A stretch of DNA of 64,000 nt from Escherichia coli. GTDB lineage: Bacteria > Pseudomonadota > Gammaproteobacteria > Enterobacterales > Enterobacteriaceae. The position numbers and the translations under genes were made by a program. Shown here one piece after another: positions 1 to 64,000 of this stretch. How positions within the stretch are numbered: position 1 is the first letter of the stretch; each line of letters begins with the position of its first letter. The stretch lies in NCBI RefSeq assembly GCF_044324875.1, contig NZ_CP172188.1. One strand, 5' to 3'. The notes under the pieces are model-generated. The model made no database searches, was not told the origin of the DNA, and was given only the letters and a program-made list of their open reading frames with translations.

Positions 1-149
1 CCAGCATCTCCGGGGATATCTCCTCCTCCGTAGCGAGCGTTTCTAATCGTTCGAGTATGTGGAAGGCTTTTTCCTGGGTAATCCTGGGTAATTCAGCGTT
101 ACGCTCTGCCAGTTGTGCGGGCGTTAAACCTTCAGACTTCATACACTCT
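1..149 (-). CDS. hypothetical protein, N-terminal fragment (gene runs off the window start)
   Basis: ATG at 149 on the minus strand with the frame open to position 1 (MKSEGLTPAQLAERNAELPRITQEKAFHILERLETLATEEEISPEML...); absent from the ORF track because truncated. Confidence 0.3.
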
Positions 150-449
150 CCTTTCGAAATAAACGTACTGATTAATCATGCCCAGGGGCATTTCGAGTTT
201 TTCCGCGATCTCACGGCGGGGAACACCACACTGATGAAGCTGCCGTGCCAGTTCTATATCGCTCTGCCGGTATTTGGCTGACGGATGAAAGTCACCTTTC
301 AGAATCATTCTGATCCCCAGTTCCCGCGCTTTAGTCCTGACAGCATCTCCGGTACGCCCGATCAGCCTCCCTATACTCTCGACTGTCATAGTTCCGGCAC
401 ACTGGCGGAGTATCATGATTTCTGCCCTTCTCCATCCCCGCCATCTCAC
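132..449 (-). CDS. putative DNA-binding protein with two helix-turn-helix-like segments
   Basis: 105-aa ORF; TVESIGRLIGRTGDAVRTKARELGI and VPRREIAEKLEMPLGMINQYV look like HTH motifs; true start uncertain. Confidence 0.4.
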   Translation of the reverse strand: MRWRGWRRAEIMILRQCAGTMTVESIGRLIGRTGDAVRTKARELGIRMILKGDFHPSAKYRQSDIELARQLHQCGVPRREIAEKLEMPLGMINQYVYFERRVYEV

Positions 450-596
450 GCTGACATCCTCTTAGACATAAACTCAACAAAACGAACTGCATCTTCAGAA
501 ACAACGCCGCATGACTTCAGCGAAAAACCGCCGAGAACCCTCGCCCAATGCGGGCGGGGAGGAAAGGCGGAAAAGCCCGAAGGGCTTTAAAAAAAA

Positions 597-1022
597 TCAT
601 TCCGGCGTTGACTGGTTTTGAACGTAAGCCCTGAGTGTTTCAATCGTTGCTCCTCCGGTACTACATGCAAAGTAGGCTCTCGACCAAAGCAAGCCTGTTT
701 TGCTCTGTGTTCGTAAATGTGTGTTTTGTTGACGTAGCAGACGTGACGATACTGATTTCAAATTATTCACCATTACGCTGACTGCCAGCTTTGGCGGATA
801 GGCAACCAGTAGATGTACATGATCTGCTTCTCCATCCATTTCAAGAATTTCGCATTCAAGTTTTGCAGCAGCGGAACAAAAAGCTTCCCGTAGTTGCTCT
901 ATCATGCAGCCGTCAAAAAGTTTTCTGCGGTATTTTGTAGTGAAAATTAAATGCACAACGAGCTTACTCACGCTGTGACGTTTCCGAAGGAATCCCTCAA
1001 GGGATTCATGCTGTTCGCTCAA
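597..1022 (-). CDS. tnpA: IS200/IS605 family transposase TnpA (Y1 HUH transposase)
   Basis: 141 aa; HVHLLV (HuH) motif and the size typical of IS200 TnpA. Confidence 0.85.
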   Translation of the reverse strand: MSEQHESLEGFLRKRHSVSKLVVHLIFTTKYRRKLFDGCMIEQLREAFCSAAAKLECEILEMDGEADHVHLLVAYPPKLAVSVMVNNLKSVSSRLLRQQNTHLRTQSKTGLLWSRAYFACSTGGATIETLRAYVQNQSTPE

Positions 1023-1078
1023 TTGAAAAAACGCCTCAATTTGTTAAAATGATTGAATAATATCAATGAGCGCTGAGT

Positions 1079-2257
1079 ATGTTAAGAGCGACAAAAGTAC
1101 GCATATATCCCACTACTGAACAGGCTGAGTATCTCAATGCCCAGTTCGGTGCGGTACGTTTTGCGTACAATAAAGCTCTTCACATCAAAAAACATGCTTA
1201 CCAGCGATACGGGGTGAATTTAAGTCCGCGCAAAGATTTAAAGCCGTTGCTGTCTATAGCGAAGAAGTCCCGTAAGTATGCCTGGCTCAAAGAGTTTGAT
1301 TCAATGGCATTGCAACAGGCAGTAATTAATCTTGATGCGGCATTTTCCAACTTTTTTAATCCGAAGCTGAAAGCACGGTTCCCGACGTTTAAACGTAAAC
1401 ACGGGAGACAATCGAGCTATCACTGCACCGGAATCAAGGTGCTGGATGATGCCATTAAGATCCCTAAACTGAATCTGCCGATAAAGGCGCGTATACACCG
1501 TGTAATTACGGGAAAAGTAACGAGCATAACAATTACTCGCAATGCCGCTGGGGAATATCACGCATCCATCCTTTGTGATGACGGTATTCCCGCGCCAGAG
1601 AAACCCACGTATCTGGAAGAAGAAAAGATTACTGGTGTGGACATGGGATTAACAGATTATGCCATCAAATCGGATGGTAATAAGGTTGGTAATCCTCGTC
1701 ATCTCATCAATGCCAGTCGTAATCTGCGACGCAAACAAAAAGCGTTATCCCGCAAGCAAAAGGGAAGCGCGAACCGTAAAAAGGCCAGAATCCGTCTGGC
1801 AGCGTTACACGAACGGGTGGCTAATGCCCGTGCTGATTTTCAACACAAGCTCTCTCGTGCAATTGTTGACGAAAACCAAGCGGTAATTGTCGAGACGCTG
1901 AAAACAGCCAACATGATGAAAAACCACAATCTGGCAAGAGCGATAGGTGATGCAGGCTGGCATAGCTTCATCACAAAGCTGGAGTACAAGGCAGCGGAAA
2001 AAGGCGTTCACCTGGTAAAACTCGACCAGTGGTTTGCCAGTTCGAAAACGTGCCATTGTTGTGGTTACAAAATGCCGGAAATGCCGCTTCATAAACGCAT
2101 CTGGCGATGCCCTGAATGTGGAGCAGAGCACGACCGCGATATCAATGCGGCGCTCAATATCCGGCAAAAAGGAATACTGGAACTAAAGGCGGCGGGACTC
2201 GTCGTTTCTGTCCATGGAGGCCAGCGTAAATCCGTCGAACAGACGGTAGCGGCCTGA
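1079..2257 (+). CDS. tnpB: IS605-family TnpB (RuvC-like RNA-guided nuclease, OrfB)
   Basis: 392 aa; N-terminus MLRATKVRIYPT..., C-terminal zinc finger CHCCGY...CPECGAEHDRDINAALNI typical of TnpB. Confidence 0.85.
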   Translation: MLRATKVRIYPTTEQAEYLNAQFGAVRFAYNKALHIKKHAYQRYGVNLSPRKDLKPLLSIAKKSRKYAWLKEFDSMALQQAVINLDAAFSNFFNPKLKARFPTFKRKHGRQSSYHCTGIKVLDDAIKIPKLNLPIKARIHRVITGKVTSITITRNAAGEYHASILCDDGIPAPEKPTYLEEEKITGVDMGLTDYAIKSDGNKVGNPRHLINASRNLRRKQKALSRKQKGSANRKKARIRLAALHERVANARADFQHKLSRAIVDENQAVIVETLKTANMMKNHNLARAIGDAGWHSFITKLEYKAAEKGVHLVKLDQWFASSKTCHCCGYKMPEMPLHKRIWRCPECGAEHDRDINAALNIRQKGILELKAAGLVVSVHGGQRKSVEQTVAA

Positions 2258-2300
2258 GAAGTGGGAAGCCTCGCCCGACAGGGCGGGGAGCAGTCACATA
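2140..2300 (+). ncRNA. predicted omega-RNA (reRNA) region at the tnpB 3' end / IS right end
   Basis: Inferred from the known position of the TnpB guide RNA scaffold over the tnpB 3' end and right-end hairpin (2269-2289); not demonstrated from sequence alone. Confidence 0.3.
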
Positions 2301-2846
2301 ATTCATTGCGTCATTAGGTAGCGGATTAGTTGGTTCGGCATTTGCCAGGGATTGAGATAAACGCGTGATTAATTTGACCATTCTCCGCTGCCGGAGGTTG
2401 TATCCTTCAGCTAAAGACAGGTAACTGGAAAGGGTATTGCTTAAGCGGGCGCGAAGCTGATCCGTGCCGTGACATTCAATAGCAACATCACGTAACGCAT
2501 CGACCAGTTCACGGTAAAGATGCGCTGCCATTCTGCAATCTGTGTCAGATGGTGCTTCATAAATTACCGTCAACCCCAGTTTTTCAGCCAGAGCGTGTTC
2601 TGCACGTGCTCCTGCGGACACATCCCATCCCTTAAGCAGATAGATCGCATCAGCAGAACGCACCATTGCCAGGCAAATATCCATGTATTCACTCTGGCAA
2701 AGGCCACCAGGTAACACAGCTGGATTCAGAACGATATGCCCTTCAGACATCAGCTCGCTCGCTTTCGCATTAAACGCCGCACGGTTGTAGTCTGGATAAC
2801 CAGTCATCGGCCCCGCGATGTAAATTTTCAAAACACGTTTCACCAT
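2154..2846 (-). CDS. DUF4406 / nucleoside 2-deoxyribosyltransferase-like protein; 3' part reads into the IS605 right end
   Basis: N-terminus MVKRVLKIYIAGPMTGYPDYNRAAFNAKASELMSEGHIVLNPA matches the DUF4406 pattern; start ATG at 2846 overlaps the stop of the upstream small ORF (TGATG); the frame below ~2300 runs through the IS hairpin and the tnpB 3' end. Confidence 0.45.
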   Translation of the reverse strand: MVKRVLKIYIAGPMTGYPDYNRAAFNAKASELMSEGHIVLNPAVLPGGLCQSEYMDICLAMVRSADAIYLLKGWDVSAGARAEHALAEKLGLTVIYEAPSDTDCRMAAHLYRELVDALRDVAIECHGTDQLRARLSNTLSSYLSLAEGYNLRQRRMVKLITRLSQSLANAEPTNPLPNDAMNYVTAPRPVGRGFPLLRPLPSVRRIYAGLHGQKRRVPPPLVPVFLFAGY

Positions 2847-3001
2847 CAAAATTTCCCCAAAATCGTGACGCAAAACATAAGCACTGCGAAAAGCTCAATA
2901 CCAAGCTCAAGTAGCGCCAACGCCCCGAAAAACAACACATAGAACAGGCCAATCTCATTCACAGATGGCTGGTGGATCGCACTTAAAGCTATAAGCATCA
3001 T
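2846..3001 (-). CDS. small hydrophobic protein (51 aa)
   Basis: GGAGGA Shine-Dalgarno before ATGATG at ~3001/2998; MMLIALSAIHQPSVNEIGLFYVLFFGALALLELGIELFAVLMFCVTILGKF; stop overlaps the start of the downstream gene. Confidence 0.35.
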   Translation of the reverse strand: MMLIALSAIHQPSVNEIGLFYVLFFGALALLELGIELFAVLMFCVTILGKF

Positions 3002-3037
3002 GTCCTCCAAACAGTTATCAGGAATGATATTAATGTT

Positions 3038-3050
3038 TTGTGTTAGAAAA
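3038..3050 (+). promoter_or_regulatory. copy of dispersed motif TTGTGTTAGAAAA, ~70 bp upstream of the Ref-like gene
   Basis: One of at least nine intergenic occurrences (see findings). Confidence 0.35.
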
Positions 3051-3118
3051 TCAATTTTGAATATCTAACTGTTTTGATCAATCATAGAAAAATAGCTGAA
3101 AAGTAAGAGGCAGCCATC

Positions 3119-3697
3119 ATGCAGAAACAGAGCTATTGGGAGAAACAGAGACAAAAAGCCATGCAAAAATTGGCTGACCCAGCCTGGCGAGAGGAACAAA
3201 GGGCAAAGCGCCTTCAACAAGCTCAACGCCAGCAGCAGCGAGCGAGAGAAAAAGCCGCATCGCCTGAATATCGGCAAAAGAAAATTGAAAAAGCAAAGCA
3301 ATATGAACAGCGGAGAAAAGATAAAGCTGTATCCGCTCCGCCCAAAAAAACACGCACGTCACGCGGCCTGAAGGGCAGATCACTCACAGCCGATGAACGC
3401 CGGATACAGACCGCTATCGGTACTCTCCCCTGCATTGCCTGCCATATTCACGGGCAACATAGCCCAGTGGTATCCCTGCACCATATCTTCGGGAGAACGG
3501 CAGAGAACGCACATAAATATGTCCTCCCTTTGTGTAAATGGCACCACCAGTACGCAGCGCCAGCCGAGGTCCGAGAACAATATCCCTGGCTGGTCCCTGT
3601 TCATGCTGATGGAAAAATAGGCGGAAAAGCAGATTTCATACGGCACAATGCCGATGAAATGGCGTTGTATCAGATGGCGATTGAATTAATAAATTAG
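3119..3697 (+). CDS. Ref-family (DUF968-like) HNH-type nuclease-like protein
   Basis: 192 aa; basic low-complexity N-terminus then LPCIACHIHGQ...SLHHIFG...LPLCKWHH Cys/His motifs; GAGG Shine-Dalgarno. Confidence 0.5.
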   Translation: MQKQSYWEKQRQKAMQKLADPAWREEQRAKRLQQAQRQQQRAREKAASPEYRQKKIEKAKQYEQRRKDKAVSAPPKKTRTSRGLKGRSLTADERRIQTAIGTLPCIACHIHGQHSPVVSLHHIFGRTAENAHKYVLPLCKWHHQYAAPAEVREQYPWLVPVHADGKIGGKADFIRHNADEMALYQMAIELIN

Positions 3698-3707
3698 TTT
3701 TCTAACA
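3698..3707 (-). promoter_or_regulatory. copy of dispersed motif (reverse orientation, TTTTCTAACA) just after the Ref-like gene
   Basis: Reverse complement of the TGTTAGAAAA core. Confidence 0.3.
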
Positions 3708-4028
3708 TTTTAAGTTGAATTGTAAATTTCTCCGATGTACATTCACTACCGATTGGCACACCGGTCAACTTTTTGAGACAAACTGTTTAGTTTTTCGTAT
3801 TATTGCCCCCGCCATACCTATGGCGGTGCAATATAGGTGGCTGAAAAGCCCCCGTTGACTCACGGTGTTCCAGCCTTTATTGCGCCGCCACCAGACCGTG
3901 GAACAGTCGATGGCGGCTCCGAAAGCAAGGAGTCACTACACTATGAACAACTACAGTCTTTTCCCATCACTCGTCGTCCACCACTCACGCGATAATCTGC
4001 ATTCTTTATTCGCGCTGGGGGAGTCAAA

Positions 4029-4196
4029 ATGACTGTTCGCTACCTCAACTTTCAAATCAAGAACATTACTGGCGGTTGCTATGACTGGTTTGTCACTCTC
4101 GGAAAAGAAGTGATTACCGGGAAGCTGGATGAAGTGAAAGCTAAAGCAATGGCCTACGCCTGCAAGCAAGCCCGGAAGAAATCCGCCAAAGCATAA
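4029..4196 (+). CDS. small hypothetical protein (55 aa), coupled to an upstream 29-aa ORF at 3943-4032
   Basis: GGGGGAG before ATG; ATGA overlap with the upstream mini-ORF; followed ~100 nt later by a terminator. Confidence 0.25.
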   Translation: MTVRYLNFQIKNITGGCYDWFVTLGKEVITGKLDEVKAKAMAYACKQARKKSAKA

Positions 4197-4301
4197 AATA
4201 CTGACTGTTGCGCCCTGGCATTATCGTGGGGTATATTTCTACGGCACCTTAGAAAAACGGGTGCCGGGATTGGAACCCCGGATAATGCAAAAGGCGACAC
4301 A

Positions 4302-4323
4302 GACGCCGAAAGCGTCTTTTCTT
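4302..4323 (+). terminator. rho-independent terminator candidate
   Basis: gacgc-cgaaa-gcgtc hairpin followed by ttttctt. Confidence 0.5.
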
Positions 4324-4329
4324 GTGTCA

Positions 4330-4508
4330 TGCCATCGCACAGCCATACGTAGCGTTTAGCTCAGAGATCAATGGTAGTGCTGGCTGGGCTGCCGAAAGGC
4401 AGGCCGGTTCCCTTTTGCGCCGGTAGTTCCAACCCAGTCAGTGCTACCGCCATTGAGATTGGAACCTCACGCGGTAGCTCCTTAAATTAGCAAAAGGAGG
4501 CTGCCAAT
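4330..4508 (+). promoter_or_regulatory. structured leader of antirepressor module A (differs from the leaders of modules B/C/D)
   Basis: Hairpins ctgcc-gaaa-ggcag (~4388-4401) and gttccaa...ttggaac (~4415-4458); AGGAGG before the ATG at 4509. Confidence 0.3.
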
Positions 4509-4724
4509 ATGGCTACTATCCCTACCCCAACTCATTCTGAATTTATCTGGCGTTTCTATTCCTGCCAAAAACACCTGTATATCTGCGTCATGGCTGCAAC
4601 CGAAGCAGAAGCTCGTTCATACCTTCCTGAAGAACCCTGCATTTTTGCCGCACGCTTCACTCTTGATGCGATGGAGATCCTCAATTACTGGAATCTGCCA
4701 ATGAACTGCGTGGAGGTGCACTGA
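4509..4724 (+). CDS. small protein upstream of the antirepressor (Icd-position ORF, module A)
   Basis: 71 aa; stop overlaps the ATG of the next gene (TGATG); paralogous to 28238-28462, 38110-38325 and 63376-63600. Confidence 0.6.
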   Translation: MATIPTPTHSEFIWRFYSCQKHLYICVMAATEAEARSYLPEEPCIFAARFTLDAMEILNYWNLPMNCVEVH

Positions 4725-5665
4725 TGAATCTGTCCATCTCTCAAAAAGCGACAATGACCAGCATTGAGATCGCGGAACTGGTAGGAAGTCGCCAAGATAG
4801 TGTGAAGAGAACTATCGAAACACTGGCTAAAAAGAGTGTGATCCAATTTCCACAATCTGTGGAAATTGAAAATAAACAATCAGTTGGCCCTCGTCGATTT
4901 TCCAAGGCTTACATCTTTGAAGGCGAACAAGGCAAGCGCGATAGTATCATTGTCGTCGCACAGCTCTCTCCGGAATTCACCGCCCGGCTGGTGGACCGCT
5001 GGCGCGAACTGGAGAATGCCAGGGGACCGTTAAAATCAAAAGCCGAAATCCTGGCTGAAATGGCGCAAATGCATCTTGAGCATGAACGCCGGATCAACGC
5101 CGTAAATGCCCAGGTAGCCGAGGTATCAGCACAAGTATCGATGGTCGCTGAAACACTCGAGCAAATAAAGAAAGGCAATATGCCGGAAGGCTACATTGGC
5201 TACCGCCAGCTGGCGGCGAAATGCGGCCTGACTGAAGCCAAATGTCGCAACCTGGTTAACGCTTACCGGATACCCACTGATACGCATGAGTTTTTGACTC
5301 CCGACGGTTTGCTTGCGCGACGCTCAATTGTGGCCCTGGCCCCCTTCCGGAAAGCCTTTAAGCAGGTTATGTCGGAGGCAGAACCACGCAACAAACGCTG
5401 GTATCATCCAAAGATGGGGATGTTTCAGGCAATCCACCATCCTGTGCCTGAAAGTCCAAAGGCAAACCTGTCGTTGCATACCGCCAGAGAGAGGATTAAA
5501 ACAGGGTATGCAATCGTATGCCGTCGAGCATCTTGGCCTGAAGGTGTATGGGTATGGCCCGAAGGTGGATCACGAAAGCACTGGCGCACTATCCGGGATG
5601 GGAAAATCCATGCGATTGATTTAGCTCCAGAGGATGTTGTTGCTACGGACTGGATTGTTAGTTAA
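4724..5665 (+). CDS. phage antirepressor-type protein (Rha-like N-terminal domain plus conserved C-terminal domain), module A
   Basis: 313 aa; N-terminus ...MTSIEIAELVGSRQDSVKRTIETL... resembles the Rha regulatory domain; C-terminal ~180 aa nearly identical to the module B and C proteins. Confidence 0.6.
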   Translation: MNLSISQKATMTSIEIAELVGSRQDSVKRTIETLAKKSVIQFPQSVEIENKQSVGPRRFSKAYIFEGEQGKRDSIIVVAQLSPEFTARLVDRWRELENARGPLKSKAEILAEMAQMHLEHERRINAVNAQVAEVSAQVSMVAETLEQIKKGNMPEGYIGYRQLAAKCGLTEAKCRNLVNAYRIPTDTHEFLTPDGLLARRSIVALAPFRKAFKQVMSEAEPRNKRWYHPKMGMFQAIHHPVPESPKANLSLHTARERIKTGYAIVCRRASWPEGVWVWPEGGSRKHWRTIRDGKIHAIDLAPEDVVATDWIVS

Positions 5666-5673
5666 TTACTGTT

Positions 5674-5695
5674 GCCCCGGCCTGTCCGGGGCTTT
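5674..5695 (+). terminator. conserved hairpin / terminator after the antirepressor gene
   Basis: ccccgg-cctgt-ccgggg followed by cttt; the same element follows modules B and C. Confidence 0.5.
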
Positions 5696-5724
5696 AACTA
5701 CTAAATAACCGGATTCTCCGCACG

Positions 5725-6009
5725 ATGAAGAAAATAGATTTCACTTACTCTGCTGCCACAATCCAGCGACGTTTCAGTCTCATAAGGGAAGTGGAACTAT
5801 CAAAAAACTGGTATCAAATTCTACTGGATGAAGAGTTTTCACTGATGGTTATAGCAGAAAAATTGGCTATGCCGAATGACCGGCACAAGGTCATAGCCAG
5901 CCTGGATCTGGTGACAAACAGATACTGGGAATCCGAGGAACTACTTGAAGTTGGCTTGATACGCGAGATGATAGAACAGGCTGTTCCCCTCCACTTACAG
6001 CAACCATAA
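5725..6009 (+). CDS. hypothetical protein (94 aa)
   Basis: ORF at the start of an AT-rich segment; no recognisable motif. Confidence 0.4.
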   Translation: MKKIDFTYSAATIQRRFSLIREVELSKNWYQILLDEEFSLMVIAEKLAMPNDRHKVIASLDLVTNRYWESEELLEVGLIREMIEQAVPLHLQQP

Positions 6010-6145
6010 TTGAAAGGTCTTAACGATAGTCTGCCACGAATAGTTACTTTCACTGCCTAAAGTTATTTAATTGCATTACAAAGTGTAAATTAGTAACATT
6101 AGAATCTCACACAGCACTATAACTATATGTTTTTTATGTAAAAGG

Positions 6146-6505
6146 ATGATAATCGTGGCTACTAAAATTAAACTTGAAAACCCTCAAACTGGCGAATCAA
6201 TCACCGGTTTTTATGGTTTTTCCTGGACTACATTCTTGTTTGGTGCTTTTCCAGCTTTGTTCAGGAAAGACTTTATAACTTTTATTGGGGTATTCGTAGT
6301 GATGCTGATACTGGCATTCCTCACAGCCGGAATTGGCCCGTGGATTGCCTCATTTATCTGGGCGTTCATGTATAATAAATATTTCACCGTAAATAAGATA
6401 AAACAAGGCTTCATTTTTGCTGGTTCTCACACAGAAAATGAGTTGGCTGCTAGCAAGCTAGGATTGTCATTAAATCAAAACAACTGCAAAACTATTACCG
6501 AGTAA
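6146..6505 (+). CDS. small inner-membrane protein (two hydrophobic segments)
   Basis: 119 aa; hydrophobic stretches FSWTTFLFGAFPALF and FIGVFVVMLILAFLTAGIGPWIASFIWAF; alternative GTG start at 6155 has better Shine-Dalgarno spacing. Confidence 0.45.
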   Translation: MIIVATKIKLENPQTGESITGFYGFSWTTFLFGAFPALFRKDFITFIGVFVVMLILAFLTAGIGPWIASFIWAFMYNKYFTVNKIKQGFIFAGSHTENELAASKLGLSLNQNNCKTITE

Positions 6506-6545
6506 TAGCCAAAAAGCAGGCTTAATAGTAAGCCTGCTATGTCAA

Positions 6546-7367
6546 TCACGAATCTCTCTGACAATTCAGAAACATAAACGCCCGCTTGTCTGTTAAATCC
6601 GTAACATAATACTCTCTCATGCCTGTAGGTTTTATTCTACGAGCATATACAAACTTATGAACTGGTTGTTTTTCCCCATAACTTACATCAGTCCTAAATT
6701 CATCAACCACGCTACCATCTTTTTCGACTTCCTTCCTCACCAGCTTATTTTCTAATGCTGGCTTTAATTCGTCCATGCCACTAAAAGCATCCTGGCCTGT
6801 ACTATTGCCTCGATTTCCGCGCGGCAAATCCCAGGAGAAATAAGTGCCATAGTCAGTAATCACACGATCCCAGACTCCGGTATCCCCCATATAGTTAGAG
6901 CGCTTTCCATTGTAGGTTACAGCCACTTTACAGGAGTACGTTTCTTCATTCCCTCCAGCCTTACTCGCTGTGGTTGCAGGGATATTTTGGATAGATGCGC
7001 TTACGTCATCTTGCGTTAATTCCTCAACTGGAGCAAATTCATATATGGGTGTGCCGAGGCTATTTAAATATAACTTATATCTAACCCTAAGCGCACTTCC
7101 ATCTGAGAATTCATACGTTCCCAGGCATTGGAGCTTATTTTTTTCTCTTATCTCATTGATCTGATAATAAGCATCAATTACAGAGATTGCTTCCTGATCG
7201 TCCTTCAGCAGTTCATTATAATCATCAATTAACATCTGTCTGGTTTTAGGGGCATTGCAGTCAATTTTGCTAAAATCATAAGCAAAGGCAAATGTGGGAA
7301 CAGAGAGAGCAACAACAGTAGCAAGTATTGTTGAGGAACATCTTTTTCCATTTTTTATAAAAAACAT
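6546..7367 (-). CDS. secreted / periplasmic protein of unknown function
   Basis: Start chosen at MFFIKNGKRCSSTILATVVALSVPTFAFA (signal-peptide-like, GGAG 8 nt upstream); the ORF track extends to 7430; AT-rich. Confidence 0.5.
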   Translation of the reverse strand: MFFIKNGKRCSSTILATVVALSVPTFAFAYDFSKIDCNAPKTRQMLIDDYNELLKDDQEAISVIDAYYQINEIREKNKLQCLGTYEFSDGSALRVRYKLYLNSLGTPIYEFAPVEELTQDDVSASIQNIPATTASKAGGNEETYSCKVAVTYNGKRSNYMGDTGVWDRVITDYGTYFSWDLPRGNRGNSTGQDAFSGMDELKPALENKLVRKEVEKDGSVVDEFRTDVSYGEKQPVHKFVYARRIKPTGMREYYVTDLTDKRAFMFLNCQRDS

Positions 7368-7607
7368 TTCATTAACTCCATACTTTACCATCTTAGCCGC
7401 GAGCGCGGTCCCTAAAACCATTAACTTCACTGCACCGTTCCTTCATGCAATCAAAATGACTTTTATGTTATAAAAATAATCAGCCAAATCAACATGATTT
7501 AGGCCAAATGCGTATTCCGCTCTATTCGATCACGGATTGGCATCGAAGTCCGATCAGCGATTCGCATCCATTCGATCAACCGGGAACTTAACTTTTTCTA
7601 CCGCTTT

Positions 7608-8363
7608 TTAACGCGTTTTTTCGCTGCTTTCCACTACCGGGGGATTTTTCCTCAGTGACTCTCCCTGAAGGACCACTCGGTGTGAGTTATGTACCAGTCT
7701 GTCCAGGATGGCATCTGCTGTTGTTGGGTTCTCCATCAGACCATGCCATTTATCTACCGGGAACTGGCTTACCACTATCGTGCTGCTTTGTCCGTAACGA
7801 TCCTCTATGAGCTCCAGAAGGTCATTACACTGGGCGTTACTTAACTGTTCCAGCCCCAGATCGTCCAGGATTAGAACCTGTATTTTTTGCAACTGTTTCA
7901 GATATTTCAGCCAGCTGCCATCAACACGTCCCTGAGCCAGTTGTTCCAGTAATCGCCCGGTTCTACAGTACCGGACGCTGTGTTTCTGTCGACATGCCTG
8001 TTCGCCCAGCGCATTGGCTATCCAGCTCTTGCCACATCCTGTCGGACCGGTTATCAGCAGGTTTTTCCTGTGGGTTATGTAGTGGCCGTTCAGCAGTTCT
8101 CTCATCTGTTCAGCCCGCAGACCTCTTGAGGCCGGATAGCGCAGCCCTTCCGGTGTTGCCTGGTATTTCAGGCCGGCATTTTTTCTCAACCGTGCCACAC
8201 GGCTGTTTTCCCTGCTCAGAAGCTCGTCATCAACCAGCAGCGTCAGCCTTTCCTCGAACGACAGTTCGTCGTAGGTCTGAGGCGTTTCCCGCTGCCGTAT
8301 CAGGCTCCCGGCCATCGCCGGGAGTTTCAGTTGGGTCAGTTTGTTTAACAGGTTATCACTCAT
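7608..8363 (-). CDS. istB: IS21-family transposition helper ATPase IstB
   Basis: Walker A GPTGCGKS, DExx-like LILDDLG; start set at MSDNLL with AAGGAA Shine-Dalgarno; the ORF track extends upstream to 8606. Confidence 0.85.
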   Translation of the reverse strand: MSDNLLNKLTQLKLPAMAGSLIRQRETPQTYDELSFEERLTLLVDDELLSRENSRVARLRKNAGLKYQATPEGLRYPASRGLRAEQMRELLNGHYITHRKNLLITGPTGCGKSWIANALGEQACRQKHSVRYCRTGRLLEQLAQGRVDGSWLKYLKQLQKIQVLILDDLGLEQLSNAQCNDLLELIEDRYGQSSTIVVSQFPVDKWHGLMENPTTADAILDRLVHNSHRVVLQGESLRKNPPVVESSEKTR

Positions 8364-8379
8364 ACTGTTGTTCCTTCTG

Positions 8380-9915
8380 TCAGTGGTAGTAGCCCGGACC
8401 ACGCAGGTTTTCATGCTCTGAAGCATATGCCGGATGTTGTTCGCCCTGGCGGGATAATGGAAGCTCCAGGTTCTCCCGATGGTGACGCAGCAGATTGTCG
8501 ATAAAGCGTCTGTCAGGGGCGTTATAGTGCAGGGCAACGTAACAGGCCTTTTCCAGCCGTTCCGGGCCGTATTTTTTCTGAAGTGCCAGCAGCCCCAGAA
8601 CTGCACGATAAGCCAGTTCCGGATGGGGTTTTGCCTTCAGCATGGATTCAACCACCCGGCCTGTGGACGGGCCCGTACGTTTTCCCTGCTCGATCAGGCG
8701 TTCCGGTGTCCATGTCCCGTGCTGCCGGTGGCGCTCTGGCATGTGAAGCGGATTGGTTGTGTGTTTATATTCATGTGTGCTGCGCGGATGTTGCGCCACA
8801 CACTGCCCCTTGTGCCAGAGCTGTACCACCGACTGCCCCGCCTTCAGTGACAGACGCTGACCGACCAGTTCGTGTGGAACGGAGTACCAGTGACGGGCAT
8901 ATTCAACGTGGTAGTCAGGGCCAACCTTCACAGCTTTGTATTCCGTGTATTCATAAGGTGCCAGAGGCAGCGGAGAGAGTGCTGGCGCATCCAGTATGCG
9001 GAAGCGTTCTGCACGGGTTTGATTGCCGTACCCCTTCATTGGCCGGTTATTCATGTCTGTCAGTAACTCCCTAAGGCGCGCATTCAGCGCCCTGAGCGTG
9101 TGGAAGGTTTCATTACGGATGCGGGCAAGAAGCCATCGTTCAACGATGAGGACGCCGTTTTCTGCTTTTGGTTTATCTTTAGGTTTGCGTGGTCGGGCCG
9201 GGATGATAACCGTGCCATAGTGCTCAGCCAGTGCCTGATAACTGTCGTTGATGACAGGCTCATATCGATCGGCCTTTTTCACTGCGCTTCTGAGGTTATC
9301 GGGGATGAGCAGCTTCGGTACGCCGCCCAGGAAGGTCAGGCAACGGCTGTGGGCATTTAACCATGACATCATGTCCTGACCTTCGCACGCTTCAACGTAG
9401 GTATAGTTGGACGCCCCCATTACGGCCACGAAGATTGCCACGCGGCGTATCTCACCGGTGTCCGGATTAATAACAGGAACCGTAGGACCACAGAAGTCGA
9501 TAAAAAGCTTTTCGCCGGCACGATGCTCCTGGCGCATGGAGAGACGTCGCGTTTTTTTCCACTCCCGGTAGCAACGGCAGAAGTGCGAGTATCCCATCGC
9601 TTTGTTACCCGCCTGTGCCTTGTATTCCATCCACAACAGTTGCCGCGTCACACCTGGTTTTCTCATTTCCGTATCGAAGTACAACATGTCAGGCATTACA
9701 AGCTCTGATGCAAAGGTGTCTTTGGGCGGAAAAATGAGTTTCTCCAGCGTGTCATGGGATATATCAGCAGGTAATGGCCATGACAGAGAAGAGGCTTTGA
9801 AGCGGGCAAGAACCTCAAAAACGGTTGAGGCGCTGATGTGTAACGTCAGTCCGATACAACGGTTAGTCAGCTTCTTGTCGAACTTGAGCTGAAGGATCTT
9901 AAAACAGGTTTCCAT
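8380..9915 (-). CDS. istA: IS21-family transposase IstA
   Basis: ~511 aa from METCF... (AGGAG Shine-Dalgarno); N-terminal HTH and a DDE-type core; the ORF track extends to 10026. Confidence 0.85.
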   Translation of the reverse strand: METCFKILQLKFDKKLTNRCIGLTLHISASTVFEVLARFKASSLSWPLPADISHDTLEKLIFPPKDTFASELVMPDMLYFDTEMRKPGVTRQLLWMEYKAQAGNKAMGYSHFCRCYREWKKTRRLSMRQEHRAGEKLFIDFCGPTVPVINPDTGEIRRVAIFVAVMGASNYTYVEACEGQDMMSWLNAHSRCLTFLGGVPKLLIPDNLRSAVKKADRYEPVINDSYQALAEHYGTVIIPARPRKPKDKPKAENGVLIVERWLLARIRNETFHTLRALNARLRELLTDMNNRPMKGYGNQTRAERFRILDAPALSPLPLAPYEYTEYKAVKVGPDYHVEYARHWYSVPHELVGQRLSLKAGQSVVQLWHKGQCVAQHPRSTHEYKHTTNPLHMPERHRQHGTWTPERLIEQGKRTGPSTGRVVESMLKAKPHPELAYRAVLGLLALQKKYGPERLEKACYVALHYNAPDRRFIDNLLRHHRENLELPLSRQGEQHPAYASEHENLRGPGYYH

Positions 9916-10307
9916 AGTGCTCCTGGATTTTCTCTTTCTGGACATTGACGTCTCCACTGGTTTAAACACGGCAATGGAGACTGTGGTGAAAAGAGTTAAT
10001 TCCCGGAGTGACTGGCAGGATGCCAATCAATGATCGGAAGCATGCCAAATCGTGATCGATTGTGATGCCAAACTGTGATCGGAGATGGATGCCAAATCAT
10101 GATCGATTCGAATGCCAAACTGCGATCGATTCAGATGCCATTTTGCAGCCAAATTTCTGTCAAAAAATAAAATCCACAAAAAGTGGTTGACACTATTTTG
10201 GAAATCACAAACTGCACATAATCCATCGCGCTAACGGCTCCCGTTGAAGGTTCTTTTGACGATTAACTTTCAGCCGAAGCGCGGTAGGGAGTCATAACGC
10301 CAAAGCA

Positions 10308-10331
10308 GGCCGCCATGTGCGGCCTTTTTTT
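10308..10331 (+). terminator. rho-independent terminator candidate between the IS21 end and the next gene
   Basis: ggccgc-catgt-gcggcc followed by a T7 run. Confidence 0.4.
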
Positions 10332-10358
10332 GTATCCGTCATCCGTGGAGGAAGGACA

Positions 10359-11012
10359 ATGGAAAAGATCGCAATATTCAGCCTGACCACCAGCAAGCCT
10401 CAAATGCTCACTGCAATACTGAAAGACGGTGCTCTCATTATTAACGAAGTAAAACCCCTTCCCGCGTCAGCATTGGAGCAAAAGCAAAAAATTCCTCCAG
10501 CTATAGCAGCCCTGCGGAAAAGCAAATTTAAGGTACTGGTAGACGAAATTACGCCAACGATCTCCGCTGGCACCGGAGCAAGCCAGGTTACTCTCAAGAC
10601 CCGTCATGCCGATGGCAGAGCAGCAATCATCGTCGGGATGGAAAGATACAGAGAGTTAAAACTCCAGAAGCTATTATCCCTGCCGCAAAATAACAAAGGT
10701 GCTTTCGAAATCCCTGACTCCATCGTTGACACCGAATACAACGGTAACGGAGAAGAAGTCTACCGGGTGAACTGGCAGGATATCAGGCCGGAACATATTC
10801 TGATGGTCCTGTGTTGCTACGCGACCGTATACCACAACGTTGCCAGTGCAGATTACGTAGAGCAGATGACCGGCACAGTCGAGAAAGAGCAAAAAACAGG
10901 CATACTCGCTTCGTTCCTGTCCATTATTGGGCATGAAAAAGTTGAAGCAGGCACCTCCCAGCCAAAGTCACTGGCTGGGAAAGAAGTTGATGAAGATACC
11001 GTGATACTTTGA
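10359..11012 (+). CDS. hypothetical protein (217 aa)
   Basis: GGAGGAAGGA Shine-Dalgarno before the ATG at 10359; no recognisable motif. Confidence 0.45.
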   Translation: MEKIAIFSLTTSKPQMLTAILKDGALIINEVKPLPASALEQKQKIPPAIAALRKSKFKVLVDEITPTISAGTGASQVTLKTRHADGRAAIIVGMERYRELKLQKLLSLPQNNKGAFEIPDSIVDTEYNGNGEEVYRVNWQDIRPEHILMVLCCYATVYHNVASADYVEQMTGTVEKEQKTGILASFLSIIGHEKVEAGTSQPKSLAGKEVDEDTVIL

Positions 11013-11348
11013 TCACATTAGTAGCTTTGTTAACTCCCTCAATACCAGGTAGAAGAGTAACAAAAACACTGACGTGGATACCTGCTGAGTTAAAGAAGCA
11101 CTAATGAATTTATTCAATAAATCAATCAGCTTATTAAAAATATTCATCTTTTCGAATCCATTCGATCGGTAAATAACACCCAGCTCACTATCGAGCTGGT
11201 CCACGCCTTAAGATTAATGAAAGTCACTTGTTGACAGTCAATAAATTCCAGGGTGGCGAAAAAACTCTGTCTATACGGATAGTGCTTGCATTTTACTCTT
11301 TCTGCGTGTAGCGTATATACACAGGTTGCACGCACGAATGGAATTATT

Positions 11349-11630
11349 TTGATTAAGTCATTTCGCCATAAAGGGCTTGAACGCTTTTTCAAGACAGGTT
11401 CAACCGCAGGCATTCAGGCCAAACATGCGGTTAAGCTACGCATTCAATTGACTGCGCTTAATACAGCTAAACGCCCGGACGATATGTCTGCGCCTGGATG
11501 GGAATTGCACCCTCTAAAGGGGGCGGACCTTAAAGGTCACTGGGCAATATCGGTAAACGGTAACTGGCGACTTACCTTCCGATTTGAAGGAGAAGACGCA
11601 ATTCTAGTTGACTATCAGGATTATCATTGA
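11349..11630 (+). CDS. higB: HigB-type toxin (plasmid-killer / RelE-like fold)
   Basis: [17 protein letters not shown]...[40 protein letters not shown] closely resembles Rts1-type HigB; probable TTG start at 11349. Confidence 0.7.
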
Positions 11631-11638
11631 GGAACACT

Positions 11639-11920
11639 ATGAGTCGTATGCATAATCCCGCGCATCCAGGCGCGGTTCTTCGTGAATATTTGGGAGACAT
11701 GTCAGTCACAGACGCCGCTGCGGCATTAGGCATTACTCGCACGGCGCTTTCCCGAATTCTGAATGAAAAAGCAGGTATATCTGCTGATATGGCACTTCGT
11801 CTGGAGTCCGCTCTTGGAACCAGTGCCGAAATGTGGACCGGTATGCAATCCCAGTATGAGCTTTGGGTTGCTTCGCAAACCACTCGCCCAAACATCCGTC
11901 CATTATTTTTCCACGCATAA
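11639..11920 (+). CDS. higA: HigA-type antitoxin (HTH, XRE-like)
   Basis: [18 protein letters not shown]...[14 protein letters not shown]...; start overlaps the higB stop region; GAGGA Shine-Dalgarno. Confidence 0.7.
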
Positions 11921-12012
11921 TTTCACAGCGTCACCAGGCCTGGTGACGCTGCTTTCTCGCATTTCACACCCTGCATACAGTTTTCCCCAGGTTATGACTG
12001 AGGGGCTTTGTT

Positions 12013-12342
12013 ATGGGCTATAGCAGACTCGACGATAGGTACATTGAAGACGATATTTTTCGTGCGCTGTTTCACCAGGAAATGATTAAGCGGGTATCGG
12101 AGTATCACTCTGATAATTTCCAGTACACGATAAAGATTGATGAAGTATATCGTTCAGACCTTGCAGCCTACAGGGCGTATGGCAATGCAGATTTGCGCTG
12201 GGTATTCCGGGTGCTGGTGGGCCATGAGTCAGAAATGGAAGAAATGCCCGCCGGGACCACGTTAACTCTTCCTGATGTGGCATGGCTGAGGAATAAGATC
12301 CGTGATTACGCGAGCGCGGAACCGGAGATAGAAAATGCCTGA
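12013..12342 (+). CDS. hypothetical protein (109 aa), first gene of a two-gene operon
   Basis: ORF; its stop overlaps the start of the next gene by 8 nt. Confidence 0.45.
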   Translation: MGYSRLDDRYIEDDIFRALFHQEMIKRVSEYHSDNFQYTIKIDEVYRSDLAAYRAYGNADLRWVFRVLVGHESEMEEMPAGTTLTLPDVAWLRNKIRDYASAEPEIENA

Positions 12343-13525
12343 TTTCCTGAAAAACCAGGACGGGCGCTATATCACTGACGGCCTGTCCTCTAAGGACTTC
12401 ACGCGTTTATTCGACCTTATCAGGAAAGAACAAACCCGTAAGCGCCGGCAAGCTCACCGGACGCTGACGCCAGGTAGACTGAGGAACAAATCCGCCGAAG
12501 ATATTCTCAAGTTAGGGAAGAAAAAAGGCGGCACGTTCTTCACGCGAGACGACCTGAAAGGTTTCGAAAAGCTACGGAGTAAAACGCGCGAAAAATATGA
12601 CAGCAAGACGGCTGGCATCACATACGCCCAGCTGGTGGCATCCAGCCAGGCAATCGATATTAAGCGTGCAAATAACGCCGTGGATGACGGATCTGGTATC
12701 AAAAGAGCTACACCCGTATCTCTTCGCCACAATGTGATTAATATCCGCGTAGAAGCATCGGATATATCCGTCCACCAGCACCATATCGTCCGGATACGCT
12801 TTGAAGAATGGGATCAGATGGTTGATGATATCGCAGAAGACGATAAATCAGCTCTCAAAATCACTAAATCACTGTGCGCCGGGCGAGTGTCTTTCGATTG
12901 TGACTGTGGTCGTCATCAATACTGGTATCGTTACATCGCCACTGCGGGTAACTTTGCCCTGGCACCGCCAAAAGAATACGCCTATCCAAAAGTTCGCAAC
13001 CCGAAGCTGCAAGGCGTCGCCTGTAAACACGTGATCCACTCAATGACGCGGTTACAGTCCGCCAGTTGGCAAATGAGTATTGCTCGTGCGCTACAAAAGG
13101 CTGCAACGCAAATTGCATTTGGTGACGATCGCCGCCGTACAACCAAACACTTCTCAAAAGAAGACGAGAAGGAGTTTAATCGCAATCGTAGCAGTAAAAC
13201 AAACGTTGAAGCCGCCAAACGCGAATGGAGGCTCTATCAGAAGCGCCAGGCAGCTTTAAGTACAAAACTGGCAAAGGACAACGGCAATATCGACAAGCTA
13301 CGTGACCAATTGACCAGGGCCAGAAAGTTGTCAGACGCACAGAAAAAACGGGCGGCTGCAAAAGAAGCGGCCTTGCAACGTGAGAAACAGAAAAATAAGG
13401 AACTTCAGCAACGCCTTGCCGATCAGTTCGCACTGAAGAAGCAGGCGTTCATTGATGCGCTTGTCATGGCTGGAACACCACCAGCACAAGCTGAAAAAAT
13501 GTTCATGGAGTACATAAAAAATTAA
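12335..13525 (+). CDS. hypothetical protein with a SWIM-like zinc-finger motif and a basic coiled-coil C-terminus
   Basis: CAGRVSFDCDCGRHQ...GVACKHVIH (CxC...CxH spacing); Lys/Arg/Glu/Gln-rich C-terminal 130 aa. Confidence 0.5.
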   Translation: MPDFLKNQDGRYITDGLSSKDFTRLFDLIRKEQTRKRRQAHRTLTPGRLRNKSAEDILKLGKKKGGTFFTRDDLKGFEKLRSKTREKYDSKTAGITYAQLVASSQAIDIKRANNAVDDGSGIKRATPVSLRHNVINIRVEASDISVHQHHIVRIRFEEWDQMVDDIAEDDKSALKITKSLCAGRVSFDCDCGRHQYWYRYIATAGNFALAPPKEYAYPKVRNPKLQGVACKHVIHSMTRLQSASWQMSIARALQKAATQIAFGDDRRRTTKHFSKEDEKEFNRNRSSKTNVEAAKREWRLYQKRQAALSTKLAKDNGNIDKLRDQLTRARKLSDAQKKRAAAKEAALQREKQKNKELQQRLADQFALKKQAFIDALVMAGTPPAQAEKMFMEYIKN

Positions 13526-13526
13526 C

Positions 13527-13552
13527 AAAGGTGGGTTTATCCCACCTTTTTA
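13527..13552. terminator. bidirectional terminator between convergent genes
   Basis: aggtggg-tttat-cccacct flanked by A and T runs. Confidence 0.5.
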
Positions 13553-14277
13553 TTAGCATCGCATTTAATTTTTTCAAGTGAATCAGAAAGCTTTGAGAGA
13601 ATCTCCTCAAGTGTCTCCCTGTCATTTGTATCACCCGAACGAAAAGATGAGTTTTTCACGGCAGTAAAAAATTCATAAAAATCATCCAACGAATTTAAGC
13701 TCTCACCTTTCTCTCTATATAATTTAATAACATGACGGATATCGCTATCCACACATTCAATCTGTTCCCTAACTTCTTCTACCTTTCTTTTTAATGATTC
13801 ATGTTCTTCTTTTTCTTTTTCAAGACGCTCTTCAACGTCTTTCCGTTTCTTAGTAAGATCATTAATGTCTCTGTTAATTTTTCTTACTTGTTCTTTTTTG
13901 TCTTCAATTTTATCTATCTCTCTCAATTTAGCGTATATTGTGCCAGTCACCATAGAAATTAGTAAAGTTAACATTGGGGCTAATATTGAAGCCACAACAC
14001 CATAAATAAAAGGCAAGACAAAATGAGCTACGAATGAGGGTACAAAAACATTCCCAAATAATGGAATCTTTTCCCCAACAAACACCATAGATAATGTATA
14101 CATAACATCATCTTTTGACTTCAACAATATAAATATATCTCGCCAGTTAGAAATTAAAAATGAAATAAAAATGTAGGCAAAAACCTTATTAAACAACTTA
14201 TCTTTTACAGCATCTTCTATCAGATTTTGGGCGGATGATTTTTCATTTTCCTTTTCTATTGATGAATCAGTGCTCAT
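13537..14277 (-). CDS. membrane protein with a long C-terminal coiled coil (unknown function)
   Basis: 246 aa; hydrophobic segments (FAYIFISFLISNW; VFVPSFVAHFVLPFIYGVVASILAPMLTLLISMV) then a K/E-rich heptad-like region; visibly AT-rich. Confidence 0.5.
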   Translation of the reverse strand: MSTDSSIEKENEKSSAQNLIEDAVKDKLFNKVFAYIFISFLISNWRDIFILLKSKDDVMYTLSMVFVGEKIPLFGNVFVPSFVAHFVLPFIYGVVASILAPMLTLLISMVTGTIYAKLREIDKIEDKKEQVRKINRDINDLTKKRKDVEERLEKEKEEHESLKRKVEEVREQIECVDSDIRHVIKLYREKGESLNSLDDFYEFFTAVKNSSFRSGDTNDRETLEEILSKLSDSLEKIKCDANKKVG

Positions 14278-14337
14278 ATAATCACCAAATATTTAAACCT
14301 TGATTTTATGTAAAATCGGCCCTCCAGACTGCCAAAC

Positions 14338-14718
14338 TTAAACACCAACTAGGCTTTCAAGAGGAATGCCAAACTGGGAATGTAAACGACGAATCATAGG
14401 TAACGTTAAATTTCGTGTCCCATTTAGCACTTCGTAAACACGATTTGACTTACCAATCGCCGGTTCCAGATCCTTCACGGTCAACCCTTGCTATTCCATA
14501 CGGGATTTAATGGCTTCAATAGGTGATGGCGGCTCAATTGGGTAATGTTTTTTCTCGTACTCCTCAATGAGAAGACACATAACCTCCAAGAAATTACCTT
14601 CCGGGGTGTTCGTTTCCGGTTCGTTATCGAACATCGGTTCTACCGCACGCAGTGCGGCCTCATAATCTTGTTCTGTACGGATAGTTTTAATGTTCATTAA
14701 TTCCAAAGGAAAGCCCAC
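14338..14718 (-). pseudogene. higA-like antitoxin gene (N-domain plus HTH) interrupted by an in-frame TAG
   Basis: 75-aa ORF ...IKSRME then TAG at 14491-14493; the same frame continues QGLTVKDLEPAIGKSNRVYEVLNGTRNLTLPMIRRLHSQFGIPLESLVGV to TAA at 14338, resembling the E. coli K-12 HigA C-terminal HTH. Confidence 0.45.
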
Positions 14719-14753
14719 TTGTTAAGTGGGCTTTTTGTATGTGTTTTACTATA

Positions 14754-15092
14754 TCAGGCTGCTTTTTTATTCAGGTTCCGCTGAGAAATAAATTTTTCAG
14801 CAGTATTGATACGACTTAACTCTTCCTGAACGCGCATGTCATTTTCGACTTCCCACAGGTCTACTGCGGTCTGGAGATTAATCCAAAAATCTACAGAAGT
14901 ATCGAATGCTTTTGCCAGGCGATATGCCATATCCATCGTTAGCTTACGATTATTATTAACAAGAGCACTTACGGTGTTACGATGAACATGAAGTATTTCT
15001 GCTAACTCGTTGATCTTCAGCTCTAACGGCTCCAGGTATTCGTACAGCAGGATATCACCTACGGTCGTCGGTTTTCTGGTTGCCTGTTTCAT
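14754..15092 (-). CDS. higA: HigA-family antitoxin (HTH), second TA pair
   Basis: KPTTVGDILLYEYLEPLELKINELAEILHVHRNTVSALVNNNRKLT...FWINLQTAVDLW matches the HigA antidote pattern. Confidence 0.7.
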   Translation of the reverse strand: MKQATRKPTTVGDILLYEYLEPLELKINELAEILHVHRNTVSALVNNNRKLTMDMAYRLAKAFDTSVDFWINLQTAVDLWEVENDMRVQEELSRINTAEKFISQRNLNKKAA

Positions 15093-15162
15093 TTTTTGCC
15101 CTTACTAGCGTGCGTATTAAGTGGACTCTGGTCAGAACCCGGTCCGTAACCGGGTATCTGTT

Positions 15163-15465
15163 TTAGTATTTGTGAGGGTCGAGATACAAGTCCTCGGCCT
15201 TTCCGTTAACCCACTTAAAAATTAACCTATATTGCTTATTCACCCTTACTGATGAATAGCCATTTAGCTTCCCTGACAGTTCCTCATACCGATTACCTGG
15301 TGGTGATCTTAAATCCTTACAGGTAGTTGCGGCATTGATAATGTCCAACTTCCGTGACAATGTCATATGAATATCAGGAGGTATCTTTCTATGTGGTGTT
15401 GAAAATTCAAAAAAATCATCAAGCCACGCATCCCTGAAATCCTTTATGTTAATTTTTTTGGTCAT
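15163..15465 (-). CDS. higB: HigB-like killer toxin, second TA pair
   Basis: ...DLRSPPGNRYEELSGKLNGYSSVRVNKQYRLIFKWVNGKAEDLYLDPHKY resembles the plasmid-killer (HigB) family; lies immediately upstream of the antitoxin. Confidence 0.65.
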   Translation of the reverse strand: MTKKINIKDFRDAWLDDFFEFSTPHRKIPPDIHMTLSRKLDIINAATTCKDLRSPPGNRYEELSGKLNGYSSVRVNKQYRLIFKWVNGKAEDLYLDPHKY

Positions 15466-15627
15466 TAGTCATTTGATCCTCCGTGATGATTACCGAATGC
15501 CATAACTATAGCGCACTGTTGCACTGTGCGCAAGTGCATTTTATGAATTCCCCCTCCTTCATCCAAAATCACAATCTCCCGAAAATCTTCCTTTCGATAC
15601 CTGACAGATCGACCTTTGAGGATGCTT

Positions 15628-16419
15628 ATGGGCCGTTTTGACGAATGGTTTGCTGACGATGCAAACCTGGCAAGTAAGGAGTCAGAACATGACAGCACGC
15701 AGAGAGAAACGCCAGCACCGATTGAAGCGAATGCAGGAGGCGCGCCGGAACATGGCAATACCGGTTCGGATTCATTCAGCATTCTGGAAGAGCAACCCGC
15801 CGCCAAAGCTGATAGCCATGATAATTTTGCTGATAGCAACGGTGGCCTTACTTCGGATGCTGGCGAATCAGATATAGCCATACTTCCATCTTCCCTGGCT
15901 GGCAGAGAACCGACTCCACAGTTAAAAGCACGCTATAACGGGCATAAAGCCTTTAACGACCAAATCCGCGCAGACTGGATGCTGATTATTGAATCCAGCC
16001 CAGACGCGTTTCAGGCTCTCTTATATCGACCAGATGTTGGCACATATGGGGTAGTCAGCGACGAAACAGGAGAAGAGTCATTCACCGAACTGGATAACAA
16101 CCAACGCGAACTGACTTACCAGGAACCTGAAATCGTTTATGTGCTGGATAACCCTGACGGGCGTGACTCTTTCCATGCGATTGACGCAGACGGTGAGCAG
16201 GATGGCTTAACCGATGATGTTCTGATTCTGCGTATTGCAGCAAATAACGTCCCCGTCGGCTCAATTCTTGAATGGAATGAAGAGATGGTAAACGGCGTAG
16301 CGCGCCGCTGGTGGTACGTGCACCGTATTTTTAGCTACGGCACACAGCATGTTGGTTCGCTTTACTACTGCATACCTGCCAGGAATTTTGATACGACTCA
16401 AAACGGAGTGATCGAATGA
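15628..16419 (+). CDS. phage virion morphogenesis protein (unknown role)
   Basis: First gene of a four-gene overlapping operon that ends in a spike-like gene; GAGGA Shine-Dalgarno; start at 15628. Confidence 0.4.
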   Translation: MGRFDEWFADDANLASKESEHDSTQRETPAPIEANAGGAPEHGNTGSDSFSILEEQPAAKADSHDNFADSNGGLTSDAGESDIAILPSSLAGREPTPQLKARYNGHKAFNDQIRADWMLIIESSPDAFQALLYRPDVGTYGVVSDETGEESFTELDNNQRELTYQEPEIVYVLDNPDGRDSFHAIDADGEQDGLTDDVLILRIAANNVPVGSILEWNEEMVNGVARRWWYVHRIFSYGTQHVGSLYYCIPARNFDTTQNGVIE

Positions 16420-17183
16420 CTTCAAATAAAACCCTCCTGGCGCGAACAGGTGAATGGCAAACCTCACGCACAGGAAAATTCCAGACCACGGGCTTTGAAA
16501 ACGTGGATAACGCGTTTGCGACGCTAATCAGCAACATTTTTTCTGATATCTTACTGGTGGCCCCCGCGCCGGAAGAAAAACGCTTTGCGTCATTCCTGAA
16601 TCGTCCACCAGCAGAGCGTGTCTATGTGGCCCGTTTCGACAATGCGATCGAGTTTCTTAAAGCAGTTCGTCGCGCAAATGCCGGGCAAGGGAGAAAACCT
16701 GAAAACCAGAACATTAACCGGGATGCTCTCCCCCTGGTCAATATCTCACGCAATATGGATATCAATTATATCAACGATGATCAGCAGATTGACCGCAAAA
16801 AAGTAGCCAGTTTTTGCGAACCGGATACCGGAATGCCTTTAGCAGAACTGGAATACACCCAGGCCATTCTGACGTATGACGTTACGTTAATGGCAACTGA
16901 TAAAGCGACCATGAGTCTGATGTGTAATTCGCTGGGCGCACGGCTTCGCCTGATGACAGGTACACAATTTGAAGCAACCACTCACCTTGTTCGTGTCCCG
17001 GTCCCGCTGATTAGCTCGATACAGGATGCCAAAGAAGTCGGCTTTACGGATGTTTCAGCACCAATTGGAGAAGAGCGTATTTATGCCACACAAGCGCCGA
17101 TAAGTGTGATTGCAGACGTGATCACAGCATGGGAGTTGGACGCAAAACGTATTATTACCGAAACCTCGATATCTATGGGGTGA
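16416..17183 (+). CDS. phage structural / baseplate-associated protein (unknown)
   Basis: Overlapping start/stop coupling within the operon. Confidence 0.4.
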   Translation: MTSNKTLLARTGEWQTSRTGKFQTTGFENVDNAFATLISNIFSDILLVAPAPEEKRFASFLNRPPAERVYVARFDNAIEFLKAVRRANAGQGRKPENQNINRDALPLVNISRNMDINYINDDQQIDRKKVASFCEPDTGMPLAELEYTQAILTYDVTLMATDKATMSLMCNSLGARLRLMTGTQFEATTHLVRVPVPLISSIQDAKEVGFTDVSAPIGEERIYATQAPISVIADVITAWELDAKRIITETSISMG

Positions 17184-17186
17184 TAA

Positions 17187-18167
17187 GTGGCCCAGGAGTT
17201 ACAACAATATTTTCTACAGTCAGTGCTCATTAACGATAACAAAGTGCCACGAGACTGGATTTTTACCGCAGTATATGTAGAAAAAACCAGCCTCAAAGCC
17301 CCTTTGCTAAAACTGGAAATTCATGACGCTACCGGCACCGTAATTGATGACTGGAAAGCCAAATACGGTGCATCGCTGGTGGCTGAAATGGGCGATCCAA
17401 ACGGTAATGCAGGCACTTTTAAAACAGATTTCTTTGTTACGTCTGCAATGCTGGCTGGTGATGTTGTTACCGTTATTGCTGTCAGTGAAGACGTGCGCAG
17501 GTTTAAGATCCCCTCCCCGCGCACAAATTTACATACCAACAAAACACCAGACGCTATATTCAAGGCATATTCCGGCAAGCTTAAAATTACCAGCAGCGTG
17601 CTAAAACGCGCAGTTACATATCATCTGAATGCCGGTGACAAACCGTCAAAAATGCTTTCGGAGATAGCGCGAGACAAAGGTGCATTATGTTGGGTATGCC
17701 GGGGGGAATTTAACTTTTACACCCTGGATGATCTGATGAAGCAAACGCCATCATTTACCTACGAGGGGAATAACCCTAAAGCAGAATACACTTTGTCCAA
17801 AATGCGCCTACTCCAACAGGAACATGCGACAACAGCAAAGAATCAATATCGTTTTGTTGGGTATTCCATGACCGATGGCTACGTCGAATATGGCGATAGC
17901 TCACTCCCAGTGCGTTATATATCCGACTCTGATATGGAAACTCTTCGCAATATGCAGCTGTCTCTCGTCCCCAAAATGGATATAGAAGTCGCAGGCAATC
18001 CGGATATAAAACCGGGAATGGTAATAGAGATTATCGTATACCGCTATGACCAGGAAAACCGCATTGATGAATCAATGCCCCGCAAGCTGATAGTAAAAAA
18101 TGTTGCGCACTTTGAAGACCGCGTAGGCTACACAACACGAATGATATTAGGAGTGCCGAACAAATGA
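17187..18167 (+). CDS. baseplate / tail-associated protein (unknown)
   Basis: 326 aa; stop overlaps the start of the spike-like gene. Confidence 0.4.
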   Translation: MAQELQQYFLQSVLINDNKVPRDWIFTAVYVEKTSLKAPLLKLEIHDATGTVIDDWKAKYGASLVAEMGDPNGNAGTFKTDFFVTSAMLAGDVVTVIAVSEDVRRFKIPSPRTNLHTNKTPDAIFKAYSGKLKITSSVLKRAVTYHLNAGDKPSKMLSEIARDKGALCWVCRGEFNFYTLDDLMKQTPSFTYEGNNPKAEYTLSKMRLLQQEHATTAKNQYRFVGYSMTDGYVEYGDSSLPVRYISDSDMETLRNMQLSLVPKMDIEVAGNPDIKPGMVIEIIVYRYDQENRIDESMPRKLIVKNVAHFEDRVGYTTRMILGVPNK

Positions 18168-18817
18168 AGCGTAGAGCGCAAATTGTTGGAACTGTGCACC
18201 CGGCAGGGCTTATGCGTGCTCAGGTCCGTGTTTTACCAGACTGGAATGGCGTTCCTGATGACGATCTACCCTGGGCAGAATACCTGTTACCCATAGGTAA
18301 CGCGTTTGTACCTACAGTAAAAGGCGACCTGGTATGGGTAGAGTTTCCTTATCTGGATGTTAATGGTCGAATTGATACCAGACGCCCAATGATAGTTGGC
18401 GCAGCTCAGGATGCGCCTGGCGGAGTACCAAACGTCGCGCCGGAGGCGTCAGGCAATGGTAGCGGCTGGACGCCACCAGAAGTAGACGGAGCGCCTCCCC
18501 GCCCGCAATTTTCGGCGACAAAAGATTTCGTGATTCACCGCAACAATGTGCTCGAAGTGCGAACGGCTGGCGGTGGATATGAAATAGCGAATACGGCAGC
18601 AGGCTCAAGGATTGGAATGAATGAATCAGGGCAGATATACATCATTGGTCCGGCTGATGTAGTAGTGAATGCGGGAGGGAGTGTTAACGTCAAATCAGCC
18701 GATAACATCAGCGTTAATGGCAAAAACATTACTGTGACAGCCGACGAAAATATTGATTTCAAGGCTGGAGGCACCTTCCAGGCTATCGCAAGCAACTTTG
18801 ATTTCAAGAAGGGATAG
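18164..18817 (+). CDS. baseplate central spike protein (gpV-like)
   Basis: N-terminal region VRVLPDWNGVPDDDLPWAEYLLPIG... and a Gly-rich C-terminal repeat-like region (ISVNGKNITVTADENIDFKAGG) resembling gpV-type spikes. Confidence 0.5.
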   Translation: MKRRAQIVGTVHPAGLMRAQVRVLPDWNGVPDDDLPWAEYLLPIGNAFVPTVKGDLVWVEFPYLDVNGRIDTRRPMIVGAAQDAPGGVPNVAPEASGNGSGWTPPEVDGAPPRPQFSATKDFVIHRNNVLEVRTAGGGYEIANTAAGSRIGMNESGQIYIIGPADVVVNAGGSVNVKSADNISVNGKNITVTADENIDFKAGGTFQAIASNFDFKKG

Positions 18818-18826
18818 AAAACACAT

Positions 18827-18870
18827 CCAATTGTGTTAGATAATTGAACAGAATTTTCTAACACAATTGG
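18827..18870. promoter_or_regulatory. perfect 14-bp inverted repeat carrying the dispersed motif in both orientations, upstream of rdgC
   Basis: CCAATTGTGTTAGA (18827-18840) ... TCTAACACAATTGG (18857-18870), 16-bp spacer. Confidence 0.45.
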
Positions 18871-18876
18871 TGAAAC

Positions 18877-19782
18877 ATGAGATCAGTCGCTTTCAAAAAC
18901 ATCTTCATCTATCGTCTTTCACGTGAAGTTAACTGGAGTGCCGCAGAAGTATCCGATGCTCTTAGCAAATTCGTGTTTACTCCTTGCGGTTCTCAGGACA
19001 CAGCTAAAGTCGGTTGGACACCTGTTCTTGGTGACAACCTCACCCATGAATACCAGGGTTTTCTGCTAATACAGCATAAGCGAGAAGAAAAAATTCTCCC
19101 CTCGCAGGTGCTCAAGGAAGAGTTGCAGAAAAAAGTCCTGAAACTCGAAGAAGAGCAAGCCCGCAAGCTGAAGAAAACGGAAAGAGACAGTCTTAAAGAT
19201 GAAGTCCTGCATTCCCTTTTGCCTCGCGCGTTCACGAGAAAATCACTCGCCAAAATCCTGATCGACCGCAGCAACCATCTGGTATTCGTTGAGGCAAGCA
19301 GCGCCAAAAAGGCAGAGGACCAGCTGGCTTTATTGCGAAAATCGCTCGGCAGCCTGCCTGTCATTCCATTCACACCACGCGAACCGCTGGAAATTACAAT
19401 GACCGAGTGGTTTAAAAACGGCTTCCCTGCCGGATTTACAGCAGGTGAAGACGCCACATTAAAGGGTCTGCTCGATAATGGTGGTGCCGTTCGCTGCAAC
19501 AAAGTTGATCTACAGTCCGACGAGATTATGTCTCACATTGAGGCGGGGAAAGTAGCTACGACCGTTGCAATTAACTGGATGGAACGCGCGTCGTTCAGAG
19601 TCAACGATGATATGAGTATCAAAGCCCTGACATTCTGTGATGATCTCTATGACCAGAACGACGATATCGACCGGGAGGATGTAGCACAACGATTTGATGC
19701 TGATTTCGTGCTCTTTACGGGCGAATTATCTGCACTGTTTAACGCGCTGGTGGAGGCCATTGGCGGTGAAGCAGAACGATAA
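18877..19782 (+). CDS. rdgC: recombination-associated protein RdgC homologue
   Basis: 301 aa; near-colinear similarity to E. coli RdgC as I recall it ([35 protein letters not shown]..., [26 protein letters not shown]). Confidence 0.85.
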
Positions 19783-19798
19783 TAACCGACAGCTTGTT

Positions 19799-20446
19799 GT
19801 GAGTCTTTGTGATTTTACGGGGGCAATGGTTGCCCCCTGGCTGGAATACGGTGTCGATGCCGCTATCGTCGATCCACAGCACTTATCGACCAGTGACGAG
19901 CGGATGCAATCAGGTGCCGTTCTGACGCGTATTAGTGCGATCATCGATAGCGATGAAGTATACGCTTTTCTTCGTAAGAATTTGCAGCGCATCGTGTTTC
20001 TGGCCGGGTTCCCACCGTGTACTGACCTGGCTGTTTCCGGCGCGCGCTGGTTTTCTGACAAGGCTAATAAAGATCCGGTTTTCCAGTTCAAAGCAATGCA
20101 GGTTGTCTGGCAGTGTTACGACATTGCAAAGATGATTGGTTGCCCGTACATGATTGAAAACCCGGTCAGCCAAATATCGACATTCTGGCGTAAACCTGAT
20201 CACATCTTCCATCCTTACCACTTCACTGCATATTGCAAGGAAGACAATTACACCAAAAAAACATGCCTCTGGAGCGGGCAAGGCTTTGTCATGCCTGATG
20301 CCCTAATGGACGAATCATTAGGCAAGCCAGATAACAGAATCCATACCGCGCCACCTGGACCTGAAAGGGCTAATTTTCGAAGTGCTACTCCGCATGGATT
20401 CGCAAAGGCAGTTTTCGAAGCGAATAAGGGGGTGCTCTATGAGTAA
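19799..20446 (+). CDS. DNA cytosine-C5 methyltransferase-like protein (short; start uncertain)
   Basis: LCDFTGAM (motif I-like), GFPPC (PC catalytic motif-like), MIENPV (ENV-like); candidate starts GTG 19799 or ATG 19826; the frame is open from 19694. Confidence 0.4.
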   Translation: MSLCDFTGAMVAPWLEYGVDAAIVDPQHLSTSDERMQSGAVLTRISAIIDSDEVYAFLRKNLQRIVFLAGFPPCTDLAVSGARWFSDKANKDPVFQFKAMQVVWQCYDIAKMIGCPYMIENPVSQISTFWRKPDHIFHPYHFTAYCKEDNYTKKTCLWSGQGFVMPDALMDESLGKPDNRIHTAPPGPERANFRSATPHGFAKAVFEANKGVLYE

Positions 20447-21344
20447 ATCTATAGCAAGCATAGCCATAGAAAAACAGGATACGATGGCTGAAATTAGCTA
20501 TATGCGCACCATTCGGACTCAGGATGAATATGAGCGCCCGATCTTCAAATGGGTAGGCGGTAAATTCTCAGAGTTGCCTACAGTGCTTGAGCATCTACCA
20601 CACGGCAAGCGGTTAATAGAACCATTCGTTGGTGGCGGTTCCGTATTTACAAATGCAGGATTTCGCCACAACCTGCTTAATGATATTAACGGTGACCTGA
20701 TTAACTTCTATCAGACATTGCAGCGAGAAGGACATTCGCTCGTCACGCTGTCATATAGTTTTTTCCAAAATTACAACAACGCTGACGCTTACCTCGAAGT
20801 GCGTGAGGCATTTAACAGAGGAAAGTATGACCAGCTACATCATGCTGCCGCCTTTTTGTACCTTAATCGGCACTGTTTTAATGGCGTAACGCGGTACAAC
20901 CAAAATGGCGAGTTCAACGTGGGGTATGGCAAATACAAAGCGCCCTACTTCCCACATGCAGAGATGGAGGCATTTTTGGCTGATGACGTACTCAAAAACA
21001 CGTCCTTTGTATCAGGTGACTTTGCTGGCGTCATCGAGGCGGCTGGTGAAGGCGATGTGATTTTTTGCGATCCGCCGTATGAACCGCTGCCGGATACAGA
21101 AGGGTTTACCAGTTATTCAGGAAATAGCTTCCGTTTCGACGAACAGAAACGGCTGGTATCTCTATTGGTGGAAGCCCACCAGCGCGGCGCTAAGGTAGTG
21201 ATAACAAATAGTGGTGCGCCAAACATCCGTGAACTATATGAAGGAAACGGGTTTAAAGTACATCATATGGCAGCCAGACGGTCGGTTTCCTGCAAGGCGT
21301 CAACACGTGTAGTTGCTAACGATATAATTGCAATAATGAAGTAA
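20439..21344 (+). CDS. dam: DNA adenine methyltransferase (Dam-like, N6-adenine)
   Basis: FKWVGGK, EPFVGGGSVF, DPPY motifs; AAGGGGG Shine-Dalgarno; start overlaps the upstream stop. Confidence 0.8.
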   Translation: MSKSIASIAIEKQDTMAEISYMRTIRTQDEYERPIFKWVGGKFSELPTVLEHLPHGKRLIEPFVGGGSVFTNAGFRHNLLNDINGDLINFYQTLQREGHSLVTLSYSFFQNYNNADAYLEVREAFNRGKYDQLHHAAAFLYLNRHCFNGVTRYNQNGEFNVGYGKYKAPYFPHAEMEAFLADDVLKNTSFVSGDFAGVIEAAGEGDVIFCDPPYEPLPDTEGFTSYSGNSFRFDEQKRLVSLLVEAHQRGAKVVITNSGAPNIRELYEGNGFKVHHMAARRSVSCKASTRVVANDIIAIMK

Positions 21345-21372
21345 AAAACGCCGCAGTAGCGGCGTTTACTTT
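21343..21372. terminator. bidirectional rho-independent terminator (mainly serving glnS on the minus strand)
   Basis: aacgccgc-agta-gcggcgtt with T-runs on the minus-strand side. Confidence 0.55.
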
Positions 21373-21392
21373 TTCATGTGGCGAAATACCTA

Positions 21393-23054
21393 TTAACCTA
21401 ACTTCGCCCAGGTATCACGCAGCCCAACGGTGCGGTTAAATACCGGTTTTTCCGCCGTAGAATGGCGGCTATCGAGGCAGAAGTAACCTTCACGCTCAAA
21501 CTGGAATGCTTTACCCGCAACCGCATCTTTCAGCGACGGTTCAGCAAAGCCCTGTTTGATCACCAGCGATTCCGGGTTAATCACCGACAGGAAATCATCC
21601 GCAGCACCTGGGTTAGGCACGCTGAACAGACGATCGTACAGGCGGATTTCAACCGGCAGCGCATGTGCCGCGCTCACCCAGTGAATAACGCCTTTCACTT
21701 TACGACCATCTGCCGGATCTTTGCTTAAGGTGTCGGCGTCATAAGTACAGAAGATGGTGGTGATATTGCCTTCGGCATCTTTCTCCACGCGTTCAGCCTT
21801 AATGACGTAAGCATTACGCAGACGCACTTCTTTACCCAGCACCAGACGTTTGTACTGCTTGTTAGCTTCTTCGCGGAAATCGGCGCGGTCGATCCAAATC
21901 TCACCGCTAAACGGCACCTGACGGCTACCCATTTCCGGTTTGTTCGGATGGTTCGGCATGGTGACCATTTCGCCTTCGCCCTGGTAGTTTTCGATAACCA
22001 GTTTCACCGGATCGATAACCGCCATTGCGCGCGGCGCATTTTCGTTGAGATCTTCACGGATGCAGGATTCCAGCGACGCCATCTCAATGGTGTTGTCCTG
22101 CTTGGTCACGCCGATGCGTTTGCAGAACTCACGAATAGAAGCCGCAGTGTAACCACGACGACGCAGACCGGAAATGGTCGGCATACGCGGGTCATCCCAG
22201 CCTTCAACGTGTTTGTCGGTCACCAGCAGGTTCAGCTTACGCTTGGACATCACGGTGTATTCCAGATTCAGGCGCGAGAATTCGTACTGGCGCGGGTGAA
22301 CAGGAATGGTGATGTTGTCCAGCACCCAGTCGTACAGGCGACGGTTGTCCTGGAACTCAAGCGTACACAGAGAGTGCGTAATACCTTCCAGCGCATCGCT
22401 GATGCAATGGGTGAAGTCGTACATCGGGTAGATGCACCACTTGTTGCCAGTCTGGTGGTGTTCAGCAAATTTAATGCGGTACAGCACCGGATCGCGCATT
22501 ACGATAAATGGCGACGCCATGTCGATTTTCGCACGCAGGCAGGCTTTACCTTCTTCAAAACCACCGGCACGCATTTTTTCGAACAGCGCCAGGTTCTCTT
22601 CAACGCTGCGATCGCGGTACGGGCTGTTTTTACCCGGCTGCGTCAGGGTGCCGCGGTATTCGCGGATCTGTTCCGGCGTCAGTTCGTCAACATACGCCAG
22701 GCCTTTGTTGATCAGTTCAACAGCATAGGCGTGGAGCTGATCAAAATAATCGGAGGAGTAACGGATGTTGCCAGACCAGTGAAAACCTAACCATTCAACG
22801 TCGTTTTTAATCGACTCGACGTACTCGATATCTTCTTTTACCGGGTTAGTGTCGTCGAAACGCAGGTTGCACTGGCCTTTATAGTCCTGGGCGATCCCGA
22901 AGTTCAGGCAGATAGATTTCGCATGACCAATATGCAGATAGCCATTCGGTTCCGGCGGGAAACGGGTATGTACTGTGGTGTGCTTACCACTGGCCAGATC
23001 TTCATCGATGATCTGACGAATAAAGTTAGTCGGGCGGGCTTCTGCCTCACTCAT
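21393..23054 (-). CDS. glnS: glutamine--tRNA ligase (GlnRS)
   Basis: 553 aa, colinear with E. coli GlnS over the whole length as I recall it (HIGH motif, VMSKR motif); C-terminus ...WAKLG. Confidence 0.95.
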
Positions 23055-23224
23055 TGTGGATTCCTCAAAGCGTAAACAACGTATAACAGCGTATGATCTT
23101 ATAAGCCGAATAGGCTGACAACCACTAGTTGATTAGAAATTGCTTTCTATCGTTATTTCAATAATGAGCTTTTTCATTAAGCCCACTTTTGCGCATAAGT
23201 AAATTAATGACAAATGGTACACAA

Positions 23225-23289
23225 TTGGAACCAAAAAGGATGTAAAGGTGCACCAAATTAGTGGTGTATTGGTGCACCTTTGGTTCAAG
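23225..23289. promoter_or_regulatory. palindromic partition-site-like element downstream of the parA/parG operon
   Basis: TTGGAACCA ... AAAGGTGCACCAA-12 bp-TTGGTGCACCTTT ... GGTTCAAG; related 9-mers recur upstream of parA (24270-24480). Confidence 0.4.
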
Positions 23290-23322
23290 ACTTTTTAAGT
23301 TCTAAAACCAACCTGAAAGACT

Positions 23323-23610
23323 TTATTTTGCTTCCTCAGACTCCGCTAACATGAGGATAGCATGGCGGATCATATTCAATTTGCTACGATTATGCTTTTT
23401 ACTTAACGCATCAAGTACCTGGTACTCGTATTCATTGAAACCAACACGAATAGATTTAAAATCACGTGGAGCGTCCTTATCGAGCACTTTGTTGTCTTCT
23501 GGTTGCTCACCCGGCACCAAATCAGCCTTACTTGCAAAATCCTCAATTCGGCGTTCAAGATCGGGGTCTTTTACTTCGGGGGCTTTTACCGATTTACGAG
23601 GCTTAATCAC
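23323..23610 (-). CDS. small partition protein (ParG-like, second gene of the ParA operon)
   Basis: 95 aa, directly downstream of and overlapping the Walker-type parA; C-terminus ...LNMIRHAILMLAESEE consistent with a ribbon-helix-helix-type centromere binder. Confidence 0.6.
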   Translation of the reverse strand: MIKPRKSVKAPEVKDPDLERRIEDFASKADLVPGEQPEDNKVLDKDAPRDFKSIRVGFNEYEYQVLDALSKKHNRSKLNMIRHAILMLAESEEAK

Positions 23611-24244
23611 TTAATAACTCCTTAACCAACATCTGGATTTCACCTTTAGCTTTCCCGTTGTCCATCTCAACAACGCCCTTCCCTTCAGCCATGCAATCGC
23701 GGTAAACCTTACGATCACGAATGATGGTTTTCAGCAACTTCAGTTGCGGATATTCAGCCAGGTACTCTTTGGCCTCATTGGTTTCATTCACAACCGGATT
23801 GGATGGGGCCATTGTTAAGACTGCGAACGCCTTAATGCTAGGATTAGGCATCAGGTCCAAAGCCTCTTCAAACACTTCAACAAAGTGTGCCAGCGTGTCT
23901 AAATCTGGTTGAGATGGTCTGAATGGGACCAACACAATATCTGCAGCGGTTATGCCTGTACGCATCTCTTTGCTATCGCGCCCGGCTGTATCAACAACTA
24001 CAAATTCATAACGCTTATCCAGATCGAGAAGTGTTTCTCGAATATTACCAAACTTCTGGACACAATGAATTACAGGAGAAACCTCTGCCGTGTTACGGTC
24101 AGCGGCCCAGCGGGCAGCTGTTCCTTGCTTGTCTGCATCTAGTAACACTACATCCTTATTTTCGCGGGCAAGCTCCGCACAGATGTTTACGCTTGTGGTT
24201 GATTTTCCACAGCCACCTTTTTGGCTGACTACCAATATAATCAT
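23603..24244 (-). CDS. parA: ParA-family partition ATPase (small, type Ib-like)
   Basis: KGGCGKST deviant Walker A; 213 aa. Confidence 0.8.
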   Translation of the reverse strand: MIILVVSQKGGCGKSTTSVNICAELARENKDVVLLDADKQGTAARWAADRNTAEVSPVIHCVQKFGNIRETLLDLDKRYEFVVVDTAGRDSKEMRTGITAADIVLVPFRPSQPDLDTLAHFVEVFEEALDLMPNPSIKAFAVLTMAPSNPVVNETNEAKEYLAEYPQLKLLKTIIRDRKVYRDCMAEGKGVVEMDNGKAKGEIQMLVKELLSD

Positions 24245-24269
24245 ATCCGTTCCTCGGTGTTATTTTGGT

Positions 24270-24480
24270 ATCAAACTGGTTCCAAACAGAAGCCTTATTG
24301 ATGCGGTTTTGGCTCTATAGTGGAGTCATTATGCTTTGCAAAAGTATAACACTAATCATTCTAAATTTGCCCTCTGTTGCATCCTGTTTAACACGAAATC
24401 AGCACTAAATTGGAACCAGATACAAAGCAGCACCATAACAACACCGTTTTGGTACTAAAAGAGCACCAAACTAGAACCAT
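24270..24480. promoter_or_regulatory. parA upstream region with repeated TGGTTCCAA / TTGGAACCA and GCACCAAA motifs
   Basis: Short repeats shared with the element at 23225-23289. Confidence 0.35.
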
Positions 24481-24488
24481 AACGGTAT

Positions 24489-24516
24489 AAAAAAGGCTGC
24501 AAATTGCAGCCTTTGA
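24489..24516 (-). terminator. rho-independent terminator after parR
   Basis: Perfect palindrome GGCTGCAAATTGCAGCC flanked by A6 (plus) / T6 (minus). Confidence 0.55.
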
Positions 24517-24529
24517 AGATGTAGATTGG

Positions 24530-24901
24530 TTAATCAGGGAGTGAGTTTGCCAAATTCTGAGCAGAGCGGCTTTTCGGAACGCCTGGTTTTTTTACATCCT
24601 CTGAGACAGAGGTTTTTCCTTCAGTAGGTTCCCGAACTTCATGCGAAATTTCAAGAAACGAAACCAGCATTTTTCTGATCACTTCAGAGCTATTATCACC
24701 GGATAAAAGCGATGCCAACATGGGAGGTAATCTGCTATCAACCTCGCCAAGAGCGATACCTGCAAGCATCGCAGTGCGCACCATATCATTGCGATCACTT
24801 AATGGATGGGCCTCAATTTTTGCCACAGCATATTGCTCACTGGCGTAAGCGTTAAGATCTGAACGAAGATAAAACATTATTTTTCGACGTTCTTTAGACA
24901 T
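24530..24901 (-). CDS. parR: ParR/StbB-like centromere-binding protein
   Basis: 123 aa directly downstream of parM; similar in size and N-terminal character to plasmid R1 ParR. Confidence 0.6.
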   Translation of the reverse strand: MSKERRKIMFYLRSDLNAYASEQYAVAKIEAHPLSDRNDMVRTAMLAGIALGEVDSRLPPMLASLLSGDNSSEVIRKMLVSFLEISHEVREPTEGKTSVSEDVKKPGVPKSRSAQNLANSLPD

Positions 24902-24911
24902 GGCAACCTCA

Positions 24912-25871
24912 TCAACCGATAGATTTTAGACCATATACAAGAGCAAGTTGTGGATCATCAGCAACGAAAAACCTATCGTCACGAATGTTTACCTGCTCAC
25001 GGATAGCATCAGCAACAAGCGGCGCGCCGCCACCAATTACCATAACATGTGTGTATCCTTTGAAATCACTGATCACATCCAGTACGCGTGTACGGAGTCG
25101 CTCTATGCTTGACGAAATGGCTTTCTTAACATCATCAATAGCAGACGGATCGTTAATATTGTCGGTCAGATAATCCTCATCATCTCGATTAATGATTAAT
25201 TGATCGACGTTATAATTAGAGGTTTCGGTATTAGCTTTTGCAAGTGCCTGTCTGACCTCTTTAGTTACCAGCGAAACGCCGAGATTAGAATCGCCAAATA
25301 CGCGAGAAACGGCGGTCATTTGCCCGGCAACCATCGACACATCCAGAGTAGTCCCGCCAAGATCAACAATAAGCACAGAATGCGCTGGCACAAGGCTGTC
25401 GCACAGACCGATCCCTGCGGGTATTGACTCCGGGCGCACAGTCACTTTTTTGATAGTAAAAACCTGACCTTTGTTAAGGGTGACTGGTCGCATCAGGCTG
25501 GCCTTTTTCCGCTCAATATTTTTCATGTTGTATTGTGCGTCGTCGTCATAAAACTCTGCCAGTGGCAACGTGACTACTATTTCCACTTCTTGAGGCTCAA
25601 TGCCACTTGTAAGCAGGGCATGATGAACAGCAAGCACATTAAGCGGGCTGTATTGCCATTCAACGTTATTCGTTGGCAGAGCATCCGGCGAGATCAAGTC
25701 ATATGAATATTTTTCGTCATCAATGATGTAGTTAAACGTTTTTCCTGCGCCAAATGTGGCGGACCATCCACGTTTAAAACTGTTCGGGCAGATATGGGTT
25801 CGAGTTTCCCCGTCTTGTTCCCACAGCATTTTGATATTGGTAGAACCATCGTCGATAAAAATGCGCATCAT
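24912..25871 (-). CDS. parM: ParM/StbA actin-like plasmid segregation ATPase
   Basis: MMRIFIDDGSTNIKM..., WQY..NV.AVHHALLTSG, ESIPAG, IVDLGGTTLDVS, GYTHVMVIGGGA: colinear with R1 ParM as I recall it; start at MMRIF. Confidence 0.85.
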   Translation of the reverse strand: MMRIFIDDGSTNIKMLWEQDGETRTHICPNSFKRGWSATFGAGKTFNYIIDDEKYSYDLISPDALPTNNVEWQYSPLNVLAVHHALLTSGIEPQEVEIVVTLPLAEFYDDDAQYNMKNIERKKASLMRPVTLNKGQVFTIKKVTVRPESIPAGIGLCDSLVPAHSVLIVDLGGTTLDVSMVAGQMTAVSRVFGDSNLGVSLVTKEVRQALAKANTETSNYNVDQLIINRDDEDYLTDNINDPSAIDDVKKAISSSIERLRTRVLDVISDFKGYTHVMVIGGGAPLVADAIREQVNIRDDRFFVADDPQLALVYGLKSIG

Positions 25872-25964
25872 ATTGCTCCACTTCTGAGACACATTTGAGA
25901 AAGAATTGAATCTTATATGAGAAAACAAAATAAAACCAGAAGTTGAGAGAGCAAAAAGCACCAG

Positions 25965-26032
25965 ATTTGAGACAAACCAGAGACAAACCAGAGACAAACT
26001 AGAGACACACTAGAGACAAGTATGAGAAACAA
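25965..26032. repeat. parC-like centromere iterons upstream of parM
   Basis: Five to six tandem ~11-bp units GAGACAAACCA / GAGACAAACTA / GAGACACACTA / GAGACAAGTAT. Confidence 0.6.
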
Positions 26033-26090
26033 GAAATCTTAAGAGTGAAAATCACAAAGTGGAGAAGATTTAAGAAAAAGGAGGTGTTAG

Positions 26091-26375
26091 ATGAGTGCAA
26101 TAGCGACCTGTGACACAGTTTGTTCCGGTCATGGAGGATTCCCTCCGCGACCTGTAGCAGAAACAGTTTCCTGGTTTACCGTAAATGGAAAGCCAGTTGT
26201 TGTAGATGGTGCCATGTTTCCCAGTCACACTGACGGTAACAGTGCACATCCAGGGGCAGCTGTATCGACGCGAGTATGGTTTTCGATAGGTGGAAAGGGA
26301 GTTGTCTGTGTAGGCGATCCGCTTTCTTGTGGTTCTGTTATCGCCAACGGCGAGGATATTTTTCAGGTTGCATAA
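26091..26375 (+). CDS. PAAR-like spike-tip protein
   Basis: 94 aa; Cys/His/Gly-Pro pattern CDTVCSGHGGFPP...HPGAAVS...GDPLSCGSV typical of PAAR-repeat proteins; strong AAGGAGG Shine-Dalgarno. Confidence 0.55.
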   Translation: MSAIATCDTVCSGHGGFPPRPVAETVSWFTVNGKPVVVDGAMFPSHTDGNSAHPGAAVSTRVWFSIGGKGVVCVGDPLSCGSVIANGEDIFQVA

Positions 26376-27181
26376 TGCTTGATTCAATAGGTGAAGTTAA
26401 AGCCTTCAAAATTCTGTCAGATGCCGGTATCTCTACACCAGAATCTATAACCATAAGCCGGGCAGCTTCTGTAAAAGCCTCATCGCTCGCCAGCGCCATA
26501 CAGGGAATAGTTCACGCCGATAAAACCTATCCTGATTCTGTTTCGGCCTGGACTACTCAATTGCTTGGCTTTTCTGAACAGCTCAATGAGGCCAGCAAAG
26601 CGTCTTCATCACTGGCTGATTCTCTTTCCCCATACACCAAGCCATCAGAGCTGTTACAGATGAAGATTGGCTGGGAATGCTACGCAAAAGGTAACGAGCT
26701 GACCCCCATACCTGCTTTCGCCCTTGTTGAGGGAATGGGGAATGTTTCCATTCCGCAATCTCTAACGGACGCATTGACGGCGCTAAAACTTGATGCTCTG
26801 AAAACCGCCATGAACGCCATTAACGCAAAAATTGAAGCTGCCGGAAGTGCTGGTGGTGGTGAAAGCAATGGTGGACAGGGTGGTGCTGGGGGCGCTCAGG
26901 CTCCAGTCATTACTCAGGATGAAATTGATGCTTTACGGGAAGCAGTGACAGCCGCCGAAGTTTTACTCTCCGAAATTAACTCAGCAAGTGAGGGTGTCGT
27001 AGCCCTTACAGGTCGCATTAAAACGTCAACCACTCAGGCAACCAAAGGTTTAGAGAACGCTGTCGCCATCACGTTAACTGGTTCTCTACTGGATGATGCA
27101 GTAATGAGTCCGGCAATCAGTTTAATCATGCCACAAGGCGTTATTGATGCGCTCCAAAAGAACACCAAAAAGGAACCATAG
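26375..27181 (+). CDS. hypothetical two-domain protein with a Gly-rich linker, coupled to the PAAR gene
   Basis: Start ATG overlaps the PAAR stop (TAATG); internal linker AAGSAGGGESNGGQGGAGGAQAPV. Confidence 0.45.
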   Translation: MLDSIGEVKAFKILSDAGISTPESITISRAASVKASSLASAIQGIVHADKTYPDSVSAWTTQLLGFSEQLNEASKASSSLADSLSPYTKPSELLQMKIGWECYAKGNELTPIPAFALVEGMGNVSIPQSLTDALTALKLDALKTAMNAINAKIEAAGSAGGGESNGGQGGAGGAQAPVITQDEIDALREAVTAAEVLLSEINSASEGVVALTGRIKTSTTQATKGLENAVAITLTGSLLDDAVMSPAISLIMPQGVIDALQKNTKKEP

Positions 27182-27206
27182 AAACACCACTTAGGCACAC
27201 AAAAGG

Positions 27207-27710
27207 ATGTATATTGGTACATGTTTAACACCAAAAATGAACCTGAAGAGGATGGTTTTGAAAAAGATAATTTTGATTGTAATTGCGCTTTTAGCCATTT
27301 CTGGAATTTACCGAACAACGACGGCAGTTATCGAACACATCAGGTATGTCCGATCGCTTGAAGACTCAAAATCACAACTGGAAAGCACGAACAACACGCT
27401 TTCTACCGCATTACAGTTAAGTGAGAACGCTCGCTCAGCCATGCTGACCGAAAACGAAAGAATTAAAGCACTGGAAAAGGAGTACCAGCGCAAAACAGCA
27501 GAACTGAATGCCAACCTAATCAAACAACGAGAGGAAAGCCAGAATGAAATCACTCGCCTTGAAAATGCGTTGCGCCGTGCTGGGATTAACGATGTGCGTG
27601 TGCCTGATGACGTTATCAGGATGCAGCGGGAACGGGCAAAAGCCATCAACCAGCGTGCCAGTGAAAATTACCGTAGAAGCCACCAGCAAGCCGCAGGCAA
27701 ATCTGATTGA
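27207..27710 (+). CDS. i-spanin (Rz-like): N-terminal membrane anchor plus coiled coil
   Basis: Hydrophobic IILIVIALLAISGIY then heptad-rich region; start ambiguous (27207, 27237 or 27252). Confidence 0.55.
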   Translation: MYIGTCLTPKMNLKRMVLKKIILIVIALLAISGIYRTTTAVIEHIRYVRSLEDSKSQLESTNNTLSTALQLSENARSAMLTENERIKALEKEYQRKTAELNANLIKQREESQNEITRLENALRRAGINDVRVPDDVIRMQRERAKAINQRASENYRRSHQQAAGKSD

Positions 27711-27870
27711 TTACTCCCCTTGTTTAGTGCCAGAGGACACGCCAGTGCTGTTAAACAAGTATCCGACATACGCTGAACAGTTATTCAGCACGATCGACGA
27801 ATGCAACCAACGAAACGCACTGAATAACCAAAGAAACAGGGAGATTTGGGAAGGGAAGGGGCGGCAGTGA
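27544..27870 (+). CDS. o-spanin (Rz1-like lipoprotein), overlapping Rz in another frame
   Basis: Signal peptide with lipobox LSGC; Pro-rich mature part; begins inside the Rz gene in a different frame and extends past it; GAGAGGAAAG Shine-Dalgarno. Confidence 0.6.
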   Translation: MKSLALKMRCAVLGLTMCVCLMTLSGCSGNGQKPSTSVPVKITVEATSKPQANLIDYSPCLVPEDTPVLLNKYPTYAEQLFSTIDECNQRNALNNQRNREIWEGKGRQ

Positions 27871-27896
27871 GCTTCACAAAATCTATATAGCTATTT

Positions 27897-27909
27897 TATG
27901 TTAGAAAAA
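27897..27909 (+). promoter_or_regulatory. copy of dispersed motif (TATGTTAGAAAAA) ~50 bp upstream of the module B promoter
   Basis: See findings. Confidence 0.35.
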
Positions 27910-27961
27910 TAATTTGAATTTTCGAACATAAACAATAAAATAAATCATCAAAAATTTGATG

Positions 27962-27990
27962 TTGATCTTCCATGTTTTCAGGCTTATATT
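27962..27990 (+). promoter_or_regulatory. sigma70-like promoter of module B
   Basis: TTGATC - 17 bp - TATATT; identical sequence in module D and, reverse-complemented, in module C. Confidence 0.5.
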
Positions 27991-27996
27991 CACGCC

Positions 27997-28237
27997 GTTG
28001 CAGCAAATTCTGCGACCGGGTTTAGCAGCCTGAATGTACATGCGGACAACCGCAGATATCCGATATTGCGGTATTTTTGTGTCCGTAAAACCATGTTACG
28101 CCCGAATTATGGTGGGGCGTGATGGGGAGGCTTCGGCCTGCTGGTTTCATGTACGCCAGTCTGCTAACCCCGTCACGTCCTGCCACCCGTTTAGCAGCGG
28201 GTAGCAGGTTGTTAAACCTGTACATGAGGCCGTAACT
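27997..28237 (+). ncRNA. structured leader with an embedded c4-like antisense regulator and two target sites (module B)
   Basis: Elements TTAGCAG/GTACATG at 28022-28042 and 28191-28226 (the second abuts the GAGG Shine-Dalgarno) are complementary to CATGTAC/CTGCTAA at 28148-28167; the complementarity is kept by compensatory changes in modules C and D. Confidence 0.5.
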
Positions 28238-28462
28238 ATGGTTAATGCCAATCCTTGCTCACGTCCAGAATTCATCTGGCGTTTTCACTCCCTGCAAAAA
28301 CACTGCGATCACTTCGCAATTGCCGCAACTGAAAAAGAAGCCCGTTCTCTGATCCCTGATCAGTATGGTGTTCTTACTGGTCGTTTCTCTACTTCCCCAC
28401 AACCAAACACTAATCCCTGGTATCGCAATATTACCAATCCCGGAATTGCGGAGGCACACTGA
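28238..28462 (+). CDS. small protein upstream of the antirepressor (Icd-position ORF, module B)
   Basis: 74 aa; TGATG coupling to the next gene. Confidence 0.65.
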   Translation: MVNANPCSRPEFIWRFHSLQKHCDHFAIAATEKEARSLIPDQYGVLTGRFSTSPQPNTNPWYRNITNPGIAEAH

Positions 28463-29382
28463 TGGATATCTGCATTCTTGAAAAGCCATCAATGACCAGC
28501 ATTGAGATCGCGGAGCTGGTGGGAAGTCGTCCAGATAACGTAAAAATATCAATAGAGCGCCTGGCTAAATCTGGAGTTATTCAACTTCCTGCATTGCAGG
28601 TTTTCGAAAAAATCAATAACTTAGGACTACGCCGTAGTGTCGAGGCTTACGTCTTCGAAGGCGAGCAAGGCAAACGAGACAGCATTATTGTCGTTGCGCA
28701 GCTCTCTCCCGAATTCACCGCCCGGCTGGTGGACCGCTGGCGCGAACTGGAAGAACAAGTACGCCAGCCGTTGACCGAAATAGAGATGATCGCCGCAATG
28801 GCTGCAAATGCAGTTCAGCAGCAAAAGCGGCTTCATGTTGTTGAGTCAAAGGTTAGCCAGGTTGCTGAAACCGTCGAGCAGATCAAGAAGGGCAACATGC
28901 CAGAAGGTTACATTGGCTACCGCCAGCTGGCGGCGAAATGTGGCCTGACTGAAGCCAAATGTCGCAACCTGGTTAACGCTTTCCGGATTCCCACCGATAC
29001 GCATGAGTTTTTAACTCCAGATGGTTTGCTTGCGCGACGCTCCATTGTGGCCCTGGCCCCCTTCCGGAAAGCCTTTAAGCAGGTGATGTCGGAGGCAGAA
29101 CCACGCAACAAACGCTGGTATCATCCGAAGATGGGGCTGTTTCAGGCAATCCATCATCCTGTGCCTGAAAGCCCAAAGGATAATCTGTCACTACATACCG
29201 TCAGAGAGAAGATCAGGACTGGATACGCAACAGTGTGTCGTCGTTCTTCCTGGCCTGAAGGTATATGGGTGTGGCCCGAAGGTGGATCACGAAAGCACTG
29301 GCGCACTATCCGGGACGGGAAAATCCATGCTATTGATTTAGCGCCAGAGGATATTGTTGCTACGGACTGGATTGTTAGTTAA
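28462..29382 (+). CDS. phage antirepressor-type protein (Rha-like N-domain), module B
   Basis: 306 aa; N-terminus ...MTSIEIAELVGSRPDNVKISIERL...; conserved C-terminal domain. Confidence 0.65.
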   Translation: MDICILEKPSMTSIEIAELVGSRPDNVKISIERLAKSGVIQLPALQVFEKINNLGLRRSVEAYVFEGEQGKRDSIIVVAQLSPEFTARLVDRWRELEEQVRQPLTEIEMIAAMAANAVQQQKRLHVVESKVSQVAETVEQIKKGNMPEGYIGYRQLAAKCGLTEAKCRNLVNAFRIPTDTHEFLTPDGLLARRSIVALAPFRKAFKQVMSEAEPRNKRWYHPKMGLFQAIHHPVPESPKDNLSLHTVREKIRTGYATVCRRSSWPEGIWVWPEGGSRKHWRTIRDGKIHAIDLAPEDIVATDWIVS

Positions 29383-29389
29383 TTACTGT

Positions 29390-29413
29390 TGCCCCGGCCT
29401 GTCCGGGGCTTTC
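29390..29413 (+). terminator. conserved hairpin / terminator after module B
   Basis: ccccgg-cctgt-ccgggg followed by cttt. Confidence 0.5.
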
Positions 29414-29417
29414 GTGA

Positions 29418-29822
29418 CTAAAAATCTGTTCGCTGTCGCCATGCGTTTTTTAACTCAGGAATATCCGCCATTTCAATTAACTTGCGAAGTCCAGCACTGA
29501 CTTTCCCATTGCCAACCATAGCAAGCCAATCTCTTACAGCTTTCGGCATGTAGAGCGTTGCAGTTACCGGCTCTTCAACCCTGGCAGGACATCCGCATAC
29601 AGGCCATTTAATTGATTCCATAACTTCGGATGCCGGGGTGAGGGCGGGGACATTGAGTATATCTCTACCAGAAAACTGGATAACGATCCGTTCAGCGAGC
29701 GAGAGTATCTCACTTTCGGCAAGAATTGATGCCAACTGCGCCTCAACAAGAAAGCGACTTGTTGTGTTCAGAGAGTGGCTCTTAGCGCCATTTTTATACG
29801 AAACAAAGATTCGATACGCCAT
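29418..29822 (-). CDS. hypothetical protein (134 aa)
   Basis: ORF; its start lies 12 bp from a copy of the dispersed motif (29834-29848). Confidence 0.45.
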   Translation of the reverse strand: MAYRIFVSYKNGAKSHSLNTTSRFLVEAQLASILAESEILSLAERIVIQFSGRDILNVPALTPASEVMESIKWPVCGCPARVEEPVTATLYMPKAVRDWLAMVGNGKVSAGLRKLIEMADIPELKNAWRQRTDF

Positions 29823-29980
29823 AACTCTAATGATTTGTGTTAGAAAACTAAAATTAAATCACATAACAACATGTGTGTTAATAGATTTTATTTTACTAAA
29901 CCTATTGACTAAATCACAAAGTAGGTATTGTTAGCCCGTCAAAAGAACCTTCACGCCGCGCCCGAATTTAGGGCTTAACC

Positions 29981-31678
29981 GTGAATAAAAACATTCAGCC
30001 AGCTCGTGATCGCGAGCGCGAGATTATGAATCGGGCGGCAAGCGTCATGGCTATGACCGTCGATCCGACCACCGATGCAGCAGGCAACATGATTGCTGAC
30101 CAGGCAGTAATGATGGAAAACCTGGATAAAGCAATCCAGAAAGTGCCTATGTTTGAAGGCGTAAATCCAGAGGTCGCTCGTCAGATCACTGGTGGGTGGG
30201 CTATGTCTCTGCATGAGTATAAACGTCAACATGGTCATTACCCGGCAAGTGACATCCTGGCGAACGCACACATGGCTCTTGAACGCCTGATGACTGAATG
30301 TGCCAGTGATACCCATGAAGGCACGGGTAAGGCAATGTTTGAGTCTGTCGCGCAATCAATGCGTAGCTCTGACGGCGTAATGAAAGTTGCTCAATATGCT
30401 GCTCTAATTCTGCCTGCCTCTCTGGGCGCTGCTACCAGTGATGCCTGTACTTTTGTTCCTTGTGATCGTGACGAGTCAAATATTTATGAACTGGTCAACG
30501 TAGCAGGCACAAAATTCGGCACCTTCAAACAAGGTGACGAACTGAATATGCAGTCAGCTGGTGTTTATTCTCAAATGAAGCGCCTGTATACCCTTTCCAC
30601 TAAAGGGGATGGCAGCACCAAAACCTTCCAGTTCGACATCCAAAATTTTGAGGGACAATCCTGCCCGCTTCGCGCTGGTTATAACAAACTGCTGATCAAC
30701 CGCAAACCGTCCAAAGTTGACGACGGCGATGGCAACCTTTATTTCAATGCTAAAGACAGCAAAGGTAATGCTTTCTCAGCGACTGCCAAAGTTGCCTATG
30801 ACACTGGTGTCATTGACATTACATTTACCCAGGCTCCGCCAGAAGGTACTGAAATTGCTGTTCAGGTCGAAATTAACATCGAGCGCAATCCAAGCCTGAT
30901 TCCGGTGATCAACCAGGCTATGCGTAAGTACGAAGTTCGTCCGTCCCAGTACGTAATTGCTTCCGAACACACCGTAATGTCCGCTTCCGATTTAAGCCGT
31001 GAACACGGCCTTGAATTGGCGGCACTTCAGTTCTCCGCAATGCGGAACTGGATCTCCCATGAAACCGACATCATGCGTCTGCGCACCCTGGTATTCCATA
31101 CCGTTTATGGTCGTGAATTTGATGTGGCTCTGCCTGAAGCTCAAAACTATGAGTCCTGGGTCGGCCTCCTGCGCCACGCAGTAAACGCCCTGTCTCAGGA
31201 AATGGCAAACCGCACCCTGACCACAGGTATTCGCGGTGGCTTCGCAGGTGGTGACGCAGCTAACTTCCTGCGTTCTCTGCCTCCACAGCACTTCCAAATC
31301 GCGCCGGGCTACGTTCAGTCACCGTATGTGCAGTACATCGGCACCCTGTTTGGCACGATTCGTATTTACGAAGTGCCGCAGCCTGTGTGTGAGCAATTCA
31401 AGGCTCAGGGATATGACTTAGGTCTGGATGACATTTATTTCTATGGTCGCGGTGAAGGCATCGGTAAAGCCGGGCTGATCGCTGGTGATGCGGTCCCAGC
31501 AATCCCGTATGTGCACGAAACCAATCCATCTCTCGTTAACCGCACCACTCTCTGGGGTAGTGCTATCAACGAAGTCCACCCGCGCAACGGTGAGAATTAT
31601 TTCGCCCGCCTGCGTCTGACTCGTGCCAAAGAAGGTGCTATCGACATGCTGACAGGCAAGGTTAACGAAAAAAAGTGA
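29981..31678 (+). CDS. large virion structural protein (possibly major head protein)
   Basis: 565 aa; GTG start with AGGG Shine-Dalgarno; function inferred from position at the head of a structural operon and from size only. Confidence 0.35.
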   Translation: MNKNIQPARDREREIMNRAASVMAMTVDPTTDAAGNMIADQAVMMENLDKAIQKVPMFEGVNPEVARQITGGWAMSLHEYKRQHGHYPASDILANAHMALERLMTECASDTHEGTGKAMFESVAQSMRSSDGVMKVAQYAALILPASLGAATSDACTFVPCDRDESNIYELVNVAGTKFGTFKQGDELNMQSAGVYSQMKRLYTLSTKGDGSTKTFQFDIQNFEGQSCPLRAGYNKLLINRKPSKVDDGDGNLYFNAKDSKGNAFSATAKVAYDTGVIDITFTQAPPEGTEIAVQVEINIERNPSLIPVINQAMRKYEVRPSQYVIASEHTVMSASDLSREHGLELAALQFSAMRNWISHETDIMRLRTLVFHTVYGREFDVALPEAQNYESWVGLLRHAVNALSQEMANRTLTTGIRGGFAGGDAANFLRSLPPQHFQIAPGYVQSPYVQYIGTLFGTIRIYEVPQPVCEQFKAQGYDLGLDDIYFYGRGEGIGKAGLIAGDAVPAIPYVHETNPSLVNRTTLWGSAINEVHPRNGENYFARLRLTRAKEGAIDMLTGKVNEKK

Positions 31679-31824
31679 TGGTGGCGAACGTGTCGGTATC
31701 ACCAACGTCACTTGACGTAGATGAAGGTGAAACTATCGCCGCGAACACTTCAAAGGCACAGAAAAAAACAAAGCAGAAGTAAGGCAAAAACACGCCCCTG
31801 ATTAAGGGGCGTTCAGGAGAAAAA

Positions 31825-32103
31825 ATGGCAAACATTCAAGTAACTATCACGCCATCTGACGCAACAGACAAATCTTTCACTGTTGAGTCAGATCACCCTG
31901 AAATTGTCCGGGTTGATGGCACTACATGTACCGCTCTTAAGGCCGGGCAGGCAGTGCTGACAATCAAAACAAATGACGGCAATAAAACCGCACAGTGCAC
32001 AGTCACTGTTAGGGAGGCACATAAAAGCGTAAGCACCGTCAGTGTTGAACCAACTACGAAAGAAGTAACCGTAGGCGATAACTTCACGGTAAGCGAATCC
32101 TGA
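31825..32103 (+). CDS. Ig-like (Big_2-type) domain protein, possible capsid/tail decoration
   Basis: 92 aa; beta-rich pattern ...FTVESDHPEIVRVDGTTCTALKAGQAVLTIKTNDG..CTVTV. Confidence 0.45.
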   Translation: MANIQVTITPSDATDKSFTVESDHPEIVRVDGTTCTALKAGQAVLTIKTNDGNKTAQCTVTVREAHKSVSTVSVEPTTKEVTVGDNFTVSES

Positions 32104-32170
32104 TCAGAGGCTGCCCATTAACCGTGGGTAGCCTTGCCTCGTTCTCTCGCTTTAGAGGATAAGAACCAGC

Positions 32171-33829
32171 ATGAATAAGATTAGTTTTTCGGTAGGGCAG
32201 GCAGCTGGCGTTGCTGTAATGTCAGTAAATGCTGACGCTACCCTCACCAATACCAGCGGTGGCGCATCCGTCTTTGCTGGGCTTGTAATATCGCGTCGTG
32301 GCGCACCGGGTAAGGTACTGAAAGTTGACGATGCGACTTATCAAAGCGTATTAGGTTCACCGATTCACCCTCGCCAGGGCGCGGCATTTGAACCATATCG
32401 CCACGTGGAGCGTGCAGTAAAAGGCGGCTCTGGATATGTCGTTCGAGTTTGCGCTAAAGACATGAAGGTGCCGGGTATTTCTGTTTCCGTTGTGGGCAGA
32501 GCAAAAGCGGCAAAGGCGAGTAAAGAACTTTCCGTTGAACCAACTGAAACCACAGTAAATCCAGGTGACACATTAAGCGTTGGTGTTGCTTCAACTGCAA
32601 CGACTCAATCAGTGACCTTCACACCCAAAGAGACGCCCCAGATTAAAGGTGGAGAGAAGGCATTATTCTTCATCAAAGATGGTGATGCATCTCAAAATCG
32701 CACGTTATCACTAACTCGCGATGATGAAGAAAGCGAACTCTTTACGCTGACGCTGAAAGAAAAACAAACCGATGGGTCCATTGAGGTGCTGGAAAGCCAC
32801 CAAGTGTCTTTCAATCCAGAAGGCACCAACGACATGGGCCAACCAGCATGGATTCCGACACTGCTTGAAAGCCAGTCCTCTCGCATTGGTGCCGTACTGG
32901 CAGATAATGCAGAAGCATCCGCTGCTCAACTCATTTTTGAGGATGTAGCTTTTGAAGGTGGTACTGATGGAAATCTGTCCGAAATTAACGCTGCAGACTA
33001 TCTGGAAGCATTAAAGGTTCTCGAAGCTTCAGAGGTTAATTACACCGCATTGCTGTCACTGGGTTGTTATGACGCATCCGCCTTAGCCGCAATCAAAAAG
33101 CTGGCTGAAGATGTTCGCGTAGACATGTTCTATGACCTGAAGGGCAACCAGACACCTGAAAACGCTATTTCAGAAGCGAAAAGCCATAGTTTTGGCGGCT
33201 CACATCAACCAAGCCGTTACTACTTCCCACTTTCCTGCCGAGATACCTTCACTGGGATGAATGTCGTCTATGGCATTAGTTGCGACGCATTCGTAGCGAA
33301 AGCAAAAGGAGTTGCGCTGGTACCGGATGTTGGTGGTTGGCATTACGCACCCGCAGGTATATCACGCGCGATTATTGATCGACAGAACATTGCCCGAATT
33401 CCAAATATCGGTGCGGTTGATCGTGAAGCGTTCGTTCTTGCGCGCATTAATCCAGTTTCAGTTGCTGCTGACGGGTCCGTTTACATTGACGACTCTTTAA
33501 CAACTTACAGCAAAAACAACTATCTGCGATTCCAGCATGTGTCTTCCTTGATGAACGCCATCGCCAGAGATTTCTATGAAGTAGCTCAGGCGATTAAGCA
33601 CGAACCGGATGGCATTACCAAAGAAACGCTAATGAAAGCAATGACTGAATTGCTTGACCGTTACGTTGCAGCCGGTGCGCTGGTTACTCCACGTGACAAG
33701 TCCCAGGGTGAAGATCCATATGTTGTTCAGGTTGTCCAAAAGGACATCGATCTGTGGGAAGTGTCCTGGTCTGTTTGTCCGACCGGTACAGCTCGCCGAA
33801 TCGTCGGTAAGCCAATTCTGATGCGCTGA
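32171..33829 (+). CDS. tail sheath-like protein
   Basis: 552 aa; C-terminal region GGWHYAPAGISRAIIDRQNIARIPNIGAVDREAFVLARINPV resembles the conserved sheath C-domain; PAAR and spike genes elsewhere fit a contractile tail. Confidence 0.45.
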   Translation: MNKISFSVGQAAGVAVMSVNADATLTNTSGGASVFAGLVISRRGAPGKVLKVDDATYQSVLGSPIHPRQGAAFEPYRHVERAVKGGSGYVVRVCAKDMKVPGISVSVVGRAKAAKASKELSVEPTETTVNPGDTLSVGVASTATTQSVTFTPKETPQIKGGEKALFFIKDGDASQNRTLSLTRDDEESELFTLTLKEKQTDGSIEVLESHQVSFNPEGTNDMGQPAWIPTLLESQSSRIGAVLADNAEASAAQLIFEDVAFEGGTDGNLSEINAADYLEALKVLEASEVNYTALLSLGCYDASALAAIKKLAEDVRVDMFYDLKGNQTPENAISEAKSHSFGGSHQPSRYYFPLSCRDTFTGMNVVYGISCDAFVAKAKGVALVPDVGGWHYAPAGISRAIIDRQNIARIPNIGAVDREAFVLARINPVSVAADGSVYIDDSLTTYSKNNYLRFQHVSSLMNAIARDFYEVAQAIKHEPDGITKETLMKAMTELLDRYVAAGALVTPRDKSQGEDPYVVQVVQKDIDLWEVSWSVCPTGTARRIVGKPILMR

Positions 33830-33866
33830 TTTATAACCCCCGCTAAATGATGCGGGGGAGAGAGGT

Positions 33867-34607
33867 TTGAATATGAAAAATTATACTGCTGATCCTTTTA
33901 TGCGTGCGATTTTCGGTTCTGGCTGCTTTGAAAGCGGTGATAAATCCACGCAGGACAATAATGATAACGCCATGCTGGAAAGCGCAGGACAGAAAGGAAA
34001 GGACACTCAACCAAAGCCCAAAGACGACATTGAAACCGCGATGATGGAAGCGGTTGAATCCCGTGCACAAGGTGATATGCGCAGCCTGGCAGCTTCCATG
34101 ATTGCTGGTTGGGTTGAAGATGGTGATCCGGAGGCTGACTCATTTGATGCATTAGCAATCACTATGGCTGGCCTGGCTGATATCGATGAAGACACCGATT
34201 TCACCGATGAGCAAATCGATGCTTATAACGATGCTCTCGCAGCTCTTGCTGATGCAGCTGTTGCGCTTGGCGCTGATCAGGACGATGTAACCGAAATGAT
34301 CGACGATGAAGATGACTCAGCTGCCGAACGTGTTTATGACGCTCTTTCCGAAAGCGACACCGACATGATGGAAACAGCTATTGCCATTTACACCGTTGCT
34401 GGTGGTGATAGCGCAATGCTGGAAGCGGTACGTAAAAAAGTGGTTCGTGATGGCAAGGTTACCATCATCCGTAAACGCCCGCGTCCTCGCCGCATGACGT
34501 CATTGCAAAAACAGGCGCTGAAAAAAGCACGCCGCAAAGCACATACATCCGTAGCGAATATCAACCGCAAAAAATCAATGCGCATTCGCAAAAAACGCGG
34601 TTTGTAA
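33867..34607 (+). CDS. acidic protein with a basic C-terminal tail (unknown; possibly internal virion protein)
   Basis: 246 aa; D/E-rich body, C-terminus RKRPRPRRMTSLQKQALKKARRKAH...KKRGL. Confidence 0.4.
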   Translation: MNMKNYTADPFMRAIFGSGCFESGDKSTQDNNDNAMLESAGQKGKDTQPKPKDDIETAMMEAVESRAQGDMRSLAASMIAGWVEDGDPEADSFDALAITMAGLADIDEDTDFTDEQIDAYNDALAALADAAVALGADQDDVTEMIDDEDDSAAERVYDALSESDTDMMETAIAIYTVAGGDSAMLEAVRKKVVRDGKVTIIRKRPRPRRMTSLQKQALKKARRKAHTSVANINRKKSMRIRKKRGL

Positions 34608-34655
34608 GTGACATAGGCCGCCTGCAAAGGTGGCCTCTACCTGGGAGAAATAGCT

Positions 34656-35252
34656 GTGTATTGCGGAGCAAGTTTAGCTGATGGCATAAGCCCTTTTTTA
34701 AAGGTTTATATTATAAACGAGTCCAATACAGATATGGTGGTCGGCTATATTGGAGAAGGTTCGTCGGCGGAATTAGCATCACTATGGCAATCCCCATTTG
34801 AAGATAAAGCTATGGGAAGTTTGTTAGGCTCAATTAGTGAAGCAGCGTCATCATTTGCCAGCATAGTTCAAAATTTAAGTGGACTGACAAGCAAAAGCCG
34901 ATTCAATTCCACGTTAATCTGGGAAGGACAACAGCCACCAGAGTTCAATCTTGTGCTGGATTTCTTAGCAACATCCAATGCAAAAATTGAAGTTAATGAC
35001 GCAATTACAACCTTATTGAAAATGGCCTCTCCAGAGTTAAATGACGTTGCGCCAATGGGAAGGATTCCTGAAACAGTCACAATTAATATTGGCAGAAACG
35101 TCCTGCTAACTGGCGTTGTTATCAAAAGCGTGAGTTACCAACTGGACGCCCCGCGCACACCGGAAGGCTATTTCACTCATAACACGGTAACCCTGCAATG
35201 CAGCGGTAACACATCGATCAACCGTAGCAATATCTCATCTGTTTTTGTGTAG
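34656..35252 (+). CDS. tail tube-like protein (tentative)
   Basis: 198 aa, downstream of the sheath-like gene; size and position only. Confidence 0.3.
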   Translation: MYCGASLADGISPFLKVYIINESNTDMVVGYIGEGSSAELASLWQSPFEDKAMGSLLGSISEAASSFASIVQNLSGLTSKSRFNSTLIWEGQQPPEFNLVLDFLATSNAKIEVNDAITTLLKMASPELNDVAPMGRIPETVTINIGRNVLLTGVVIKSVSYQLDAPRTPEGYFTHNTVTLQCSGNTSINRSNISSVFV

Positions 35253-35260
35253 GAGTATTT

Positions 35261-35752
35261 ATGTCCGGTTTTGCAAATACAAAAGCCGATATGGCCTTTC
35301 TAAAATCCCGGTTTAATAAAAACCTGGCTGCAGGCGAAAAACTTATTGGTTCTGAATATTGGATGACCATTAAGGGTTACGAACATCTGTCTGTACTAGT
35401 TCGTACAGCTCAGTTACCAGAAATGACACGTGAAGATGTGGAGGATTACGCCCCTGGTGGCATGAAATTCAACCAGCACGGACCATTACGCAACTCTGGT
35501 GAATTTCAGGTCACATGCGCGGAAACTATCGAAGGCGCAGTTCTCGCCGCTGTAAAACAGATGGTATACGGAAAAGAATATCTGGAAATTACCTTACAGG
35601 CGGCGGCTGAATCGAATAGCGGTAACCATAAAGGTCTGATCCGCACATATTCTCATTGCAAAGTGTATTCCGACGCCGTGGACTTCTCATCCGAAGACGT
35701 AACGGCGGTCGTTAAACCTTCCCTGCGCATTGTTTACAACTGGGCGGAATAA
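35261..35752 (+). CDS. hypothetical phage structural protein
   Basis: 163 aa ORF in the structural operon. Confidence 0.4.
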   Translation: MSGFANTKADMAFLKSRFNKNLAAGEKLIGSEYWMTIKGYEHLSVLVRTAQLPEMTREDVEDYAPGGMKFNQHGPLRNSGEFQVTCAETIEGAVLAAVKQMVYGKEYLEITLQAAAESNSGNHKGLIRTYSHCKVYSDAVDFSSEDVTAVVKPSLRIVYNWAE

Positions 35753-35806
35753 TCCCTATCCCGCCCTTGTGGCGGGAACATCCTTGTTATTGAGTTGTAG
35801 GCAACA

Positions 35807-36358
35807 ATGACACCAATTGAATTATTAGAAAGCGTTAAAGAGCGATTTAATCCGCTGCTTGTGCGTGAAGAAGAAACGTTGAAAGCATTCCTGATCAAAG
35901 CTCTGACCACGTATCAGGACAGGGCAGGGGTAGTGAAAACGTTAAAACTTGAAAGAGCTGGTGGTACTGCAATCCCGTTGCCAGAAGATTATCTCTCTCT
36001 GGTTCATGTTACCGACAACAACGGCCTGTTGGTCTATTCGGATGAATTATCCGGCTTTATTGAATTAGAGCTAACAGGTTCAGAACGCTGGCCTTTTCGA
36101 ATGCTGTATCTGGTTAATCTACGCGACAGAAAGCTGGATGAATGGCAAGTGCCTCCTGCAATCATTGGAATGCTAGAGGAATATCTGGAGGCGCTTATCA
36201 ATGTAAGAAATGTCGCCCGGCAGCGTAGAGCGTCCATCGACGGGAAATTTGACTACTCCGATCTGCCCGATGAAGCCACGCTATATGCCCGCGTGCAGGA
36301 GATTGAGGAAAAAATGTCCTCAAACCGGGCCATTATTCCGGGGGCTACCATTTTTTAA
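35807..36358 (+). CDS. hypothetical phage structural protein
   Basis: 183 aa ORF in the structural operon. Confidence 0.4.
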   Translation: MTPIELLESVKERFNPLLVREEETLKAFLIKALTTYQDRAGVVKTLKLERAGGTAIPLPEDYLSLVHVTDNNGLLVYSDELSGFIELELTGSERWPFRMLYLVNLRDRKLDEWQVPPAIIGMLEEYLEALINVRNVARQRRASIDGKFDYSDLPDEATLYARVQEIEEKMSSNRAIIPGATIF

Positions 36359-36373
36359 CGCTGGAGGCGCAGA

Positions 36374-37081
36374 GTGAGTATTTTCAGCAGCGTTGGTAGA
36401 ACGTTGACCACCGCATTGTCATTTAACACGAAATCATTCACCAGCAACCTCATTAGCGACATTCTTGATAAAGCCATATCAGGCGGCGGGGTAAGCGGGA
36501 ATTACAGTAGCGATATTGCCTACGGGAAAAATATTGTTGCTGCCGCTATGCGCATCCGTTACGCCCAGGGGTGGCAGTGGACCGTTGAAGTGGATGGTCT
36601 GAACGGCTTCGATATGTTCGTGAAGGATATCACCTACAGCAGTGGGAACATCGAGACAGAAAGCAAGGTGATCGGTAGCGTAGAATTCAGCAAGCCAACC
36701 TATGTTAGCGCCGGACCGGTCACTATGACCGTGAGGGATACCGAAGATGGCAAGATCATGGACTGGTTCAAAGAGCGTCGTTCTCGTGTAACAAATCCTG
36801 ATGGAACAATAAACCTTCCTCCGGAATATCTGATGAAAATCCGTGTCTACCGGGTAACTCAGGACGGCGGAAAAGAACTGGAAGAAGAAATGCGCGTATT
36901 TCCTACACAACTTGGGGAAATCACTCGCTCACGTGATCAGGTGTCAGAGTTCTTGTCATACCCAATCACTTTCCAGAAATACACATCCGCAGGCTCAGGT
37001 GTTTCTGCTTTGGTCAACGGTGCCGCTGGCATGGCTACAAGTGCCCTGAAAAATACTGCCAGTAACATAATTAAATTTTAA
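36374..37081 (+). CDS. hypothetical phage structural protein
   Basis: 235 aa ORF in the structural operon. Confidence 0.4.
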   Translation: MSIFSSVGRTLTTALSFNTKSFTSNLISDILDKAISGGGVSGNYSSDIAYGKNIVAAAMRIRYAQGWQWTVEVDGLNGFDMFVKDITYSSGNIETESKVIGSVEFSKPTYVSAGPVTMTVRDTEDGKIMDWFKERRSRVTNPDGTINLPPEYLMKIRVYRVTQDGGKELEEEMRVFPTQLGEITRSRDQVSEFLSYPITFQKYTSAGSGVSALVNGAAGMATSALKNTASNIIKF

Positions 37082-37083
37082 AA

Positions 37084-37106
37084 AGCCCCGGACAGGCCGG
37101 GGCAAC
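37084..37106. terminator. conserved hairpin / bidirectional terminator (shared by the structural operon and module C)
   Basis: ccccgg-acagg-ccgggg between convergent genes. Confidence 0.5.
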
Positions 37107-37111
37107 AGTAA

Positions 37112-38110
37112 TTAACTAACAATCCAGTCCATAGCAATAACATCCTCTGGAGCTAAATCAATAGCATGGATTTTCCCGTCACGGATGGTGCGCCAGTGCT
37201 TTCGTGATCCACCTTCGGGCCATACCCATACACCTTCAGGCCAGGAAGAACGACGACACACTGTTGCGTATCCAGTCCTGATCTTCTCTCTGACGGTATG
37301 CAGTGACAGATTATCTTTTGGGATTTCCGGTAAAGGATGATGGATTGCCTGAAACAGCCCCATCTTCGGATGATACCAGCGTTTGTTGCGTGGTTCTGCC
37401 TCCGACATAACCTGCTTGAAGGCTTTCCGGAAGGGGGCCAGGGCCACAATGGAGCGTCGGGCAAGCAAACCATCTGGAGTTAAAAACTCATGCGTATCGG
37501 TGGGAATCCGGTAAGCGTTGACAAGGTTGCGGCATTTGGCTTCAGTCAGGCCACATTTCGCCGCCAGCTGGCGGTAGCCAATGTAGCCTTCCGGCATATT
37601 GCCTTTCTTGATTTGCTCGACGGTTTCAGCGACTTTGGACACTTGTGCCGATACCTCGGCTACCTGGGCATTTACGGCGTTAATCCGGCGTTCATGTTCA
37701 AGATGCATTTGCGCCATTTCAGCCAGGATTTCGGCTTTTGATTTTAGCGGTGAGTGCTCCGGTATTAATTGCTTAATACGAAAATAGCTGTTTACCAGCT
37801 CACGTTGCACTTGCCAGGCCAGATCGTCATTGAATGACTTAACAATCATTAGATAACCGGACTCAGTGAACACGCGCAAACCGCGCGGGGGGACATTAAT
37901 TCCAAAAGTGTCAAAAACGCCCTTTTCAGAGTAATCAATAAGATAGGTATCTACACCATCAACAAAACGGTGCTTGTTACGATGGAAAGTTGTTTTAGCT
38001 AATCCTTTTGGTCGCTCGTGCACCTCATCAATCATCTCAAAGGTCACTACACGCTGATTTTTATATTCGAGAGTCGGGAATGGTTTGTTATTGATAGTTA
38101 CTGCGTCCAT
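37112..38110 (-). CDS. phage antirepressor-type protein with a KilA-N/ORF6N-like N-domain, module C
   Basis: Start at MDAVTINNKPFPTLEYKNQRVVTFEMIDEVHERPKG... (TAATG coupling with the upstream small ORF); C-terminal ~180 aa nearly identical to modules A and B; the ORF track extends to 38197. Confidence 0.6.
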   Translation of the reverse strand: MDAVTINNKPFPTLEYKNQRVVTFEMIDEVHERPKGLAKTTFHRNKHRFVDGVDTYLIDYSEKGVFDTFGINVPPRGLRVFTESGYLMIVKSFNDDLAWQVQRELVNSYFRIKQLIPEHSPLKSKAEILAEMAQMHLEHERRINAVNAQVAEVSAQVSKVAETVEQIKKGNMPEGYIGYRQLAAKCGLTEAKCRNLVNAYRIPTDTHEFLTPDGLLARRSIVALAPFRKAFKQVMSEAEPRNKRWYHPKMGLFQAIHHPLPEIPKDNLSLHTVREKIRTGYATVCRRSSWPEGVWVWPEGGSRKHWRTIRDGKIHAIDLAPEDVIAMDWIVS

Positions 38111-38325
38111 TAATGCACCTCCACGCAGTTCATTGGGCGGTTCCAGTAGGTCAAAACGTCCAGGGCATCGAGTTTGAAGCGAGCCGCAAAAATGCACGGA
38201 TCTGTAGGAAGAAATGAACGCGCTTCAGCCTCAGTAGCTGCCATTACGGTGATATAGGTGTGTTTTGTGCAGGAATAAAAGCGCCAGATGAATTCTGGAC
38301 GTGAGCAAGGATTGGCATTAACCAT
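38110..38325 (-). CDS. small protein upstream of the antirepressor (Icd-position ORF, module C)
   Basis: 71 aa; paralogue of 4509-4724. Confidence 0.65.
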   Translation of the reverse strand: MVNANPCSRPEFIWRFYSCTKHTYITVMAATEAEARSFLPTDPCIFAARFKLDALDVLTYWNRPMNCVEVH

Positions 38326-38566
38326 AGTTACGGCCTCATGTACAGGTTTAACAACCTGCTACCCGCTGTCAAACAGGTGGCAGGGCGTGACAGGGTTGAC
38401 AGACTGGCGTACATGAAACCAGCAGGCCGAAGCCTCCCCATCACGCCCCACCATAATTCGGGCGTAACGTGGTTTACGGACACAAAAATACCGCAATATC
38501 GGAAATCTGCGGATGTCCGCATGTACATTCAGGCTGTCAAACCTGGTCGCAGAATTTGCTACGACG
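38326..38566 (-). ncRNA. structured leader with a c4-like antisense regulator (module C)
   Basis: Minus-strand elements TTGACAG/GTACATG (targets) and CATGTAC/CTGTCAA (antisense) in the same arrangement as module B. Confidence 0.5.
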
Positions 38567-38571
38567 GCGTG

Positions 38572-38600
38572 AATATAAGCCTGAACATCTGGAAGATCAA
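38572..38600 (-). promoter_or_regulatory. sigma70-like promoter of module C
   Basis: Reverse complement of TTGATC-17-TATATT. Confidence 0.5.
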
Positions 38601-38653
38601 CATCAAATTGTTGATGATTTATTTTATTATTCATGTTTGAAAATTCAAATTAT

Positions 38654-38666
38654 TTTTCTAACACAA
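38654..38666 (-). promoter_or_regulatory. copy of dispersed motif upstream of the module C promoter
   Basis: TTTTCTAACACAA on the plus strand = TTGTGTTAGAAAA on the minus strand. Confidence 0.35.
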
Positions 38667-38789
38667 TACGAAAGGGAGTGAAAATTATTCTCCAGCGTTA
38701 ACCCAAACAAAATTATGTGTGCTGGAGGGTTGCTCATTTCCCGTCAGCACCCACGCCCTCAACGATAGCGGGTAGGGAAGGAAGCGCAA

Positions 38790-39088
38790 TTTTGAGGGCA
38801 TTTTTTACATCATCAATCCATATGTAATGAAGGCATTCTTTACACATTTCAATAATATCAATCAGTTAGCACAGTGAATGATAATAAAAAAGCGCAATAA
38901 GAATGCACGATACGCACGATATTGGTTGAGGGTAATTTTTACATAATCCTTATATATCAATATGTTATATAAAAACACAACTTACCAATAACAAGATACA
39001 TGCAATTAAGATGTAAAAATTGCCCTCAATTGCCGATCGTTAAGGGCAAATTCTACACCTTGAGAGGGGTGTAAAAATTGCCCTTAAG
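38790..39088. repeat. iteron cluster downstream of repE (copy-control / incompatibility-type repeats)
   Basis: Repeats of TGAGGGCA(A/T)TTTTTACA and inverted copies (for example 38791-38812, 38926-38946, 39010-39029, 39041-39088) in an AT-rich region. Confidence 0.55.
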
Positions 39089-39839
39089 ACTGCTGATAGG
39101 TAAATTTTATCCTGGTAACTTTGCCGCCTTCCGTCACCTCTGAGAAGACTATTTTCATTTTTGTATTTTTTTCAATCTCTGCTACAGCCTTCGTTAAAAA
39201 ACTTCTCTTAAATTCGGCATACCGCTGATAGCTTTTTGGTAACCCATAACGCTCCCGCATCCATTCGACGCCAAGTATGGCAAAGCCGCTTCCATCATCC
39301 TTCCTGTACTGGCATAAGGACTCATAAAGCCGCATAGAATAAGGATTTGTAAGGCGAGATACTTCGGTAAAATTCAGCCTTGTGAATCTCTTATCAAGCA
39401 GAGTAAAAAACGGCATGAGATATGGATTAAGATGAATAATGTAAGTCCCACGCCGTGGTGAATAGGCATCCTTAATCATCCAAGGATAAGACTCATAACT
39501 GTCTTCTGATTCGGTCGATTCATCAGGGTTATATATCGTAACTTTCTTCTCGCTAAGACCTGAAATGGCCTTACGAATATCCTTGCTGGCTTCAGCAGAG
39601 GGCAAATTATACATCTCTGCATATTCGTTGACCGTCAACTCACAGGCACCTGAACCAAGAACGCCATCCTTAGAAGCATAGCGAAGCCTTCCCACCACAA
39701 TAAACAACAGTCGCTTTTGGTCGCGAGTCAGGTGATAAGCAGCCTCCGTGATCTCATTGGCTTGTGCCAAACTACGACTAATAGGTGTCGCTGACTCAAT
39801 CAGGCTGACGGCTTTTGCTGTTAATTCCGCTCTGTTCAT
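39084..39839 (-). CDS. RepE-like iteron-binding replication initiator (mini-F type)
   Basis: ...EAAYHLTRDQKRLLFIVV..., FGLTSAEASKDIR-like NLPSAEASKDIRKAISG, YESYPWMIKDAYSPRRGTYIIHLNPYLMPFF, NPYSMRLYESLCQYRKDDGSG closely resemble F-plasmid RepE as I recall it; start at 39839 (ATG) or 39872 (TTG). Confidence 0.75.
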   Translation of the reverse strand: MNRAELTAKAVSLIESATPISRSLAQANEITEAAYHLTRDQKRLLFIVVGRLRYASKDGVLGSGACELTVNEYAEMYNLPSAEASKDIRKAISGLSEKKVTIYNPDESTESEDSYESYPWMIKDAYSPRRGTYIIHLNPYLMPFFTLLDKRFTRLNFTEVSRLTNPYSMRLYESLCQYRKDDGSGFAILGVEWMRERYGLPKSYQRYAEFKRSFLTKAVAEIEKNTKMKIVFSEVTEGGKVTRIKFTYQQS

Positions 39840-39863
39840 AACCCTGTGTGATCCTTCAAATGG

Positions 39864-40125
39864 TGAGGGCAATTTTTACATCACTTTGAGGGCAATTACT
39901 ACACCTTTTGAGGGCAAATCTTACACCTTCTGAGGGCAAATCTTACACCGATCGTATCTAATTGAGGGCAAATCTTACACCAGACTCCTCTACAGCCCGC
40001 GCCACTACTGGCTCCAGCGACGCCTAAAAAGGATCTAAAAAGGATTAAAAATGGAAAAAGGTTTATAAAAATACTCTGTGGATATGTGAGTAGCGTCACT
40101 TAAGGTGTAAAAATCACCCTCAATA
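39864..40125. repeat. origin-type iterons, AT-rich tract and DnaA-box-like site upstream of repE
   Basis: Five direct ~19-22-bp iterons TGAGGGCAAATCTTACACC (39864-39981), one inverted copy (40105-40123), A-rich tract 40030-40075, TGTGGATAT (~40078-40086) one mismatch from a DnaA box. Confidence 0.6.
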
Positions 40126-40227
40126 ATCGCTTCTCGACCGGCAAAGATCTTCATTCAATCCCCATCGCAAATCACACACTCCCTATCCTCTGGAAAATGA
40201 ACAGATACCTGCTTTTCGGAGGAATAA

Positions 40228-41049
40228 TTGAACATTCCAAAATTTCCATTGCCTTCCCGTCCTGAGACAGAAATTCAGTTCCACGCCCCTACCGTGAAGG
40301 ATGCGCTGAAATATTCTGACCTGAACCCGGCAGAAGATGAGGCAACTACTACAGAGTACCTTAACTCGATGCAGGATGGTGAAATTAACGACAGTGCTAA
40401 CTGGACAGTTCAGGATCGCAGAACTGCTCTTTGGTGGATATTTGTTAATTCGCGCCCCGATGCAGTAATGACCTACTCCTATGAGTGCAGTCACTGCGGT
40501 AATACGCATCATGCAGATATTAACCTAAGCGACCTGGCCCAAACAGTAGAAATACTCACTGTACCTCCTTACGTGAAAACCAACGTACCAGTAAATGGAG
40601 TACCAACTAACTGGATACTTAAACCATTAACCGGGAAAGGCGCGGAACTCCTTGAACGAATGCGAGCGTCACTTCCTGATATGAAAAGCCCCGAATACAG
40701 TGCTGGCGTGGCACGGATGCGGATTGCTGAACTCGCTTTATGCACGGCGCTTGAAGACGATCCGGAGGACTTCACGCAGGCCGCTAACCGACGCTTTGAC
40801 ATCATTGAAAGCATGGCGCTTGAAACCGAATTTACACCGCTTGTGGCTCGCATACAGCTTATGCAAAAAGACCTACGCCACGGCCTGAAGATGTCTATTG
40901 AGAGAGGCAAAAGCCGCCTGATCCTGCCTCCGCAACATTGCAAAAACGCTAAGGAGGGTGCAGACGTGACTACCACGCTGTACGTCACCTTTCACAATAG
41001 AGAGTTTATCCCATCAATTAGATCTGAATGGATGGCTAACCATTATTAA
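40228..41049 (+). CDS. hypothetical protein with a Cys/His cluster
   Basis: 273 aa; TTG start with strong GGAGGA Shine-Dalgarno; CSHCGNTHH. Confidence 0.45.
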   Translation: MNIPKFPLPSRPETEIQFHAPTVKDALKYSDLNPAEDEATTTEYLNSMQDGEINDSANWTVQDRRTALWWIFVNSRPDAVMTYSYECSHCGNTHHADINLSDLAQTVEILTVPPYVKTNVPVNGVPTNWILKPLTGKGAELLERMRASLPDMKSPEYSAGVARMRIAELALCTALEDDPEDFTQAANRRFDIIESMALETEFTPLVARIQLMQKDLRHGLKMSIERGKSRLILPPQHCKNAKEGADVTTTLYVTFHNREFIPSIRSEWMANHY

Positions 41050-41103
41050 CAACCTGACTCTGTATGGATATCAGCCCGTTAGTGACGTTGAACAATTGCC
41101 ACA

Positions 41104-44100
41104 ATGGCGAGCACTCCATATGTCAAAAGCCCTAGAAGAAAAATACAAAGCTCAAGCCGGGAAACGTTGATCGCCGCTGGCAAAAGAGAGGTTATTTTGA
41201 AAGAGAATAAAGACCGTATCGCAATAATTGACGCTATTCAGGGGGCGAGCACAAACGAACTTAAGGCTCTTGCTGAGATCAAAGACGCCATTCTCTCTGG
41301 TAGAGGGTCTATAACTCAACTTGGTGAAAATCAAGGTAAAGTAAGTCAAAGACTATCCCGTAGACGCATAGCAAGCGAACCCTATGTCTCTGGTGATGCC
41401 AAGAATACCCAAGCTAACCCATATATAAAACGCCTTCCGATGAAAAAAGGGAGGACGCAGGTCAACAACGGAGAAGAACGTCTCATTGTTGCAACCAACA
41501 CATCAGAGCGCGTTCATTTTGCGTCATCACGCCAGTCCGCCCAAAAGTTGAAAGGTTCTGTGCCAGTAGCCGCTAATTCTGCTCCTCTTGAACCACAATC
41601 CCCCCAAAGCCAAAAAGGACCGCTTCGGGATAGTAATGGACGCTTTGTATCCCAGAAAAACAACGAAGATATAGCCAGAAAAAAAGAATGGCAGAACGCA
41701 CGTAAGGCCGACGCCAAACTACAAGAAGGCTTCCTCCGGAAATTAGGCTCCATTATAGGGGTAGATGGCAATCAGTCTTCCAGTGAAGAGTCTTTAACAG
41801 ATGCCGCAGGTGTCGGCGCTGGTGGTCCGTTGTGGATGGCTGCTCGCGGCATGTACGACATTACTAAAGAGATCACAGGTAAAGCAGAATCTCTTAAAGA
41901 ATGGGTAGAAAAGGGGAAAGGTGAGGCTTTATCTTCGAAAGCGACATCACCAGCTATCACTTATCCGGCGGTGGTGAATACTCAAAAAGCAACCTCTGCA
42001 ACAGCATTTAATAATGCTGTTGAGACAAAATCAGCACAAGCAGTAGAAGAGCAAACAAAAATTCTTCAGACCAATGACAACAAAATAATTGATGGTCTGG
42101 AAAATGTCTCCGACGAAGTAGTTAAGCTACGCAAATCAGTATCTTCTGGGAATAAGTTCGGCTTAAGTGATCTCTGGAGAAATCGAGCAAGCAGAAGAAA
42201 TAAAATCAATATTGGCGATCAGGCTGGTAAAAATAAACGGAACAAACCGAAAAGGAAAGGTCGCAATCTGGGGAAAAATGCCCTTTCTGTTGGTGAAAAA
42301 GCCGCTGCCGGAACCGCTGCTGCTGGAGCTGGTGCCGGAGCTGCAAAGACTGTTAAAACAAAGGTTAGTAAAGCCAAAGACATCAGCACCACAAGCGACG
42401 CATCTAAGGGTATTGCTAAAGAAACAAAAAACACAGCAAAGGCAGTTAAGCCAGCAGGTGTTGTTGCCGAAGAGGCCACAATTAAAACAGGTGAAACTGT
42501 TGCAAAGAAAAAAACCGAATCCGTAGCCCTCAAAAGTGCTGCAAAAATAGGTGTTAAATCAGCTGCTTCTACAGCTGCAAGAGCTATCCCGATCATCGGA
42601 TCGCTGGCTATGGCGGGATATGACGCTATAGATGGTTACACTGATACAGATGCGCAAAAGGCAGCCTTTGGATTAAGTGACGATGATGCTGTATCCGAAC
42701 AGCAAAAAACGGCTTACGCAACAGCTAATGTGCTCGATATGGGGGGCTTGGTGTCGGGCGCAACGAACTTGATAGGGAAAGGAATTTCTGCGCTAGGATT
42801 TGAAAGAGCAGGTGAAAAACTTCAGAATTTTGATACCGGAGATATTGCTCGTGGTGTTAACGGCGCGGTAGATATCACCAAATCTGTTTTTGGTAACCTT
42901 AAGGATACATTTTTATCCACTGACGAAAACACGAAACAAGTAAAAAAAGCTGTTGAAGACGGCACAAAAAAAACTGTCGATGCGATTCATTCTCTTGGTG
43001 AACAATTACAAGGTGGGCGTAATGGCGAGGATGGAGTTGGTGAGCACGGGTATACTTCTCCAACTGAATTTAGTGCACCTGCCAACAACACCATTGCAGC
43101 GGATCTGAATATTGGCGGCAGCAACGCTAAAAACCGCAATTACCGAAATAATAATCTCGGCAATCTTGTTTTTGCCAACCAGGAAGGGGCGACGCTGGAA
43201 TCGCCAAATGCAAAAGGTGAACAACGTTTTGCGCGATTTAACACACCTGAAGAAGGGATCAGGGCACTGGCAAACCAGGTTTCCAGCTATTACAACGGCA
43301 CCAGTGCCGCAGCGGGATATCAGAAGTTACAGACGGTATCCAGCATCATTTCAAAATGGGCACCGCCAAATGAGAACAATACTAACCAATATATTGATAA
43401 CGTCAGTAAATATCTTGGTGTATCGCCTAATGAAAAAATAGATGTCAGCAAACCAGAAGTTATGACGCAATTAGTTCGTGCAATTGCGACGAAAGAAGGC
43501 GGAAATCCGGCAGTTAATAATGAGTTCATTAAGAACGCACTTGGAGCATTTAACACAAACACTGGTCGATGGGAGGGACAATTCTCTGACGAAACATTGG
43601 CGCGGATTAATAAAATTCAGAAAGAAAATGGTGGTCAGCTAATTGCCCGCGATTCGCAATATAGTGTTGGTCGCAAGGTAAAATATGCTAATGGAAAATC
43701 TCCAGCTCAACCAGTTTTGAATGCCGTTCCGACAGCAACACAACAGCCAATTGAGGTTGCACAACATGCCCAGGCAGTCAAAAAGCCACAAAAAACAGGT
43801 AACCAACCACAACCGATTAATCCAGAGAACGCTGATGTTAATACCGGCTCTCCATCGAGTTTGCTTGAGCGGTTAATCACAATAAATGAAAGCGGAATCA
43901 GTGGTGCAAGTAATTTATTTGGCGGCGCGGCTACCAGCCTTGCTGGAACAAGTCTGGACCTGGTAAAGGATTTTGCGTTAGCTACTTCGTTTGGTTCTAT
44001 ATCTTCGCTTTCCGAAAAAGCGAAAGGAATGGATCAGGCTCTTACTGAAAAGATATCCAGCTTAACCGGTAAATCTTTTGGATTTAAAAAAGCTTCTCAA

Positions 44101-45168
44101 GTGGCTGATATCGCAACAGCCATACAACAAAAACGCACTGTTAATCACGATACAGAAATCATTGATCTACTTCCGGGAGATCAAGTATCCCCTTCTACTC
44201 CGAAAACTCCACAGCAGGAGCAGGCTCTGGCAATCAACCAGGCTATGGAGGGCTTTTCGTCTGCAGCGCCAGCACCGAAAACCCCACAGCAGGAGCAGGC
44301 TCTGGCAATCAGCCAGGCTATGGCGGGCTTTTCGTCTGCAGCGCCAGCACCGAAAACCCCACAGCAGGAGCAGGCTCTGGCAATCAACCCGGCTATGGAG
44401 GGCTTTTCGTCTGCAGCGCCAGCACCGAAAACCCCACAGCAGGAGCAGGCTCTGGCAATCAGCCAGGCTATGGCGGGCTTTTCGTCTGCAGCGCCAGTAG
44501 TTACCTCTGGAAAACGAACTATCACGGCACCAAGTGATGTGCAGATTTATGACAACGGCTACAAGGTGGTTACAGGTGAGGATAAGAGCTTCTTTGGTTC
44601 GCTATTTGATTCCACGGTGTCAGGGCTTAAACAGACAGGAACCGCAGTAATTCCTGCCGTTGGCGATAACCTTTCACGACTTGTTGGGGGGATTGATAGT
44701 ACAGGGATATTGAACGATCTTGTAATGCAGTCTACTGGGCAGAATAGTGCGATTGCGCGAGCTATTAGCCCATTAACAAGAAATGTTGGAGACTGGTTGA
44801 ATGGGGGGATTCAACAAACCGCTAATAGCATTAGGGGAATAGCAACTGGTGCCAATAACGCCATATTTGGCTCTGCTTCAGCTGTGCAAGAACCTTTTCT
44901 TGCTATGCCGCCACAACTCCCTACTGTAACCGATCTCGCACGAAGCGGAATAAGACAACCATTAACTACTGACACTATAAATAACGATCCTGCTATGTTG
45001 AAGGCGCTGGATAACATCTGCTCTATCCTGAACGATCTGCTGAATGTGAACAAGAACAATACAAAAGGCGATCCGGATAATGTTGTCAAAACATCGCAGC
45101 CGCAGCCGCGACCACGTGCGAGCACAACTATTAATGACCAGTCGCTGGATGCTCTGCTTGAGGATTAA
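41104..45168 (+). CDS. tail tape-measure-like protein with an internal putative peptidoglycan-hydrolase-like region
   Basis: 1354 aa; Ala/Gly-rich helical stretches, internal 25-aa tandem repeats, and the region NRNYRNNNLGNLVFANQEGA...GGNPAVNNEF; located immediately upstream of baseplate genes. Confidence 0.55.
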   Translation: MASTPYVKSPRRKIQSSSRETLIAAGKREVILKENKDRIAIIDAIQGASTNELKALAEIKDAILSGRGSITQLGENQGKVSQRLSRRRIASEPYVSGDAKNTQANPYIKRLPMKKGRTQVNNGEERLIVATNTSERVHFASSRQSAQKLKGSVPVAANSAPLEPQSPQSQKGPLRDSNGRFVSQKNNEDIARKKEWQNARKADAKLQEGFLRKLGSIIGVDGNQSSSEESLTDAAGVGAGGPLWMAARGMYDITKEITGKAESLKEWVEKGKGEALSSKATSPAITYPAVVNTQKATSATAFNNAVETKSAQAVEEQTKILQTNDNKIIDGLENVSDEVVKLRKSVSSGNKFGLSDLWRNRASRRNKINIGDQAGKNKRNKPKRKGRNLGKNALSVGEKAAAGTAAAGAGAGAAKTVKTKVSKAKDISTTSDASKGIAKETKNTAKAVKPAGVVAEEATIKTGETVAKKKTESVALKSAAKIGVKSAASTAARAIPIIGSLAMAGYDAIDGYTDTDAQKAAFGLSDDDAVSEQQKTAYATANVLDMGGLVSGATNLIGKGISALGFERAGEKLQNFDTGDIARGVNGAVDITKSVFGNLKDTFLSTDENTKQVKKAVEDGTKKTVDAIHSLGEQLQGGRNGEDGVGEHGYTSPTEFSAPANNTIAADLNIGGSNAKNRNYRNNNLGNLVFANQEGATLESPNAKGEQRFARFNTPEEGIRALANQVSSYYNGTSAAAGYQKLQTVSSIISKWAPPNENNTNQYIDNVSKYLGVSPNEKIDVSKPEVMTQLVRAIATKEGGNPAVNNEFIKNALGAFNTNTGRWEGQFSDETLARINKIQKENGGQLIARDSQYSVGRKVKYANGKSPAQPVLNAVPTATQQPIEVAQHAQAVKKPQKTGNQPQPINPENADVNTGSPSSLLERLITINESGISGASNLFGGAATSLAGTSLDLVKDFALATSFGSISSLSEKAKGMDQALTEKISSLTGKSFGFKKASQVADIATAIQQKRTVNHDTEIIDLLPGDQVSPSTPKTPQQEQALAINQAMEGFSSAAPAPKTPQQEQALAISQAMAGFSSAAPAPKTPQQEQALAINPAMEGFSSAAPAPKTPQQEQALAISQAMAGFSSAAPVVTSGKRTITAPSDVQIYDNGYKVVTGEDKSFFGSLFDSTVSGLKQTGTAVIPAVGDNLSRLVGGIDSTGILNDLVMQSTGQNSAIARAISPLTRNVGDWLNGGIQQTANSIRGIATGANNAIFGSASAVQEPFLAMPPQLPTVTDLARSGIRQPLTTDTINNDPAMLKALDNICSILNDLLNVNKNNTKGDPDNVVKTSQPQPRPRASTTINDQSLDALLED
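44200..44500 (+). repeat. four in-frame tandem ~75-bp repeats inside the tape-measure-like gene
   Basis: Unit encodes APAPKTPQQEQALAI(N/S)QAM(E/A)GFSSA; read directly from the sequence. Confidence 0.8.
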
Positions 45169-45173
45169 TACTG

Positions 45174-45548
45174 ATGCTTTACGAAATAGACGCAAGACTT
45201 CAAACGAATGAGAGCGGTGTCATTATTGCAGAAGGAAGTACCGCAGCATGGATGGCCCGACTTGACGAGTGGCTACGAACCCCTGAAGGGAGTGTTTATG
45301 GTTTACCCTCTTGGGGGAGTCCAATGGAAGAATTTAAGCATGAACCATTCGGCTCTGAAACTTCGCACATAGTTGAAGTGGCTATTGAAGGGAGAATGAT
45401 GAAAAAACTACGACAAGACTTGCCAGGTTTGGATGTGCAGGGGATTCGTTGCACATCAATTTCTGAAGATTCTTTATTAATTAGTTTTTATGCGAAAGGT
45501 GGGAGCATGGATATTGTTATGCAGAAATCAAGTGGGGTGGGCGCGTGA
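45174..45548 (+). CDS. baseplate wedge protein (gp25/GpW-like)
   Basis: 124 aa; LRTPEGSVYGLPSWGSPMEEFKHEP resembles the GpW/gp25 motif. Confidence 0.45.
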   Translation: MLYEIDARLQTNESGVIIAEGSTAAWMARLDEWLRTPEGSVYGLPSWGSPMEEFKHEPFGSETSHIVEVAIEGRMMKKLRQDLPGLDVQGIRCTSISEDSLLISFYAKGGSMDIVMQKSSGVGA

Positions 45549-46975
45549 CGATTACAGAATTACTGGACAAATTTAACGCTAAGTTAAATGAAAACACATG
45601 GTGGTCACGATTTGTAAATAGTCAGTTTGTGCAGATGCACGCTATATTCGGATCACAGCTTATTTATATTGCCCGTACATTTGCAAGCCGCGGCCTCACT
45701 GAGGGACTTATTTCAACGGCTACGCGCCGCTCAAGTATTTTAGCGGTTGCTGAAGACCGTAGCTACGTAGGGCGATTTGTTAGTGCTTCATACGGAACAA
45801 CGTCTATAACCAATAAAACTGATCGGGATATTACATTACCAGCCGGGGCTGAATTGCTTGCCAATGACCAAACACCTTTGGCAATTATTAACAGTGTTGT
45901 AATTCCTGCTGGAGGAACTGTTTCTGGCGTAGAAACTAAACAGCATGAAGCTGTTAGCGTTACATTTGATATTGAGAAGGAAACTTTATTTCTGACATTG
46001 TTGCTTTCCAGAGAGTTAACAAAAGAAGTCTCTAGCCTGGATGTTTATGTTATTACAGATGGCGTAGAAGAAAAATGGACATATAACCCATTATTTAGAA
46101 TGTCCAGAGACAAGAGTAAGCACTATTCATTGGCATATAAACCTACAGAACAACTTGGAGTCAAGTTTGGTGATGGTTCTATGGGTATGATGCCTCCAGC
46201 AGGCTGTCAGGTTCGAATCGATGTTATGGCTAGCCTTGGCGACTATACTTTGGCTGAAGGACAAAAGTTAGAACCGGCTGGAAATATCGCTCAATATGTG
46301 GAGTCACTTGAGTTTAAAACTGATTCGATCATTACCGGTGGTAGTGGTATGGAAACTACAGAAGAAACTCGAAATCGTGCTCAGTATTATGTTGCATACG
46401 ATGAACAAGTGGTATGGGGCGGTGATTATCGCCAATTCATTCAGAATGTTGTTCATGGAACTTCATGGTTGAACGTTTGGGGCGAAGCGTTACAAGAGAA
46501 AATAACTGGGTTTGACGTTCGAAACATCAACAAAATTTTCTTTTGCGGACATAAGCCGGGTGTAAGCCAGGCTCAGCTAAAATCAGAAATACTGAAAGCT
46601 CTAGAGAATGTTCCAAATGAGTTGAACAAGCGGTTCGAGTATGTAGATACAAATGAACAGCCATTTACTATAAATTTTACAGGTATTGCACGTAAAAATG
46701 TTCTGATAGACGACGCTCAAAATGCTATTAAAGCAGCATTGGAAGATAATTTTGGTCGTGATTCGTCATCATTTAGTTTATTACTACAGAGTGATGATGA
46801 TTCTCAGCAATGTTATGCACAGGTAAAAGTTAAAGATATTTGGCGAGTAATAGAATCGCTGGATATGTTTCTCTCTTATGACATAACAATACAAAATATG
46901 AAAGATGCAGTTTACTTTAATGACTTCATTTATCTTGACGTGAAATCTTCCACGTTCAGCATTTCTTACCCGTAA
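45545..46975 (+). CDS. baseplate J-like protein
   Basis: 476 aa, directly after the gp25-like gene with overlapping start; order and size typical. Confidence 0.4.
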   Translation: MTITELLDKFNAKLNENTWWSRFVNSQFVQMHAIFGSQLIYIARTFASRGLTEGLISTATRRSSILAVAEDRSYVGRFVSASYGTTSITNKTDRDITLPAGAELLANDQTPLAIINSVVIPAGGTVSGVETKQHEAVSVTFDIEKETLFLTLLLSRELTKEVSSLDVYVITDGVEEKWTYNPLFRMSRDKSKHYSLAYKPTEQLGVKFGDGSMGMMPPAGCQVRIDVMASLGDYTLAEGQKLEPAGNIAQYVESLEFKTDSIITGGSGMETTEETRNRAQYYVAYDEQVVWGGDYRQFIQNVVHGTSWLNVWGEALQEKITGFDVRNINKIFFCGHKPGVSQAQLKSEILKALENVPNELNKRFEYVDTNEQPFTINFTGIARKNVLIDDAQNAIKAALEDNFGRDSSSFSLLLQSDDDSQQCYAQVKVKDIWRVIESLDMFLSYDITIQNMKDAVYFNDFIYLDVKSSTFSISYP

Positions 46976-46985
46976 TGAGGTTAGC

Positions 46986-47831
46986 ATGAAAGATAATTGG
47001 CTTAAGGAACGATTAACTAAAGTAAAGCAGGATTCACATCTCTGGAGTGCCTTTATAGACGCTTTACAGGATGTCTGGAATGAGGCAGTAGAACCAATAT
47101 TAACAAGAATAAGTAACAGAAAATCCTTCTTCACTATGGACAGTGAGGATATGGATGCCCGCATTGCTGAATACGGGCGTTTTTTCGTTATCACTGAAAA
47201 AGATAATGCCCGTAGGCCAATGCTTCTGGCGCAGCGTTTAGATGAAGTGCACTTTAAAGGTACTATCTTGCCTATTGAGCAGACATTCTGGCGTGAATTC
47301 GGTTGTATTCCTGTTAGTTGGGAACCGCTGTATGCACCTGTAAATATAGAAAAACACCCCTATGGTTCATATTTTGCGACCGAAATAGAAATACCTACGG
47401 CACAGGCTCAATTCGGTGAGTTCTTCCTGACATCAAGGGGGCTGGTCGTTGTTGATCAGAACAAGCTATATCGCTCATATGGAGAGCAGGATAAAGAAGC
47501 CGCTGTGCAGAAATTGTTATCTGACTTCGAAACAGTAATAGCCCCTTTGTTGCCATTGCATATTGTTTTTGATGGCGTCTCGTTTCGGCTTAGTGCTGTA
47601 TTCCCTGAAGTGGCAGAAATACTAAATTGCCTGTCTACGGATGTTTCGGTAATTGAAGGTGTTTATGTTACTGAGAGTATGGCTGATATGCTATCCCGTA
47701 GTGATACCTCCTGCCAGGTAAACAATATTTCTCTTAACGCCATACCGAACAGAACGGCAGAAAAGCAATTACATCTTGATGTAACCCCACTCGATGCGTG
47801 GCCTTTGGATTACCACCTTCAACCTGTTTAA
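46986..47831 (+). CDS. baseplate / tail-fibre attachment protein (tentative)
   Basis: 281 aa ORF in the baseplate operon. Confidence 0.35.
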   Translation: MKDNWLKERLTKVKQDSHLWSAFIDALQDVWNEAVEPILTRISNRKSFFTMDSEDMDARIAEYGRFFVITEKDNARRPMLLAQRLDEVHFKGTILPIEQTFWREFGCIPVSWEPLYAPVNIEKHPYGSYFATEIEIPTAQAQFGEFFLTSRGLVVVDQNKLYRSYGEQDKEAAVQKLLSDFETVIAPLLPLHIVFDGVSFRLSAVFPEVAEILNCLSTDVSVIEGVYVTESMADMLSRSDTSCQVNNISLNAIPNRTAEKQLHLDVTPLDAWPLDYHLQPV

Positions 47832-47925
47832 TAATTCTTCCCCCAAATGCGGGGGAAGAACAACGGAAATCACAAACTGAGCATACTCTCCTTTGGTTCA
47901 TTGCTTATGAAGGGGCTATGTTCGT

Positions 47926-48372
47926 ATGGCTGAAAATTTAAAGGCAAGAGATGGTAACCGCCTGTATAAGGCGCAATTGCTTTCCTACTATTATTCACGC
48001 CGCGCTGAGTCGGCGATCGGCAAAGGTGCGCGTTTTGTTATCTCTAAGGCGTATTGGTGCAAATCTAGTCTGGTAACTGCTAATGGTGCAGGAGGCTGGA
48101 ATATAGCGGACATTCCACTCGATTTTAAATTGAGTAACGCTCAACAGTTTGCTGTGTCCGATCTGATATTGTCCAGTGTGGATGGGATTATCACTATCAA
48201 TGCAGCCTTCCCTCAAGAAAGAATGCCGGATAACACGCCTTACGACTTTAACACGCTTGTGCTTGTGGATGCTGAGGAACAGGCTTTTGCTGTGCTTTGC
48301 ACCCAGCAAGACACCCTCTATAAAGGTAAACGTTACAGTATTCTCATGACAATCGAGCAAGTTGAGGGTTGA
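47926..48372 (+). CDS. hypothetical tail protein
   Basis: 148 aa; stop overlaps the tail-fibre start. Confidence 0.35.
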   Translation: MAENLKARDGNRLYKAQLLSYYYSRRAESAIGKGARFVISKAYWCKSSLVTANGAGGWNIADIPLDFKLSNAQQFAVSDLILSSVDGIITINAAFPQERMPDNTPYDFNTLVLVDAEEQAFAVLCTQQDTLYKGKRYSILMTIEQVEG

Positions 48373-51257
48373 TTATGGGTGCTGATAAAACGAACAACAT
48401 AATGACACTATCCTCTGGTGTCTCACAGCCGTTGCTTGCTGATGTTCAATATTTCGAACTCTATAGTAGTTCGGCTCTTAACAGAAAACTTAAAAATATT
48501 GTTTTGCCGGGCTTTTACTGTGGATTTGAACCGGTTCCCGGCACAGGGTTGAGTGTCCGTATAACTTCTGAAAACTCAGAAGGTAAAGGGGCTGCTTCAG
48601 TAGATGTAAATAATGTTCAGATATCCGTTCAGCAAATAGAAGATGTGACTGTCTCGGTAAAGGCAGGGGCTACCAACATTATTGTGCTGGAAGCCAATTT
48701 TGAACATGGTGTAAAAACGACACAGGTAGATAGCGCATCTTCTGTCAGTGCTGCAAGAATTTACGCGCGTACGGACAATACTATTGGGCAGAATCAAATT
48801 GAATTATGTCGAGTTATCGTGCCTAGCGGCGCAACGGCTGTGACTAAAGAAATGATTGTGCTTAAATACCGGGTTAACCGTGCTGTTGGTGTCGAATTCT
48901 CTAATGAAATAAGCAGTACAGAAGAAAGAAAAGCGGCTACACCTCTGGCTGTCAAAACTCTCCATGATTTGGTTGATACAAAAGCCCCGATCAACAGCCC
49001 GAATCTGACAGGAACGCCAACAACACCAACAGCGCCACAGGGGACTAATAATACCCAGATCGCAAGCACGGCTTTCGTTATGGCCGCGATTGCCGCACTT
49101 GTAGATTCGTCACCTGATGCACTTAACACTCTGAACGAACTGGCCGCCGCGCTTGGTAATGATCCGAACTTTTCCGCGACAGTGACTCGCCTGATTGGAG
49201 AAAAAGTTGCCAAAGATGGCGACACCATGACAGGTAAACTTAATCTGCCGCAGACCTCTGCATTCGGCATCAATACCAACAACAGACTGGGGGGGAACTC
49301 TCTGACGCTGGGCGATCACGATACCGGAATTAAACAGGAAGGAGACGGCGTATTGTCCGTGTTCGCCAACGGCCAGCGTGTGTTCCTTTTCACGGAAAGA
49401 AGTATTACCTCATTAAAAGAGCTTCTGATAGGGGATGCACGTTATAGCACCGGTGGTGATGTGTATGGCAGTCAGTGGGGAGACGGTTGGTTGAGTTCCT
49501 GGTTAAGTGCTCGCTTTGCAGAGTGTGCCAACGCCAGCCATAACCACCCTTGGAGCCAGATTACCGACGTACCAGCAGCCAGCCTCACTCAGAGCGGCAT
49601 TGTACAACTTAGTAGTGCCATCAACAGCACTTCTGAAACATTAGCTGCAACTCCAAAAGCGGTTAAAGCTGCATACGATCTAGCAGCCGGAAAGGCACCA
49701 TCCAGTCATACACACCCCTGGAATCAGATCACTGGTGTGCCAACAGCTTCATTGACAGCGAAAGGCATCACTCAGCTCAGTAGTGCTACTAACAGCACGT
49801 CTGAAGTGCTGGCCGCCACACCAAAAGCTGTCAAGGCTGCATATGACCTGGCTAACGGGAAGTATACAGCCCAGGATGCAACCACGACACAAAAAGGGAT
49901 AGTTCAGCTCAGTAGCGACACCAACAGCACTTCTGAAACATTAGCTGCAACTCCAAAAGCGGTTAAAGCTGCATACGATCTAGCAGCCGGAAAGGCACCA
50001 TCCAGTCATACACACCCCTGGAATCAGATCACTGGTGTGCCAACAGCTTCATTGACAGCGAAAGGCATCACTCAGCTCAGTAGTGCTACTAACAGCACGT
50101 CTGAAGTGCTGGCCGCTACACCGAAAGCGGTTAAAGCTGCATACGATCTAGCAGCCGGAAAGGCACCATCCAATCATATACATCCCTGGAATCAGATCAC
50201 TGGTGTGCCAACAGCTTCATTGACAGCGAAAGGCATCACTCAGCTCAGTAGTGCCACTAACAGCACGTCTGAAGTGCTGGCCGCTACACCGAAAGCGGTT
50301 AAAGCTGCATACGATCTAGCAGCCGGAAAGGCACCATCCAGTCATACACACCCCTGGAATCAGATCACTGGTGTGCCAACAGCTTCATTGACAGCGAAAG
50401 GCATCACTCAGCTCAGTAGTGCTACTAACAGCACGTCTGAAGTGCTGGCCGCTACACCGAAAGCGGTTAAAGCTGCATACGATCTAGCAGCCGGAAAGGC
50501 ACCATCCAATCATATACATCCCTGGAATCAGATCACTGGTGTGCCAACAGCTTCATTGACAGCGAAAGGCATCACTCAGCTCAGTAGTGCCACTAACAGC
50601 ACGTCTGAAGTGCTGGCCGCTACACCGAAAGCGGTTAAAGCTGCATACGATCTAGCAGCCGGAAAGGCACCATCCAATCATATACATCCCTGGAATCAGA
50701 TCACTGGTGTGCCAACAGCTTCATTGACAGCGAAAGGCATCACTCAGCTCAGTAGTGCCACTAACAGCACGTCTGAAGTGCTGGCCGCTACACCGAAAGC
50801 TGTCAAGGCTGCATACGATCTGGCAAACGGAAAACAACCGGCAGATGCCACGCTCACTGCTCTGGCAGGACTTGCCACTGCAGCAGATCGGTTGCCTTAT
50901 TTTACCGGAGCAGACCGCGCAGCGCTGACAACCCTTACAGCTATTGGTCGCGCTATTATCGCTAAGGGCAGTATAAAAGATGTCCTCAATTACCTTGGTT
51001 TAGGAGAAGGCTCGGCGCTACCCGTTGGTGTGCCTGTTCCATGGCCCACCGCCACACCGCCAGCAGGCTGGTTAAAGTGCGACGGGCGCGCCTTTACAAA
51101 AGAACAATATCCTGTTCTGGCCAGAGTCTACCCGACCCTCCGTCTTCCCGATTTACGCGGTGAGTTTATCCGTGGATGGGACGACGGGCGAAAAGTTGAT
51201 ACAGGGCGCGATTGCTTTCACGGCAAGGGGTACAAGTTTTTCTCATTACGGAGGTAA
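48369..51257 (+). CDS. tail fibre protein with variable C-terminus encoded in the invertible segment
   Basis: 962 aa; about seven tandem ~60-aa repeats containing ATPKAVKAAYDLA...H.HPW.QITGVP (classic fibre repeat); the last ~85 aa lie inside the invertible segment. Confidence 0.7.
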   Translation: MIMGADKTNNIMTLSSGVSQPLLADVQYFELYSSSALNRKLKNIVLPGFYCGFEPVPGTGLSVRITSENSEGKGAASVDVNNVQISVQQIEDVTVSVKAGATNIIVLEANFEHGVKTTQVDSASSVSAARIYARTDNTIGQNQIELCRVIVPSGATAVTKEMIVLKYRVNRAVGVEFSNEISSTEERKAATPLAVKTLHDLVDTKAPINSPNLTGTPTTPTAPQGTNNTQIASTAFVMAAIAALVDSSPDALNTLNELAAALGNDPNFSATVTRLIGEKVAKDGDTMTGKLNLPQTSAFGINTNNRLGGNSLTLGDHDTGIKQEGDGVLSVFANGQRVFLFTERSITSLKELLIGDARYSTGGDVYGSQWGDGWLSSWLSARFAECANASHNHPWSQITDVPAASLTQSGIVQLSSAINSTSETLAATPKAVKAAYDLAAGKAPSSHTHPWNQITGVPTASLTAKGITQLSSATNSTSEVLAATPKAVKAAYDLANGKYTAQDATTTQKGIVQLSSDTNSTSETLAATPKAVKAAYDLAAGKAPSSHTHPWNQITGVPTASLTAKGITQLSSATNSTSEVLAATPKAVKAAYDLAAGKAPSNHIHPWNQITGVPTASLTAKGITQLSSATNSTSEVLAATPKAVKAAYDLAAGKAPSSHTHPWNQITGVPTASLTAKGITQLSSATNSTSEVLAATPKAVKAAYDLAAGKAPSNHIHPWNQITGVPTASLTAKGITQLSSATNSTSEVLAATPKAVKAAYDLAAGKAPSNHIHPWNQITGVPTASLTAKGITQLSSATNSTSEVLAATPKAVKAAYDLANGKQPADATLTALAGLATAADRLPYFTGADRAALTTLTAIGRAIIAKGSIKDVLNYLGLGEGSALPVGVPVPWPTATPPAGWLKCDGRAFTKEQYPVLARVYPTLRLPDLRGEFIRGWDDGRKVDTGRDCFHGKGYKFFSLRR
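49540..50830 (+). repeat. tandem ~180-bp in-frame repeats in the tail-fibre gene
   Basis: Near-identical units with few substitutions (for example SSHTHPW versus SNHIHPW). Confidence 0.8.
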
Positions 51258-53036
51258 TTTCGACATTGGGTCTGGTTATTCAATCAATAACTACGACCAA
51301 TAGTTGTTTCTAACAACCAAGATTTTCCCGACCTTCATGAGGGCCTTTAACGAGGTGATGGGGTTAACATGTAACCATTCGTCCTGGTAACATTGTTTAA
51401 TTATATGGTATGCAGGCTATAAACGTTGGTTTAGGAGAAGCGGCGCTATGCGTTGGTGTGCCTGTTCAGTGGCCCCCGCCACACCGCCATTGCAGGCTTA
51501 ATTAAATTGTGAGGGCGCGTTTACAAAAGAACAATATCAGTTCTGGCCAGAAAACCCGACCCTCCGCTTCCCGATTTAGCGGTGCGATATCCGTGGATCA
51601 CTATGACGAGACGAAAGGTTGATACACGGGCGTGCCTCTTTGGAGTTTCGCCCTTGGGACTATCGTATCCGGTTTTGATGCGCCGATGCATACCGGAGAT
51701 TTCAGGTTACGTGGTCGGCTGCCACACAAACGGATGGTGACGCATTTAACCTGATCACCTGGGGGTATAAATGGCAAAAAGTGGATATTTGATGCATCCC
51801 AACCGGTGCACAAAGATATGACTGGCGGACTTACCACCAGCAAAACAGCCTGCCACAATATGGGATTTAACTATATCGTGAAGGCGGCGTATACCGTTAC
51901 TGAACGGCATAGAGCCGCAGTGGCGCTGGCCAGCTGCAACGCCAGAAACCTTGTGATATCCAGGCGTTCAGCTCGTCGATATAATCCAGCACGGCGGGCA
52001 GTTTTGCCGTTTCTTCCAGTTTCAGACTGCGACCTGCCCGCCGTTTGGGTTGATAGGTCGACGGCTTCACGCCTGGATCCACCCGGCACTGGCGTTGCAG
52101 TTGGCAAGTCTCCAGCTCTGCGGCTCTATGCCGGCTCAGTATCACGCCGCCCACGATTACCGTTCCAGGTATCCCATGGTGTGGCAGGCTGTTTTGTGGT
52201 GGTGTCCGCCGGTAATCACCCGGTTGAGGTGCATCAGAACGGGGTTCCCGTTTTCCGTTTATACCGTCTCCCGCGGTGATTAGGGTTACATGCGTCCCAA
52301 ATCCGTTCAGTGTGGCAGTCCGAAACCACGTAACCCGATATCCTCCGGTATGCATTATCATCACGAACCGGAGTACGATAGTCCCAAGGGCGAGATACTG
52401 AAAGTAGCGCACGCCCGGTATCAACCTTTCGTCCGTCATATCCACGGATAAACTCACCGCGTAAATCGGGAAGACGGATCGGTTAGACTCTGGCCAGAAC
52501 AGGATATTGTTCTTTTGTAAACGCGCCCTCACAATGTAACCAGCCTGCTACGGCGGTGTGACGGTGATACCCTTCGCATACAGGCTTCTGATAGAGGTCA
52601 GAATAGTAGCCTGCATACCATTGTCTGACATTACCACGATGTTACGAGGATCGCTGAATGTTGTCCCGTCCGGCATTTTGAAGGCCCTCACGAAGGTCTG
52701 TAATGGAATCTTCATTGTTGAATCCCATGCCGACTATCCCCGAGGTTCCCGTAGTGTCCTGGTTATAATAATCCAGCATTGCTGTTCTTAACAGCGTTGC
52801 CCCTTGTGCGGACAGCAACTTACGTCCTGTATCAACTTTGCGCCCGTCGTCCCATCCACGGATAAACTCACCGCGTAAATCGGGAAGACGGAGGGTCGGG
52901 TAGGCTCTGGCCAGAACAGGATATTGTTCTTTTGTAAAGGCGCGCCCGTCGCACTTTAACCAGCCTGCTGGCGGTGTGGCGGTGGGCCACGGAACAGGCA
53001 CACCAACGGGTAGCGCCGAGCCTTCTCCTAAACCAA
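50995..53036. other. invertible tail-fibre segment (Cin/Gin-type) with ~210-bp inverted repeats plus two degenerate internal repeat copies
   Basis: IR-L 50995-51205 and IR-R 52826-53036 are near-identical inverted copies beginning with TTGGTTTAGGAGAAGG; degenerate copies at ~51425-51640 (direct) and ~52440-52570 (inverted, partial); invertase gene starts 67 bp beyond IR-R. Confidence 0.6.
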
Positions 53037-53102
53037 CGTTTATCTCTCAAATCCTCCCCACATTATCTCAGTACTTTAACCACTCAAAAGGGAGTATTTT
53101 TA

Positions 53103-53675
53103 ATGCTGATTGGCTACATACGTGTGTCAACAAATGACCAAAACACAGATTTGCAACGCAATGCATTAATGTGCGCAGGATGTGAACAGATTTTTGAGGA
53201 CAAAATGAGCGGAACCAAGTCGGAACGACCAGGCCTGAAACGCGCTTTAAAGTGCCTTAAAAGAGGGGATACATTGGTGGTCTGGAAGCTGGATCGGTTG
53301 GGTAGAAGAATGAAACACCTCATTGCTCTCACAGAAGAGCTACGCGCAAAAGGTGTCAATTTTCGCAGTCTGACGGATTCAATCGATACCAGCACTCCGA
53401 TGGGAAGGTTCTTTTTTCATATGATGGGTGCACTGGCAGAAATGGAGCGTGAACTGATAGTTGAGCGCACGCTGGCAGGACTGGCTGCTGCGCGATCACA
53501 AGGAAGAGTTGGAGGACGTCGCCCGAAACTGACGAAGGAGCAGCATGAGCAGATCGCAAGATTGCTCCAGAAAGGGTATGACAGAAAGCGGCTGGCAATT
53601 ATCTATGATATTGGACTGTCAACGATCTACCGCTATCACCCTGTTGGGACTGTCATAACGCAACCTGAAATGTAA
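53103..53675 (+). CDS. serine DNA invertase (Hin/Gin/Cin/Pin family)
   Basis: MLIGYIRVSTNDQNTDLQ..., RPGLKRAL, LVVWKLDRLGR, C-terminal HTH; 190 aa. Confidence 0.85.
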   Translation: MLIGYIRVSTNDQNTDLQRNALMCAGCEQIFEDKMSGTKSERPGLKRALKCLKRGDTLVVWKLDRLGRRMKHLIALTEELRAKGVNFRSLTDSIDTSTPMGRFFFHMMGALAEMERELIVERTLAGLAAARSQGRVGGRRPKLTKEQHEQIARLLQKGYDRKRLAIIYDIGLSTIYRYHPVGTVITQPEM

Positions 53676-53891
53676 TTCTTTTTCAAATAATGAAACGCCG
53701 CGTGGATGCCATTTATCGCACAAGATAGAGTGCATTTATCGCGCGGCGCATCATCATTTGTTGATATGCGAATGTATCCAATAAGCATATGTCTCCCTTG
53801 TATGCTAAGGATACGATCCTAGAAGATGTCCTGTAAGGAAATAACAAACTGACTAAGTTAGTGGCGCATTAGATGTTATTTCTGGAGGGGT

Positions 53892-54218
53892 ATGTTTGCA
53901 GATTATGAAAATCTGGCTGTAGTAGTCATAACATCCCTACTAAGTGGAACCGGCGTATTCCTTCTCGGAGTTAGAGACGGGCGCATTTCTGCGTCCCTGC
54001 TCAATCTTGCGAGTGAATTGTTTACTGCGGTAACAGCCGGGCTTGCGGGGTATGGGGTGGCGGTTAGCCAAGAATGGCCTGAAGGTATCATTTTCTGCGT
54101 TGTTCTGATTGCCAGTAACAACGGTAGTGAAATTTTACAGGGCTTGAAGTCCAGAGCTAGTAACGTCTTGAATCTCTTAAGCGTAATAGCGAATGGGGGA
54201 AAAGGTGGAGAGAAATAA
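53892..54218 (+). CDS. holin-like small membrane protein (LydA-position)
   Basis: 108 aa with ~3 hydrophobic segments; first gene after the invertase, as in the P1 lydA position. Confidence 0.4.
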   Translation: MFADYENLAVVVITSLLSGTGVFLLGVRDGRISASLLNLASELFTAVTAGLAGYGVAVSQEWPEGIIFCVVLIASNNGSEILQGLKSRASNVLNLLSVIANGGKGGEK

Positions 54219-54664
54219 TGGGTAACTTTGGAAATTATTTCATTTTTATCATGGCATTTGTTGCCATCATTGACCGTTTCATTTTTCGTCGCAAGAGTGT
54301 TGAGATTTTGAGTATTGGTGACGCTGTAGTGAAAGAATCCGCTATAGCATTTCCTGTTTCGCTACGTGTTAAGCGAAGCTGGGTCAGCAATGCTCAAATC
54401 GAATATTGGTTGCAAGACCTGAAAAATCCATCTGTGGTTATTTCAGGGAAAACGCGACCAGTTGACGCCTCAAAACGCGGTGAGAGAGAAGAGTATTTGC
54501 TCATCGATACGAAATATCTTGAGCCAACGAAGTGGGATCTGAAAGTCACATTGACTAACGGTAACTGCCGACTGAATCCGCTTTATCGCATTTTCCCTAT
54601 CAATGACTGCATAGAGCGCCAGTTTACGATCGAAAAGCGTAAAGGAGACTGGGATGTCAAATAA
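54218..54664 (+). CDS. membrane-anchored protein (antiholin / LydB-position, tentative)
   Basis: 148 aa; N-terminal hydrophobic segment NYFIFIMAFVAIIDRFIF; ATGA coupling. Confidence 0.35.
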   Translation: MGNFGNYFIFIMAFVAIIDRFIFRRKSVEILSIGDAVVKESAIAFPVSLRVKRSWVSNAQIEYWLQDLKNPSVVISGKTRPVDASKRGEREEYLLIDTKYLEPTKWDLKVTLTNGNCRLNPLYRIFPINDCIERQFTIEKRKGDWDVK

Positions 54665-55274
54665 GAATAATTATGTTCTTCTTAATTATGATGAGTTAAA
54701 CGAAAAGGGGCTGGCAAAACTCGTCAAAGAAATCAGCAAAGGTGGTTACAAGATAGCGAGGGTGATCCCTGCAAGTAATGGCAGGAAGAAAGATGGGATC
54801 ATGACGCGCACGTTTACCCTTATTGGTATTGATGAACAGACAATGGAAGTTCAGGTTAACGATACCGGTGATATATCTGGGATCAAACTGAATGGTAAAA
54901 CAGTACCGTTCAAGCCAGTAAAAACAATGTCGGCTTTGGGGCAATCTCTTGCGGCTTTATTTAATCGCGGAGCAACTTCTTTCCAGAAGTCATTAGCTCG
55001 AAAACTTGCTCGTGCAGCAAAAAATATTGATGACGGAAATAAGAAGCGGCAGGGAGTTAAATCTAACGCTCAGAAATTAGCTGAAGCGAAAGAATCACGT
55101 GATGCACTCCGTGAAGATATCGCTAATGCTAACGACAAACTGTCTAAACTCCAGAGCAAGTCAGACAAAGTAATACAAGATACGGGTAACGTTAAAGCTG
55201 CCTTGTCTCAGGAAGTAGCTAAGACACGTGCTCTTAAAGAAGAAATCGCGCGCCTGGAGGATGAGCATGATTAA
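54654..55274 (+). CDS. hypothetical protein (Hdf-position, tentative)
   Basis: 206 aa; coiled-coil C-terminus; assignment by synteny with the P1 darA operon as I recall it. Confidence 0.3.
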   Translation: MSNKNNYVLLNYDELNEKGLAKLVKEISKGGYKIARVIPASNGRKKDGIMTRTFTLIGIDEQTMEVQVNDTGDISGIKLNGKTVPFKPVKTMSALGQSLAALFNRGATSFQKSLARKLARAAKNIDDGNKKRQGVKSNAQKLAEAKESRDALREDIANANDKLSKLQSKSDKVIQDTGNVKAALSQEVAKTRALKEEIARLEDEHD

Positions 55275-57192
55275 CAATCCTTTACGAATTAATATTCAGT
55301 CTACTTTTGCTGATACGATCCCCGGCTATATGCCAAGTCGCTGGTCTTCAGAAGAATTAAGCGAAGATGACCTGATTTTTGAGGCGGCGACCTTAGAAGA
55401 TATTGAGCTTGCCTATATGGGCAATGAAATTCTGGTTGTGTCTGACGAAGCTATGTTTGAGTCCATAACTACAACCAGAATTCGGTTAGCTCAAACAATG
55501 CGAGCTTTCGTCCGTGCGCTGAATCGTGGCCTGAATGGTACGAATATTATGGCAGGGACTGATGAAGCTGGGACCGATGAAAATGGACGTAATTGTATTG
55601 GAGGTGCGATTATCGGTCGTGTACGTCGGGTAGCTAATATCCCTGTTTTGACCGCGCAGATACCGCTTACTGACGGGCAGAGTACAAGCATAATTTTCCA
55701 CTCTCCAACAGCTGACGGGGCAAAAATAAAGAGTAACGACGAGCTTGTTGCATTTCAGTTTTTACTTAATAAACGTAACGTAACTCACGTTGTCGCCCCG
55801 ATTGGTGGGAGAGATGTTTCTTTAAGCCAGGTATGCCAGGCGCTATCTAATTTGATTGAGCGTAACAGCGAAAAATTTAAGAAAGCAAAAGAGCGCCAGG
55901 ACAAAATGAAGGCAGATATTGAGAGTTATCTCAATGAAGCAGATAAACTGGCAGAAGAACGGTCAATAATGATTGATCAGGTGGAAGTTGCGCAACGTGG
56001 GCTGACTGAAAAGCGTGCTGCTCTTACGGAGATGCAAAAAAAACTTGATGCCCAGAAAGCCATCAACGAGGAATTACAAGCAAAACGCGATAAATTGTTG
56101 TCTGCTAAAGGTGAAAAAACGAAAGAACGAGCGTTTAGTGACCAGCTGCGACATGTAAAACATAATCTTGCCATTGACGGAAAAACAGTGCTGGATAATG
56201 GCGCTGAAGTTAATTATGTCACGTCCGGCAGTGATAATTTCGTTACGATAGTAGCACCTGAAGGTAAATTCAGTATTGATGCCAGTGCTGTCAAAGGAGG
56301 CAGTTTGGCAGATGCTGCAACTAAATTACTTAAAGCCTACCGAGAGCATAACGCAGATAAATATAAAGTTGATGTGTTACCAGGCCAGCAGGAAGACCCC
56401 GAACCACCACAGACAGACCCCGAGACGAACCCAGTATCACAACCAGAGAGCCAGGATGTAGGTAAATACCACTATGCACTTCAATCTCGCCCGGCTGGTG
56501 TTGGTGCTGTGCCGGATGGAAATAAAGCCGTGCTTGATCGTCCTGACCAGGCTGATCAGTATTACGAATATGCTCGTCACGGTATCATTACGTATGACCG
56601 TAAACTGACAGATGAAGAAGTCAGCCAGTACGAGTTGCTCTATCTTCCTGATGAAGATGAGCTGAAAGATTTTGCAGGCCAATTGGTTGTGTCCAGCATG
56701 TCGAAACATATTGATGGCTATGTAGACCTGTTTGGCAGTGACCTGAAAACATTCAAGGCGCAAGTGAAAATTCTTTTCCGCAAAGCGTTTCCAAATGTGG
56801 CGTATCCACTTGGTGATGGGGAGAACCTTTTCATTATGGACGTGTATAACGCCCTTCAAAATCATTCAAGCGAAGTAAAAACAGAGCATGTGGTTGAGCC
56901 GGAATCACAACCACAACCAGCACCAGAACAGGAGCCGGAGCCAGAAGAAGTTGGTGAATCAGCAAGTGAAGCTGATCAGGAAGCAGATAAAGCGCTGGAG
57001 TACCTGAAATCCGTGCCGGAGCAGTTTACATCCCGCGATCTGACGGTCATCAGTGCTGAACTTGATCATGTGCAGGAAGCAGCGAACGCTCTAATCAGTG
57101 CAGGTCGATACGACGAGAACGAAGCCACTGTGGGTGCAGCAGTTGACTACCTGATCAATATTCTGGCTGAAATTCAGCAGGGAGGTGTTTAA
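55267..57192 (+). CDS. large protein in the DarA position (possible antirestriction / capsid-associated protein)
   Basis: ~641 aa; assignment by synteny and size only (P1 DarA is ~639 aa as I recall it); start overlaps the upstream stop. Confidence 0.3.
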   Translation: MINNPLRINIQSTFADTIPGYMPSRWSSEELSEDDLIFEAATLEDIELAYMGNEILVVSDEAMFESITTTRIRLAQTMRAFVRALNRGLNGTNIMAGTDEAGTDENGRNCIGGAIIGRVRRVANIPVLTAQIPLTDGQSTSIIFHSPTADGAKIKSNDELVAFQFLLNKRNVTHVVAPIGGRDVSLSQVCQALSNLIERNSEKFKKAKERQDKMKADIESYLNEADKLAEERSIMIDQVEVAQRGLTEKRAALTEMQKKLDAQKAINEELQAKRDKLLSAKGEKTKERAFSDQLRHVKHNLAIDGKTVLDNGAEVNYVTSGSDNFVTIVAPEGKFSIDASAVKGGSLADAATKLLKAYREHNADKYKVDVLPGQQEDPEPPQTDPETNPVSQPESQDVGKYHYALQSRPAGVGAVPDGNKAVLDRPDQADQYYEYARHGIITYDRKLTDEEVSQYELLYLPDEDELKDFAGQLVVSSMSKHIDGYVDLFGSDLKTFKAQVKILFRKAFPNVAYPLGDGENLFIMDVYNALQNHSSEVKTEHVVEPESQPQPAPEQEPEPEEVGESASEADQEADKALEYLKSVPEQFTSRDLTVISAELDHVQEAANALISAGRYDENEATVGAAVDYLINILAEIQQGGV

Positions 57193-57560
57193 TGACCATC
57201 TCTGTTTTAGACCGCCTGAAATTAGGTAAAGAGCTATCAGATCTAATGCAGGCGCAGAAAACTGCGCCAGTATTGCAACGCGTCACCATTGGTAAGCAGA
57301 TTGTTGATGTGATGCTGAAATTGGGCCTGGGGACTGCCGCGCAACCGGCAGCGGAACCGCAACAACAGGCTGATCCTGTTGTAGATGAAGTCCCTAAGAT
57401 AGTGACTGACTTCCTGGGCGGTGTGTTCACAAAGTCCACACAAATGGAATTTATTGATGCGCTGCGTGGGATCTCAAACTATGTTGGCGAGTTCCTTACG
57501 TTGGAGCAGGCTAAAGAGCAGACCATAAGCTGGGTGAAAGCTAACGGTTATGCCGGGTAA
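57192..57560 (+). CDS. hypothetical protein (DdrA-position, tentative)
   Basis: 122 aa; start overlaps the upstream stop. Confidence 0.3.
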   Translation: MTISVLDRLKLGKELSDLMQAQKTAPVLQRVTIGKQIVDVMLKLGLGTAAQPAAEPQQQADPVVDEVPKIVTDFLGGVFTKSTQMEFIDALRGISNYVGEFLTLEQAKEQTISWVKANGYAG

Positions 57561-57642
57561 TCAAAAGGGGCTGAAATGCCCCTTTCACTTATCTGTTCTC
57601 ACATAAATCACACACTTTTTACACTCACAGCTTTCTCTATAG

Positions 57643-59040
57643 TTGGAGTGTATTTTGAACAAATCAGTTACTTCTGCGCTTTCCGAGGCCGCAGATATTA
57701 ACAGCGTCATTGCTCTGGTTTCTTCATTAGAGAGGAAAGAAACACGCCTGGGGCGAAGTAGCTACGTAGTCACCAGCAAAGGTGCAGAGGTAAAGACGGC
57801 TTTTAAGGTCGTTGATGCCAGCAGTCTGATCATTTCGAACAACCTTGACGGTACGATTAACCCGGCCTTCCCGGAAGAACTCCAACCACGAGATCGTACC
57901 CGGCTATCCAGCAAACTCCAGGTTAACCGTATTGCCTCCAATTTACGCCCGGCACAATTAACGGATTCCGGTATGAGCAGCCACGGAGCGCCGATAGTTG
58001 GTCCGGACAACGTTGTTGAATCCGGCAACGGAAGGAGTATGGGTATCTGGCGTGCCTATGAGCAAGGACAGGCGGATGAGTATCGCCAGTACCTGATCGA
58101 CCATGCGAAAGAGTTTGGTCTGAATCCTGACGAAATTTCGCAAATGTCTATGCCTGTACTGGTGCGAGAAAGACTCACAGATGTAGACCGCGCTCAATTT
58201 GCCCGCGATTCAAACATTAGTGATCTGCAAGAGATGGCAGCAAGTGAAAAAGCGTATGCGGATGCGCAATTTCTCACTGAGAGCGTCATGGCGCTATTTA
58301 ATCCTTCAGATGATGGAAATCTGCTGGCGCGGTCCAATGATGCGTTTATTCGTGCGTTTTTGCGCGAAATTGGCGATACAGCGACGGCAGGCTTGCTTAC
58401 TGCCGATGGGCGTCCCACGAAACAGCTTATCGATCGCATCCAGAATGCAATTTTTGCCAAAGCGTACAAGGATGAAAGGCTTGTTCGGCTGGTGTCGGAA
58501 GAGCCAGATCCGGAAATGCGTAATATCCTGACCGCATTAAATACGGCAGCCAGCGATTTTGCGCAAATGCAGTCGCTGTCTGGCGACGCTCACCATGACG
58601 CAGTAACAGGCTTAGTGGACGGTATAGAGCAGGTTAATGGCCTGGATACACAGGCGATAGCAGCACTCCAGGAAGCAATTAATCTTGTTCGTGAAGCCAA
58701 AGACAACGGTCAGGCCGTTGAAGAAGTGATCGCCCAAAGGGGGTTATTCGGCGACAGTACACCGGAAGCTGAGGCATTGGCGTTATTCATCGTAGCAAAT
58801 AATCGCAGTGCGAAGCGTATGGGGGCAGCATTCAAAAAAATGGCGCAAAAAATCAACGACGAGCTGACTCATAAACAACAGGCATTGGGCGATATGTTCG
58901 GCGGTGGCGATGTTGATCTGCGTCGTATTTTGTCTGCTGTATCTGATGAAATTGAGGGTGAATTTGGCGAAGGGAAAGGTCTGAACTTTGCTATGTTTGA
59001 AAATTCTACAGATCTAAATAATTGCCGTACGGAAAACTAA
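57643..59040 (+). CDS. hypothetical protein, possibly virion-associated
   Basis: 465 aa; TTG start (alternative TTG at 57655); segment HGAPIVGPDNVVESGNGRSMGI is faintly ParB/Srx-like. Confidence 0.35.
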   Translation: MECILNKSVTSALSEAADINSVIALVSSLERKETRLGRSSYVVTSKGAEVKTAFKVVDASSLIISNNLDGTINPAFPEELQPRDRTRLSSKLQVNRIASNLRPAQLTDSGMSSHGAPIVGPDNVVESGNGRSMGIWRAYEQGQADEYRQYLIDHAKEFGLNPDEISQMSMPVLVRERLTDVDRAQFARDSNISDLQEMAASEKAYADAQFLTESVMALFNPSDDGNLLARSNDAFIRAFLREIGDTATAGLLTADGRPTKQLIDRIQNAIFAKAYKDERLVRLVSEEPDPEMRNILTALNTAASDFAQMQSLSGDAHHDAVTGLVDGIEQVNGLDTQAIAALQEAINLVREAKDNGQAVEEVIAQRGLFGDSTPEAEALALFIVANNRSAKRMGAAFKKMAQKINDELTHKQQALGDMFGGGDVDLRRILSAVSDEIEGEFGEGKGLNFAMFENSTDLNNCRTEN

Positions 59041-59104
59041 ACCAACCGCTGAAATCACATACTGATTATGCTGCCGCAAAACTGGAAACAATTTGCGGTG
59101 ATTC

Positions 59105-60787
59105 ATGGCAACGAAAGACAAAAACAAAGGCTTTCTGTCAGCATTGAAGAAAGCCTTCAACGGTGGTGATGTTACGCCCGCCGATCCGGTCGTTTTTACG
59201 AGCGGGCATAGTGTCGTTGCTCGTTCCGGCCTGTCTGCTTTACGTCCAGGTATACTGGGGAGCAACAGCGATGGCATGACGAGTGCAGCAGATTCAATTT
59301 CTTTATCCGCTGAACTGCCCGGCGAGCGCCTGCAAAAGTACAACATCCTGGAAACGATGGCTAAAAGCCCGACTATCTCGACGGCTTTAAATATTCACAT
59401 TGCACATGCGCTTGCGCCTTCAAAAAAAACCGGACAAGCATTCATCCTTTCGCCAAAGGATGGTTCCGATGCTGAGGCAGTAAGTAGATGTGAAGAGTTA
59501 ACTGCTGATTTGGGGGCGATGATTAATGACGGACTTCCTTCATGGGCCATGATTATGGCGATCTTTGGGGTGTCTTATGTCCGCCCTTATGCTGAACAGG
59601 GCAGGGGGATAACAGGCATTGAGTCCAGTTATTACACTCTGCCACACTTCGTCCAGGAGTTTTATCGTGGTAGCCAGCTGGTAGGTTTCAGTGGTGATTA
59701 CATCCTGGATACGCATAGTTTGCGCAGAGTAATAACCGAACCGTGGAATCTGGTTTCCATGAAAAATCCCTATTGGACGCCACAGCATAAAGTTATTCCG
59801 GTTAGCTACGGCACAAAAGGGTACTCACTGTTAAGTGATCAGGCTGATAAGCCGTTAATGGAGACGCAGAATTACGGGACTTCATTCCTGGAATACAGCT
59901 ATGAACCTTACCTTAATTTATGTGCTTCGCTCGCCGCGCTGAAATCAACGCGAAATAATGCAGCCAAAATTGACCGCCTGATTGCTCTTACGACGAACAC
60001 ACTGGACCCGGTTAATGCGGCGAACTATACGCGTGGCGTCAGCCAGGCATTGAAGCGTCATAGTGACTTGGTGGCGCAAAGGTCGATTAATGCCAACGCT
60101 ATTCCGACTGTGCTTAACCATCTGATACCTGTTATGGGAGACGGGAAGAACGGCATCACCATTGATACGCAATCCATACCCGCAGATATCAGTGGTATCG
60201 AAGACGTTATGTTTCACCTCCGGCAGCTTGCTGCAAGCCTCGGCATTGACGCAACAATGCTTGGCTGGGCTGATCAGATGAGCGGAGGGCTTGGAGAAGG
60301 CGGCTGGCAGCAAACTGCTATCCAGGCTGCATTGCGTGCGAACTGGATCAGACAGGCCGCCCAGCGAACTATTTATCGGCTTCTGGACATTCACCTCGCT
60401 TATAAATACGGCAAGGTTTACACCGAAACAAACCGCCCTTATGACGTGCAATTCAACTCAATGAACACTGCTATCCAGGAAGAGGAAAACCGAGAACTGG
60501 ATGCACGCGCCAACTTTGTTGCTGTCATCTCCCAAATTATGGACCAGATCCAGAATAACCCGAAACTGGCTGGTAGCGACGCGTTTATGCGTTATCTGTT
60601 CACTGAGCAGTTGCACATCGACGATGACACTCTCAACACCATGATCAAAGAGTTTAAGGCGAATGAATCAGAGCAAAACAACGAGCATGGTATGTACGAA
60701 TCCGCGCCGTTGTCGTCCGGTGACGATCCGGAAAACTGGACGCCAGAACAGTTAATAAACTTTGCAAAATTTGTGATGAGCAATTAA
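59105..60787 (+). CDS. portal-like protein (tentative)
   Basis: 560 aa immediately upstream of a protease/scaffold-like gene; size and position only. Confidence 0.4.
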   Translation: MATKDKNKGFLSALKKAFNGGDVTPADPVVFTSGHSVVARSGLSALRPGILGSNSDGMTSAADSISLSAELPGERLQKYNILETMAKSPTISTALNIHIAHALAPSKKTGQAFILSPKDGSDAEAVSRCEELTADLGAMINDGLPSWAMIMAIFGVSYVRPYAEQGRGITGIESSYYTLPHFVQEFYRGSQLVGFSGDYILDTHSLRRVITEPWNLVSMKNPYWTPQHKVIPVSYGTKGYSLLSDQADKPLMETQNYGTSFLEYSYEPYLNLCASLAALKSTRNNAAKIDRLIALTTNTLDPVNAANYTRGVSQALKRHSDLVAQRSINANAIPTVLNHLIPVMGDGKNGITIDTQSIPADISGIEDVMFHLRQLAASLGIDATMLGWADQMSGGLGEGGWQQTAIQAALRANWIRQAAQRTIYRLLDIHLAYKYGKVYTETNRPYDVQFNSMNTAIQEEENRELDARANFVAVISQIMDQIQNNPKLAGSDAFMRYLFTEQLHIDDDTLNTMIKEFKANESEQNNEHGMYESAPLSSGDDPENWTPEQLINFAKFVMSN

Positions 60788-60800
60788 CCGGAGGGAAATA

Positions 60801-61799
60801 ATGCAATCACTGAATACTGTTACGGATCGCTTCTCCCTGGTAGAGAAAATCCGCAAACACACACCGCAGAACAACCGAAATTACGTCATTCAGTCGGTAC
60901 GAGACACATTCAACTCGCCAGAAACAAAAGAGCGTATCGCGCTGGGTGAGATGTATGGTTATTACGGTCATGGTCGCCGGGCGATGCACTATAACAAAAC
61001 GAAAAGCCTGAACTTGCCGGAAGTCTCTGTTGTGATGGTAGATGGGAAGCCTGTTGTATTGGAGAACGTGCCATCCAACAGGACTATCGACATTTCGATT
61101 GACGACAACGGCATTGTTACCCATACGCAGGAAATACTGGATACAGACACCGGGCGTATTGTTCAGGGGATGATAAATTCTGGCGCCGGTGGTTGGTCAT
61201 GGGCTACATCTGGTCCAGACTCATCGGTATCCCTGGTAAAGTCTTTCCACGGCTTTGATTACGTAACTGTGCCTAACTATATCAGCCTCGACAAGAAAAG
61301 CCTGATGCTTGAATCAGCAGAAGAGCGCGATGCGGCTATTCATGCAGCACTTATCGAACAAGGTTTTACCGATAACGCTGCCACGGATCTGGTTCACCAC
61401 TTTTCAGCGATGAAAAATCAGCAAGCCATGCTCGAGTCTGCACATCGTGAAGCCCTGGAATCAGAATTAATGCTCCTTGAAGCGGAAAATATGCAACTTC
61501 GCGACAAATTACGAAACCAGGCTGCAATGATGGAAAGCCAGGGCGAAGATGCGAAGAAATGCCGCCGTATTTTGCGTGATGCTATCCAGGAAATGCCTGT
61601 TTTTATCAGTGCAGAACAACGCCGGGCGCTCTGCCGTATGCAGTCTGAAGATGATGCTCGCATAGTGGCTGCGATGCTTGAATCTCTGGGGGCAAATGCG
61701 ACTTATGGCTTACCGATATCAGGCAAGAAAGAGGCGGAGTTATCACCGAAGGAGAACAAAAATACCACACCGTTACTCTTCGTTTCGCGACGGGCGTAA
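60801..61799 (+). CDS. prohead protease / scaffold-like protein (tentative)
   Basis: 332 aa; GEMYGYYGHG motif near the N-terminus and a helical C-terminal half. Confidence 0.4.
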   Translation: MQSLNTVTDRFSLVEKIRKHTPQNNRNYVIQSVRDTFNSPETKERIALGEMYGYYGHGRRAMHYNKTKSLNLPEVSVVMVDGKPVVLENVPSNRTIDISIDDNGIVTHTQEILDTDTGRIVQGMINSGAGGWSWATSGPDSSVSLVKSFHGFDYVTVPNYISLDKKSLMLESAEERDAAIHAALIEQGFTDNAATDLVHHFSAMKNQQAMLESAHREALESELMLLEAENMQLRDKLRNQAAMMESQGEDAKKCRRILRDAIQEMPVFISAEQRRALCRMQSEDDARIVAAMLESLGANATYGLPISGKKEAELSPKENKNTTPLLFVSRRA

Positions 61800-61815
61800 C
61801 CGTTACATGAAGTTA

Positions 61816-61828
61816 AATTTCTAACATA
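61816..61828 (-). promoter_or_regulatory. copy of dispersed motif (reverse orientation) after the protease-like gene
   Basis: AATTTCTAACATA = reverse complement of TATGTTAGAAATT. Confidence 0.3.
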
Positions 61829-61911
61829 GTGTATTTATATACACTGTTGATCCTGTTCGATGTGATCGAGTAGGATCGCGGTCACTGCTCCGGTAGCGAC
61901 TGCCAAAAAAG

Positions 61912-61937
61912 CAAAAGCCGCTGAGAAGCGGCTTTTG
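61912..61937 (+). terminator. rho-independent terminator candidate
   Basis: agccgc-tgagaa-gcggct followed by TTTT. Confidence 0.55.
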
Positions 61938-61999
61938 GGTGTATAAATCCTCGGACATAGATTTATACGGTAGATAGATTTTTTTCACGGAACTATCTG

Positions 62000-62962
62000 G
62001 TGAGTATTTTAAATTCAGTTTCAGTAACTTTCAACACTTCTGAGTATAAAAACAACACTGAATACCACAAAAAAATCAAAGGTCATCAGTTGAGTTTTTT
62101 TGCTCGCCACTGTGGTTTTCTTTCCCCTTCACATAGCGCCATTATTGCCGAGTTCGCCAACCTGGCAGGGGCTACCGATGAATACATGATCCGTCGTTCA
62201 TATGCTGATATGTCCGAGATTACAGGACGCAGTATTTCTACTGTGCGCCGGGCATTTGCTGAAGCGACGAAGTGCGGAATGCTTGTTAAGCAACATCAGG
62301 TAGCGAATAACAATGCTCAGGTGTGTAACGTATACCGGTTTACAACACAATTTCTCCACTTCATTCATGTAGCAATGGAGATAGGGGGTAAGCAGGGCAT
62401 CAAATTTGCGAACGCCACAAAACTGGTTAAGCAGTTGATTTCAAATGTTCGGTATTTTTTTGAAACTGGGAACCCCCTGTTCAAATTGAACAAGTCCCCC
62501 CATGTTCAAAATGAACAGCCAATAGAAAATAAGAGTCACTCTATAGCCAAAAGAAGAGAAAGATCATGCGCGGTTCAGCCAAAGGCTTCACCAGCAGATA
62601 GTTCCCAAGCGGATAATGGATTACTGGATAAAAAACCAGTAATCAGGGAGGAACATACCAACCACTGCCTGGCGGCGGCAAAAGCGAGAGCTGCAAAGCG
62701 TCGTTCAGACGAGGGGCACGCAAAACGGCAGGCTCTGTATCGTACCGCTGAAAAGCTGGCAAAAAAATTTGCATGGATACGTAGTGCCGCTACCGCAGTG
62801 AATAAGCCTAAACAATCCAGTGCCCTGGATTTCTCAATGGATTATTCTGGCTCCCAGGGGTGTGCAACCATTGGTGAAGCCTTTGACCTGATGAAACAGC
62901 GTGGCTATCGGTCTGAATTTGACCGGGAGGATTGGTCAATCCCTGCGGGATTTAGGGGATGA
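62000..62962 (+). CDS. HTH-containing protein, possibly a replication initiator or regulator
   Basis: 320 aa; MSEITGRSISTVRRAFAEATKCGML HTH-like; basic C-terminal region; preceded by palindromes and a GATC cluster. Confidence 0.35.
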   Translation: MSILNSVSVTFNTSEYKNNTEYHKKIKGHQLSFFARHCGFLSPSHSAIIAEFANLAGATDEYMIRRSYADMSEITGRSISTVRRAFAEATKCGMLVKQHQVANNNAQVCNVYRFTTQFLHFIHVAMEIGGKQGIKFANATKLVKQLISNVRYFFETGNPLFKLNKSPHVQNEQPIENKSHSIAKRRERSCAVQPKASPADSSQADNGLLDKKPVIREEHTNHCLAAAKARAAKRRSDEGHAKRQALYRTAEKLAKKFAWIRSAATAVNKPKQSSALDFSMDYSGSQGCATIGEAFDLMKQRGYRSEFDREDWSIPAGFRG

Positions 62963-63012
62963 CCTGTGTGTCTACAAAGCATCCCAATGATCGGAAAATG
63001 CTCGCTCGATGA

Positions 63013-63027
63013 TTTGTGTTAGAAAAT
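63013..63027 (+). promoter_or_regulatory. copy of dispersed motif upstream of the module D promoter
   Basis: TTTGTGTTAGAAAAT. Confidence 0.35.
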
Positions 63028-63100
63028 TAATTTGCTGTTTCTAAATCGGAATGTATGATCTGCATCATCGACTGAAGTCATCCATTGCTGAAATTTTTAG

Positions 63101-63129
63101 TTGATCTTCCATGTTTTCAGGCTTATATT
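63101..63129 (+). promoter_or_regulatory. sigma70-like promoter of module D
   Basis: TTGATC-17-TATATT, identical to module B. Confidence 0.5.
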
Positions 63130-63135
63130 CATGCC

Positions 63136-63375
63136 GTCGTAGCAAATTCTGCGACCAGGTTTGACAGCCTGAATGTTAGTGCGGACAACCGCAGATTTCC
63201 GATATTGCGGTATTTTTGTGTCCGTAAACCGCGTTACGCCCGAATTATGGTGGGGCGTGATGGGGAGGCTTCGGCCTGCTGGTTTCACTAACGCCAGTCT
63301 GTCAACCCTGTCACGTCCTGCCACCTGTTTGACAGCGGGTAGCAGGTTGTTAAACCTGTTAGTGAGGCCGTAACT
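63136..63375 (+). ncRNA. structured leader with a c4-like antisense regulator (module D)
   Basis: TTGACAG/GTTAGTG at 63161-63181 and 63329-63364; complementary CACTAAC/CTGTCAA at 63286-63305. Confidence 0.5.
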
Positions 63376-63600
63376 ATGGTTAATGCCAATCCTTGCTCAC
63401 GTCCAGAATTCATCTGGCGTTTCCACTCCCTGCAAAAACACTGCGATCACTTCGCAATTGCCGCAACCGAAAAAGAAGCCCGTTCTCTGATCCCTGATCA
63501 GCATGGTGTTCTTACTGGTCGTTTCTCTACTTCCCCACAACCAAACACTAATCCCTGGTATCGCAATATTACCAATCCCGGCATTGCGGAGGCACACTGA
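63376..63600 (+). CDS. small protein upstream of the antirepressor (Icd-position ORF, module D)
   Basis: 74 aa, near-identical to the module B copy. Confidence 0.65.
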   Translation: MVNANPCSRPEFIWRFHSLQKHCDHFAIAATEKEARSLIPDQHGVLTGRFSTSPQPNTNPWYRNITNPGIAEAH

Positions 63601-64000
63601 TGGATATCTGCATTCTTGAAAAGCCATCAATGACCAGCATTGAGATCGCGGAGCTGGTGGGAAAACGTCATGACAATGTGAAGCGTACCATTGAAACATT
63701 AGCCGAATCCGGCGTTATTGTTCGTCCTCAAATTGAGGATGAACCAAAAATAGATGTAATGGGGCGTTCTCGATTAATTCAGGTGTTCCGATTTAGCGAC
63801 GAGCAAGGCAAACGAGACAGTATCATTGTAGTCGCACAGCTTTGTCCTGAGTTTACTGCCCGGCTGGTGGACCGCTGGCGCGAACTGGAAGAACAAGTAC
63901 GCCAGCCGTTGACCGAAATAGAGATGATCGCCGCAATGGCTGCAAATGCAGTTCAGCAGCAAAAGCGGCTTCATGTTGTTGAGTCAAAGGTTAGCCAGGT
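63600..64000 (+). CDS. phage antirepressor-type protein (Rha-like N-domain), module D, truncated by the window end
   Basis: MDICILEKPSMTSIEIAELVGKRHDNVKRTIETL...; frame open to position 64000. Confidence 0.6.
   Translation, partial: MDICILEKPSMTSIEIAELVGKRHDNVKRTIETLAESGVIVRPQIEDEPKIDVMGRSRLIQVFRFSDEQGKRDSIIVVAQLCPEFTARLVDRWRELEEQVRQPLTEIEMIAAMAANAVQQQKRLHVVESKVSQ

Follow-up and report, generated by a model that had tools for sequence, protein, structure and literature searches.

A candidate control region for the lytic replication gene repL of D6-like phage-plasmids, composed of re-ordered parts of its phage P1 counterpart

D6-like phage-plasmids are common in Escherichia coli, Shigella and Salmonella, and the circuitry of their immunity and lytic replication has so far been inferred by analogy with phage P1 only. 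The DNA described here is a stretch of 64,000 nucleotides from the E. coli contig NZ_CP172188.1 (assembly GCF_044324875.1), hereafter the window, and it belongs to a D6-like phage-plasmid of the P1 family. Positions 61000-63400 match E. coli plasmid pF374-2 at 100% identity and phage D6 at 95.6%. This segment is matched by 577 plasmids in PLSDB, including 110 at 80% or more of its length, and nearly all of the matching plasmids are non-mobilizable, about 90 kb in size and from Escherichia, Shigella or Salmonella.

The region of interest is a spacer of 200 bp, present in 118 PLSDB plasmids, that separates two plus-strand genes. The gene ahead of it is an open reading frame homologous to pro (60801-61799), annotated as "head processing protease, similar to P1 pro" in phage D6 and as "head processing protein" in RefSeq plasmids. 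The gene that follows is a homologue of repL (62000-62962), downstream of which the annotation of phage D6 contains the c4 RNA, icd and the antirepressor gene. Neither kilA nor any conserved open reading frame was found in the spacer, whether in the list of open reading frames or in the alignment of relatives; two small frames, one of 5 codons at 61807 and one of 55 aa on the minus strand, were discarded as they are broken by indels and not kept in relatives. A search of 61600-62200 against Rfam returned zero families, even at E values up to 10, and the only Rfam families elsewhere in the window were c4 and isrK.

Conservation of the spacer was followed in an alignment of 22 distinct D6-like sequences from PLSDB and IMG/VR. 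These include an E. fergusonii/S. dysenteriae group whose spacer is about 75% identical. Two distant lineages, namely Enterobacter hormaechei-type contigs and a single JGI metagenome contig, were added through their RepL proteins (34-36% identity), and they have the gene order portal, pro, spacer, repL, CHAP-domain gene and darB-like gene in common. When the IMG/VR and GTDB genomes were scanned for wider diversity, RepL proteins of the D6, E. fergusonii and P1 types only were recovered.

The 320-aa product of the downstream gene, in which a helix-turn-helix had been noticed in the original prediction, gives a weak match to HTH_36 (E 0.0026). By BLASTP it aligns over the full length with P1 RepL at 28% identity (E 4e-27), it matches phrog_2418 (3.9e-128), the PHROG that also holds P1 RepL, and its relatives carry the Pfam domain PF26868, Phage_P1_RepL. 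On these sequence matches the protein is a true RepL homologue, that is, an initiator of lytic replication.

The likely core of the lytic origin lies within this gene, at 62473-62565. It consists of two repeats of the form CCCCC + TGTTCA-N3-TGAACA (62473-62517), followed by an A-rich run with a terminal GATC (62518-62565). The whole stretch is kept in divergent relatives, with a synonymous-site identity of 0.7-0.9. In P1 repL the homologous arrangement is CCCCCATGTCAAAATGATA / CCCCCTGTCAGGATGAC followed by AAAAAAACAAAAAGATC, a run that ends in the complement of GATCTTTTTGTTT, and the lytic origin of P1 is itself annotated within repL in the GenBank record. RepL-driven replication was reported to depend on the A/T-rich element AT2 of P1 repL, which carries the 13-mer-like motif GATCTTTTTGTTT at its 3' end (PMC9948254). 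Altogether, the repeats homologous to those of P1, the synonymous constraint and the functional data from P1 indicate that the origin is likely to reside inside repL as it does in P1.

At the upstream end of the spacer, positions 61810-61826 on the plus strand carry AAGTTAAATTTCTAACA, a site with a conserved core that resembles an operator of a D6-type C1 repressor and is here named OrepL as a proposal. The motif to which it belongs is recurrent. Nine copies of AAATTANTTTTCTAACA were counted in the window against 1.1 +/- 1.1 in shuffled sequences, a number that 0 of 100 shuffles reached, and the core TTTCTAAC, which belongs to the asymmetric multi-copy motif AAATTAnTTTTCTAACA, occurs 15 times in pF374-2 where 2.9 copies are expected. 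Copies are located 5' of the c1 homologue, on either side of ref and 5' of every c4 module, in the same way as the C1 operators of P1 are distributed around c1, ref and c4. Some copies form inverted pairs, as do the bivalent operators of P1. Moreover, TGTTAGAAAAnTAATTT, the reverse complement of the motif, has its 3' half in common with the P1 operator ATTGCTCTAATAAATTT, and a distant C1 homologue of 345 aa (E 8e-8) is encoded next to the pacB-equivalent terminase gene. The P1 operator itself was absent from the window at up to 3 mismatches, which is expected if the specificity of the repressor differs. The recurrence of the motif, its P1-like distribution, the shared half-site and the C1 homologue are the grounds on which 61810-61826 is proposed as the D6-type equivalent of P1 Op53. 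Within the spacer the core TTTTCTAA is kept in all four lineages, exactly 27 nt ahead of the promoter described below. A likeness of 61807-61839 to promoter P15b of phage T5 (E 0.003-0.1) was judged to be due to chance, the -35 not being kept in relatives. Of note, the operator-like motif, which abuts the first of two palindromes in the spacer, had been missed in the original prediction and is the most informative element of the region.

A predicted sigma-70 promoter, proposed as PrepL and as the counterpart of P1 P53 (PkilA), follows at 61847-61876 on the plus strand, with a -35 hexamer TTGATC (61847-61852), a spacer of 18 nt and a -10 hexamer TAGGAT (61871-61876). The arrangement TTGATY-N18-TAGGATC was found at exactly this spacing in every D6-like locus that was fetched, across four lineages and down to a RepL identity of 34%. 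The block common to the four lineages reads CACTG-TTGAT(C/T), then 18 free nt, then (GGG)TAGGATC, so that the hexamers are kept while the spacer and the flanks diverge. Two hexamers at a fixed spacing around a free spacer argue for a sigma-70 promoter. It is expected to be weak, with 8/12 matches to the consensus and the 18-nt spacer. In P1, the hexamers of PkilA (P53), TGGATC-17-TCTAAT, also reach 8/12 by a manual count from the P1 record.

This promoter contains the three GATC (Dam) sites, between 61849 and 61877, that the original prediction had taken as a sign of an origin or of a Dam-regulated promoter. All three were found at the given places: 61849-61852 is inside the -35 hexamer, 61864 is in the spacer and 61874-61877 overlaps the -10 hexamer. 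At large scale GATC is not in excess, as the window holds 248 sites where 247 are expected. A cluster of three within 29 bp was seen once, with a chance mean of 1.0 per window (P(>=1) = 0.61), and is therefore not significant at that scale. Locally, three sites per 100 bp are to be compared with 0.39 expected (P = 0.007). The three sites together form an imperfect 29-bp palindrome (61849-61877). A conserved RNA hairpin at this place was rejected, since in relatives the left arm varies without compensation.

The individual sites differ in their conservation. The -10 GATC, as part of TAGGATC, is universal among relatives; the -35 GATC, which P1 also has, is shared by the D6, E. fergusonii and JGI types and missing from the S. 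dysenteriae and Enterobacter types; the GATC between the hexamers is restricted to the D6 group. A single GATC is left at the promoter of S. dysenteriae-type elements, and both promoter-proximal GATC sites are invariant in P1-type loci. Counted lineage by lineage, the promoter region holds 3, 2, 1, 2-3 and 4 GATC per 100 bp against 0.4-0.7 expected. This recurrent enrichment with shifting positions suggests a selection for GATC at the repL promoter, as judged from the alignments. Dam-sensitive promoters such as pIN of the IS10 transposase gene and P2 of dnaA have a GATC in the -35 or the -10 hexamer. GATC in the hexamers is likewise a feature of the Dam-sensitive cre promoters of P1 and of the predicted sense promoter described here, and the P1 record annotates Dam sites in the regulatory regions of both cre and kilA. 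In the comparison with such promoters, however, the D6-like candidate has only its -10 GATC universal among relatives. The part of the original prediction that concerned a Dam-regulated promoter thus gains from the presence of GATC in both hexamers of a conserved promoter and from the recurrent enrichment, and loses from the universality of one site only. A dependence of the sense promoter on Dam methylation would be plausible, although its chances are put somewhat below even.

Further downstream, a hairpin terminator that had already been noticed was found again at 61912-61937, with the stem CAAAAGCCGCT / AGCGGCTTTTG, and it is predicted to be a two-way intrinsic terminator. Its T-run is stronger on the minus strand and the U-tract on the plus strand is poor; the terminator scan scored it on the minus strand, both here and in the three other lineages. 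The stem is kept and the loop is variable. In all four lineages the hairpin stands 35-50 nt past the -10 hexamer with an A-run before it and a T-run after it.

On the opposite strand, the top promoter-like site of the region, TTGAAA-17-TAAAAT, is found at 62006-62034 over repL codons 3-12. It matches the consensus at 10/12 positions and is proposed as the equivalent of the antisense promoter P53as (PaskilA) of P1. The site is identical in the E. fergusonii type, and its hexamers are invariant in the aligned sequences of the D6 group and of the E. fergusonii/S. dysenteriae group. In the comparison of the window with E. fergusonii, all 11 of the 11 conserved residues within repL codons 1-20 use the identical codon (synonymous-site identity 1.0), whereas beyond codon 20 the synonymous-site identity is 0.2-0.6. 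The Enterobacter and JGI types possess another conserved minus-strand promoter, TTGCGY-16-TATAAT, located just ahead of repL, which may be the functional counterpart of the antisense promoter.

The antisense promoter and the terminator together predict a countertranscript of about 95 nt (61904-61999, minus strand), the ends of which are taken from these two elements. It would be antisense to the repL leader, to the Shine-Dalgarno sequence and to the start codon. Its predicted fold comprises three stem-loops at -30.5 kcal/mol (z = -6.3). The E. fergusonii equivalent is 138 nt long and is predicted to fold into four stem-loops (z = -8.5).

The second palindrome of the spacer, an inverted repeat GTATAAATC-N10-GATTTATAC, was located at 61941-61968 as had been described, and with its closing positions (61940-61969) it is proposed as stem-loop 2 of the countertranscript from its pairing on the minus strand. 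Read as minus-strand RNA, its 10-bp stem is paired in 100/100 cells (10 distinct sequences), as against 91/100 cells when read as plus-strand RNA. The substitutions in the minus-strand stem are U-A to G-C, G-C to U-G and U-G to U-A. This covariation comprises few independent events, namely one split between groups and about three C/T changes at one pair. In the D6 group the loop is a hot-spot of variation, with 5/8 variable columns against 40/253 elsewhere (P = 0.005). The repeat is confined to the D6 and E. fergusonii groups. No second copy was present elsewhere in the 94-kb plasmid and the half-site was not enriched there, and a role as a multi-copy operator was rejected on that account. Full pairing on the minus strand only, a variable loop and uniqueness favour the reading of the repeat as an RNA hairpin of the antisense transcript rather than as a protein operator, in so far as the alignment can tell.

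These elements can be set against the corresponding P1 locus. The P1 record assembles at one place three "Dam methylation sites within the regulatory region of kilA" that span 23 bp, the third of which lies inside the -35 TGGATC, together with PkilA (P53), the C1 operator OrepL (Op53) and PaskilA (P53as). The antisense start of P53as is mapped, according to the same record, 20 nt inside kilA, and just upstream of the kilA regulatory locus the P1 sequence shows a hairpin that resembles a two-way terminator. Both P1 and the D6-type locus have an asymmetric C1-type operator at a weak sigma-70 promoter, the two being putative in the D6 type, with the RepL gene downstream, and both have a -35 of the form T[T/G]GATC with the GATC at an identical offset. 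A cluster of two to four GATC at the promoter is also common to the two, three of them being annotated as Dam sites in P1. In addition, both have a strong antisense promoter just inside the first gene and an antisense RNA bounded by a two-way terminator, these two being predicted for the D6-like case, as well as origin-like repeats with an A-rich GATC stretch within repL.

The differences concern order and sequence. The D6-like locus is without kilA and its antisense promoter lies in repL itself; the control region follows pro in D6-like elements and ant in P1. The operator is TGTTAGAAAAnTAATTT in the former and ATTGCTCTAATAAATTT in the latter, and it is placed 5' of the -35 hexamer in D6-like elements whereas Op53 lies over the -10 of its promoter. 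Unlike in P1, the terminator of D6-like elements stands between the sense promoter and the gene. The predicted D6-like countertranscript of about 95 nt spans the leader and the start codon and not the promoter, whereas the P1 antisense RNA, which is reportedly about 180 nt long, crosses the promoter. As the D6-like RNA would miss the promoter, promoter occlusion would be excluded as its mode of action. The D6-like control region is composed of the same parts as that of P1 in another order, and it is in this sense a variant of a known region.

Outside the P1 family, replication-initiator genes are controlled by countertranscripts in plasmid R1 (CopA, repA) and in ColIb-P9 (Inc RNA). The RNA predicted here resembles R1 CopA and ColIb-P9 Inc in being short and probably constitutive, in having several hairpins, in lying opposite the leader and translation start of an initiator gene and in having one variable loop. 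It differs from these copy-number controls in that the D6-like case is a phage lytic replicon held by a repressor, with an RNA that is predicted from sequence.

The reading that best accounts for these observations, to which a probability of roughly 0.7 is given, is that 61800-62040 is the control region of a D6-like lytic replicon made of repL and its internal origin. In the prophage state a C1-type repressor bound at 61810-61826 would hold the adjacent weak promoter at 61847-61876 shut. Upon derepression, transcripts would start near 61883 and read through the terminator at 61912-61937, helped by its poor plus-strand U-tract, to reach repL. Meanwhile the strong and probably constitutive promoter at 62034-62006 on the minus strand would produce the structured RNA of about 95 nt, of which the second inverted repeat would be a stem-loop and which would stop at 61912-61937, a good terminator on that strand. 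Able to pair with the leader, the ribosome-binding site and the start codon of repL, this RNA would damp repL expression as P53as does in P1. Finally, with GATC sites in its -35 and -10 hexamers, the sense promoter could come under the control of Dam methylation or SeqA. The position of the operator counts against this model, as the site sits 20 bp 5' of the -35 without overlap of the promoter. Omat of P1 has the same upstream geometry relative to Pmat, but repression from such a position is assumed. The weakness of the sense promoter and the terminator that separates it from repL also count against the model.

The analysis provides a putative consensus sequence for operators of the D6-type C1 repressor, a likely repL promoter with its predicted countertranscript and a likely place for the lytic origin within repL. 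The new order of the P1 parts bears on how the antisense RNA may act, through pairing with the leader versus interference with the promoter. The elements described may also be of use for RepL-based amplification tools.

Another view of the inverted repeat leads to a different promoter for repL. A weak promoter-like site, TTGGGT-17-TAGATT, is present at 61935-61963 on the plus strand (7/12 by manual count), and the inverted repeat overlaps it so as to cover its spacer and -10 hexamer. This site could drive repL with the repeat as a protein operator, for instance one through which a RepL dimer would repress its own synthesis, in which case the upstream palindrome, the GATC sites and the terminator would belong to the 3' untranslated end of a late pro transcript. 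Many replication initiators do repress their own promoter through inverted repeats, such as RepE of F and RepA of pSC101. In line with this, the half-sites change symmetrically between groups, from TATAAATC to GATAAATC in both arms, the spacer of the repeat has a fixed length of 10 bp, and the TA that opens TAGATT is invariant inside this otherwise variable spacer. The E. fergusonii equivalent of the promoter-like site, TTGAGG-18-TAGATT, even reaches 8/12. Against this stand the uniqueness of the repeat in the plasmid, its half-site not recurring in or near the proposed origin, its absence from the Enterobacter and JGI lineages, and the two pairs that stay paired only as minus-strand RNA. Such a scheme would moreover leave unexplained the upstream operator-promoter unit conserved in all lineages, as well as the missing C1-type site at TTGGGT-17-TAGATT itself. 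It is thus regarded as unlikely.

The short and conserved distance from the -10 hexamer to the hairpin also allows a view in which the operator, promoter and terminator make up a C1-controlled gene for a small RNA of about 55-70 nt (around 61883-61940, plus strand) and not the leader of repL. Transcription of this RNA would converge with the countertranscript at the shared terminator, and repL would need read-through or an interaction between the two RNAs. A small hairpin and an A-rich linker precede the terminator in every lineage, which would suit such a gene. The JGI lineage has a long and complete T-run on the plus strand, and most plus-strand transcripts may stop there. Nevertheless, three of the four lineages have a weak U-tract on the plus strand, the stretch from the -10 hexamer to the terminator differs widely from lineage to lineage without an evident shared seed, no Rfam family matches, and the homologous promoter of P1 is that of the repL mRNA. 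A small RNA gene in place of a repL leader is consequently considered quite improbable.

Both strands may nonetheless be combined into a more elaborate scheme than the control region preferred above, in which two convergent small RNAs with a common two-way terminator would gate the lytic replicon. A plus-strand RNA of about 60 nt, C1-controlled and Dam-sensitive, would then face a constitutive countertranscript of about 95-180 nt, and repL would stay off unless termination at the shared hairpin is overcome by read-through or by an interaction of the RNAs. This layout would be unlike that of P1, where the antisense RNA crosses the promoter. It is a speculative arrangement, and an unlikely one.

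That the GATC cluster and the palindromes form a replication origin, either lytic or controlled by Dam and SeqA, is very improbable: the region does adjoin a replication-initiator gene, it does bring three GATC within 29 bp beside an AT-rich palindrome, and TTATATACA (61835-61843) is one mismatch away from the relaxed DnaA-box consensus TTWTNCACA as the sole such 9-mer, but the P1 lytic origin maps inside repL, where the homologous stretch of the window is under synonymous constraint, chance alone would give about one such GATC cluster per window, relatives have kept neither two of its three sites nor the left arm of the palindrome throughout, 61800-61990 contains no iterons or other direct-repeat family, and hexamers at a fixed spacing around a free spacer are the pattern of a promoter. 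The origin proposed in the original prediction for this spacer is accordingly not supported, nor are the palindromes as origin-type elements, the first being lineage-specific and the second behaving like a hairpin of minus-strand RNA.

Inverted repeats are abundant in the window as a whole. With 7-bp arms, 72 were counted against about 28 in shuffles, and with 9-bp arms there were 30 nested hits against 3.6, an excess of about 8-fold. Around the promoter, four consecutive hairpins in 61800-61945 fold much better than shuffled sequences (z = -8.5).

The first palindrome, AGTGTAT-TTAT-ATACACT, is AT-rich and lies on the plus strand at 61826-61847, with its core at 61828-61845 exactly as first described. 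Its conservation is limited to the D6 and E. fergusonii groups. The Enterobacter-type and JGI lineages lack its left arm and have only the right arm CACTG beside the -35 hexamer. Within the window it has no second copy, and it is thus without support as a repeated protein site. Two known boxes were considered and set aside. The P1 late-promoter box, AAGTGACTT-N4-TANNNT in the P1 record, is fitted by the palindrome only with 3 mismatches and has true matches elsewhere in the window. The LexA box is matched at 16/20 consensus positions, but the mismatches fall on the CTG/CAG positions, which are critical for that box, and it was rejected by eye. In the alignment, the variants T61827C and A61833G retain pairing only as plus-strand RNA. 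The palindrome could be a 3' hairpin of the pro transcript, an AT-rich upstream promoter element or a lineage-specific protein site.

A consensus, AAATTAnTTTTCTAACA, describes a set of candidate operators for the D6-type C1 repressor, proposed on the basis of motif copies. In the window, these copies are located at 3041, 3691, 18847, 27899, 29838, 38647, 61810 and 63017, and in the E. coli plasmid pF374-2 they are found at 8101, 8279, 22973, 40913, 50823, 92590, 93841 and 93997. Some copies form inverted pairs of the type GTTAGA-N16-TCTAAC, a pairing that is reminiscent of the bivalent operators of P1. When the whole window was compared with pF374-2, collinearity was limited to blocks with differing offsets, which marks the source element as related to pF374-2 in mosaic fashion rather than as pF374-2 itself.

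Copies of the same motif at 27899, 38647 and 63017 lie about 85-105 nt upstream of each of the c4-a1b1 target modules. Rfam identified three such modules along with four C4 antisense-RNA genes and one isrK in the 64-kb window, the corresponding loci being 4244-4454, 27984-28190, 38373-38578 (minus strand) and 63123-63328. A single element may carry several immI-like antirepressor modules; the P1 record has a single annotated c4. The c4-icd-antirepressor module that follows the lytic replication initiator gene repL is absent in the E. fergusonii-type and Enterobacter-type elements.

Within repL itself, the stretch at 62473-62565 contains two 20-bp repeats, each made of a C5 tract and the palindrome TGTTCA-N3-TGAACA, and after them an A-rich run with GATC at its end. 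Its synonymous sites are constrained, and its homologue in P1 repL is the region with AT2, the A/T-rich sequence needed for RepL-driven replication. At the lytic origin, these repeats are candidates for binding RepL. One description of P1 oriL names AT-rich regions, an IHF site and DnaA boxes, and does not name these repeats (PMC9948254).

Two relatives look like decaying copies. In the Shigella plasmid (S. dysenteriae NZ_CP026818, 2738-3699), repL is broken into two ORFs. In the Salmonella 169-kb plasmid (pSa1423-160k, 2470-2770), insertions were observed in the loop of the palindrome (61828-61845 in the window) as well as between the arms of the inverted repeat (61941-61968); neither pro, the head-processing protein gene, nor repL is listed for this plasmid in the PLSDB gene table, which is itself incomplete.

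Upstream of the repL gene, 33 nt (61807-61839) share 88-91% identity with the P15b promoter region of phage T5 that precedes tRNA-Ser. This similarity was judged to be due to chance given its E values of 0.003-0.1 and the fact that the -35 equivalent is not kept in D6-like relatives.

Elsewhere in the window, GATC density reaches its highest value (5 sites in 200 bp) at 10021-10140, where a GATC is present in every one of six direct repeats, each about 23 bp long (ATGCCAAAyyGTGATCGr...). The locus resembles an array of iterons or a centromere, and it adjoins an ORF whose product has Mu-transposase C-terminal and rve domains.
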